This document shows, one piece after another, positions 1 through 64,000 of a stretch of 64,000 nt of DNA. Made by a program: the position numbers and the translations under genes. Every line of letters begins with the position of its first letter. Within the stretch, counting starts at the first letter, position 1. The stretch spans positions 18,972,001-19,036,000 of the forward strand of contig OZ231126.1 in NCBI GenBank assembly GCA_965153355.1, read 5' to 3'. The notes beneath the pieces were generated by a model. That model searched no databases, was not told the DNA's origin, and saw nothing but the letters and a program-made list of their open reading frames with translations. The stretch comes from Flaccisagitta enflata. Its lineage: Eukaryota.

Positions 1-686
1 ATGGAATGCTGTTAATTGAGTCTATTTAGGGACAATAGTACCAAAATTGCAATAATAATCATATCGAATTCAGATTTTTCAGTATTTGTTTATTTTGTCC
101 CTATTAGCCCCAAAAACACAAAAAAAGCGGGGCTAATAGGGACAGAACATATAAATATTGAAAATTTCTAAACCCGGTCTGACTATTAATGTAATTCTGG
201 TACTATTGTCCTTAAATAGACTCTTTCAACAGTATTGCATGAAAAATTATTGATCATATGACCCTTAGCATAGCTTAACATAGTGTCCCGATTAGCCCCG
301 TGTTTTTCAAAAAAATTGATTATTTACATAATTTTAGTTTGTAAACAAACTAGTTCTTTCAAAAAATCCTCATGCATGGACCTCAGAGTTACTAACTTCT
401 TTAAGTTGAAGATACCAAGAGATCACACTGATTATTTCTTCCAGTGATGAGTCAGAGCGGCAATTTTTAGGCTATGTCAATTTTTGATTTTTTCCATATT
501 GTTTGCATTTCAAGTTTAAAGCGATTTAAAACGGTTATAAAACAACATAGACTGCTGTATGTCACCTTGAATTAACTAAATATTGGACAAATGATGATAG
601 AAACAAAAAAAAGTTGACCGGGTTTAAATTATCACATTGAGAACCATTTTTTAGATTGCTGTCCCGATTAGCCCCGTGTGACGGTA
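1..686. mobile_element. Right part of a non-autonomous DNA transposon (MITE-like) in an RPB5 intron
   Basis: 1-240 forms a long imperfect fold-back centred near 120. GTCCCGATTAGCCCCGTGT recurs at ~284 and ~661. The element ends in ...TGACGGTA, a TACCGT-type terminus. Confidence 0.55.
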
Positions 687-809
687 CTGTACGTACACCT
701 CCAATTCATGATAACAAAATTTAAAAAAGAAAGATCAAATTGTAGAACTAGGAAGAAGATAAATAAAAAACGACTTGCGAGACTCATTTCCAATTGACTT
801 TTTATTTAG

Positions 810-1199
810 GTTGGCATTAAAACCATCAAGGCGTATTGTCAGCGTATGCAAGAGGAGAACATCACCCGCGCGATTATCATCGTTCAAAACGGCATGACTC
901 CATCGGCCAAGCAGTCCCTCACCGACATGCAACCCAAGTATTTGCTCGAACAGTTTCTAGAGGCGGAACTGCTGGTCAACATCACGGAACACGAATTGGT
1001 GCCGGAGCACGTGGTGCTCACCGCCGACGAAAAGACCGAACTGTTGTCCCGCTACAAACTCAAAGATGTTCAACTGCCCAAGATCCAGATGGGTGACCCG
1101 GTAGCGCGTTATTTGGGACTGAAAAGAGGTCAGGTTGTCAAAATCGTTAGACCCAGCGAAACGGCCGGGAGGTACGTCTCGTATCGTCTCGTTTGTTGA
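810..1199 (+). CDS. POLR2E: DNA-directed RNA polymerases I, II, III subunit RPABC1 (RPB5), terminal exon
   Basis: Acceptor TTTATTTAG ends at 809, then [26 protein letters not shown]...[14 protein letters not shown]...[33 protein letters not shown], the highly conserved RPB5 C-terminal half. The 5' exon(s) lie outside the window. Confidence 0.97.
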
Positions 1200-1527
1200 T
1201 TGATAGTTTATGGCTGTGTAGACGTCGATGTTCCAATCTGTTCATTCTTGTTACTGATTTTTCAATATTGTAGTAGTTCGTGAACAGTCTAGCGATGTAT
1301 GTTTTGTTTTGGAAACATACAGGGATGTTTTGTTTTCGAGTTTCGTTCCATTGAGATTCCTCACGTTGCTGTTGATATACAAAGGCTTTTCAGATCTGGA
1401 AGAGCCCTTTCTATTCTCTCAATTTTTTGTTCTTTTTGCCGTGTTTACAAGAAGCTTTGGTCATAGACTTAGTGTATATTCGAGCGAGAAAAAAAGACGA
1501 ACCTAGAAGAAGAAACTAACTGTAACA

Positions 1528-2178
1528 ATGCGTTTCCGCTTTTGCGGGGACTTGGATTGTCCCGATTGGGTCCTCGCCGAGATTCAGACTCTTTCTAAAT
1601 TGACCTCCGTGAAATTCCGACTTTTGTGTTCGCAAGTGACCAAATCTATCGTCGATACCTCCGCCAGCGCCGACGTCGACTCGTCCTCGTTGGACGTCGC
1701 CAAACTGGAGAAGCTCTGCGCCGACGCCAAATTCGAATGGAACGACGTCAAAGCCGCCGTCGCGGCGCTTCATTTCATCGTCACCAACGCCGCTAAATAC
1801 GGCGTCACTGTCGAGGAACTTTCCGACGAAATTCAGCAGTTGGGCTTGCCAAAAGAGCACGCGACTGGTTTAGGCAAAGTCTACTCCGATCACTCGTCCG
1901 CGGTTCAAAGCCGGCTGAAAGAGAAAAGCCTCAAGCTCAATTCTTTGGAGAAAGTCGACTGGCGAGTGGATTACGTGTTGGGATCGAGCGTCGAACCGGA
2001 AACGAACCTTCAACCGGAAGTGCATCTCCGCCTTGATGTCAGGGACGCCGATTCGGATAAAATCACGTCTTTAGGATTCAGCATGGATCCGGAACAATGC
2101 CGATTGCTTTTGCACGAACTAACTGCAGCCGAGAAAATAATGAGTAAACTGGCCTTTGACGGGCCGTCGGGGTCTTAG
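1528..2178 (+). CDS. COMMD4: COMM domain-containing protein 4, intronless CDS
   Basis: N-terminus MRFRFCGDLDCPDWVLAEI is diagnostic of COMMD4. Also QQLGLPKEH and the COMM-domain motif VDWRVDYVLGSS...PEVHLRL. 216 aa. Confidence 0.95.
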   Translation: MRFRFCGDLDCPDWVLAEIQTLSKLTSVKFRLLCSQVTKSIVDTSASADVDSSSLDVAKLEKLCADAKFEWNDVKAAVAALHFIVTNAAKYGVTVEELSDEIQQLGLPKEHATGLGKVYSDHSSAVQSRLKEKSLKLNSLEKVDWRVDYVLGSSVEPETNLQPEVHLRLDVRDADSDKITSLGFSMDPEQCRLLLHELTAAEKIMSKLAFDGPSGS

Positions 2179-2196
2179 CCTCTTTTGAGACAAGAT

Positions 2197-2315
2197 CTAA
2201 CAAGGCCAAGTAGGCCCATAAGGTGTGGATCGTCGAACGAATGTGTTACTGACAGACCGACCGACCAACCATCAGACACAGCCAGATATAGAGGTGCTCT
2301 GTCGCACCTAAAAAC
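2197..2315 (-). mobile_element. Short Helentron-associated (HINE/DINE-1-like) element just downstream of COMMD4
   Basis: AACAAGGCC end, (GACC)n microsatellite and an AGAGGTGCTCTGTCGCACCTA hairpin that also occurs at ~42990. Confidence 0.45.
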
Positions 2316-2537
2316 TAGGACAAAAACGAACAAAAATTTAGGAAAAAAGTCATGAGCGGAGAATAATAAGACTTAATCATCGAAAATTTTCTCTATCTCC
2401 TTTGCAAAATTTGGTGACAATCTTTTTGATGAAACCATGAATCTGTGATCTATTGGAACGTCTATCCATAATATTCAGATTATCGTCCCCCTCTTAATCC
2501 GTTGAGGGACTCCCTTGGTGAATTTGTTTCGTACCTT

Positions 2538-3828
2538 TTTGTCCTCGACGATCAGTTTACGTCGAGGACTATAACATAGTACTGATCGTGTAGTAAGCCG
2601 TTTGTCGTTTGTCTCAACCCTTAAAAACTTGAGAACCACAACTCAGATGTTGATGAAACTTGGTCAGTGTTATTTTTAGGGCATTACTAACCTGTGTACC
2701 AACTTTCGACAACATTCATAGATATTTAATACCCTTTGCCTATTATTTTTGTAGTAATATTAATTCCTGGACTTGTGCAATTTACATAGGGGAAGGGTAG
2801 TAAAGGTTCACCAATGTTGTTCAAACTTGTTGTGAAGGTTTATTGCATCAATTAAAGCTCCCCTGCAAGATTTCAGATAATTCTGAGTATTGGTTTAGAA
2901 GATATAAGGGTATTTTGCTAGTAATATTAATTCCTAGACTTGTGCAATTTACATAGGGGAATGGTAGTAAAGGTTCACTAATGTTGTTCAAACTTGTTGT
3001 GAAAGTTCATTGCATCAATTAAAGCTCCCCTGCAAGATTTCAGTAAATTCTGAGTATTGGTTAAGAAAATATAAGGGTATTTATGATGTATATAGTAACA
3101 TTATTTCTTGGACTTAAAAAAATTTTTTTTTTTTTTTGAAAAAAAAAAACAAATTTTTAAAATTAAAAAAAAAAAACAAATTTTTTTTTGGAAATTTTGG
3201 TTTGAAAAAAAAATTTTTTTGAAATTTTTTTTTTTTTGGAAAAAAATTTTTTTTTTGACATTTTTTTTTTTTGAAAATTTTTTTTCTTTTTTTTTGAAAT
3301 ATTTTTTTTTCTTTGAAAAAAAAATTTTTTTTTTTGAATTTTTTTCTTTTTGAAATTTTTTTTTCTTTTGAAAAATTTGAAACTTTTTTGTTATCTTTTT
3401 TGTTGGATTATAAGGTATGCTTTCATGGACTTCAAGGAATGCCATCATGGGCTTTAAGGTATGCCATCATGGGCTGCAAGGTATGCAATTGGAAGCTGGG
3501 TCAGACTGAGTAGCCGAGTCAGACTGAGTAGCAGGGTCAGACTGAGTAGCCGGGTCAGACTGAGTAGCCGGGTCAGACTGAGTAGCCGGGTCAGACTGAG
3601 TAGCCGGGTCAGACTGAGTAGCCGGGTCAGACTGAGTAGCCGGGTCAGACTGAGTAGCCGGGTCAGACTGAGTAGCCGGGTCAGACTGAGTAGCCGGGTC
3701 AGACTGAGTAGCCGGGTCAGACTGAGTAGCCGGGTCAGAGTGAGTAGCCGGGTCAGAGTGAGTAGCCGGGTCAGAGTGAGTAGCCGGGTCAGACACCAAA
3801 TAGACTACAGTCGAGGACTGTTGTTTTT
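2538..3828. mobile_element. HINE-like element with GTCCTCGAC/GTCGAGGAC subterminal inverted repeats, an internal ~177-bp duplication and an 18-bp tandem array
   Basis: GTCCTCGAC...GTCGAGGAC hairpin at 2541-2569 and GTCGAGGAC again at ~3810. Both ends are T-rich. ~2750-2920 is duplicated at ~2920-3085. Confidence 0.5.
3498..3793. repeat. 18-bp minisatellite (GGGTCAGACTGAGTAGCC) x ~16
   Basis: Near-perfect tandem copies seen directly. Confidence 0.95.
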
Positions 3829-3851
3829 AAGCTTTTTACACTCTACTGCTA

Positions 3852-4945
3852 TACACTTTTTGGGCAGCGGCCCCAAAGGGGACGAAGTCCTGTAGAACAC
3901 AGGGGACTTTCGTTCGTTCGTTCGTCCGTCCGTTTGTTCGTCCCCCCCTCCCCCGGCCCTCTCAAGGCTGAAATCTACTCTCTTAGGCCTGAAATCTGCC
4001 CTCTCAGGCCTTGAATCCGCCCTCTCAGGCCTTGAATCTGCCTTTTCAGGCCTTGAATCTGCCTTCTCAGGCCCTGAATCTGCCTTTTCAGGCCTTGAAT
4101 CTACCTTCTCAGGCCCTGAATCTGCCCTCCCTGGCTTAAAATCTGCCCTCTCAGGTCTGATATCTGCCCTCTCAGGCCCTCTCAGGCACTAAATTTGTCC
4201 TCTCAGATTCAAGGCATGAGAGGGCAAATTCCAGGCCTGAGAGGGTAGAATTCAGCCCTGAGAGGGCAGATTTCTGGCCTGAGAGAGCATGAGGGGGACA
4301 GAAGAATGAACAAATTGACAGGCGAACAAACAAGTCCCCTGTGTTCTACAGGACTTCGTCCCCTTCGGGGCCGCTGCCCTGCTTCCCCACACACCAATTC
4401 ACAATCATGCAAAGCAGGGCAACGGGTATCGCTGACCATATATTGCCCTTGGGCGACCTGTTTTATTTTATAAGAACCAAGTTTATAAGAACGTTAGGCT
4501 TCAAATCATCAAAAATTTAAGAACATGCTAAGAACATTCAAAGGCTTTATTTCTTCAAAAATTTAAGAACATTAAGCTTAAAATCTTAAAAATTTAAGAA
4601 CATTTTTTCTCTGGGCTTTTTTCAATCGATTGTTCTTTGTAAATCAAGAGACTCTGTTCAGCAAATCAAGTTCCATTTTATATAGTATATATCTTTCTAC
4701 TTTTATTAATCTTTTTATTCACTTATAATGTTTAAACCTGCTGCTTTGTTATTTCATTGACATTTTCCTTTATTTTCTTATTAATAACAAACATAAAATA
4801 ATTAAAAATGTTCTTAATTGAAGGTTAAAAAGTGTGTTTAAATTAAGAACAATTTAAGAACGTTCAAGCCTTGAAACCGCTCAAAATTTAAGAACATTGA
4901 AGGCTTGCTCAAAAAATGACGTTCTTATAAAATAAAAAAAGTGTA
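3852..4945. mobile_element. TA-flanked MITE (TACACTTTT...TATAAGAAC termini), interrupted by family A element
   Basis: TACACTTTT at 3852 and AAAAAGTGTA at 4945. The same family occurs at 8680-9175, 22092-22510 and 33054-33490. Confidence 0.75.
3862..4460 (+). mobile_element. HINE/DINE-1-like family A (GGGCAGCGGCCCC...CTGTAGAACACAGGG inverted repeat)
   Basis: The 5' motif is inverted near 4337-4380, with a (CGTY)n microsatellite and degenerate internal tandem repeats. It is inserted in the T-run of a MITE terminus. Other copies at ~10118-10420, 47025-47592, 48720-48860, 59505-60106 and 62990-63996. Confidence 0.7.
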
Positions 4946-5130
4946 ATCATTCACACGCGTTTACATGTTGAAAATCATTTCCAATTTTACATTTTCTATA
5001 AGTGGTCATGTAGAGCTACGAGGTGGGATACATTGAACTTGGTTTACTATTGAGTGTTTCCAAGTAAACATTTTCAAATCGACCTTGACCATCGAGAGCA
5101 ACCACTCAAGCTGCGGATTTGTTTGTCGCT

Positions 5131-8100
5131 ATGGATACGGACGAGGAAGGCGAAGAGTCATCCTCGCGGCCACGATCGCCGGCGCGTCGACGGCGTCGCG
5201 ATGAGGATGATGACGATGACGACGTCAGCGGGGGCGGCGGGGGCGAGCGTCATCCGACTGGGGAGGACCTTTCCCACAGGATCGTGGAACTAAGAACGCC
5301 CTCGTCGGAAGCAAATGATCCGAGACCTAGCTCTTCAGGTGTGTCTCGAAGGGGGATGACATTTCTCATTTTGGCTTCATTCTGCGTTCCGATATAATAT
5401 TTACTCAACTAGCACATTAAGTGTATGTAGGAGTACTTAGAGCATTTGACGTTTGATTTATTTACCTAGCGTTGTAAATTTACTCTACTTGAATAGGTCC
5501 GAAGTGTCCCAAACACCCTGCCCTTTCCCTCTCTGACTCCGGATGATTCAGTTTTTTTAAGCTCAGGGTTTTCCCACTCCATACTTTTTCATGACTTGTG
5601 ACAACATTGCCCTTTATATATAGCCCTTTATATATTGCCCTTTATATGTAGTTCACCTATCCTTCACACCTTTCAGGTTCTCTTTCATACCCTTCTATTA
5701 TTTTAACCTATCGTCTACGGATACCATTTGCTTCTTTGTCTTCTGCTCCAGGATTGAATCACATTCGTAGTCCGAATGTTTCGTTGCTTTCCTCCCCGGA
5801 TTATTACCAAGCGGAAGATCACAACGGTCTCATCACCGTCAATCGTTCTCTCGGCGTGGTTCGGAGTAGAGCCCAAGCGAGTCCCGACGAACCGCCGCTG
5901 ATTCGTCGACGACTGAATCCCAACGACGAACCGCCGAGGCTCCACTCCAGAACCGGCCTTCATCGATTAGCGAGAAGGGTCAATGAGAGAAGCAGGTACG
6001 AAACCAACGCGTATGAAAACTGATTTGTGACAAACTAATTTGCATCTTCTCTTAGTTGCAATGAACGTACTGTGCGTTGACAAAATGAAAAAAAAAATCA
6101 ATTTTGTTGACTGAATATTTCTTCTTCTTCCTTTTGACAGCCGTCGTGTTGACGCCGTCCCGTCCTCTTCATCGCGTTTCGCCGTCGAGTCTCTGCCGGA
6201 AGACGAGTTCCGTATCGCGTCCTCTTCATCATCATCCTCAACGCATCACAGAAACGTTCAACCAAGACGCCGACTCAACGACGACGATGACGATGACGAC
6301 GACGACGTGGAAGATGATGGCGTCGTGGTCGGAGACAGACTAGCGGATGGTGAAGGCGGAGCGGACAATCAACGTGGTGGAGGTAGTGGTGGAGGAGGCA
6401 GAGACGACCCGTCCAGGCGAAGAGATCCGAGAGAAGAGGTGGAAGACGAACCGCTCATAATACTCGACCCATATGGCGTGGATGGATCGGATCCACCGAT
6501 TGGAGCCCCTCTTGATCTGCGGCGTGAATTAGTACCGGGTGAGAGCGACGCCAGTGCGGCGAGATATGAGTTTATTCTCGATATGAATAATTGAACACGA
6601 TGAAAAATTGAAAAGTAGTTTGCATTAACCGAATATTTAAATGACACGTGTCTTTCCATCTCTTTACAGTTTTAGCTGGGCCGTCCGACCGTAACGCGTC
6701 GGGTCTTGGTCCTCCGGTTGCCGTTGATGTGGACGGAGACGGGCCAGCTGATGTTGGAGACGCTGTTGCCCGAGCGGCGCCTGAGGGAGAACGCGTACAA
6801 ATGCAAGTATTTCAAGAGGAAGTGGACGACGATGAAGAGGAAGAAGAGGTTGAAACAGTGGAAGATAGCGCGCCGGAAGACGAGGGCGATCCACCGCCGG
6901 GTAAATCTCTACCTTTCTTCCTCATTTCTGTTACCTTTCTTTCTCATTTCTGCTACCTTTCTTTCTCATTTTTGTTACCTTTCTTTCTCATTTCTGTTAC
7001 CTTTCTTTCTCATTTCTGTTACCTTTCTGCCTCATTTCTGCTCTTTCCTCCCTTCCGACTTCTTTTTCACTCATTTTTTTTTTCTCTCACCTTTTCTTGT
7101 CTCCTTTCACCTTCCTCCTACTTTCTCTCAACTTCCTCCTTTCTACCTATTTCCTCCTTTCTACCTATTTCCTCCTTTCCTCACCTTCTTCCTCCTTTCT
7201 CTCAACTAAAGTTCCTCTTTCTCTCAGGTTTCCCCTTTCGCCTTCGTTCTACTAGCTACTTTCTCCTTCCTCCTCTCCCCTTCTTCCTGGTTTGTCAAAC
7301 CTTCTTTGTTCTTTCTCACCTTTATCAAGATTCTTGGTTCTTTCTCATCTTCCTCAAGATTCTTATCACCATTTTCCTGCTTTCTTTCACCTTCTTCCTC
7401 CTTTCTCCTTTTTTCTCCTTTACTTTCTTCCTCCTATCCTTTACCTTCTTCCTCCCATCTTTTATCTTCTTCCTCTCATCTTTTACTTTCTTCCCCCCTT
7501 CTTTTAACTTCCTCCCCCCGCTCCCTTCTTTTACCCTCTTCCTTTCTCTCAACGTCCTTTTGCTTCTTCTTTCTCTTTTCTGTCGCCCCTCTTCCTCCTT
7601 TCTCGAACCTTCTTCCTCCTCTCCCCTTCTTCCTGGTTTGTTTCACCTTCTTTGTTCTTTCTCACCTTACTCTTCTCAAGATTCTTATCACCTTTTTCCT
7701 GCTTTCGTTCACCTCCTTTCTCCTTTTACCTTTTTTCTCCTTTTTATTTCTTCTGCCTATCGTTTACCTTTTTCCTCCCATCTTTTATCTTCTTCCTCCC
7801 ATCTTCTACTTTATTCCTCGTCCTTTCTCTCAACGTCCTTTTGCCTACTCTTTTTCTGTCGCCCTTCTTCCTCGTTTCTCTCACCCTCTGTCCCATATTC
7901 TTCACCTTCTTTCTCTTCTCTTATTTGTTTCGCCCTTCACAAGTTTCTTACCTTTATTTTCCATTGACGGTAACGCCGGCAGGTGGCGCTGAAGTGACCG
8001 ACGACGAAAGTGAAGATGAAGAAGACGATGTCGAGTCAGACGCTGCCACTGCGGGAAGTAGCCTCTCTGAGTCTCGCGAACGTGCGCTTAGCGTCGCTCT

Positions 8101-9408
8101 TCATCCCTTGCGAGTCCCGTCCCCTCTCATCCAAACTCGCCCCAGTGTTGCACCAGCGCTTAATCGACCTACCGTTTCCAGCGTTCCAGTTCTACCCTCT
8201 TCCTCCTCATCCTCCTCCGCCGCCGCAGCCCCCGTCGCTCTTCCGTTATTCCCTCCCGTGTCCGCTGGATTCGCTCCTTCCGCTGCCTCGGCTTTCGCTC
8301 AACCGTCCGACGGCGAGGCTAGTGACGTTACTTCGTCGAGGAATGATCGCGACGTCATGCCTCCCCCGGCACCTACGGCAAATGCAGCAGGTGAACGTCA
8401 ACCTTTCAACAGGGCGATTTATGAGGGAGCCAAATGCTTCTTGTACTTATGGGAAGATGGAACTCCTTAGTCAATTTCATTGACATGATCACGTTGATGA
8501 TTCTGTGACTTAATTGGTGACTTTGTTTACTTGGTAAAAGATCTTGTCTGTTGTTAAAGTACCGAAAGTGATTGAGCTGGTCAGTACCGTGCAAGGCCGG
8601 GCGATTCGTATTGGGTATTGTATTGTATTTACAATACTTGTAAGTATTGGGTTTACCCAATACTTACTATGGTTATTGTTACACTTATTTTTTTTATAAG
8701 AACCAAGTTTATAAGAACGTTAGGCTTCAAATCGTCAAAAATTTAAGAACATGCTAAGAACATTGGAAGGCTTCATTTCTTGAAAAAATTGAGAACACTA
8801 GGCTTGAAATCTTAAAAATCTAAGAACATTTTTTTTCTGTTTTTTTTTAAATCAATTGTTCTTTGTAAATGGACAGACTCAATATCTTTTCTGTTCAGCA
8901 AATCATGTCTCACTTTATATAGCATATATTTTTCTACTTTTATTGATCTTAATTCATTTAAAATGTTAAAATCTACTTCTTTATTGTTTCATTGACATTT
9001 TCCTACATTTTCTCCTTAATGACCAACTTAAAACTAATTAAGAACGTTCTTAATTGAAGGCTAAAAAGTGTGTTTGAATTAAGAACAATTTAAGAACGTT
9101 CAAGCCTTGAAACTGCTGAAAATTTAAGAATATTGAAGGCTTGCTCAAAAAATGACGTTCTTATAAAAAAGTGTATTTTCCCAATACAATACAAAACTAA
9201 AATTTTTTTTTGAGAAAATAGTAAAATTCTTAGGAAGGTCAAACAGACAGGTGAAAAATAAAAAAAGGGAAGAAGAAGAGGATAAGGTAAGGTGGATGAG
9301 GAGAGATCGATTTTTTAGGAAGTGCAGAAAAAAACTGAAAAAGAAGAGGATAAGGAGAAGGAAAGATCGATTTTCCCTCAGATCTAATCCTGGGTCAGTA
9401 CACTCAAG

Positions 9409-9499
<91 letters not shown>

Positions 9500-12032
9500 A
9501 GGGAGAAAGAAAAAGAGAGAGAGAGAGACACAGAGAGAGACACAAGAGAGACACACACACACAGGGACAAGCACAGACAAAGAGACTTTGCTAAAGAAGC
9601 AAAGATAAAAGATATATAAAAAAAAATATTGATACATATATAAAAGTTAAAAAAAATATTCAAAAATTCCTTTTTGATCAAGCATTTAACAAATGAGTTA
9701 AAGCTTAAACTATTTATTTAAGATTCAACAAAGATTTTTAGTTGCGGACACGCAACTCTATAAAAGGCTTTGTCTGTCCGTCCCTCCGTCCGTCCCTCCG
9801 TCCGTCCGTCGGTCCGTCCGTCGGTCCGTAACCATCGAGTCGAAAAGTGGGAAAACGTGCATTTCCGCCCCTGCCCACCCGTCCGCAATTGATGGCCGTG
9901 TATCCGGCCTTGTTTATTAAGTGAATTAAAATATTGTTACATATTGGGGACAATTCTTTAAGATATTGTATTGGTATTATATTGTATTGGCCCAATACTT
10001 TGAAAAAATTGTATAGTGTATTGTATTGTTAAAGAAAATGCAAAATCGCCCGGGCTTGGTACCGTGATGCAAATTTATCTACCGTCAATTCTACTTAACT
10101 TCCCCTGCCCTCCTTTTGGGCAGCGGCCCCAAGGGATCGATGACCTATGCTTTCACTCCTTCTCCGTTTCTCCCCCCCCCCCCCCTCCCCCTGCCAGATT
10201 TGGCCAGATTTGGCCAAATTCGGCTTAAATTGGTCATTCTACCTGCTTCCAGGAAGAGGAGGAGGAGGAGAAATTCCTCATATCATCACATGTGTGAAAG
10301 GATAGGTCATCTTCTTCTTCAGGGCCATTGCCATTGCCCTGCACCCTCTCTCAATCTTAATCACAAACTACTGAAGCAGGGCATGGGTACCACTGACCAA
10401 CTGACGCTTTTGCGACTATTTCCATTCCTCTGCGACAGGTAACTCGGCGCCACCTGCGAGAGAAGACGCCTCATCTCCCGGTAGATTCGAAGAGAAATTG
10501 AGCCACACCAACCATTGTCCTCACATTTTGTCGGGTTTGTGGGGTCTACGACAGGAAGGAGTGCTCTGCGACTTTACGCTCATCGCCGATGGTCAACATT
10601 TCCCCGTCCACAAAATCGTCCTTTGCGCTAGCAGGTGGTCCAAGCTCTAAAATCAGGACAGATCTCTACATTAGAGACAGGGAAGAGACTGAAAGACAGG
10701 ACAGACAGGATAGACAAGAGACGGGCACACAGGACAGACAGACCGAGGCACAGGACAGACAGACCGAGGCACAGGACAGACTGAGACAGGACAGACACTG
10801 AAAGACTGACTAGACAGACTGAGAGACTAAGATTTCGGTCTTTCAATCCAGTGATTATTTCCGGGCGATGTTCACTCAAAATTTGGTCGAGTCGCGGGCG
10901 GAGTCAGTGGAGTTACACGGCGTCACATCCGGGGGACTGCGCGCCCTTCTCAATTTCATCTACACGGGTGACCTCGTAGTCTCACTCGATTCGGTGGCGG
11001 AGATAGTCGGCGCAGCAACGCATTTACAGGTTCGCTCGGAGATGTGGGATTGTGTGAACTCTGCGCCGCGTGTTTATTTGCGAGAAAGAGATGTGCCTGC
11101 CCGATGCTGATCTCATAGCGTGTGTAAAATCAGGCCACAGCTAGTCGTGGCAGTAAAAAAGCCGCGACTGAAAACTTTTGTTGGTAGGTATGATGAGATG
11201 ATTTGTGGTACATATCGCGACGACGCTGTGCTGGTGCACGACAGCCTATGCCAGGATGTGCTTGCACTCTCAGGTGTTGGAAGTCGTGCGAATGTGCTCC
11301 ACTTACTTGAAGCGCCATTTGGGATTGGACAACTGCGTCGACGTTTTGGGCCTAGCCGAGTTGTACAGCTTAAATCGGTTGAAGGACCACGCGCTACAAT
11401 TTCTCTGTCAAAACTTGCAAGAATTCATTTCTGAAGGTGAGTAATTGACGACCTCGGACGCTTAGGCTAATGAATACGAATTAATCCTTTGAAACTATAT
11501 CTATTTCTTCCGTTCCTCCTTTACAGAGAATAACGAGGGGAACCTGCAACAACTTCATCGATTGACCCACGATCAGCTTCAGATCATTCTGCGAAGTGAC
11601 TCCTTGCAAGTGTCCCGGGAAGTGGAGGTCTTTCAAGTTGCCGTCAAATGGTTGAAGTGAGTTTATTATTCTACTCTGTACAGACCATAGTGACATATAA
11701 GAAGTTAACCACCCAATAAGTGTGTACCCCCCTACAGATTTGATTATTTTATTAATAGATATTAGATAATTAGATTGAATCAAAATTTATGTAAATATAA
11801 TTAGTTTTATCAGGGTGATTTTTGAAATTCATTCATAAGCTTGAGTTATAGCTCGTTAAACAGTAAAAATGTGTAATATTTTAATGTATTATCAGGGTTG
11901 GAAGGGTGCAGCGATGTATGGCAAGGGACTGCAGGGACATCACGTTACGTCCCTGCTCTCGGGCTTGAAAGTTTGTCGGGCTTGAAAATGTGAAAAATGT
12001 GAAAATGTGAAAAAATTTTGAAGAAAGGGAGG

Positions 12033-12102
<70 letters not shown>

Positions 12103-15100
12103 CTGACAGACAGACAGACAGACAGAGAGAGAGGCTGACAGACAGACAGACAGACAGAGAGAGGCTGACAGACAGACAGGCAAGCAGACAGACAGGCAAG
12201 CAGACAGACAGGCAAGCAGACAGACAGGCAAGCAGACAGACAGGCAAGCAGACAGACAGGCAAGCAGACAGACAGGCAAGCAGACAGACAGGCAAGCAGA
12301 CAGACAGGCAAGCAGACAGACAGGCAAGCAGAAAGACAGGCAAGCAGACAGACAGGCAAGCAGACAGACAGGCAAGCAGACAGACAGGCAAGCAGACAGA
12401 CAGGCAAGCAGACAGACAGGCAAGCAGACAGACAGGCAAGCAGACAGACAGGCAAGCAGACAGACAGGCAAGCAGACAGACAGGCAAGCAGACAGACAGG
12501 CAAGCAGACAGACAGGCAAGCAGACAGACAGGCAAGCAGAAAGACAGGCAAGCAGAAAGACAGATAAACACAACATAAGTAATAAAATTTAATGAATCAA
12601 ATCCTATGGGGTATACCAAAAAAGTTAGTAAAACAAAATGAGGCAGGGGCTTGATAAATATGTGTTGATGATTAGTATGCTTTGCCCCTACCTGCTGTAT
12701 AGTTTTTCTAGATATTTTTTTAGCACAATACACTAACGTGTATGAATCAATTAAAAGCAAATATATTTTCTAAAGAAATAACCATCTAGATGAGAGTTAA
12801 ACTTTTATCTGTTATTTTTTGTCTAGAATTGGCTTGGAAAGCATAGGAATTATAGCAAATCAGTTAAAAAGCCGTCGTGCTTAGATATGCTGTCGTGCTT
12901 GGAATAGGCTGTGAAGTCCCTAGGCTCCAAGCTGCCATACATCGCTGGAAGGGTGGATTAATCCATTTGAAAAAATCCTGGATTAATCCAAGTGGATAAA
13001 ATGGATTTTTTCAAAAAAAATTTTGAAAAAATCTGGATTTTTTCATATTTTTAATTTTTTTTTTGCAAAAATGACCCAACCTCTAAGGAAGATATTTTTC
13101 AATGATTTCAAGTCCTGCATTATTTTCTCACAGATTTTTTTCGGAAAAAATTTCTAAGACGATACAGATCTTTTGTTTCTTCCGGGTTTCCCCGCTTGGG
13201 CGAAGCTTTAATTCAAGTAGATTCGGGTTAAAATGTATAAGACCCAGCCCTCACCTAGCCCTAACGCTAGCCCTAACCCTAACCCTAACCCTAAAACCAC
13301 CCCCGACCCCAACCTTAACCCTAACCCTACCCCTAACCCTAAATAAAAAAAACGCTTAGAAAGTCAGTAAAACAAAAGACATCACCGATTTCGAAAACAG
13401 TACCTTTTTTTCTGTCTTTGAACGTAACAGGGCTTTTGTTTTTGAGAAAATTTCTCTTGGCCTAAAGCATCTCAAACTCTGTGTGATTGAATCCAGGATA
13501 CAGTAGAACGCTAGCAATCAATTTTAAGAATTACATTTTTTCAAGAATGCGCCATGCATATTATCTTATTAAATAGTTTTATTAAAGTTAAGTGTATCCT
13601 TTTATCATATCTAGGTGTACGTAATTTTTGCAGAAATACATCTTTGAACCGGAATAACTAGGCGTGAAAAACATTTCCACTGTTGCCTGTTGAACTGCTC
13701 TATATTCATTTTATTAATCATTTATCTGTTACTTATCACATTTAATCATTGTATGCCCTATATCAATATCATAACCAGTAGTTAATCACATCTTATGGCG
13801 CATTTTTGAAAAAATCCACCTATTGAAAAAATTCACGATTTTATCTGGATTAATCCAAAATGGATTAATCCAAATGGATTTTTTCAAATAAAATGGATTT
13901 TTAACAACCCTTTGTATTATATAAAATCAATATATAAAAATGTGTTTTGTAATAAATACTCATTTTGGTTTTTTTAAGAACTATATAATCAGATTAGGAT
14001 TTGATTTTAACAAGTGATATGCTGTTTTTCCACTTATCGACTCCTGCTCACGGATTAAGGGAACGATGGATCAATGGACCAACGGACCAATAGACCCACG
14101 AATGAACCAACTAAAAATTGCTTTAATATGGCTAATTGTATAGATTAGAATTTATATTTTTTATTTTGTATATACATGTTCTTTTTGATTTATTAGTTAA
14201 CCGTAGGGGGCGCTACACCTTTTGTTGGGTTACCTTCTTTTATGTCACTTTTGTCTGTAGTCTAGTCATACTTGTCCCTGAGATTGATATAGAAAATATT
14301 ATTCGTTATCATATGATGATCGGCATTAACAAAAATGGTGTAAAAAACTCATAACATATGGGAAAAACCGTGTTTTCCCTATCAGCGTCAACCCTTCTTT
14401 TGTGCGCATATATTCTATTGAAATGATAGTGTTATCTTCCGCCTAATGGTGATGAACTTTTTGCTGGAATCACTATTGGTTCTCCAGTTTGAAGCTGTCA
14501 TGTTTCATTCCTTCGCTCGTTTAAATTTTTCGCACGCCAGACATTGTTGGGAGGAACGTCAGTCCTACGCCGCGTCATTAATGGAGTGCGTTCGATTTCC
14601 GCTTCTCACGGGCGAGGAACTCGTCGACGTCGTGGAAAAGGAAGAATTCATGAGCGCTGATCCGGCGTGTCATAGACTGATCCTCGAAGCATACCAGTAC
14701 GCCATCTTGCCCAACCGACAACATTTGATGCAAACTATGAGGACGCAGGTGAGGTCGATTAGAGCTTGTAAATGGATGAAAATTGAATAATGAACGGGGT
14801 GTCGTCGGCGGTGATCATTTCCACAGAGGAGATAATCGCAAGTCTTTAAAAGAAATTCTGGAATTGTTTAAAATTTGGGCCTAGGGCGGCATTTTGTGAA
14901 AAATGGATGCGGATGTAAGTGTGGCACTAAGACAGTGGAACTCACGGAAATGGGTTTCCTTTTTGCTAGCAGGCCAGCATTTTCGTCATTGTCAAAAGTC
15001 CTCTCTGTTTTTGATGATCCCTAGGTGCGCGCCTCGCCTTCTTTGGTAGTGTTGGGCGGCCCGTGGGATTTCGTTCCCATATTCCCCTTCCCTCTTTCTT

Positions 15101-16562
15101 CGTCTCGGTCAAGCTCCACGTCGAGGTCGTTGGGCGTCAATCATCTTCAATGGCATCAAGGGCAGAACTCTATGGTGTACAAAACAAACGGCGCCGGAGT
15201 CACCACTTTGGACAATTACATCTTCCTCATCGGCGGACAGATTTCCCAGGAAGATCGCACCAAGTCGGGAGCATGTTTCCGGTAGGAGTGGCATTACGTG
15301 ATTACCTCTAATCAAAAATGCAATAGTGCAATAGGGCCGATGTTATCGGGTGTTAAATCAAGTTCGTCACGCGTTGACGTTGTGGAGGTTTTGCTCTTTT
15401 TTTTATCGCTGTAGTTGACATATATATATATAATAATTACCTAATCACCCACTTTAACCCTGGCTTCCTCAAAAGATACGACCCGCGCACGAACAAGTGG
15501 TTGACCCTTCGCTCGATGAATCGCGCTCGCGCTTTTCTCGCCGTCGTTACCAAAGACAAACGCATTTACGCCATCGGGGGTCAAGGCCGAGGTTCTCGAC
15601 CCAAATCCTCCTGCGAGATGTACGACTCTATCTCCGGAGAATGGAGCCCCATCGCCACTTTGCCGCAATACGCTCTTCTGGCATCAGCGTGCAATTATCG
15701 CAACACCATTTACGTGTCAGGTAAACGACGAATTCTTGGTATCAATACCGTTCATGAGCGATGGATGTTGGGGGCGTTGTAGCGTTGTTGCTTTATATGG
15801 TTGTTTTTCGTGGAGTAAAATTGGTACTGATCAAAAATGTCATGGTAGAATTAGAACTTTAGAAGACTATGTAAACTACTTATTGAGTTGAAGTGTTTCA
15901 GCTAGGTTTAAGTTGACTCTGACCCGTAAATTTACTTCCTCGCTCTTGATCTCCCTTGCCTTTGCCTTCTTCCAGGTGGTCACCCCGACGCTGGAATACT
16001 GAAGCTCACGAGTGACAACACCTGGGAACACGTTGCCGCACTGCCTGAGGCCCGGTACAGGCACACGATGCTGGGGGCCGGAAATTCGCTTTACATAATT
16101 GGTTAGTCATTAAGTATCATCTGCGAGCTATGGTATTTCCTTTTCGCAACAATTGTCTCTGACATCCGCGCTTATATTGTCTTCTAATTGGTCTACCGTG
16201 ATATGTTTAGGCGCTACTGCGACTGAAATGAACATGCCTTTGAATGTTAATCAAACATAAAATAAGAATTAATTCATGGCTCAATGAAAGCGTAATGACA
16301 TATCCCTTCAATTCCCATGTCTATCCCTAGGTGGTCGAGCAATTAAACACGTCGGAGGTCGTCGCCAGTACCCCGTCCCGAACACGATCGTTTCCTACAA
16401 CTTGGACACCTCCTCCTGGTCGTCTTTCAGTCTTCAACCGGGTCCTTCCACGCCGCTCGATCCCGCCGCTGGACCGCCTCCGTTCGATCAGGCTCTGATC
16501 AACGGCAATCGTATGACACTTTTCTCTCATCCTTTGCTGAAGGCATTCCACGTCAACAGCAG
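5131..16562 (+). CDS. Kelch-like (BTB-BACK-Kelch) protein, multi-exon; 3' end uncertain
   Basis: Phase-consistent GT-AG exons: 5131-5338, 5752-5995, 6141-6538, 6670-6900, 7983-8390, 10439-10634 (BTB: LCDFTLIADGQHFPVHKIVLCASS), 10852-11029 (DYFRAMFT...LLNFIYTG), 11274-11436 (NCVDVLGLAELYSL), 11527-11656 (BACK: EVEVFQVAVKWL), 14541-14748 (VRFPLL), 15025-15281, 15476-15720 (YDPRTNKW, IYAIGG), 15976-16101, 16331-16562. The gene may end by read-through to the stop at 16602 or via a candidate exon 17725-17785. Confidence 0.9.
6901..7960 (+). repeat. Pyrimidine-rich low-complexity intron with internal duplications
   Basis: Almost entirely C/T on the + strand, with ~26-bp repeats at 6910-7040 and larger duplicated blocks (for example ~7270-7460 vs ~7620-7810). 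Confidence 0.8.
8592..10058. mobile_element. Non-autonomous hAT-type element with 8-bp TSD, hosting a nested MITE and HINE
   Basis: TIRs CAAGGCCGGGCGATT / AATCGCCCGGGCTTG. TSD GTACCGTG at 8584-8591 and 10059-10066. Confidence 0.85.
9738..9914 (+). mobile_element. HINE/DINE-1-like family B (GCGGACACGC/CGCGTGCACGCG hairpin, (GTCC)n, ...GTATCCGGCCTTGTT end)
   Basis: The same architecture occurs at ~19515-19654, 34136, 43208-43590, 47683-48047, 49760-49920, 51010-51300, 51778-52013, 57816-58015 and 62221-62345, inserted in T runs. Confidence 0.7.
11909..12947. mobile_element. Inner hAT-type element carrying (GA)n and a 16-bp (GACAGACAGGCAAGCA)n array
   Basis: Perfect 15-bp TIR CAGCGATGTATGGCA / TGCCATACATCGCTG. 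8-bp TSD GAAGGGTG at 11901-11908 and 12948-12955. Confidence 0.9.
13247..13342. repeat. Degenerate (CCCTAA)n telomere-like tract
   Basis: CCCTAACCCTAACCCTAACCCTAA and variants, inside the outer hAT element. Confidence 0.75.
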
Positions 16563-16732
16563 GTGCGACCGTGTGAATATATTAAATTGTTTCGTTACCT
16601 GATTACGTGGTCTTGTCAACCGGCTGAAGGGAGATGTTATCCAAGAGGGCAAAAATGATTGTGAATTGCGTTAAGCAATTCACTTTGACTCCGCTCCATG
16701 GCTTTTATTGTCCATTATTTTTTTTTTCTTCC

Positions 16733-17120
16733 GGCTATGCCGTTTTTCCCTCAAAAGTGGGTTTTGGCTATGCCGTTTTTCCTTACCTATTTTCACACTA
16801 AAAGTGGGTTTTGGCTATGCCGTTTTTCCCCTATCTATTTTCAATACAAAAAATGGGGTTTGGCTATGCCGTTTTTCCCATAAAAGCGGGTTTTGGCTAT
16901 GCCGTTTTTCCCTTACCTATTTTCACACTAAAAGTGGGTTTTGGCTATGCCGTTTTTCCCCTATTTATTTTCAATACATAAATGGGGTTTGGCTATGCCG
17001 TTTTTCCCTCAAAAGCGGGTTTTGGCTATGCCGTTTTTCCCTTACCTATTTTCACACTAAAAGTGGGTTTTGGCTATGCCGTTTTTCCTTCAAATATTTC
17101 CATGATAAAAGAGGGTTTTG
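16733..17120. repeat. Tandem array of GGTTTTGGCTATGCCGTTTTTCC (x9), ~129-bp higher-order unit
   Basis: The motif recurs with ~32 and ~48 bp spacing. A perfect hairpin GTGAATTGC-GTTAA-GCAATTCAC precedes it at 16661-16683. Confidence 0.85.
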
Positions 17121-17309
17121 ATGTATGATTCAGGTTACTAGATCACTTAAAATGTACAAAATCATGATAAGTTTTTCATTTATAATTTTTTCTTCATTAT
17201 CTTGAGTTTAAAAGTGATTCTTTTATTTCATCCAAAAAATGCAGTTATATAATTTCTATTATACAATAAAAATTATTATCATTCTGTCAAAAACACATGC
17301 AATTCACAT

Positions 17310-17643
17310 GTTTGGCGACAGCCACTGGTTGTGTTGGTGCTGGTGAATCACCAGTGGTGATGGATTGATCATTGAGGCTTTGGTGGAAATGATTGGAATG
17401 GGCGGAAATGATTGACGGATTGATGCTAGCTCAACAAGCAGTATTGAAGTCTACCTAGATATCTGGCCCAGATAATCTGGGTAATGTGACCAAGAACGCC
17501 GTATCTTACTCCTGTATTATTATCGGAAGCCCCGGCTTAAGCGTGATCCCCCCTCCCCTACTATACCATTGCGCTGCTGTGTAACCATTTTGCCCCATGG
17601 AAGGAATAAATCTTGTTTTCATTTTCATTTTCATTTTCATTTC
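17310..17643 (+). mobile_element. Probable 3' end of a non-LTR retrotransposon
   Basis: AATAAA at 17605-17610 is followed closely by a (TTTTCA)n short-repeat tail. Confidence 0.35.
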
Positions 17644-17812
17644 CTATCTTGGAAATGACTTATCTTCATGACTTCTGACTTATCTTCATGTAAGATTGTC
17701 ATGGGCTCCGAGTTTTGTCTACAGATTCAATGATAATACAATGAGAGGGGCAGCAAAATCGCTAGCACCCCTACCCACAGCTTAGATCGGTAATGACACA
17801 AAGACAACTAAG

Positions 17813-18433
17813 CACAGTCGCCCAGAGCTTGACACCAGTTGACCTGAAATGATCGCCACCAACTTCAGTGGTTACCTGACCCTGATGGTGCATAGATTAC
17901 ATTTCTAGAAAAAATAGAATCTGTTTTGGGGCGCTTTTTAAGATATCTAAAAAAATAGTACTATTTTACTATGTTTCTTATCATAACTCTTTGTGATGAA
18001 TTCTTTTGATAATTCTGACTGCAGATTTGATTTCAGATGATAGTTTCCGGTTCATTTGATATGTCACACTATATACTTTTGCAAAAGAAATAAAAAGTTA
18101 AATTTTGCTATTTAATATTGTTTTATATAGTAATGTGATCAAAAAATAAGCTTTTATTTCTTTTGCAAAAGTATATAGTGTGACATATCAAACGAACTGG
18201 AAACTATCATCTGATATCAAATCTGCAGTCAAAATTATCAAAAAAATTTATCACAAAGAATTATGGTAAAAAATATAGTGAAATAATGCTATTTATTTAG
18301 ATATCTTAAAAATCGCCCCAAAACAGATTTCATTTATTTTAGAAATGTAATCTATGCACCATCAGGTCATGAAACCACTAAAGTTGGTGACGATCATTTC
18401 AGGTCAACTGGCGTCAAGCTCTGGGCGACTGTG
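17813..18433. mobile_element. Palindromic (foldback) MITE with CACAGTC termini and 4-bp TSD (Chapaev/CMC-like)
   Basis: ~285-bp imperfect inverted arms CACAGTCGCCCAGAGCTTGAC...GTCAAGCTCTGGGCGACTGTG. TAAG is duplicated at 17809-17812 and 18434-18437. Confidence 0.9.
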
Positions 18434-19677
18434 TAAGGTGGCAGCTGGAAGCTTATCCCAAAACAATTCCCGCCATCAAGGCGTTTTTCGAATTGCCTTC
18501 TCATTCTATAGAAAATGGTCATAAAAGAGTGCTTATCACAGAGAAATTCGCGATTTCTCTACATCGTGGCCGTCATTGTCTTTTTGTCTGTTGAACTGGT
18601 AGTCAACCTAGGGGATATTTTCTCCTAACCTTTCCCTATGGCAGACGGTCCCCCTCAGCTGGTAGAGCCCAAAGCCCCTTCACAGCCCTCACCCTCCTAC
18701 CTCAGAGACTCACCCCAATCCCCAATCACCCGAACCTCCCCATTATCTCCCCCCAAGCTGTGCCCGAATCCTGCGGCAGGCCTACAGCCAATCAGACATC
18801 ACTGCGCCACTAGATAGAGAGGTGGCGGCGCGGTAAGAGAAGATGAGGAAGGGGAAGATATTCCCTCCCCATGGAAGAGCGGAAGAGGATCTGGAGGGGG
18901 TAAGGATGTAGCCTCTGTGGATTTTGACTTCTGAATAGACTCCTACCTTTGCTATCATCTTATTTTTCTCTTCCTTTAAGGGGGGGTGCTGTCCCTCAGG
19001 GAAGGAGGGACAGAAGATTTAGAAGAGGACAGCAGATACAATGCTTGGGCAGATAGAAGTTTAGGCAGGGGAAAGGAACTTCAAGTAGGGTTAAGCCTCA
19101 AGACCCAAGGTGGCCCCCAATTAAACTTAAGCATCGAACCCCCTTTATTTTCTTTTAAACCCCGGGAATTAAATAAATATTTTACTGAAATGAGCGCAAT
19201 GGGCGGGGCTTGAGATAGGAAGGATCTTGTGACTTAGAATCCTCTTTCACTCCTTTTTTCCGCTCCTCTTTCTCTGTTTCTTCTTTCTCGAATCGGATTT
19301 ATCATCGTCGACAAAAGAGACAAAAGGAAAGCTGAGGGAAGCGTTCCGTCTATCTCTATTGGTCCGTCGGTCCTTCGTTTTCTTTTCTCGGCTCTTATTG
19401 CATTTTCGTCCGACGGCTCTCCTGATTTCATCATTTTCTCCCGTAATTTCGTCGTTTCCTTTTCTCCTATATTTTCATCATTTTCTCCAGTTTTTTTCGT
19501 CTCCTTTTCATTTCTAGTCGCGGACACGCGTTTCTACACCCTGCCGTCGGTCGGTCCGTCGGTCGGTCGGTCACATTTCTGAATTGCGAGCGATTTTCGT
19601 ATTACTGCTCCTGCCCAACCATCCGCGACTGGATTGCCGTGTATCCGGCCTTGTTTTTTTCGTATGTTGTCATTTTC

Positions 19678-27370
<7,693 letters not shown>

Positions 27371-27849
27371 CTCTCGAATCGGTTGTAGTCACCAGCAGAG
27401 TTTTGACGGCATTTATAGCTACACCTTATAGCATGGGGAGGGTGGCCTTAGTCGCATGTCACGCAACCCCATGGGCCACTTTTCGATCCGTCAGTCTTTT
27501 CGTCCGGCGGTCGGTCGGTGGCGGGGTCGTTATGGGGGTTTTAAAATAATACTGGGCTGGACATATGCTTGCGTGGGACATCGCCCATACAACTGTTTTC
27601 CCCATCGCTTGTTTCGCCTGCAGCGCGTAGACCCCCCCCACTTCTAACCGGACTCAAATAATCTGCAACCCTGCCTCTCTCTCACTCTCCCTCACTCCGT
27701 CGTTGTCGATGCATAACAGTTAATGATTAAGGGTGGTTGACCGTTGATGTTATTATTAATAATCGAAATAATTGAGTAAGATTGGCCGTTTTCTGTCTAT
27801 CCAAAAATTAAGCCTTTGTTATATTATTTCTATATCACGAAATAATGCT

Positions 27850-29600
<1,751 letters not shown>

Positions 29601-30713
29601 TTTAGAAGGTTTTTTTTCATACGGTGCATTAGTTATTCCTTTTTTTTTCAGACTTTAAGAGTCTCAGTTTTGTAGGCAAACTTGTTTTTTTTAAATATCG
29701 TATTGTTGGCATTGCAGGGGAGAGTTAACAGCAAACAATTTAACAGCAAACAAATTAACGGTCAACGGGGATTAATATGGGTTTTTTAGGTGGGGTCGAT
29801 GATTAATAAATCCAGTGACTGTTGGCATCGATAACGGTCGGCGTTTCCTCTTTAACTCAGCCTCCCCCCACCCCCCCCCCAACTCCCTCGTATATTAACC
29901 TCCCAACCCAGCGAGCTCTCATCCTTATCACGAACCCCGGCAGACCTGAATAGAGGTAACCTACTAGTATTGGCCTCTCGCCTCTTCGGTACTCAGAATA
30001 ACGTCCAACCCCCACCCTCTTTCCTTTTTTTTCCTTACTTTTCACTCTCATCAGAACCCCTCAAAACCTAACGAGGTCGTTAAGTCACCGTTCAACCGAG
30101 ACGAAAAAAGAGCAAAGCGTCAGGAAGTACAAAAGCTTTAAGTACGGGAGGAGGGACAAGGAGGAGTCGAAAAGACATAGCAGATGGGACTCATGAGATC
30201 ATAAAATAAAACTCACACGAGTCCGCGACCTACGAGGACCGCCTTTATTACGAAAGAGACACTAAAATTTTGGCGCATATTAGTGTAGACAGTTTTTTTT
30301 CTTTCTTCTGTTTATAATTCCTTAGAATGCTGGAATAAGGGGAGCATCATTGGCGACGGGCGGTAGAAATACATAGGGAATCTTACGTTTTAGTGGTTAT
30401 CATTTACATTGTCATTGGTTCTACTCTTCCTACATATTTTAAGGAATTGGTAATTTACCTTTTCCGAATTAAATAACCCTAGCCAAAGGAGCCCCTAAGG
30501 AGCCCCCTCCTCCCACTTTTGGGCCCTCAACCTCGTAAGGCGGCCAACAAATTAAGTTTCTCACTTCAGCCAGAGACATCAGCTGACCAATGTCTAGGAG
30601 TCTAGCCAGTTCTACACGTGGATAAGTTTCCCAAACGTGTGAAGAGGGCATACTTAACCGACGTACCCCCATATCCCCTACACAAATTCATCCCCCTTTT
30701 CTTACAGCTGTTA

Positions 30714-30799
<86 letters not shown>

Positions 30800-31184
30800 A
30801 CACACACACTCTCTCTCTCTTAACCCCCCCCCCTCCTCCCTCTTAAGAATAACCAGCCGCATTTGCTGCGGACCTACTTTCGACCCGAACACCCCACCCC
30901 GAAATAAAACCGCTTCGCTGCACGCAGAATTCCTTTCACCGCTTTCACCGTTTTCACTCAAGGATCATCCCTTTTCTTAGGGCAAAAGCCGACAGACGGC
31001 TGTTGACGGGGAGGACAAAGGCAGTAGGAGCGAGGAGCTAGATCAAAGTTTAGGGCCAGACACTTGTCTTAAGTGCCGACATATTACTGATTTTCTCTCT
31101 GTGTCGCAGTCTCTCCGCCTCTTTTCCCCCCATCTTACGCTTTCCTCCTTTACTAACCTCTTTGCCTTTCCTTTCATCTCGCAA

Positions 31185-31254
31185 AACAACATCAACAACA
31201 ACGACAACAACAACAACAACAACAACAACAACCCCGACAACAACAACAACCCCG

Positions 31255-31342
<88 letters not shown>

Positions 31343-31767
31343 CGACCAAACAACGACATTCGAACGAATCAATTTTCGTCTTCATTTTCCCTTTTCTTTT
31401 AGTTCTCTTCTTCTTCTTCTTCTTCTTCTTCTTCTTCTTCTTCTTCTTCTTCTTCTTCTTCTTCTTCTTTTCTTTTCTTCTTCTTCTTCTTCTTCTTCTT
31501 CTTCTTCTTTTTCTTCTTCTCCTTCTTTTCCTTTTTCTTCATCTTTTTTTTTTTCTCCTTTCCTTTTTTTTCTTTCTTCCCTTTTCTTCCTCCGATCAGT
31601 TTCCTCATTTCTTTCACTCCCTTTTATTTCCATACGGTTTTTAATTCCTTTTTCTTCTTCTTCTTCTTCTTCTTCTTCTTCTTCTTCTTCTTCTTCTTCT
31701 TCTTCTTCTTCTTCTTCTTCTTCTTCTTCTTTTTCTTTCCTTTTTCCTTTTTTCGCCGTTTCTTCTT

Positions 31768-31838
<71 letters not shown>

Positions 31839-31850
31839 CTTTCTCTCTCT
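31185..31850. repeat. (AAC)n, (CTT)n and (CT)n microsatellites
   Basis: Seen directly. Confidence 0.95.
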
Positions 31851-31915
31851 CGGAAAGAAGTACAACGGCAACAACCACAACAACATAACAACAACCACAA
31901 CTATAACAAGACAAC

Positions 31916-32173
31916 ATGACGTCTAGTCAGGAGGAAAAGATCGCCAGACTGAATGAAAGGATAAAAGAACTTGAGAAAGAGAACAACAAATTAGCTAGTA
32001 AATATAGGGCCAGCAGAGATAGGACGGCAAAGATAGCCTGGCTCCTGTCTAATATAGTCGCGGTTGCAGAGAGCAGATGGGGAGGATATAAAATGGCTGA
32101 TGGGGAGGCGGCACTTAGTCTTAGAAAGCATTTGAAAGGGATCAGACTAGGAGTAGACCTGTTAACGAAATGA
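31916..32173 (+). CDS. Small coiled-coil hypothetical protein (85 aa)
   Basis: ATG in ACAACATGA context and heptad-like IARLNERIKELEKENNKL. Non-repetitive, and co-oriented with the downstream cassette. The stop region is tandemly duplicated (~49 bp). Confidence 0.45.
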   Translation: MTSSQEEKIARLNERIKELEKENNKLASKYRASRDRTAKIAWLLSNIVAVAESRWGGYKMADGEAALSLRKHLKGIRLGVDLLTK

Positions 32174-33053
32174 AACGACAAATTTAGTGGAAGACTAGGA
32201 GTAGACCCGTTAACGAAATGAAACGACAAATTTAGTGACGCTGCAAGCAACCCTGTGTGGCCGATCGGTCTGGCGGTCGGTCGGTCGGTCGATTCATCTA
32301 GGGGTAAAACGGTCAACCTGCTAACCTGTCCAATAATCATTTGGGTTTTCCTGTCTTGCTCTAAATCATTTTGGGCGCTCCTCCTTTTGGGCTATTCGTA
32401 TCACTTTGGTCTTTAATTTGTTTAAATTTTCCTCACTCGTTTTTTTTTAACACTTCTAAGTTTTGGCTCTAGTAGCGCACTCATGCCGCATCATTCTGAA
32501 TCTCTAGGACACACAAAAAAAAGGAATTACTTACTTGAAAACGCGACTTTAATATCATTTTGATCACCTTAGGCTATATTCTTCCGGACACTGCAAGTCT
32601 ACTCAGGCCTTTTATGTTTTCTTGTTTAGCCTTATTATCTCATGTTATCTGAAGTCTTTCCTTTTCCCTGAGTCTGATTAGTTATCCGGAATAATTTTGG
32701 GCTTTTGTTTTAATTTTAATTTTAATTTTTCTTTTTTCATTTTGCGTGATCTTTAAGTCCTCTCAAATCATTTAAAGTCATTTTAGTCATTCTTTGTCTT
32801 TCTCAATTTTTTCTTGAGTCATTATAAGTTATTCTAAGTCTTTCAAGTCATAGTTTTACCTTCATTGTTTTGTCTTTATTAGCCTTTTGCATACATCATT
32901 TTTGATACCTTTTTTAAGTCGTTTTTTTAGTCATTTTAGTCATTCTTGGTCTTTCTCAATTTGTTTTTTTTAAATCATTATAAGTTATTCTAAGTCTTTA
33001 AAGTCATGGTTTTGCCTTCGTTGCTTGGTCTTTATTAGCATTTTACATCATAA

Positions 33054-33490
33054 TACACTTTTTTATAAGAACATCATTTTCTTTTCGGAGGCTTTATATT
33101 CTTATTTTTTTTTTAGCCAAATGAAGCTTTCAACGTTCTTAGGGTGTTCTTAATCAAAAAAAAAATATACTATAAAACTATGAGGAACTTAATGAATACT
33201 ATTATTTATTGATATCATATATATTTTCTTTTAAATGTTAGTAAAACAAAAGCTAAATATTGAAATCTAAAGATATTTTTATGATATTTAAATTAAGAAT
33301 TATATAATATCTTTTAAATTTTAACAAAATTCAAGTGTTTTTTATAATTTTCCTATAATATTACCTTTCGCGAGAATTCTTTTTTCAAGATTTGAAGCCT
33401 TGGTATGTTCTTAAGATGTTCTTAAATTTGGGGCCATTCAAAGCCTTGATGTTCTTATAAGCTAGGTTCTTATATATAAAAGAAAGTGTA
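33054..33490. mobile_element. TA-flanked MITE
   Basis: TACACTTTTTTATAAGAAC...AAAGTGTA. Confidence 0.75.
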
Positions 33491-35382
33491 CGTCATTTTA
33501 GATCATTTTTAAGCTTTTTTTCAGCAATTTAGTCATTCTAATCTTTCTCAGTTTTTTTAAGTCATTATAAGTTATTCTAAGTCATTCAAGTCATGGTTTT
33601 GCCTTCATTGTTTTGTCTTAACTAGCATTTTTAATTTTGTTATCCTAGGCTCTGCTAAGTTACCCTTTTCAGTCATTCCTTTTAATTTTGTTATCCTAGG
33701 CTCTGCTAAGTTATCCTTTTCAGTCATTCCTTTTAATTTTGTTATCCTGGACTTTGCTAAGTTATTATTTAAAGTAATTCAGGATTCATTGGTGCTTACT
33801 CTATCTGAGTCATTTCTAAGTTTGGTTTCTTGCCACGCATAGTCTGAAACGTTTTTTTTAGTTGTTCATGAACACCCGAAGTCCCTCTAAGTCATTAAAA
33901 GGGTTTTGTTATGCTTCTTGTCTTTTGAGCCATTCTTAGTCTCCATACTTACTAAGTCATCCTATATCAGCTTAGGTCGTTTCAAGTCACTTTCAATCTT
34001 TCCCATACACTTCATGGTCATTTCGTAGTCACGGTTTTTTTTACGGTTTGTCATATCAGGTCATGGTCATTCTTTGCCTTTGAGTCTTCCGTAGTTTAGC
34101 CGTTTCTGAATCGCTTTTAACCAGCCAAATATTTTTAGTTGTGTGCACGCGACTCTACACCTTGCCGTGTAGGTCGTTCGGTCCGTCCGTCGGTCCGTTT
34201 GTCACACTTTTTTTAAAATCATGACCTTTTAAGGTATTTTAGGGTAATTTAAGGTACTCTAGGGTATTTTAGGGTACTTTAAGGCACTTCAGGGTACTTT
34301 GAGGTACTTAAGTTATTTTGGGTACTTAAGGTACTTTAGAGCATTTTCGGATATTTTTGAGTAGTTTTGGGAAGTTTTGAGTAGGTTTGAGCATTTTGGG
34401 TATTTTTGGGTATTCTTGGGTATTTTGGGTATTTTTGGACATATTCAGTGTAGGCAGGGTAGGTATGGTAGGCAGGGTATTTTAATGAGTAGGCAGGTTA
34501 TTTGGTAAATATGTCTGTTATTGTAAAATGGAGCACGCGACTGTTGGCATGTTAGGCGGGTTTTATTCTATAAGTTTACTCAGGGTCTGTCTGAGTTGTT
34601 TTGGACTATGCAGTTTTGAGTTTTGCCCTTTTTGGGTCAATTTGCTATCTCTTGCTTAGAATTCATCATATTTAATTCAAATTGTCTGCTATTACTTGGG
34701 GGTAATTCTTGAATATTTTTAGACACTAGGAATGAGTTGAAGTTGTTACCTTTCTTTTGCAGTCCTGTCTTAATCTTTGAGTCATAAATCACCTTTAATT
34801 TTTTTTAGTTATGCGAAAAAAAAAACCAAGTCATACGACTCTAAATCTTTCTTATTCTCGAAGTCTCTTCGCCACCATTTGGTCACCTGGAAACATTTTA
34901 GGTCACCCCAGATTCCTTTAAGCTTGGTTAGCTAGAGTTAGCCTGGTTAGCTAGAGTTAGCTTGGTTCTGACGTAACAATATGATTACAAACGGAGAAAT
35001 ACTGCGTGTTGTTTGTGGGCAATAATTTCCCAGGGGGGGAATTTGGATGTCCCCATGTAACCCTGATGGTCAGCTGAACCTTGTTGATCGGACTGCAGCG
35101 GGAAGGATTTCAAGCGTCCCTTTCACCGTACCCCTCTAAACCTAACCCACTGTAGGTTACCTAACCAATGAAAGGGGCCAACCACTCCCGTTAAGTACAT
35201 GCCTGTAGGAAGAGTAACAAATGATGATTGGATCTGTTTGGAATACGTGGATTGGGCCTTTCTTTTCTGTTTTTTATATATGACTTTGCCGATGGTGCTT
35301 CCAAAGTAGATTAGCGCTTTTCGCTACAATTATTTTTAGGTGATATCCTTTTCGCAGGGGAATCCGTGTAATCATAGCCGCT

Positions 35383-35685
35383 ATGTCTCAAGAGGTGGAA
35401 TTGGAGACAATTAAAAGATGGTTCCCAAAGGCATTTGTGGAGGGCCGAGAGGTGACCTTTTACACACTAGGATGGCCGCATGTGAAACCATCGGCAAACG
35501 AAATGGCTGACGCAGGGTTTTTCATGTTAAGAAAACCCGATGTCGTCGGCTGTCTCTTTTGTGGAGTTACTCTTGTCGAGTGGGAACAACAAGACGACCC
35601 AAGGCAAGAACACATGCGTTTCTCGCAAAGTTGTCCTGTTTACGGTATAACAAATAGGGGGTCATCGGACAACATCGGGCCCTAG
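35383..35685 (+). CDS. Single-BIR-domain inhibitor-of-apoptosis-like protein (100 aa)
   Basis: R-x2-TF...WP...MADAGFF...DVVGCLFCG..L..WE..DDP..EH......CP is a complete BIR consensus with CCHC Zn ligands. No RING domain. AATAAA at ~35790 and ~35846. Confidence 0.9.
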   Translation: MSQEVELETIKRWFPKAFVEGREVTFYTLGWPHVKPSANEMADAGFFMLRKPDVVGCLFCGVTLVEWEQQDDPRQEHMRFSQSCPVYGITNRGSSDNIGP

Positions 35686-36242
35686 GCCAACATCAAAGGA
35701 GGCCTCTTTGAGCCCCTTTTCCGGGAGGATGTTCACATATAGAACTCAGAAGGGCTAGTTGAACAACTATGCAGATCACAGCATGTGAAAATAAATGCTC
35801 TTTCTCTCTCTCATGTTCTCCCTCTCGTTCTCTCTCTCATGTGGGAATAAATACTCGTTCTCTCTCTTGCGCCAAATACATCGTTTTAGCATGGGGATGT
35901 TTGCGTCGTTGGTGAATAACGCTGGTTTCGTACCGCTTGGACTTTATTTGGGTGGTGCTTGAATACTGTTTGGGTGTTGCTTTTAAATATGCATTGGCTT
36001 TTCATTATTCGTCACGCCTATTGGTCATATGCTTCCTGAAACATTTATTCCTATTCCCTACAGAATAGACTTAACACTATACATGTTGAGCACATAAAAA
36101 GGTAAGTCAAATTGTGCTTGAGTCGGACTCATAACATCTGTGGCCATCTACTTACACCAATATTTTTTTTTTTTCTTTTTCTCTTTACTACCCTACAGTG
36201 ATACCAAACCATTCCTTGTCCTTCGGCTAAAACCTTAAGGAG

Positions 36243-36818
36243 ATGGAAGAAGGCGACATTTCCTGCAATGCCAAGAACAAAGGGTTTCGCGTCGAGGGGA
36301 ACAAAGTTCTAAATGATGAGGAAGAGGACGAAGACGAAGTGGGGACGTCTGAATGGATGACTGCGGTGAAGACGCTAGAAGAACGTTGGACGACCGTGCA
36401 AGGAAATGACCTTTTCCCAAGACCTTCATCCAGGGTCTCGACGTACAAGGATGACATCACGGAAACAGCTACCGCCGACGTTGACGCAACGGACGTACGG
36501 AACATCGGGGAACCCTGCGAGTACTGCTGGGCTAACCTGCCTACACAGGAAAGTCTAATGGAGCACTACAGTGTTACCCATGGGAGACATTTCTCCTGTG
36601 CTAGATGCACAAAGGCTTTCAAACGTTTAAGCCACATAGAGACGCACTTAAGATGTGTACATAGTCTAGATAGACCTTTTAAATGTGATATTTGTCTTAG
36701 GGCTTTCAGCGTAAAGAGCAATCTGAAAAGGCATAGAATACTCCACTTTCAGATCGGATCTAGGCACTTCACCACAGAGGGGAAATTTGTGAATAGTGTG
36801 CTAACGTTACACTTATAA
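36243..36818 (+). CDS. C2H2 zinc-finger protein (3 fingers, acidic N-terminus)
   Basis: CEYC..H....H, CARC..F..H....H, linker SLDRPF, CDIC..F..H...H. Probable 5'UTR intron at 36112-36198 (AG|GTAAGT ... polypyrimidine CCCTACAG). Confidence 0.88.
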   Translation: MEEGDISCNAKNKGFRVEGNKVLNDEEEDEDEVGTSEWMTAVKTLEERWTTVQGNDLFPRPSSRVSTYKDDITETATADVDATDVRNIGEPCEYCWANLPTQESLMEHYSVTHGRHFSCARCTKAFKRLSHIETHLRCVHSLDRPFKCDICLRAFSVKSNLKRHRILHFQIGSRHFTTEGKFVNSVLTLHL

Positions 36819-36949
36819 AATAGCAAGACAGTAGTCAGCTAGATTATTACTTGTTATCACTGTTTACCATTCATTGTAACTCTTAGGAAAATAACTGAGA
36901 CGACCAGAAAAGACATAAAAGTAGAACTCTATATAACTTCTAAGCAAAA

Positions 36950-37849
36950 ATGTCGAAAATTCTTGCAAAACTGGCCTCCGAGACCTCTTACTCTAAAAAG
37001 TTCATGCAACCGGAATCAACGACCGAAAGGGATTCGAAGCAACTGTGCGATGCCGCTCCAAGGATTGCAGTTACCACCCTACCTCGCCAATACCACTCAG
37101 GAATGGAAGATACTTCGGGAGATCCCTACAAGCAGCAACTCTCCCAAATTGAAAAAGCCATCTCGGAAATCCCTTTGAACATAGAGAGGGCAATTTCTGA
37201 GACGGAGCGCAAAAGGTCAAGGGAGATGGGGGAAGCCCTTCGAGAAATAGGGAAAATCCGGGAAGAAACCATGGCCGCGACTGTCGCAATGGAGGAGAAG
37301 CTCAAGAATGAGGCCCTCGACATCAAAGCGTCATCGGAGGCAGGCTTGGAAGAACTGCAAAGGGAGATGACCAAAGAGTCTAGGTCTCTCCATGAGAACA
37401 ACCTCGCTGCAATGAGGCAAGAAATAAGGAGAGAAGTGGGGGAAAAGTGGTCAAACCTGCAAACGGCGAACAAGAACCATGTCAGATTTCTCAGGGACCG
37501 TGCTGAGAACATGAAAAGGGAGCTGAGGGTCGAAGTGGACAGGGCCGTGAGGGCCAGTCTAACGCGTTTGCCCATGAACCAACAACGCGCGGTAGGAAGA
37601 CAGGCAGCGCCTCAAGGCCCTGTCTTTAGGGCCCCGAGAGGATGGAGGGGACCCGGTCCAAACCAGGTTCTGTGCCAGCAGTGCAAGTATGTTAATTTGC
37701 ATCACAGCACAGAATGCCGCCTACCGCCCTTTTGTGGAATCTGCTGTGTCGAAGGTGCCCACACAGAGGCAGGACACCATCAAGCAATGACCGCTTGGCG
37801 AGGAGCACAAGGCCAGCCATGGCCCCGGAGAGCGGCCAACCGACGTTGA
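36950..37849 (+). CDS. Coiled-coil protein with two C-terminal zinc-knuckle-like motifs (Gag/nucleocapsid- or ORF1-like)
   Basis: Long E/K/R-rich helical region, an R/G/P-rich linker, then CQQC-x5-H-x4-C and CGIC-x5-H-x4-H, and a basic tail. 299 aa. Confidence 0.7.
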   Translation: MSKILAKLASETSYSKKFMQPESTTERDSKQLCDAAPRIAVTTLPRQYHSGMEDTSGDPYKQQLSQIEKAISEIPLNIERAISETERKRSREMGEALREIGKIREETMAATVAMEEKLKNEALDIKASSEAGLEELQREMTKESRSLHENNLAAMRQEIRREVGEKWSNLQTANKNHVRFLRDRAENMKRELRVEVDRAVRASLTRLPMNQQRAVGRQAAPQGPVFRAPRGWRGPGPNQVLCQQCKYVNLHHSTECRLPPFCGICCVEGAHTEAGHHQAMTAWRGAQGQPWPRRAANRR

Positions 37850-38109
37850 AGAAACACTAAAACTAAGAGACTTGAAATGTATTTCAACTCCATAATCTTA
37901 TTGTTCCGATGCTACACAGTTACTAGACCTTCTAATGGTTTTCCAGACCACCATGATTTGGTCGTTTGCACTACCACTTGATATAAATATGATTTGCCAT
38001 ATACTTTCTATATAACCTAGTTAAAAATGGTTAACTCAATTTTTAGTTAAGATCAAACATTCAATTGGATAAAACAAGCCTCCGCGGCAACTCAACAAAT
38101 CAAACTTTC

Positions 38110-38975
38110 TTGGCCTTTGCGGGCCTCAATTCATTATACTCCCCTGGCCAATGTGGCATAGACCATCATCTAACATTCAATCAAATTTGGCCTTTGCGGC
38201 ACGTCAATCCATCATATACTTGGCCGTTGTGGCATAGACCATCATCTAACATTCAATCAAATTTGGCCTTTGCGGCAAATCAATCCATCATACACCCTCA
38301 GCCTTTGTGGCATAAACTTTCATCTAACATTCAATCAAATTTGGCCTTTGCGGCGCCTCAATCCAGTATACACCCCTGGCCAATGTGGCATAGACCATCA
38401 TCTAACATTCAATCAAATTTGGCCTTTGCGGCACGTCAATCCATCATATACTTGGCCGTTGTGGCATAGACCATCATCTAACATTCAATCAAATTTGGCC
38501 TTTGCGGCAACTCAATCCATCATACACCCTCTGAGCCTTTGTGGCATGAACTTTCATCTAACATTCAATCAAATTTGGCCTTTGCGGCGCCTCAATCCAT
38601 TATACACCCTTGGCCAATGTGGCATAGACCATCATCTAACATTCAATCAAATCTGGCCTTCGCGGCACCTCGATCCATTATACACACTTGGCCATTGTGG
38701 CATAGACCATCATCTAACATTCAATCAAATCTGGCCTTCGCGGCACCTCGATCCATTATACACACTTGGCCATTGTGGCATAGACCATCATCTAACATTC
38801 AATCAAATTTGGCCTTTGCGGCAACTCAATCCATTATACACCCTTGGCCATTGTGGCATAGACCATCGTCTAACATTCGATCAAATTTGGCCTTTGCGGC
38901 ACCTCAATCCATCATACACCCTCAGCCATTGTGGCATATACATTCATCTAACATTCAATCCTGGCCATTGCGACA
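38110..38975. repeat. ~78-bp tandem array (x~11), two GGCCWTTGYGGC-type motifs per unit
   Basis: TGGCCTT starts at 38188, 38264, 38342, 38420, 38496, 38576, 38654, 38732, 38810 and 38888 (76-80 bp period). Degenerate motif copies extend to ~38078 and ~39110. Confidence 0.95.
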
Positions 38976-39365
38976 ATTCACTTGCGCCGTTGCGGCAATT
39001 CACTCTTCCTCTCAGAATCAACCCTGGCCTCTGCGGCATCACACCCCATCATACACCCTTACTAAATTTTCACTTGAGGATGGGGCTCTCAATCAGTCAG
39101 GGCCCATGGCAGCAACTCAATCATTCGTAAACCATGTGGTTTTTACGGCAACTTGCCTTTCATGTTAGGGACGTTATTCAAACTACTAAACCTCACCACT
39201 AGGACATTTATGACTGGGATGCAACTACAACATTACTAGAGAGTTGCACCAGGAAATTATTACCAATTAGACAACAATTACAAGTTATGCCTTATTTTAC
39301 CGCTATACCTATGACATTTATCAATGCACCTTTTGTCAGGTTCGCTAAACCCTGGATAAGGAGTT

Positions 39366-40754
39366 ATGAGGAGCCTAGTTATGAGGAGCCTGCTTATAGC
39401 AGTGCTGGTGGCTTCCGCGGCCTGCCTTGTCGGCCTTGGCATCACCATCCTTCCGGTGAAGGAAGCAACCAAAGAAGAAGGGGAAGTCTTGAAGGCAGAA
39501 GGCAGACAGAGGAGAGACAATAACGGAAATACAAGAACGGCCTTTGACTGTAGAAATGTCACATATACAAATATGGGCAACGCGGCAAAAGCTTCACGCG
39601 AACTTGTTGAGGACGAAGTCATCATGTGGCAAGGGAACAATTACACCGAATGGAATAAGGCCACGGTGGAGGTCAGTAGCACCATATATGAAGTCTGGTG
39701 TCAACGAGTGAAGGTCGAACTACTTCCGACGGAAAGCTGCTATCACCGCAACTCCCGCAGGGTGGAATTGAAGGGTGAAATTCTTTTCATGGACGAACGC
39801 TATTTCCTTCACGACTTCGCCAGCGAAGTGGACTGCCCGCCCCGAGATCTTCGTGCAAGAATATCTCAGAAGATCCTCACTCACATCCACAAGACACACG
39901 TAATCTCCGACTTAACACAAGCGACACTCTCTAAACCCAAATGCGATTTTTCATCCCTCTTTGACGACAAGTCAATATACAATTTGATATGGAAAAGTGA
40001 AATTTGCCTGTGCAAGAATACAGGTTTCCTCGTGGACCTAAAGATCTACTATCAAAAGTTCTTTGCCCCGCTACTCTTCATAGGAAGTGTCTCTTACTCA
40101 TTCTACTGCTTTATTCTGACCCTGATAGCTCGATACTTCATACGCGTGAGATGGACCTCCGCTCTTCGCCTTTCAATGCCCTTCATAAAAAGAGCGTATG
40201 AAATCATCGTATTCTCCAAGAAAGTATCAAGGAAACTAGACGCCCGCAAACGCCGCAGAGAGAGGAAGCTTGCTTTCTTGGCTCCCGATTTGACGTTGGA
40301 ATGTCTCATGTATGAGCACATGGAGCAACTCTACAGGATTGCGATAGCTTTGAAAGCAAGAATAAGGCGCCTGGAAAAGGGGAGGTCATCTGTCCAGAAC
40401 AGGAGACTGAAACACCGGATTCACCTCATGAGGGAAGTGATAAGGCGCGCTAACGAAAACGGGGCAGGGATAACAGCATCAGCAAAACAACTGACAAGTT
40501 TTGCAAGAAGGCGAGCTGCAGGGAAAACGAATCAAATCTGCCATGGAATGGACCCAAGAACGATTTCTCCTTCAAGATCCACTCAAACAACTGACAGAAT
40601 AACAAATGATGATCTCGGAGGCAGGATTATGTGGACCCATGCCGCTCCAAGACCATGCATTGGTGACCGCGGAAAGACCACGCTGCCAAAATCGAGGTCC
40701 AACACCGGCCCGGTTCCTCCACCAAAACCGAGAAGACACACCAACCTAAACTAA
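39366..40754 (+). CDS. Envelope-like type I membrane glycoprotein with chuvirus/gB-like (class III) motifs, apparently shortened
   Basis: Hydrophobic signal (LLIAVLVASAACLVGLGITIL), furin site RQRR, AFDC, sequons NVT and NYT, motif YEVWCQRVKVELLPTESCY...V...G..LFM...L.....VDC, a TM segment (FFAPLLFIGSVSYSFYCFILTLIA), and a long basic tail ending PVPPPKPRR. Confidence 0.65.
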   Translation: MRSLVMRSLLIAVLVASAACLVGLGITILPVKEATKEEGEVLKAEGRQRRDNNGNTRTAFDCRNVTYTNMGNAAKASRELVEDEVIMWQGNNYTEWNKATVEVSSTIYEVWCQRVKVELLPTESCYHRNSRRVELKGEILFMDERYFLHDFASEVDCPPRDLRARISQKILTHIHKTHVISDLTQATLSKPKCDFSSLFDDKSIYNLIWKSEICLCKNTGFLVDLKIYYQKFFAPLLFIGSVSYSFYCFILTLIARYFIRVRWTSALRLSMPFIKRAYEIIVFSKKVSRKLDARKRRRERKLAFLAPDLTLECLMYEHMEQLYRIAIALKARIRRLEKGRSSVQNRRLKHRIHLMREVIRRANENGAGITASAKQLTSFARRRAAGKTNQICHGMDPRTISPSRSTQTTDRITNDDLGGRIMWTHAAPRPCIGDRGKTTLPKSRSNTGPVPPPKPRRHTNLN

Positions 40755-41106
40755 GACGTGAATCAAAATATCTCCATTCTTTCTGTTTTATATATATATA
40801 TATGGGGCATTTACTTTAGGATGAAAGCTAGGCTTTAGTCACCGCGACCAAATCTACGCATCACCGTGTTGGGTTGTCCATCGGTGACATTTTGTATGAT
40901 GGTCCATCGGCATCATTTTGTATGATAGTTTTCCGCGCTACTGTCTCTGCCCTATTAGCTGCGTTTTTCTTTTCTGCCGTGTATTTGGCCTTTTGTTACA
41001 ACCAAAAAAAAAAATAATAACAATAAGCGTGAACATGTAACCATAGGCTACCTTATTATTCCTTTTAATACCCACACCTTTACTGCTCACAGACAGCGGG
41101 AGAATA

Positions 41107-41631
41107 ATGACGGAGCAGCAGGCGCTTACTGGAAAAATGTTGGCAAACATTGTTTCAGGGGTGTTTGACCAAAAAGAGAACTCGAACGTAGAAAGCCCAA
41201 CAGCAAGCTCGACGTCCGTGGGAACCGAATCACCCCAGGAAGGAAACTCTTCTCCTATAAGGGTTGAGGAAGCAGTTGTTGAGGAAGCAGTTAACAAACT
41301 TCGCTTTACAATGATGGCCGTGGAAGAACTAAAGGCCATTGGGAGTGTCCTAACCTTGGTGAATAGGGATAGAAATAGGGATAATACGGATGACAGGGAA
41401 ATCAATCCCCAAGTCCAAAAGGCCATTGACTTGGCCAGCATCAAGCTGAGACGCGAGTGGACGGAAAAACTCAGGGTTCTACGTCGAGAAATGGAGAAGG
41501 GATGGGAAAGAAAGATAATGGAAAACAACACTGAATTGAGAAGGAGAATCGGCGAGGAGATAAGGGCCAAAATGCGCAGGAACATCGGAGATCACAACCG
41601 ACCATCAAAATCGCGACGTTCCGAACTTTGA
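41107..41631 (+). CDS. Hypothetical coiled-coil protein (174 aa)
   Basis: Clean non-repetitive ORF with an S/T/E-rich N-terminus and a charged helical C-terminus, co-oriented within the cassette. Confidence 0.6.
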   Translation: MTEQQALTGKMLANIVSGVFDQKENSNVESPTASSTSVGTESPQEGNSSPIRVEEAVVEEAVNKLRFTMMAVEELKAIGSVLTLVNRDRNRDNTDDREINPQVQKAIDLASIKLRREWTEKLRVLRREMEKGWERKIMENNTELRRRIGEEIRAKMRRNIGDHNRPSKSRRSEL

Positions 41632-41915
41632 GAGCCTCTAGCGCTAACATTTTATCGCAACAGCCACCTACCAATGATAACCAGATATTCTATCCGCCAA
41701 AAATTACCCGCCGGGCGTTCTTTGTAATCTGTTTGGGGGGGAATGGAAATATTGTTTTCACGCGAAGGCCTTCCTTTCCAAATTATACATTCTATTACTC
41801 TCATTATCCGAAAAATGTAAGCATTCTTATTCCATACTATATCCAATCTTTTATACGTAGGCCAATGTAAAACTCATCTTGGGAAGTAAGATCCTTTCTT
41901 ATTCGAGCATATAGC

Positions 41916-42762
41916 ATGGAACCTCTTCTTGAGCCTAACCCGCAACGCTTTGTTGTACTGCCCACACTCTATCCTGAGATGTGGGATATGTACAAGAAGG
42001 CAGTAGCCAGCTTCTGGACCACTGAAGACGTTGACCTTGCCAAGGATATGGAGCACTGGGAAAATTTGAAGGAGGGAGAGCGCCAGTTCATATCCCATGT
42101 GCTTGCCTTCTTTGCTGCCAGCGATGGGATCGTCAATGAGAACCTGGCCCAAAGGTTTCTTGTCGATGTCCAGGTACCCGAAGCCAGGTGTTTCTACGGT
42201 TTCCAAATCGCCATGGAGAACATCCACTCGGAGATGTATGGTCTCTTGATTGAAACATACATAAGAGACCCAGCCGAAAAGTCCCGCCTCCTCAATGCCA
42301 TTGAAACCCTGCCTGCAGTTAAACGAAGAGCAGACTGGGCCATCTCATGGATTCACGATGAGACCAGGAGTTTTGCCGAGCGGCTGGTCGCTTTTGCGGC
42401 TGTTGAAGGCATTTTCTTTTCAGGGAGTTTTGCAGCCATCTTCTGGCTCAAGAAGAAGGGAGTCATGCCTGGTCTATGTTTCAGCAATGAATTAATCTCC
42501 AGGGATGAGGGCCTCCACTGCGACTTTGCATGCCTCTTGTTCAGGTATGTCCAGGACAAACCAAGCGAAGGGACCGTCAAGGAGATTATCGCTCAGGCGG
42601 TGAGCATCGAGCAGGAATTCCTATCTGACGCTTTACCAGTGGCTCTACTCGGGATGAATTGCCGTTCCATGAGCGACTACATTGAGTTTGTCGCAGACCA
42701 CTGGCTGGGCCAGCTGGGATTTGAGCCTCTCTTCGGAACTCAAAATCCTTTCGACTTCATGA
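41916..42762 (+). CDS. RRM2: Ribonucleotide reductase small subunit (class Ia R2), intronless, viral-style short N-terminus; 3' end cut by the assembly gap
   Basis: [40 protein letters not shown] (Fe ligands and radical Tyr), [23 protein letters not shown]. The symbol denotes family membership, not host orthology. Confidence 0.95.
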
Positions 42763-42772
42763 NNNNNNNNNN
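42763..42772. other. Assembly gap (10 N)
   Basis: N run. Sequence character changes abruptly across it. Confidence 1.
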
Positions 42773-43720
42773 GCCTACAGCAACATATTGTATTCTTCAC
42801 TGGTATCATCATCATCTTAGAACCAGCTGCCCAGAATCAAACAGATATCGTATTCATACACTTGTTATTAACTCAGAGAAATTGATTTTAAAAACAGCAC
42901 ATAAGAGTAAGAGAAATATAAAAGATCTTCAATAGAAAATAAAAGCACATCAACTAATCACTGAATTAACCAACCTACACAGCCAGTTATGGAGGTGCTT
43001 TGTCGCACCTAACAAGTCGCGTGCAGGACATAAATGGCTTGATGACTTTAAATGATTCAAGATGACTTAAGAAGACTGAAGATGACTTGAAATAACTTAA
43101 AAAGACTCGAAATGACTTAGAATAACTTAGAATAACTTAGAATGACTTAGAACGACTTAGAATGACTTAGAATGACTTAGAATGACCTAGAATGATTTAA
43201 AGTAAAATAAACAAGGCCGGATACACGGCTACCCCAGTCGCGTGCGGGTGGGCAGGGGCCATATTTGAGGTCAGTTGAGCATTTGGGCAGGAGCGGTATA
43301 GCCAAAAACCCCATAAACGCCGAAAAGTAAAGTGTGACGGACCGACGGATCGACGGACGGACCGACGGATGGACGGACCGGGACCGACGGACCGACGGAC
43401 GGACGGACGGACGGACCGACGGACCGACAAATGACCTAGAATGATTAAGAATGACTTAAAGCGATAAAAAGTAAAGTGTGACGGACGGACAAACGGACGG
43501 ATGGACGGACCAAAGGACGGACGGACGGATACAACGGATGGACGGAACAACCAAACGGGGTGTAGAGTCGCATAGCACGCGAGTAAAAAGTATGTCAAGA
43601 TCGCGAGTTTTTGTGCCACAGAAAACACTCGTTTTTTTTAACAGAATGGAAACACGTGGAATCGCGATCGAAGGTAATCCAGAATTGGGAGAATATGGTA
43701 TACCAATGAACAGAGGAACG

Positions 43721-43816
<96 letters not shown>

Positions 43817-45537
43817 CACAGGTTGGTGGGTCTATTCATTCAACTCTTACATGAACCAAATAGCCAAATCGTGGAAAAAATTTGATTCACTTGATTCTGC
43901 TATGCACCTAGCTTATATCTAATCCAGAAAGGACTGATTTTTTGGGAAAAGCTGACTACTAAGCCCTTCCTATCATTTTTTGAATGAAGACCAAACAAAC
44001 AAACAAAAAGAAAAAAAAAAGAAAGAAAAATATGCACATAACGGGTGGTCAAAAAAAAGTGACTATGCTAGCTTTTCTTCCAACTAGTTTGAAATTTTTT
44101 TTGTAAGTTGATATTTTAAAAATGAAGTAAAGTATATAAAAACAAGCCCGACCGGGCAACGATGCGTCCGGGCCGTGTCTCTGCGTGTATGGATCATGTG
44201 ACATATATGGAGAGACAGATGGACAAACAGACGAGTGAAACGACTAAGTGGTAAAGGAGGCTGTCAAAACATGTTGGTTGATCGTTTGTTTCAGTATAGG
44301 ATCTCACAGTGGCCAAAAACAATCGAGAAACGCGGTTTTTGCACTTGCGTAACGGACATACGGACCGACGGACGGACGGACGGACGGACGGACGGACGGA
44401 CGGACGGACGGACGGACGGACGGACGGACAGACCCTCTTATAGAGATGCATTCCTGACGGACGCATCTAAAAAACAAGTTTTTTGAATTTTTTAAAACAA
44501 ATAACTGTATAAATACAAAAAAGTAAAATGTGTGCATAAATCAGTAATAACATAGATAATCACTTGTTTTTAAGAAACACATATATTGATTAGGTCCTGT
44601 TTGAAATAATTAAAGTTATTCATAAGCTTTGGTTGAGAGATTTCAATAAAAATAAAAAGGATTTTTTAAGAAGCATACTTTGTTTTGTTGTAAGTTTCTA
44701 TTTTCATAATTTTTGTTAGTTTTTTTACCAGCTTTTGGGTCATCCTTAACTATTGATAGTTAATCTATAAAACAATTTTCATTTTCATACAAAAAATTAT
44801 TACAAAAAATCAAGGTGGTCCATAATTGAATTGATATGTATAGGAAAACTACAAAAATCACAATAACAAAAAAATTCTCCTGCTCCATATCTTCTTAGCT
44901 GAAAAAAAGTTTTACTCTAAACACTTTTTTACAAATAATAGGAGAAAACAAAAAAGTAACTATTTTTTTGACCATCGGTTACATATATCTCTTTTTTAAA
45001 AACTTATAACTACACAGCAGTTTTTTTCCACCGCTATGTTAAAAATAGGAGAACAGACACTTTCTCTATGGTTTTGGGTGGTCCTGCCCATGTAGAATCC
45101 ATAGCAAAAAAATGCAAAATCTTTCCAGGAGCGCCTTTTTTTTAAATTCCATTTTTCTGGGGGTTGTTGGTACAGGCCACTTTCAGCCATTCAGATTAGA
45201 TATGGTAACTTCTTAAGCTCATATCTCCTAAACGAATTGAGCTTTTGACCTCAACTTGGGCTCTTCCTAATATTTTTGAACGATAGCCAAACGAAAAAAA
45301 GAATATGTACAAACATAGATCCTTTTAAAACTGAACAAACTACATTATGTCTATTTGTCTCAAATCGTGAAAATTGCTGTAAGTAGGGTGTAGGGATGAT
45401 GACCCCATCCAGATCGTCCTTTTGGTCCTTCCAATGAATCCCATTTTCTCTCTTCTCATTCAATTATTCATTAAGATTCCGGGAGAGTCATGCATCTGCA
45501 AGATTCAACGATCCTTGCCAAATCTTTTAAGAAATAG

Positions 45538-45713
<176 letters not shown>

Positions 45714-46696
45714 ATAATTTTTTTTTTGCATAAAGATAACAAAATAAAAATAGAAAGTTGAAAGAAAAAAAAATATAAACAAAGCCCAATTGAAAAGTAA
45801 AGAATGATAAATAAAAACTGAAAACTGAAAACTGAAAACTGAAAACGGAAAATTCAAAAAATGAATAAAGAAATATGATAAAAGCAAAACAAAAACAAAA
45901 ACAAAAACAAAAACAAAAAGTAGATTAAAAAAAAAAGTTATAAAAGAAATAATAAGAATTATGAAGTACATAAATAAAAACAATCATTTCTTCAAAAGAT
46001 CAAAAGAAATCAGTCATGAATATTTTCAAAAAAAAAAAATGAAAGGAAAAAAACCGGGCAGGGCTTGAGGGTCTGCCTGTCTGTCTGTCTGTCTGACCAT
46101 CGGTCTGTCTCGGTGTAGCACACTGGATATTGATCAATGATACAAGAAAGAGTCTTGGTCAGTGTGTCCGATCTGGGTCAATAATTGCGGTGATTACTGG
46201 ATACTGAGATTTGAGCCTTGAGGCTGGAATTTGAGCTTTGAAGTGGGGATTTGAGCCTCGAAGCTAGGATTTGGGTCTCGTGACTATGATTTGGGCCTTG
46301 AGGGTGGGGGGACGGAGAAGAAGGAGAACCCCTTCGGGACCGCTGCCCAATAAAAACGAAAGGCTTTAAAACCGACACGTCGGGTTTCGGCAAAAATACA
46401 AGATCGATCAAATTTATAAGAAATAGCAAACAATGGCACGAGAAATGACCATGGTCAAAAAGAAAGAAGGGAAAAGAAATCACTTGGATTAGACTTCTTC
46501 GGGTCGAGGGTCGGGATGAATAGAAGATAGAAACTTTTCTTTGAAAAAAAGCTCCTTAGTCCGTCTCTCTATAACAGAGCAGTTCAGGGGCATCTTGTAG
46601 AAAGGAGCAATCCTGAACGGAATGGCAAGATGCCCCGCACATTCATGAATGTGATGCGAAACGACCAACCTTCGATATGTCGCGTTGTTGATCAAT

Positions 46697-47023
<327 letters not shown>

Positions 47024-50000
47024 TAGTTATCCAAGAATCGCTCATGGTCAGCGGTACCGATGCCCTGCTTGGAGTGAGAGCAGGGCAGCGGCCCCAAAGG
47101 GTTGATGTCCTGTAGGACACAGGGGTGAATTTCCAGATGTCCTGAGAAAGCACATTTTATTTAAGGACAGATTTAATTGATTAGAGCACAGTAATGAGAT
47201 GAGGGATGAGGGCAGATTAGAGACCTGAGAGGTTTATTTTTAGGGTTGAATTGAGACAGATTTTAGGTTTGAGAGGGCTGTTATTAGGCCTGAAACGGTT
47301 GATTTTGGGCCTAACAAGGCTGATATATTTCCTTAATGGGCTGATTTTGGGCTTGAGAGAGCTAATTTAGGACATGAAAGAGCTGATTTTAGGCCTGAGA
47401 GGGTGGAGCTTTGGGCCTGAGAGTGAGAGGACTGATTATGGGCCTGACAGGGCTTATTTGGGGCCTGACAGGGCTGATTTGAAGCCTGAACTGAAGCCTG
47501 GGGGGAGGACAGACGGACGGACGGATAGACGTACATCTGTTAATTCACCCCTGTGTCCTACTGGACATCGGCCCTTTGGGGCCGCTGCCCAAAAAAAGAC
47601 ATCACCTAATCATCATTGCTCAACCCCAACTTTTTCATCGGTATCTTTGGTTGTGGACATGACATCCTCATCATCGCTTTTTAGTCGTTTGCACGCGACT
47701 CTACAACCCGCTTTGTCCGTCGGTTGGTCGGTCGGTCGGTTGGTTGGTTGGTCACACTTTACTTTTTTTTATCACTTTTATTTCTTTAAGTCATTTTTAG
47801 TCATTCTAAGTAATTTTAAGGCGTTCTCACTCATTCTAAGGCATTCTAAGTCATTTTTAGTCATTCTAAGTCATTTTTGGTCATTAGGTCATTTTGTCGT
47901 TTTAAGTCCTTTTTGATCATTTTAAGTCATTTTAAGTCATTGTAAGTAATTCTCAGGCATTCTAAGTCATTCTAAGGCATTTTAAGTCATTCTAAGTCAT
48001 TTTAAGTCTGTAAGTATCGCACGCGACTTATTGGTGTTGGCCTTGTTCTCCAACTCCTTGCCATTAGTTCTTTTGCCGCTTCAAAAAATCAATCATCTTT
48101 AGTCGAGTGTCACGCGACTCCACACCCGGCTGTGTTGTTATGTCATTTGGTTTGTCAGTTGGTTGGTCCCCATTTGGACAGCGGCCCTGAAGGGGCCGAT
48201 GACCTAAGCTCTCACAAATCACAATATGAGTCGCACATATGGTGAATGTCTTCATTCTCCTTCTTCTCCTTCCTTTTCATTCCCGCCCCCCCCCCCAAAA
48301 AAAAAACAAACAAAAAAACAACTCAAGATCTCAGCCTTGATGCCAATACCAAACCCAAAGTCAAAATTTCAATCCGCAAGGCCCATATGACAGCCCCAAG
48401 GCCCACATCCCAGCTCAGATGCTCAAATTTCAGCCCAATGGCTCAAATCCTGGCCTCAAAGCCCTAATCTCAGCTTCAATGCCAAAATCTCAACCTGTAG
48501 GCTGAAAATACCAGTCTTGAGGTTCAAATCCTAGCCTCAAGGCCCATACCCTATCCTTGAAGGAGGAGGAGAAATTTTCCCATATGTGAAAGCAAAGGTC
48601 ATCAGCCGCTGCTCCTCTCACCATCTCAACCCCACATAAGGCCACAAATTATTTTGAATTGGCCTTGGCTAATGGAATTCTGCATCATGGACAGACAACA
48701 ACATATAGACAAACTAGTCATCCAAGGATCGCACATGGTCAGAGGTACCCGATGCCCTGCTTGGAGTGATTAGCTGCAAAAGTGGAGTGAGAGCAGGGCA
48801 GCGGCCCCAAAGGGCCGATGTCCTGTAGGACACAGGGGTGAATTTCCAGACGTCCTGAGATGGCACATTTTTTGCTTTTGGGGCTATTTTCCTTGTTATT
48901 CAATGAGAAGATTGAATTTTTTTCCATTTCATTGTCAATTTTCCATGTTATTCAATCTGAATTTTGCATTTATTTCAAAATTTTGTCAATTTTCCATGTT
49001 ATTCAATGGGTGTTTCAAATTTGTTTCATTTGTTTATCAATTTTCTATGTTATTCAATGGGAATTTTGCATTTCTTCAATTTTCCATGTTATTCAATGGG
49101 AACATGAGGCTCAGAAGCTTTGGCGAGGGGGGGGGGACGGAAGGATGGACAGACGGACGGATCTGTGTCAGATAGTGAGACAATGTCACAATATTGACAA
49201 AGAGAACACAGCGTGGCAGGCAAATAACATGAGTGACCACAGCTTCCCCTCTGACAAGGCCGTGGATTAAAGCTCACCTGGGGAAGCAGATTTCCCATAC
49301 ATACAGAAAGACAAACAGACGCTTTTACAGACAAACGGACGGAGAAGGTCGAAAAAAATGAGAGATAAAGAAAGAAACTTAATGTGACATAATCATGGGC
49401 AAAAAAGAAATCGTACATTGCTTATTTCTATCATAACTTGGTGCTGCTTTAAAGAAAGTACAAAAAATCTTAGACCATTCTAAAAAGCTTCGAAAATTTT
49501 TTTATTTGAGTCATTGAACAAAATTCTAACTTGAAAAACTCTAGAAATTATGTTAATCTTTGAAAGAGTATCACATTGAAATCTGCCAGATAAGATGTTT
49601 TTTACTAACTTGAAATCACGGACTAAATGTCTTTATTTGATTGCCATATCTAAACGGATTGACTTAAAAAGGTCTGCTTGGCGCCATTTTGTAGATAATA
49701 AGTTATATTTTCATTTTTCTCAAATTTTCTTTAGTTTCCTTTTGTCAGATACCTTTTTAATTGCGGACACGCAACTCTATATGAGGCTTTGTCCGTCTGT
49801 CCGTTGGTCCGTGCGTCCGTTGGTCCGTCCGGGGTCATCGAGTTGATAAGTGGGAAAACCCGCATTTCCGCCCCTGCCCATCCGTCCGCAACTGGTATTG
49901 GCTGTGTATCCGGCCTTGTTTATGCTTTTAAAGACAGAGCTGAAAGTACAGAATCCCCTCAAGTGGTGATGCTCACTTCCAACTCTGGCCATTTCTAAAC

Positions 50001-50683
50001 GAATTAAGCAAAAACTTTCTGCTTGGTCTAGATTTGAAGAACTTTTAAATATCTTTCAAACGGTCACCAATTGTTTTTATTTTCATTGAAACCAAGTCGG
50101 TTAAAGGCATCAAAAACCGTCATGTACGCTTTTTTTTTTGCCCACTGTTTATTGGAAAAAAGTAATGAGAAAGTAATTTCAAATTTGTGCAGAAACAACG
50201 AAAAAAGACATACCGATGATTTGATGGTCAATATCAACATCAAAAACATGATCTGACAGAGCATGTCCGAGCCTGATCTCAGGAGAGTCTTGGAGAGACT
50301 CGGAGAGTCTCGGAGAGTTGGAGAGCTCTCCAAGCAGTCTCCGAGAGTTTCCGAGACTTCGAGAGATCTCGGGACTCAACTCACTCCTTCTTCTTCTCCT
50401 TCTTCTTTTTTTCTTCTTCTTCTCCGTTTTCTTTTTCTCCTTCTTCTTCTTCTTCTTCTTCTTCTTCTTCTTCTTCTTCTTCTTCTTCTTCTTCTTCTTC
50501 TTCTTCTTCTTCTCCTTCTTCGAGAGACCCCCTTGTTCTCCGTAAAATGCACGCATGAAAGAAAGAGAGAGAAAGGAAGAAAGGAAGAAAGGAAGAAAGG
50601 AAGAAAGGCAGAATGAAAGAAAGGAAGAGAGAAAGACAGAAAAAAAAAGGAAGAAAGGCGGACAAGAAGGTAGGAAGATTGGC

Positions 50684-50737
<54 letters not shown>

Positions 50738-51637
50738 GAAAGAAAGAAAGAAAGAAAGAAAGAAAAAAAGAGCAAGCCAAAACCTTACAGTCGCGTGCGG
50801 TTTTTAAGACCATTAGACCAAAAGACTAAAACTAAAAGACAAAAAGACCAAAAGACTAAGAGACTAAAGATAAATTGACTAGAATTACTTTACATGACAT
50901 AAAATGACTGAGAATGACTTAAAATGACTTAAAACGACAAAAGAAGCAAAGCGTTACCGACGGACCAACGGACCGACCGACAGACCGACAGACCGACAGA
51001 GTGGGTTGTAGAGTCGCGTGCACGCGACTAAAAAGGAAGTGTCGATCTACGCGTTTGTTAGGATTTCCCCGACTGGCTAAGACCAAAAAATAACAGCGTG
51101 CTCGCGATCGTCGTTTTGCGTCCCTGTTTTTAGTCGCGTGCACGCGACTCTATGACCCACTCTGTCCGGCTGTCGGTCCGTCCGTCCGTCCGTCCGTCCG
51201 TCCGTCTGTCGGTCGGTCGGTCCCACTAAGCTTTTTTAGCTTTTTCGCCGCTCCTGCCCACCCGCACGCGACTTCGGCTCATGTATACGGCCTTGTTTTT
51301 TCTCTTTTTATCTCTGTTTTTAGTTGCTTTGTCCGTCCGTCGGTCCGTCGGTCGGTTGGTTGGTTGGTTGGTTGGTCGGTCGGTTGGTTGGTTGGTCGGT
51401 CGGTTGGTCCCCATTTTACTTTTTTTTTCGTTTTACTCCTATCAAGACATTTTAAGTCAATTAAGTCTTTTGAGTTCAAAATAGATCATTTTTAAGTCAT
51501 TTTAAGACATTTTAAGTCATTTGAGTCATTTTTGAATTTCAGTCAATTTAAGTCAATTTAGGTCATTATAAGTCAATTTTAGCCATTTTAGGTATATCCA
51601 AGTCATTTTGAGTCAATTTAAGTCAGTATTAGTCATC

Positions 51638-54600
51638 TAAAGGAGTGTAAACGTTTATGAAAACAAATTTATGGTGCCAAAAAAACGGTTTTTTGTTTAT
51701 TTGGAAAGGAAATTAGGAGCAAATAAACGATTTTGGATGAGGAGGAGGAGGAGGGGGAGGAGGAGGAGAGAAGTATAACAAGGCCTGATACACGGCTACC
51801 AAAGTCGCGTGCGGGTGGGCAGGGACCATATTTGAGGTCACCATACCATGTGGGCAGGAGCAGTGAGATCAAAGAAATAAAACCATAAAAAAAAGTAAAG
51901 TGTGACTGACCAACCGACCGACCAACCGACTGACCAACCGACCGACGGACCAACCAACCAACCGACCAACTGACCAACAAAGCGGGTTGTAGAGTCGCGT
52001 GCACGCGACTAAAAATCTGTTTATGAGATCAAATTTATGGTACCAAATAAACAAATTCGTTTATGAGATTCATTTTATTGGTGTTTGTAAACACAATAAT
52101 TTCTAAAGGAGTGTAAACGTTTATGAAAACAAATTTATGGTGCGAAATAAACGATTATTATTTATTTGGAAAGGAAATTGTGAGCAAATAAACAATTTTG
52201 GATGAGGAGGAGGATAAGGAGGAGGATGAGGAGGAGGAAGAGGAGGAGAAAAATATAAAAATCTGTTTATGAGATCCAATTTATGGTACCAAATAAACAA
52301 ATTCGTTTATGAGATTCATATTTTTGGTGTTTATAAACACAATAATTTCTAAAGGAGTGTAAACGTTTATGAAAACCAATTAATGGTGCCAAATAAACAA
52401 TTTTTTGTTTATTTAGAAAAAATTTCTAAAAGAGTGTAAACGTTAAAAACCAATTTAGGTGCAAAACGATTTTTTGTTTATTTGGAAAGAAAATTAGTGC
52501 AAATAAACAATTTTTGGAGGAGGGAGGAGGAGGAGGAGGAGGAGGAGGAGGAAAAAATATAAAATCTGTTTATGAGATCAAATTTATGGTACCAAATAAA
52601 CAAATTTATGAGATTCATATTTGGTGTTTATAAACACAATAATTTCTAAAGGATAAAATGAAAACCACTTATGGTGCCAAATAAACAATTTTTTGTTTAT
52701 TTAGAAAAAATTTCTAAAAGAGTGTAAACGTTTATAAAAACCAATTTATGGGCCAATAAATGATTTTTTGTTTATTTGAAAGAAAATTAGTGCAAATAAA
52801 CGATTTTGGATGAGGAGGAGGAGGAGGAGAAGAGGAGGAGAGAGAAAATAAAAATCTGTTAATGAGATCCAATTTATAAAAATAACAAATTCGTTTATGA
52901 GGTTCATATTTTTGGTGTTTATAAACACAAAAACTTCTAAAGGAGTGTAAACGTTTATGAAAACAAATTTATGGTGCCAAATAAACGATTTTTTGTTTAT
53001 TTGGAAAGGAAATTGGGAGCAAATAAACAATTTTGGATGAGGAGGAGGAGGAGGGGGAGGAGGAGGAGAGAAATATAAAAATCTGTTTATGAGATCCAAT
53101 TTATGGTACCAAATAAACAAATTTGTTTATGAGGTTCATATTTTTGGTGTTTATAAACACAAAAACTTCTAAAGGAGTGTAAACGTTTATGAAAACAAAT
53201 TTATGGTGCCAAATAAACGATTTTTTGTTTATTTGGAAAGGAAATTGGGAGCAAATAAACGATTTTGGATGAGGAGGAGGAGGAGGTGGAGAAAAATATA
53301 AAAATCTGTTTATGAGATCAAATCTATGGTACCAAATAAACAAATTCGTTTATGAAATTCATATTTTTGGTGTTTATAAACACAAAAACTTCTAAAGGAG
53401 TGTAAACGTTTATGAAAACAAATTTATGGTGCCAAATAAACGATTTTTTGTTTATTTGGAAAGGAAATTGGGAGCAAATAAACAATTTTGGATGAGGAGG
53501 AGGAGGAGGGGGAGGAGGAGGAGAGATATATATAAAAATCTGTTTATGAGATCCAATTTATGGTACCAAATAAACAAATTCGTTTATGAGGTTCATATTT
53601 TTGGTGTTTATAAACACAAAAACTTCTAAAGGAGTGTAAACGTTTATGAAAACAAATTTATGGTGCCAAATAAACGATTTTTTGTTTATTTGGAAAGGAA
53701 ATTGGGAGCAAATAAACGATTTTGGATGAGGAGGAGGAGGAGGAGGAGGAGGTGGAGAAAAATATAAAAATCTGTTTATGAGATCAAATCTATGGTACCA
53801 AATAAACAAATTCGTTTATGAAATTCATATTTTTGGTGTTTATAAACACAATAATTTATAAAGGAGTGTAAACGTTTATGAAAACCAATTTATGGTGCCA
53901 AATAAACAATTTTTTGTTTATTTAGAAAAAATTTCTGAAAGAGTGTAAACGTTTATAAAAACCAATTTATGGTGCCAAATAAACGATTTTTTGTTTTTTT
54001 GGAAAGAAAATTGGGCGCAAATAAACGATTTTTTGTTTATTTAGAAAAAATTTCTAAAAGAGTGTAAACGTTTATGAAAACAAATTTATGGTGCCAAATA
54101 AACAATTTTTTGTTTATTTGGAAAGGAAATTGGGAGCAAATAAACGATTTTGGATGAGGAGGAGGAGGAGGGGGAGGAGGAGGAGAGAAATATAAAAATC
54201 TGTTTATGAGATCCAATTTATGGTACCAAATAAACAAATTCGTTTAAGAGGTTCATATTTTTGGTGTTTATAAACACAAAAACTTCTAAAGGAGTGTAAA
54301 CGTTTATGAAAACAAATTATGGTGCCAAATAAACGATTTTTTGTTTATTTGGAAAGGAAATTGGGAGCAAATAAACGATTTTGGATGAGGAGGAGGAGTA
54401 GGGGGAGGAGGAGAAAAAAGATGCTAAAGTACTATTTCCATTGCAATTTTTGTGGCTATAAACAAAAGAAATAGGGGGCAAATAAACAATTTTTTTTATT
54501 TTTTGGTGTTTATCAATACAAAAAATTTATCGTTTACAAACACTTAATTTTTGTTGTTTATAAACAACAATATTATTGTGTTTATAAACGATCAATTATG

Positions 54601-54890
54601 GGCTCTTTTTAACGATTTTTGGGGTCAAAAAAATCAGTAGCAACCTTCAAAATTTTGATTTTTCTAATAGAACATTTTCTAGTGTGGACATTTTCAGTTT
54701 GTACTGATCAGGTCAAACAATCTCTTATTTTCCTTCGTTCATAAACAGTGATATATAGTCGTTTATAAACAACGTTTTTTACTGCCATTTAAACAATTTT
54801 CGTTTACTTGACTTGCATTTTTAATGTTTATAAACAGTTGTATAGCATTGTTTATAGACGGCGTTTATTTGGCGTTTATAAACACCCCTG
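51638..54890. repeat. ~230-bp satellite with embedded (GAG)n, in an ATAAAC/GTTTAT-rich transposon-like end
   Basis: AAGGAGTGTAAACGTTTATGAAAAC recurs about every 230 bp (for example 52940, 53172, 53395, 53629, 53861). The region ends in ...AAACACCCCTG, a hAT-like terminus, at 54890. Confidence 0.85.
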
Positions 54891-55009
54891 ATATCGAGCA
54901 CGTAATATCTCAACTGCGCCGCCAGAAGAAATGTATGAATATTCTCGTTTATGCCGTTTTTGAGGCGGAACAATCTAAAACATATTTTTTTCTCTTGAAT
55001 GGAGGCATC

Positions 55010-57772
55010 ATGATTTTGGTGCTTTGCAAATTAGCGATCATCTTGGTGGTTTTATGCACCTCCACGAATTTCGGTGCCTTTTCTCACTGGGGTAATTTGA
55101 AAAATATCATAACGTGTCAAAGCCTGATAACTGGGTTAGGGAAATGAGATTAGGAATATTATACCTATCAGAATCATGATGGTTATTAAATAACAAAATA
55201 GAATAACTGGGGGCATTGTACTTTGTCGCATGCGATAGGGCAAAGGCGGAAATAGGCGTTTTAATAGTTCTCAATTCGAACGATCGACGGATAAACAGAG
55301 GGAGGGACAGACAGACAAACGGATAGATTGAGGGACAGACAGACAAACGGACATATCGGAAGATGGACGGACGGACAGGTGGATAGACAAAGTTTCCCGT
55401 AGAGTCAATCAGTACACAACTTAAAACAAAATAATTTTGATGTTTTTTCTGAAAGAAACTACGTCGCGTTGGCCTCAGCATCTGTTCAAAATACCAAATG
55501 TTTTTTCTTGTCTTTTTTATTTTTTATCTATTTTTTTTTGTGTGTGCTCGTTTTCTTTTTTACAGATAGGTACAAACAAGCAAAGGATGGGAACTTTTAT
55601 AGTTTTCACACAACTGCGAAGAATTGGACTGATGCAAGATCTATCTGTAAACAAGAGAGGAAAGGCGCAAGATTAGCCATCATTGATAACGCAATCTCGT
55701 TTCAAGCTATTAATGATTCTGAATTCATCAATTTCAACAGCAGCGATCCGTGAGTAAAAAAAAAAACGGACAAATTTTGAGAGAGCAAAAACATATGAAG
55801 ATGTTGACCAATTTACATAAAATTTACAGTGAATAATAACCATGATTTAGACTATGTGTGGTTCGAATTTCATCAAAATCCGTTGAATACTTCAGCCGTT
55901 ATCACGTTTTTACTGAAGTCACCTCTTTTTTTGACTGCCAGAGATGACATTTATCCATCATCAAAATAATTCCATTTTTAGTAAAATTGACATTATGCAA
56001 AAAGTATTGGGAGTTTTGTTATGAATTTTGAACTGTAGTCTGATGGTGTTATTTACTAATACTAGGCAAAATTTGGGGTAGATATTGGTTGATTGTAAGC
56101 TTGCTCAAGATAAAAAATATTTAGCCACCTGTAAAAATATTTTTGCACTTTGGGGATCTAAAAATGCTTTAATCTTTACCAAAATTTTACTGGAGATGAA
56201 CCATGTGTACAAAAGTTACCAGTTTAAAAATTATGACAATTGGTTAAAGACTATGGCTATAGCATCGATTTATATTTTGGATTTCGTCTTCATTTACTTC
56301 ATTCTTAAAACCATAAAAAAAAGTTTAGGAAAACTTGCTGTTTCTGCTAAAATAATTGGAGTTTCGTATTAAAATTTTTACCACAGCCTGCTAACAATAT
56401 GGTCCACTTCCACTTCAAATTTCATCAAAATCGGACTAGATTTAGTATGTTTTTTTAAAGTTTGTTTATTCTCTTTTTGTATATTCGTATGTGTGCAGAT
56501 TGAATTTCTGATCATCTGACAAGCACTTTTAAAAAATCTATTATTCTCAAACTATTTGGAGCAGGTCATTGATTTTTTCAGTGATGCTTAATGATACTAA
56601 AAGGTAACTTCAGTAAAAATTTCAGCACACTGGGTGAATTTTCAAAGGATTTATGAGCAAAAGAAGTAACTGTCCGTTTTTTTTTTTTGTCATTGTTACA
56701 AGTGCACAGAATGGATAAATTTGTACATCGGTCTCAATGCCAAAATCAGATCAATACCATCAAATAACCATGGCAAAGAAAAAAAAGACAGTTATTTCAA
56801 TTCATTCCTACGCCCTCATTTTATTGATCTGCTCAAAATCCTTTTAATTAGTTACAGTATATCAAATTACCTACTCAGCAAAAAAATCAGAACTCAAGAA
56901 TGTTGATTTTTGAGCCCGTGGCATCACTTTTTCAGAAAAAACATCTGGCAAAAAAGAGAGGAAAAAAGCTCCATCTTTAAAACTTTCTGAAATTCATTTT
57001 GACAACTATTACAAAAAATGATACTATGGGCGCAAAAATCAACTTTTATGAGTTCTGATCTTTTTGCTGAGTAGGAAATTCGACATACTATGAACACTTA
57101 AAAAGATTTGTGGCCATTTAAAAACAAATAAGCGCGCAGTAACAATTGTAAGTCAAGTAAGAATATTAATCAGTGGGAAAATCATTATCTGACTAATTAT
57201 CTGACTAATTTGTTTTGCCATAGTTAGAGTCAAACCACGTCATAAATGCTGTAGTTGTATAGAGTGTCTATAGGGGAAATTTCTCTTATCTCCAACAATC
57301 AATTCAATACTACTACACCATTGATGGCGTAGTGCCTAGATCAAGTCCAAATCAATTTTCCAAAGAGATTTAGCTCCTAATATGCAAAAGGAACATGAAA
57401 AGTGCTTGGAAATAGTGTTTCATTTGAATGCCCAAATTTAGCCCACTCTAGTGTGGAAGCGTATAGTTGTTGTGCACTTTGAGCGTGTAAAAGAAATGTA
57501 CAATTGATCATCCCGTCTCTTTTTAAGCCTTTGGCTGGGAGCATCCGACCAAGACAGTGAAGGGACATGGTACTGGATCGATGAAAAGGACGCAAAACAC
57601 AATGCATCTTATATGCAATGGAAAAAAATCGGAAAAAATAAACAACCAGATGGCGGAAAAAGCCAAAATTGTCTTTTGCTCAAAAGGAGTGACTCCACAA
57701 ATGTTTGGTTTCACGATGGCAAATGCGAGAGTTCAACTTCAAGGAAATGCTTGTGTCAACGCCTGCAAAAAA
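55010..57772 (+). CDS. Secreted C-type lectin domain protein (QPD type), multi-exon
   Basis: Phase-consistent exons 55010-55091 (signal peptide), 55566-55749 (FYSFH..KNWTDARSIC...GARLAII) and 57528-57772 (LWLGASDQDSEGTWYWID...QPDGG..QNCL...FHDGKC...CLCQ). Candidate phase-compatible 3' exons 58683-58773 and 58872-59013 are weaker. Confidence 0.88.
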
Positions 57773-58299
57773 GTGAGTTTTGACTGTCATGGGGAAATAT
57801 TGTTCGATAACAATAAACAAGGCCAGATACACGGCTACCCCAGTCGCGTGCGGGTGGTCAGGGGCCGTATTTTAGGTCACTTGATCACTTGGGCAGGAGC
57901 AGTGAGGCCGTAGACCGCAAAAAAAAGTGAAGTGTGACGGACGGACGGACGGACGGACGGACCGACGGACGGACCGAGAAAGCAGGGTGTAGAGTCGCGT
58001 AGCACGCGACTAAAAAATCTTCCCTCCAGAATGCTGAAGTTTTAGTTGGGATTTGAGTCTTAGACTGGAATTGGCGCCACGATGCATGGGGTTGAGCCTC
58101 AAGGTATCTATTGGGAATCATGATTTTGAGCGTAGTTGGAAAAAGGAATTTGAGATCCAAGGCTGGAGTTTGTAGGAGGAGAGGAGAGGAAATAGAAGAA
58201 GAAGAAGAAGAAGAAGAAGAAGAAGAAGAAGAAGAAGAAGAAGAACAAGAACAAGAACAAGAACAAGAACAAGAACAAGAACAAGAAGAAAAAGAAGAA

Positions 58300-58370
58300 G
58301 ATGGAAATTGCGGGAGTTCATGGAAAGTCTTGTGTCAACGTCTGCAGAAGTGAGTCCTGTCTTGGGGAAA
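58300..58370 (+). pseudogene. Duplicated 3' fragment of the lectin exon
   Basis: DGNCGSSWKVLCQRLQK followed by GTGAGT and TGTCTTGGGGAAA mirrors 57716-57797. Confidence 0.7.
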
Positions 58371-61300
58371 CAATAGAACCCCCTTTCAGTGTGGGTCCCA
58401 AATACTTTATTGGGGTTTGAGCTCCGAGGCTAGAATTTGACTTTGTGGGGGGGGGGGGATGTGGAAGTCGGAGAAGAAAAGATTCTCTATAAAGCATTTT
58501 TAGCCCGATAGCGTTTTGGACAGCGACTGCGGCCCCGAAGGACATGTCCTGCAGAATACCGGGCGACTTTCATTCATTTGTTTGTCTGTTCGTTTATTGG
58601 CCAGTCCCCCCTCTTTAATCAGCCCTCACAGGCTCCAGATAAACCCTCTCAGGTCTGAAATCACCCCTTCAATCATCTTCAGAACCGTGCGGGGGCAATG
58701 GCAAAATCAAAATGGGCTTGTTTGAGAAACATGAAATGGACCAGCAGCAATTGGAAACAAATGAACTCCTAAGGTAGAACAAATCGTCATTACGGGCTCT
58801 CGGAAATACTGAGGCATTATAGAACTACAACGCCAAAGATGAATCGAGAGAATTTCCATTCCTAATTTCAGAGCGGCCTTCAGCTTTTTCCGTTCCGATG
58901 GGAGCATGGCCAATGAGAATTGCGACAAAATGGAAATGAAATCTGCCACTTCCGAGGATGGTGTCTTCTACACATTGATTTCTGAGAGTGGAGGAGACCA
59001 ACTGCTCAAATGATTTGCCTGTTTTTAAAAATCAGGTTTTTTTATGAAGCAAAATTTGATCGGGGATGAATGTCGCTGGCACCCTGAATCTTGTTTCTCA
59101 CATCTCACTACGAAAAAATATGTAGTCTAAGTGGCTTGTAAAACATATTGAATGTGTCTCAGGTTTATTTAACAAGTAATGATAATGTTTTTTTATCTAT
59201 TATCGTGCATTGCATTCTGCACATCCTCCCCCTCAGCCTTGCAAGTTAGCTATGTTATTTTGTATGAAAAGGAAATATGTAACATGTCCTATTAATATCA
59301 TTGCAGGTCAGTTTGGGTATTTACTATTTTTCGCCAGTTGTTAATCAAATTCTACTTACCACCATAACTGATTACATTGACTGAGGTAACAAAACACATA
59401 CTATTAAACAGTTTTATAAACAACGCTTTGACGGATGTAAGAGTAACGGAAATTAGCCATTGAACCATACCAATCTTAAGTACTTTACATACATTTAGTT
59501 TTTGGTGGCGGCCCCGGAGAGGCCAATGACCTATGGCTCCTCACATAGCGATTTTGGTGTCCCCCACCCCTTCCCTAAGCCTCAAACCAGGCCTTCCAGA
59601 CCTTAAATTAAGTTACAAATCAGGCCTTTCAAACCCAAAATCAGGGTTTTCAGACCTAAAATCAGGCCTCTCAGACCCAAATTCAGGCCTCTCAATTTTA
59701 AAACTGGTTTCTTTGACTCAAAATCTGGCCTATCAGACCCTTAATTGGACACCTCAGAACCCAAGATCAGACCTTTCAGTCCCCATTTGAGGATTCTCAG
59801 ATCCCAAATCTCATTTTTCAGCCCCCAAGTCAGGCCTCCCCAGCCCCAAATCAAGCGTCACACACCCCAAACCAGACATCTCAGACCCAAAATCAGGCAT
59901 CTCAGCCCCCCAAACCAATTTCTTAGATTCCCCCAGGCTCAAATCACTTCTCTCTGGCCTTGGATGAGACCACTTAGACCTCAAATCAGGACCTCAAGAC
60001 CCTTCGTTCATCCAGAAAAGAATCAGAAGTCATTGGCCCCTTCTAGAACATTGCCCCACTTAGTATCGAGTACAGCTGACCATGTAACGCTTTTGCGACT
60101 ACATTGAGTGATCGAAATGCGCTATATGCGTGGATGAAATATAATCCTTTGGGAAATATTTTTGCATCGACGCATCTTGTCGCGTAAAGCCAAATGAAAT
60201 GGCCTAATGGAAAAACTAGGATTGAGGAAACAATCGCGCGTGCGAATAAACAGAAGAAAGTGTCATATAATGTTTGTAAGCAGTACCATCCTCACGATAA
60301 ATGTGAGGACACTTGCAACTGAAAAGATTGTCTAGTCTACTTTTGAAAGGTCTTGCTTCTAAAAAAGAAATACTAAAAAAACTAAATTAGTTACATTTAA
60401 AAAACTGTTGATACTTCTTTTCATGGTACATAACAGGTTATCATCAAAACATAGCTAACCATATTTTTTCAATTTATCGCTCCCGCCCCCCTTCAATTAA
60501 CGCAACCCATGTTTTATTCTTATCAGATAATCAATGATTTGAGAGAAGATGAAGAAGCAAAAAATCTTTGAAAGTGGGAATTTTTTTAATGCTTTTTATC
60601 AGGGTTTGAATAGAAATCAGGAAAAAAAAATGCTTAGATACATTAAATCTTACATTTTTGATATCTTAAATAGCATCTATTGTGAATGACACCAGATAAA
60701 AGAGTGCTCACAAATCGAAAAGGGGCGCGTATTGGAGGGTTAGATGACAATATCTTTTTTTCAATTTCAAAAGCACCCGGGGTGCTAATATAAAAAAAAA
60801 CAGTATTTTCTTTTCTCCCTAGGATATTACCTACATTTTTACTAGTGACCTGTTATCTGGAGCAACAATTTTCCAAAGATTTTTGTTTTCGGGTGTCCTC
60901 ATATTTATCGGCAAGGAAGTAGAGAAGAAACCGATGTTCGTGTTTAAACTTTGTTATCGATTATTCCTCCGTGGCAACAACTGCAACAGAATTTACTCTC
61001 GCATTTAAAGCAGAGTATCGTGAATTATTTTCCACGGAAAAGGAAGTTATCATGATAGGGCTAACAGCTAAATTGCCACCTCATGAAAAAAGGGCTGAAT
61101 TTGTCACTTGGATTTTCTGAAATGTTTTAGATGAGTAAAAATGATAGAAGATCTTAATCGATTTCGATGAAATTTTAGGGGCTAGTTGACCTGTATTTGC
61201 CCCAACATCAATTCAATTTTTATCAATATCGGGCAACGTCTTCTGTGATTTTTTATGGAACTTTGTAAAGACACCATGGGCAGTTTCAAAATTAAGCGGT

Positions 61301-61472
61301 TTTGCTGATCTTACTCTCATTTGCATATTCATTGAGTTAGTGGTCCCACAAAAGTTTCAGATGAAAGATCTTTTGAAGGGCTTTCAAGGTGTCATGAATT
61401 TTGCTATGTTCAGATGAATTTTTGATCCTTTGCAGACCTTTCAAAAATCGGCCATTTTTATTGCACTTATGG

Positions 61473-61822
61473 TTACCGTATTTTCTCTAATTAGCGCCCC
61501 GGGCGCTTTTGAAATTGAGAAAAAATGTTGTCATTTTAGCCTCCAATTAGCGCCCCCTTTTGAACTGTAAGCACTTTTTATCATATGTTATTCAACACCA
61601 AATACTACTTACAATATTAGAAATATAGGATTGAATGTATCAAAAAAAAATTTTTTTACTTGTTTATTATTCAAGCCTTGAAAAATACACTGAAATAACC
61701 AAATTCTTCCACTTTTGAAGAATATTTGCTTTTTCATCTTCCCTCAAATCATTATTTTAGGGAGCACAAACAAGGGGGGGCGTTAATTGGAGGGGGGGGC
61801 GATAAATGGAGAAAAAACGGTA
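61473..61822. mobile_element. TACCGT-terminus MITE; diverged inverted copy at ~60459-60805
   Basis: TACCGTATTTTCTC...GAGAAAAAACGGTA. The reverse complement resembles 60459-60805. Confidence 0.7.
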
Positions 61823-64000
61823 TCTACCCTGTCTTCAAAAGCAACTGATACCAGCAAAAGATGTATTGTGTCAAAACGATTCATATTTCAAAATTCGGAT
61901 TTTTTCTATCTGAAAGCATATTTAATGCGGTTTTTTCATGCAAAATTTCAGCACTTTGTTTCAACCGGTTTAGCCTCCACATCATTTTTAAATGTATCCA
62001 AATTTTACTAAAATCTAGCAATTTTTAAATGAAATAAAAGAGCTAGGCCTCAATAACTATTTACAAATAGCCAAAACATTTGTTTGAATTATCAAAACTT
62101 ATCCCAATCTAGCATGTTTTCATTACTAATATAATTTCTTTTCTTTATGTGCATAATCATGAGATGTTCTAAACAAAAATGATGAAATTCTTACATGGAA
62201 TGTTGATGGAACATGAAAAAAACAAGGCCGAATACACGGCCACCAGTTGCGGACGGGTGGGCAGGGGCGGAAATGCGCGTTTTCCCACTTTTCAACTCGA
62301 GCGTGACGGACCGACCAACCAACCGACCGACCAACCGACCAACGGACGGCACGATTCGTAATTAATGGGAAATACATTTACAAACAGACCATCGTCCAAT
62401 TCCTTTTCATTCCACCTCAAAATTGTGTGCTGAATGCCGGAAAACCGTCGCGAAATATTTTTAGCTGTAATATTTTCGTCCATCGCCCTCTCCACCCAAG
62501 GTATTGAAGATGCAAATCAGTTTTGAGCATAAAGGAGTCACTCTGATGATTAATGTCTGTGGAGACCCTTAGAATTGATGTTAATGTATAAAATAATTAG
62601 CTTTTGAACAATTTGGTTGTTTGGTCTGACAATTTCCAGTCCCTACTGGATATTATGCTGGAATGGGTCGTCAACTGCATCTTCTTTACTCTTGAAGGCG
62701 CCTTGTCAGATTCTTTTGTTTTTTGCGTGAAAGTGATATAGTTCCATGGATAGGTATCTGTTTGCATGTTGTAATTGCCTGGATGAGCGCTTCAGATAAT
62801 CGGTATGCTCCAGCACCTCGTCAACCGCTTCTTACAGGGTAATATAGGAGATCTTGTCCTCAAATCAGCTTCCCAGACCTCATATCTGCTCTCAAGACCT
62901 CCAGGCTTCAAATCAGCTTTCAATTCCTCAAATCTGCCCTTTAGGCATCAAGCCTGACGCCTGACCTCAAAACTGCTCTTCAGGCCAAACCAGTCGCTCA
63001 AGGGCAATATGTGGTCAGCAATACCCCTTACCCTGCTTTTCATGATTGTGAATCTGAGTGGGGTTAGCAGGGAAGCGGCCTGTCCATCCATCCATGAACT
63101 GAGGGCTGAGGGGGCAAATTTAAAGCGTGAGAAGGTTTTTTGGGCAGCGGCCCCAAAGGGGATGAAGTCCTGTAGAACACAGGGGGAATATGTCCATCTG
63201 TCCATATATATGTGCGTCTGTCCATCCGTACGTCCGTCCGTACCCCCCTTGCCTCATCTTCAGGGCTTTGTCTCCTTTCGGGCCTATTCTGACCCAAATT
63301 CTGCAAAATAGCCCAAATCCTAGCATAATGGCTCAAATTCAAGCAAAATAGCCCAAATCTAGCTAGTAACCCCCAATTTTGGCCTGAGGTCCATCATTTT
63401 GGCCTCTCAGACCTATGTTGTGGCCTTTGATTCTGACCAGATTTGAGCCATTTTGCTTGGTTTTGGGCCATTTTGCTTAGATTTGGGCCATTTTGCTTAG
63501 ATTTGGGCCATATGGCTGATGGACGGACAGATGGACAGATTTCCCCTGTGTTCTACAGGACTTCGTCCCCTTTGGGGCCGCTGCCCTGCTCCCCCTCAAC
63601 TTAAATCACATGCTACTCAAGCAGGGCACGGGTACTGCTGACCATTTACTGCCTTTGGGTTGATTTGAAGCCTGAGTGGGCTCATTAGAGACCCAAGGCC
63701 TGATTTGAGGTCTGTTAGGGCTGAGTTGAGGTCTGTGAGAGCTGATTTGAGTCCTGTGAAGGCTGAGTTGAGGTATAAGAGGTCTGAAAGGCTGGATTTG
63801 AGGCCTGAGAGGGCTGACTTGAGGCCCTAGAGACCTGATTTGAGGCCTTATAGGTCTGATTTGAGGCCTGAGAGGCCTAATTTGAGGTCTGAGTTGCCAT
63901 GGGGGGGGGGGAACAAATTGAAGAACTATCAGATGAACAAACACACATCCCCCTGTGTTCTACAGGACTTTGTCCTCTTTGGTGCTGCTGCCCAAAAAAG

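What the first reader, a model, noticed from the sequence alone, without database searches (positions are those of the whole stretch)
39366..40754. Miniaturised class III-like envelope glycoprotein with a ~200-aa basic cytoplasmic tail
Seen: signal peptide, RQRR, AFDC, the C..V.V.....CY...V...F...L...C block, an F..L....IY motif and a TM segment. From memory these motifs occur in chuvirus glycoproteins and the related env of BEL/Pao-type elements, where several hundred residues separate the YDC-like motif from the Cys block. Here only ~50 aa separate them and the ectodomain is ~180 aa, yet the ORF is intact. Inference: an internally deleted fusogen lacking the fusion-loop domain, possibly repurposed as a decoy, superinfection-exclusion factor or scaffold. 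The tail ends in a PxxPxR-type motif.
Basis: partly seen in the sequence, partly recalled or inferred. Interest (0 to 1): 0.75.

Follow-up and report, generated by a model that had tools for sequence, protein, structure and literature searches.

The report
Headless envelope protein of giant retrotransposons
A family of very large jumping genes in an animal genome carries a stripped-down viral envelope protein that has kept its membrane anchor and crown but lost the parts that fuse membranes, so it probably helps particles bud or stick to cells rather than enter them.

Summary
The 462-aa ORF and all motifs named are real. It is the env-like gene of an LTR retroelement (PR-RT-RH-IN order); a sister copy runs 60.3 kb LTR to LTR with a 5-bp target duplication. 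The window copy is cut by an assembly gap. Relation to chuvirus-type class III glycoproteins is supported by four partly independent tests: Foldseek (12 of 12 hits at E<=1e-3 are such glycoproteins), a profile match to a full-length G in the same genome (P=87%, E=4e-6), PF24664 hits in 14 of 63 relatives, and a weak fold match to gB domain IV (Z 4.1). The shortening is not a lone deletion. All 52 of 63 aligned relatives that keep four core cysteines have 48-95 residues where full-length G has about 386. They span 36 clusters at 40% identity, and one subfamily shows dN/dS of about 0.12. Domains I and II (fusion loops) and most of the central helix are missing, and no other ORF supplies them. 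Most likely role (inferred): a non-fusogenic budding and attachment protein. Decoy and FAST-like fusogen remain open. Not found in print in my searches.

The parts
18634..19110 (+). 5' LTR (477 bp) of the carrier element; ends CC...GG, not TG...CA
   Evidence: 3 mismatches to the 3' LTR of the C9 sister copy; same left boundary in three copies
19111..19118 (+). PBS-like TGGCCCCC directly after the LTR; tRNA not identified
   Evidence: same 8 bases follow the LTR in the C9, C1:104.4 Mb and C3 elements
19119..35300 (+). long, microsatellite-rich, mostly non-coding 5' region of the element
   Evidence: colinear at 83-99% with the C7 and C9 copies
35383..35685 (+). accessory ORF, BIR (inhibitor of apoptosis) domain
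   Evidence: PF00653 E=2.6e-17
36243..36818 (+). accessory ORF, C2H2 zinc fingers
   Evidence: PF00096 E=1.8e-10
36950..37849 (+). accessory ORF, coiled coil plus Cys/His knuckles (gag-like by eye)
   Evidence: no Pfam hit under E 0.01
38110..38997 (+). 78-bp tandem array upstream of env
   Evidence: family D14; also in the C7 and C9 copies
39366..40754 (+). mini class III-derived env ORF, 462 aa, type I membrane topology
39381..39452 (+). signal peptide or signal anchor (aa 6-29)
   Evidence: hydropathy
39504..39515 (+). RQRR furin-like site (not family-wide)
   Evidence: 13 of 46 rows
39540..39845 (+). crown domain (gB domain IV-like): AFDC strand, short linker in place of domains I-III, Cys112/125/157 block
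   Evidence: AF2 pLDDT 92.9; VIA match to HSV gB 111..638, Z 4.1, rmsd 4.6, 97 of 110 aligned; hhalign aa 86-161 to full-length G
39846..40070 (+). helical stem (domain V / membrane-proximal region by position; inferred)
   Evidence: helices in the model
40071..40127 (+). transmembrane helix (aa 236-254)
40140..40751 (+). cytoplasmic tail: amphipathic and basic helices, conserved His318/Tyr323/Arg332/Glu337 helix, variable end with PPKPRR
   Evidence: His318 0.89 and Tyr323 0.94 modal fraction; helices
41107..41631 (+). accessory ORF, coiled-coil-like, no family
41916..42762 (+). intronless ribonucleotide reductase small subunit, cut by the assembly gap
   Evidence: PF00268 E=1.5e-110; uninterrupted frame in the C7 and C9 copies
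42763..42772 (.). 10-N assembly gap; gag-pol and the 3' LTR of this copy are not in the window
   Evidence: no element sequence after the gap or in the next 10 kb

Best explanation
This is the env-like gene of a clade of Ty3/gypsy-type LTR retroelements. It derives from a chuvirus-type class III glycoprotein by an old internal loss of about 335 residues: domains I and II with the fusion loops, and most of the domain III helix. Class III proteins are nested, so one cut joins the N-terminal crown strand to the rest of the crown and leaves a folded domain IV on the stem, TM and tail. Shown: architecture, homology, family-wide shortening, linkage to the elements and purifying selection in one subfamily (about 0.85 for this part). 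Inferred: without fusion loops it cannot fuse in the class III way. It acts as a membrane scaffold: the conserved tail helix gathers capsids at a membrane for budding or cell-to-cell hand-over, and the exposed crown (with an added Ig domain in some members) binds a cell surface.
For: Homology: Foldseek BFVD, 12 of 12 hits at E<=1e-3 are glycoprotein-sized entries, 10 named as chu-, qin-, mi- or related virus glycoproteins and 2 unnamed. hhalign to the genome's own full-length G: P=87.2%, E=3.8e-6, 74 columns. hmmsearch 28 bits against a maximum of 5.4 in 500 shuffles. PF24664 positions about 360-440 of 653 in 14 of 63 members. The only VIA rows covering about 90% of the crown model are HSV gB and PRV gB domain IV. 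Loss: Cys1-Cys2 spacing 48-95 aa in 52 of 52 rows against about 386 codons; no domain I/II-like frame among 399 and 110 frames of two elements. Kept by selection: dN/dS 0.11-0.12 in 3 of 3 pairs of the C3/C2 subfamily; synonymous sites saturated at 33-48% protein identity in 6 of 6 distant pairs. Linkage: same-strand RT of one clade near 8 of 13 env regions, and LTR pairs with 5-bp duplications around 4 of 13. Scaffold reading: tail His318 and Tyr323 are the best-kept non-cysteine residues; it is the only sense-strand ORF of 150 aa or more with a signal peptide and TM in both elements scanned; an Ig-like domain precedes the crown in 5 relatives.
Against: No function was tested. The window protein alone has no PF24664 hit and scored only 0.87 in the Atlas. 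No PDB hit at E<=1e-3 by sequence or Foldseek, and Z 4.1 is in the range of common folds. Homology is shown for about 75 residues only; stem, TM and tail are assigned by position, and the AFDC strand did not align significantly (P=0.5%). The three near-identical window-type copies give dN/dS near 1 on 5-15 changes. Env and RT similarity correlate only weakly (rho 0.48, p 0.07, 15 non-independent pairs). No RT was found near 5 of 13 env regions in the stretches fetched.
Confidence: 0.55

Rival explanations
1. Decoy or superinfection-exclusion factor: the short protein occupies the receptor of full-length class III envelopes, or poisons their trimers, and so protects the host cell carrying the element.
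For: Full-length class III G copies exist in the same genome. Receptor blocking by solo chuvirus glycoproteins has been proposed in mosquitoes (PMC7642597, passages). Crown and stem are kept.
Against: The gene travels inside mobile elements with their own LTRs rather than as a fixed host locus. It is remote from the local full-length G (16% identity over 74 columns). A decoy does not explain the strongly conserved cytoplasmic helix.
Confidence: 0.15
2. A still-active fusogen of another type: like FAST/sORF2 proteins it drives cell-cell fusion or protrusions from its TM, amphipathic helix and basic tail, and passes capsids directly between cells.
For: Basic, amphipathic juxtamembrane tail (median net charge +6 in the first 60 aa of 51 tails). 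Envelope-less LTR elements use a small TM protein for cell-to-cell transfer (bioRxiv 10.1101/2025.03.14.642691, abstract). It is the only membrane protein of the elements scanned.
Against: The ectodomain is a folded, disulfide-type domain of about 180 aa with no hydrophobic patch, much larger than FAST ectodomains (recalled).
Confidence: 0.15
3. Not a class III derivative: an unrelated Cys-rich beta domain that resembles domain IV by convergence.
For: Structural Z is only 4.1; no direct Pfam or PDB hit for the window protein.
Against: Sequence-profile, Foldseek and Pfam evidence all point to the same 70-80 residues of the same family, and the matched gB range is discontinuous (111..638) as the deletion model predicts.
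Confidence: 0.07
4. The short form is primitive: a crown-plus-stem membrane protein that predates insertion of the PH domains, not a reduced fusogen.
For: Deep diversity (12 clusters at 30% identity among 55 rows); no intermediate lengths seen.
Against: It is closest to one subgroup, the chuvirus-like G proteins, which fits derivation from that subgroup. No rooted tree was made.
Confidence: 0.06
5. A decaying pseudogene or lone deletion allele.
For: dN/dS near 1 among the three youngest copies; no reads laid from one RNA run, which was no test.
Against: 52 of 52 rows share the short spacing; dN/dS about 0.12 in another subfamily; open frames of 408-464 aa in 9 of 14 matches.
Confidence: 0.02

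Closest known systems
Chuvirus / Monjiviricetes class III glycoprotein (PF24664)
   Same: xDC N-terminal motif, crown Cys block, TM and type I topology; best Foldseek and profile matches
   Different: about 335 residues missing between the first two cysteines and about 40 fewer between the last cysteine and the TM; long conserved tail
HSV/gB-type ENV of Ty3/gypsy 'errantiviruses' (PMC13524379)
   Same: class III-related env inside Ty3/gypsy-type LTR elements, in several copies
   Different: those ENVs carry domains I-V with fusion loops (section 6). That survey kept regions up to 10 kb and removed ENV with large truncations (section 14), so it would miss this family. Here env lies up to 26 kb from pol, upstream or downstream
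Anakin BEL/Pao elements with chuvirus G (PMC7642597)
   Same: chuvirus-type G captured by an LTR element
   Different: carrier here shows no Pao-specific Pfam domain and its RT is nearest CaMV and Ty3 among solved structures; G is reduced
Burro giant gypsy elements of planarians (PMC6431247)
   Same: giant LTR elements with BIR, RING and MATH/TRAF accessory domains and an env region (passages; here)
   Different: Burro exceeds 30 kb with one huge polyprotein and an F-like env; the C9 copy here is 60.3 kb with separate ORFs, ribonucleotide reductase, C...G LTR ends and a class III-derived mini env
Herpesvirus gB domain IV (2gum, 5ys2)
   Same: discontinuous crown fold, 97 of 110 residues aligned
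   Different: Z only 3.9-4.1, rmsd 4.4-4.6; domains I, II and most of III absent
sORF2/FAST proteins of MDG1-group elements (bioRxiv 2025.03.14.642691)
   Same: a TM protein without a classical fusion apparatus in an LTR element; basic tail
   Different: unrelated origin; much larger folded ectodomain here

Membership tests
Class III viral fusogen (gB / chuvirus G) | signal peptide, ectodomain, single TM, cytoplasmic tail | tested here: met
   hydropathy
Class III viral fusogen (gB / chuvirus G) | discontinuous domain IV crown with conserved cysteines | tested here: met
   Foldseek E to 1.3e-6; hhalign E 3.8e-6; VIA Z 4.1 is weak on its own
Class III viral fusogen (gB / chuvirus G) | domain I with hydrophobic fusion loops and domain II (PH folds) | tested here: not met
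   50 residues where full-length G has about 386; no such frame elsewhere in two elements
Class III viral fusogen (gB / chuvirus G) | long domain III central helix | tested here: not met
   only a 6-residue helix precedes the crown block in both models
Class III viral fusogen (gB / chuvirus G) | trimer | not tested
Class III viral fusogen (gB / chuvirus G) | membrane fusion activity | not testable with these tools
   needs a cell assay
Pfam PF24664 Monjiviricetes_fusion | score over the curated cut-off | tested here: inconclusive
   window protein has no hit; 3 of 29 relatives pass the cut-off, over about 70 of 653 positions
Ty3/gypsy LTR retrotransposon (Metaviridae-like) | paired LTRs, target-site duplication, PBS- and PPT-like sites | tested here: met
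   4 of 13 env regions lie between LTRs of 98.8-100% identity with 5-bp duplications; the window copy shows only its 5' LTR
Ty3/gypsy LTR retrotransposon (Metaviridae-like) | PR-RT-RNaseH-IN order | tested here: met
   sister copies C7 and C9 and the C3 element
Ty3/gypsy LTR retrotransposon (Metaviridae-like) | TG...CA LTR ends (usual, not universal; recalled) | tested here: not met
   ends are C...G in 4 of 4 elements
Ty3/gypsy LTR retrotransposon (Metaviridae-like) | RT phylogeny inside Ty3/gypsy | not tested
   no labelled reference set at hand; nearest solved RTs are CaMV (E 4e-11) and Ty3 (E 2e-9)
BEL/Pao (Anakin) | Pao-type gag/pol domains | tested here: not met
   no Pao-specific family among the Pfam hits of the linked gag/pol frames
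FAST / sORF2 fusogens | very small ectodomain (recalled) | tested here: not met
   about 180-aa folded ectodomain

The most novel reading that the evidence does not exclude
A clade of virus-like LTR retroelements up to 60 kb long spreads between cells with a fusion-loop-less class III envelope that has found a new way to merge or bridge membranes; it would be both the longest LTR retroelement type I could find described and a new mode of entry built from the crown, stem and tail of a class III fusogen.
Probability: 0.2. Interest if true: 0.92.

Novelty: new variant of a known kind. Interest (0 to 1): 0.78.

Why it matters
Class III fusogens are described as five-domain machines. A family kept by selection without domains I, II and most of III is a natural deletion experiment: it isolates what crown, stem and tail do apart from fusion, and lets the open question of what env does for invertebrate retroelements be tested with a small protein. 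The carriers matter too: a 60-kb LTR element with ribonucleotide reductase, BIR and RING genes is about twice the length given for Burro in the 2019 review read here. It raises questions on how so long an RNA is packaged and reverse transcribed. Standard env surveys filter such elements out by length and by truncation.

Tried and rejected
Sequence search of the PDB with A1 and A2: 0 hits, and 16 weak hits with E>=0.15. Foldseek PDB: none at E<=1e-3; HSV gB ranked first at E=0.082 for the long model only. VIA on the 295-aa model was filled by helical coiled coils, so the crown was folded alone. The search for longer forms covered only 1258-3590 aa because of the alignment width and says little. 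A search with P0062 over 306-977 aa gave 12 proteins of 363-573 aa, none of full-length G size; it is limited to word-sharing relatives. A separate ORF supplying domains I/II was not found (best E 1.0). PF24664 hits L070 and L072 are low-complexity false positives. RNA: no RNA holder listed; 0 reads laid from about 6% of run X4, which is no test. The scan of viral contigs did not run on the alignment, so free-virus relatives are unexamined. Earlier-findings look-ups returned nothing. Named relatives: none of 20 clusters looked up carries a name, so the host range is unknown. The tree is the quick tree, 55 of 63 rows, unrooted; it cannot tell one Ig gain from several. Paper searches listed no description of a class III env family lacking domains I-II or of an LTR element near 60 kb; supplements were not read and subscription papers are not covered.

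Full report
Observation. The ORF at 39366-40754 (+) is open for 462 aa. It has a hydrophobic N-terminus (aa 6-29), RQRR (47-50), AFDC (59-62), cysteines at 112, 125 and 157, a TM peak at 236-254 and a 204-aa tail with 47 basic and 15 acidic residues ending in PPKPRR. The ectodomain has no hydrophobic stretch. On its own the protein hits no informative Pfam family.

Context. The ORF lies in a repeated element. The window is colinear from 18634 to the N gap at 42763 with copies on C7 and C9 (98.5-98.7% over the last 10.6 kb). The C9 copy runs 60,345 bp between 477-bp LTRs that differ at 1 position, with a 5-bp target duplication and TGG after the 5' LTR. Downstream of the ribonucleotide reductase gene the sister copies encode gag, protease, RT, RNase H and integrase in Ty3/gypsy order. 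The nearest solved RTs are those of cauliflower mosaic virus and Ty3; no RT tree with references was made. The window copy lacks these parts only because of the gap. The size is supported by the C7 copy, whose last 4.4 kb lie on another contig with the same flank, and by a diverged subfamily with the same 3' gene set.

A family, not an allele. The own genome gave 14 matches at 24-100% identity and two more through PF24664. Of 13 env regions extended, 8 have a same-strand RT of one clade 9-26 kb away, and 4 lie between LTR pairs with 5-bp duplications (60.3, 21.2, 18.6 and 6.8 kb); 5 showed no RT in the stretch fetched. Env is upstream of gag in some elements and downstream of pol in others. 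A profile search found 74 clusters at E<=1e-3. I aligned 56 of these with 7 genomic rows (A2), leaving out mostly short fragments. In all 52 of 63 rows that keep the four core cysteines, the first two are 48-95 residues apart. The 55 rows long enough fall into 36 clusters at 40% identity. None of the 20 clusters looked up is named, so hosts are unknown.

Relation to class III glycoproteins. Four tests agree. (i) 14 of 63 members hit PF24664 at E<=0.01, at profile positions about 360-440 of 653, and 3 of 29 pass the curated cut-off; the window protein does not. (ii) The genome holds full-length-type G frames; A2 aligns to one with P=87%, E=3.8e-6 over ORF residues 86-161, and scores 28 bits against at most 5.4 for 500 shuffles. 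(iii) The AF2 model (pLDDT 93.4, pTM 0.65) has 12 Foldseek hits at E<=1e-3 among viral models, 10 named as chu-, qin-, mi- or related virus glycoproteins and 2 unnamed; global TM-scores are low. (iv) The crown folded alone (pLDDT 92.9) matches HSV gB first among 48,161 chains, Z 4.1, rmsd 4.6, 97 of 110 aligned over chain range 111..638, with PRV gB domain IV at Z 3.9. These Z values are weak, but they are the only rows that cover the whole domain, and the range is discontinuous as expected. Against: no PDB hit reaches E 1e-3, and the AFDC strand does not align significantly to the N-terminal piece of the local G. Stem, TM and tail are assigned by position only.

What is missing. In the local full-length G about 386 codons separate the same two cysteines, and 120 residues lie between the last cysteine and the TM against a median of 83 here. 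The gap covers domains I and II and most of the domain III helix. In gB the fusion loops sit in domain I, and fusion needs domains I and II to swing on the domain III coiled coil and domain V to pack against it (PMC7935361, passages). None of that can happen here. No other frame in the 60-kb or the 18.6-kb element resembles the missing part, and env is the only sense-strand ORF of 150 aa or more with a signal peptide and TM.

Selection. Three pairs of the C3/C2 subfamily give dS 0.17-0.25 and dN 0.02-0.03 (ratio 0.11-0.12). Six distant pairs have saturated synonymous sites at 33-48% protein identity. The three window-type copies differ at 5-15 sites with a ratio near 1, as expected of changes after insertion, and are uninformative. 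The best-kept non-cysteine residues are His318 and Tyr323 in the tail helix. The furin site (13 of 46) and PxxPxR (8 of 51) are confined to parts of the family. Five relatives carry an Ig-like domain before the crown. Expression is untested.

Mechanism. Shown: an element-borne, selected, class III-derived membrane protein without the fusion apparatus (about 0.85). Inferred: it serves particle exit or cell contact, the tail gathering capsids and the crown or Ig domain binding a surface (0.55 overall). Budding help by truncated glycoprotein stems and non-fusogenic relic envelopes in other viruses are recalled analogies; my searches did not retrieve them. Rivals are a decoy against full-length G (0.15), a FAST-like fusogen (0.15), convergence (0.07), a primitive short form (0.06) and decay (0.02). 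Whether it trimerises is open.

Comparison with what is known. gB-type env in Ty3/gypsy elements is known and widespread; those proteins carry domains I-V, and that survey limited regions to 10 kb and removed truncated ENV (PMC13524379: abstract, passages, section 6 part 1 of 2, section 14). Chuvirus G in BEL/Pao elements is known (PMC7642597, passages; bioRxiv 2022.06.22.497255, abstract). Burro elements exceed 30 kb and carry BIR, RING and MATH domains (PMC6431247, passages). Envelope-free transfer by sORF2 is known (bioRxiv 2025.03.14.642691, abstract). PMC12477816 (passages) was not relevant. Nine searches listed no account of a class III env family without domains I-II, or of an LTR element near 60 kb; supplements were not read. 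The protein works like a relic envelope but fails membership of the class III fusogens on two defining features.

Verdict. Observation confirmed; interpretation right on origin and deletion, open on function, wrong on the carrier. New variant of a known kind, interest 0.78, raised by the size and cargo of the elements that carry it.

Noticed in passing
G000:C9:59296849-59357193 (sister of window 18634-42762): 60,345-bp LTR element, LTRs 1 mismatch apart, 5-bp duplication. Besides gag-pol it holds BIR, two C2H2 ORFs, ribonucleotide reductase small subunit, a RING protein, an SGNH-hydrolase-like ORF (by eye, no Pfam hit) and three or four related orphan ORFs of 210-410 aa.
   Followed up: partly
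LTR ends of four elements (C9, C3, C9:28.47 Mb, C8): All begin with C and end with G rather than TG...CA, with 5-bp duplications; RT motifs read YADN or YVDN and the nearest solved RT is that of cauliflower mosaic virus.
   Followed up: partly
G000:C7:15944513-16020771 and G000:C9:60615759-60620198: The C7 copy has an internal duplication of about 20 kb and stops at element position 55,937; the missing last 4.4 kb lie on C9 and carry the same 5-bp flank. One copy split by assembly or rearrangement.
   Followed up: partly
L018:5402-7862: In the C9 copy 2.46 kb of the gag region is replaced by unrelated sequence of nearly the same length.
   Followed up: no
G000:C4:6.49-6.53 Mb (L041, L019, L020, L042): A related env-bearing element region holds SPRY, FHA, TRAF/MATH, RING and ribonucleotide reductase ORFs; another (L050, L093) holds F-box ORFs. 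Ubiquitin-pathway cargo recurs.
   Followed up: no
G000:C1:108.95-109.16 Mb (L063-L068): Three copies of a full-length-type chuvirus-like G, each split between an N-terminal frame and a main frame, two beside an RRM gene; no RT of this clade within the 20 kb fetched for two of them.
   Followed up: partly
P0012, P0013, P0009, P0020, P0054: Ig-like domain between signal peptide and crown in 5 relatives; others have long low-complexity N-terminal extensions of up to 380 aa.
   Followed up: partly
G000:C9:28471140-28477971: A 6.8-kb element with identical LTRs carries the mini env but no RT: a non-autonomous form that still keeps env.
   Followed up: no
G000:C1:104386284-104413074: A 26.8-kb internally deleted element of a related subfamily (77% LTR identity) keeps the same 3' ORF set, so the large size is not due to recent nested insertions.
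   Followed up: partly
window 39366-39395: A 15-bp tandem duplication at the start of the ORF, absent from the C7 and C9 copies.
   Followed up: no
window 810-2175: Two apparently intronless host genes (RNA polymerase subunit RPB5-like and COMM-domain-like, named by eye) beside intron-bearing kelch and C-type lectin genes elsewhere in the window.
   Followed up: no
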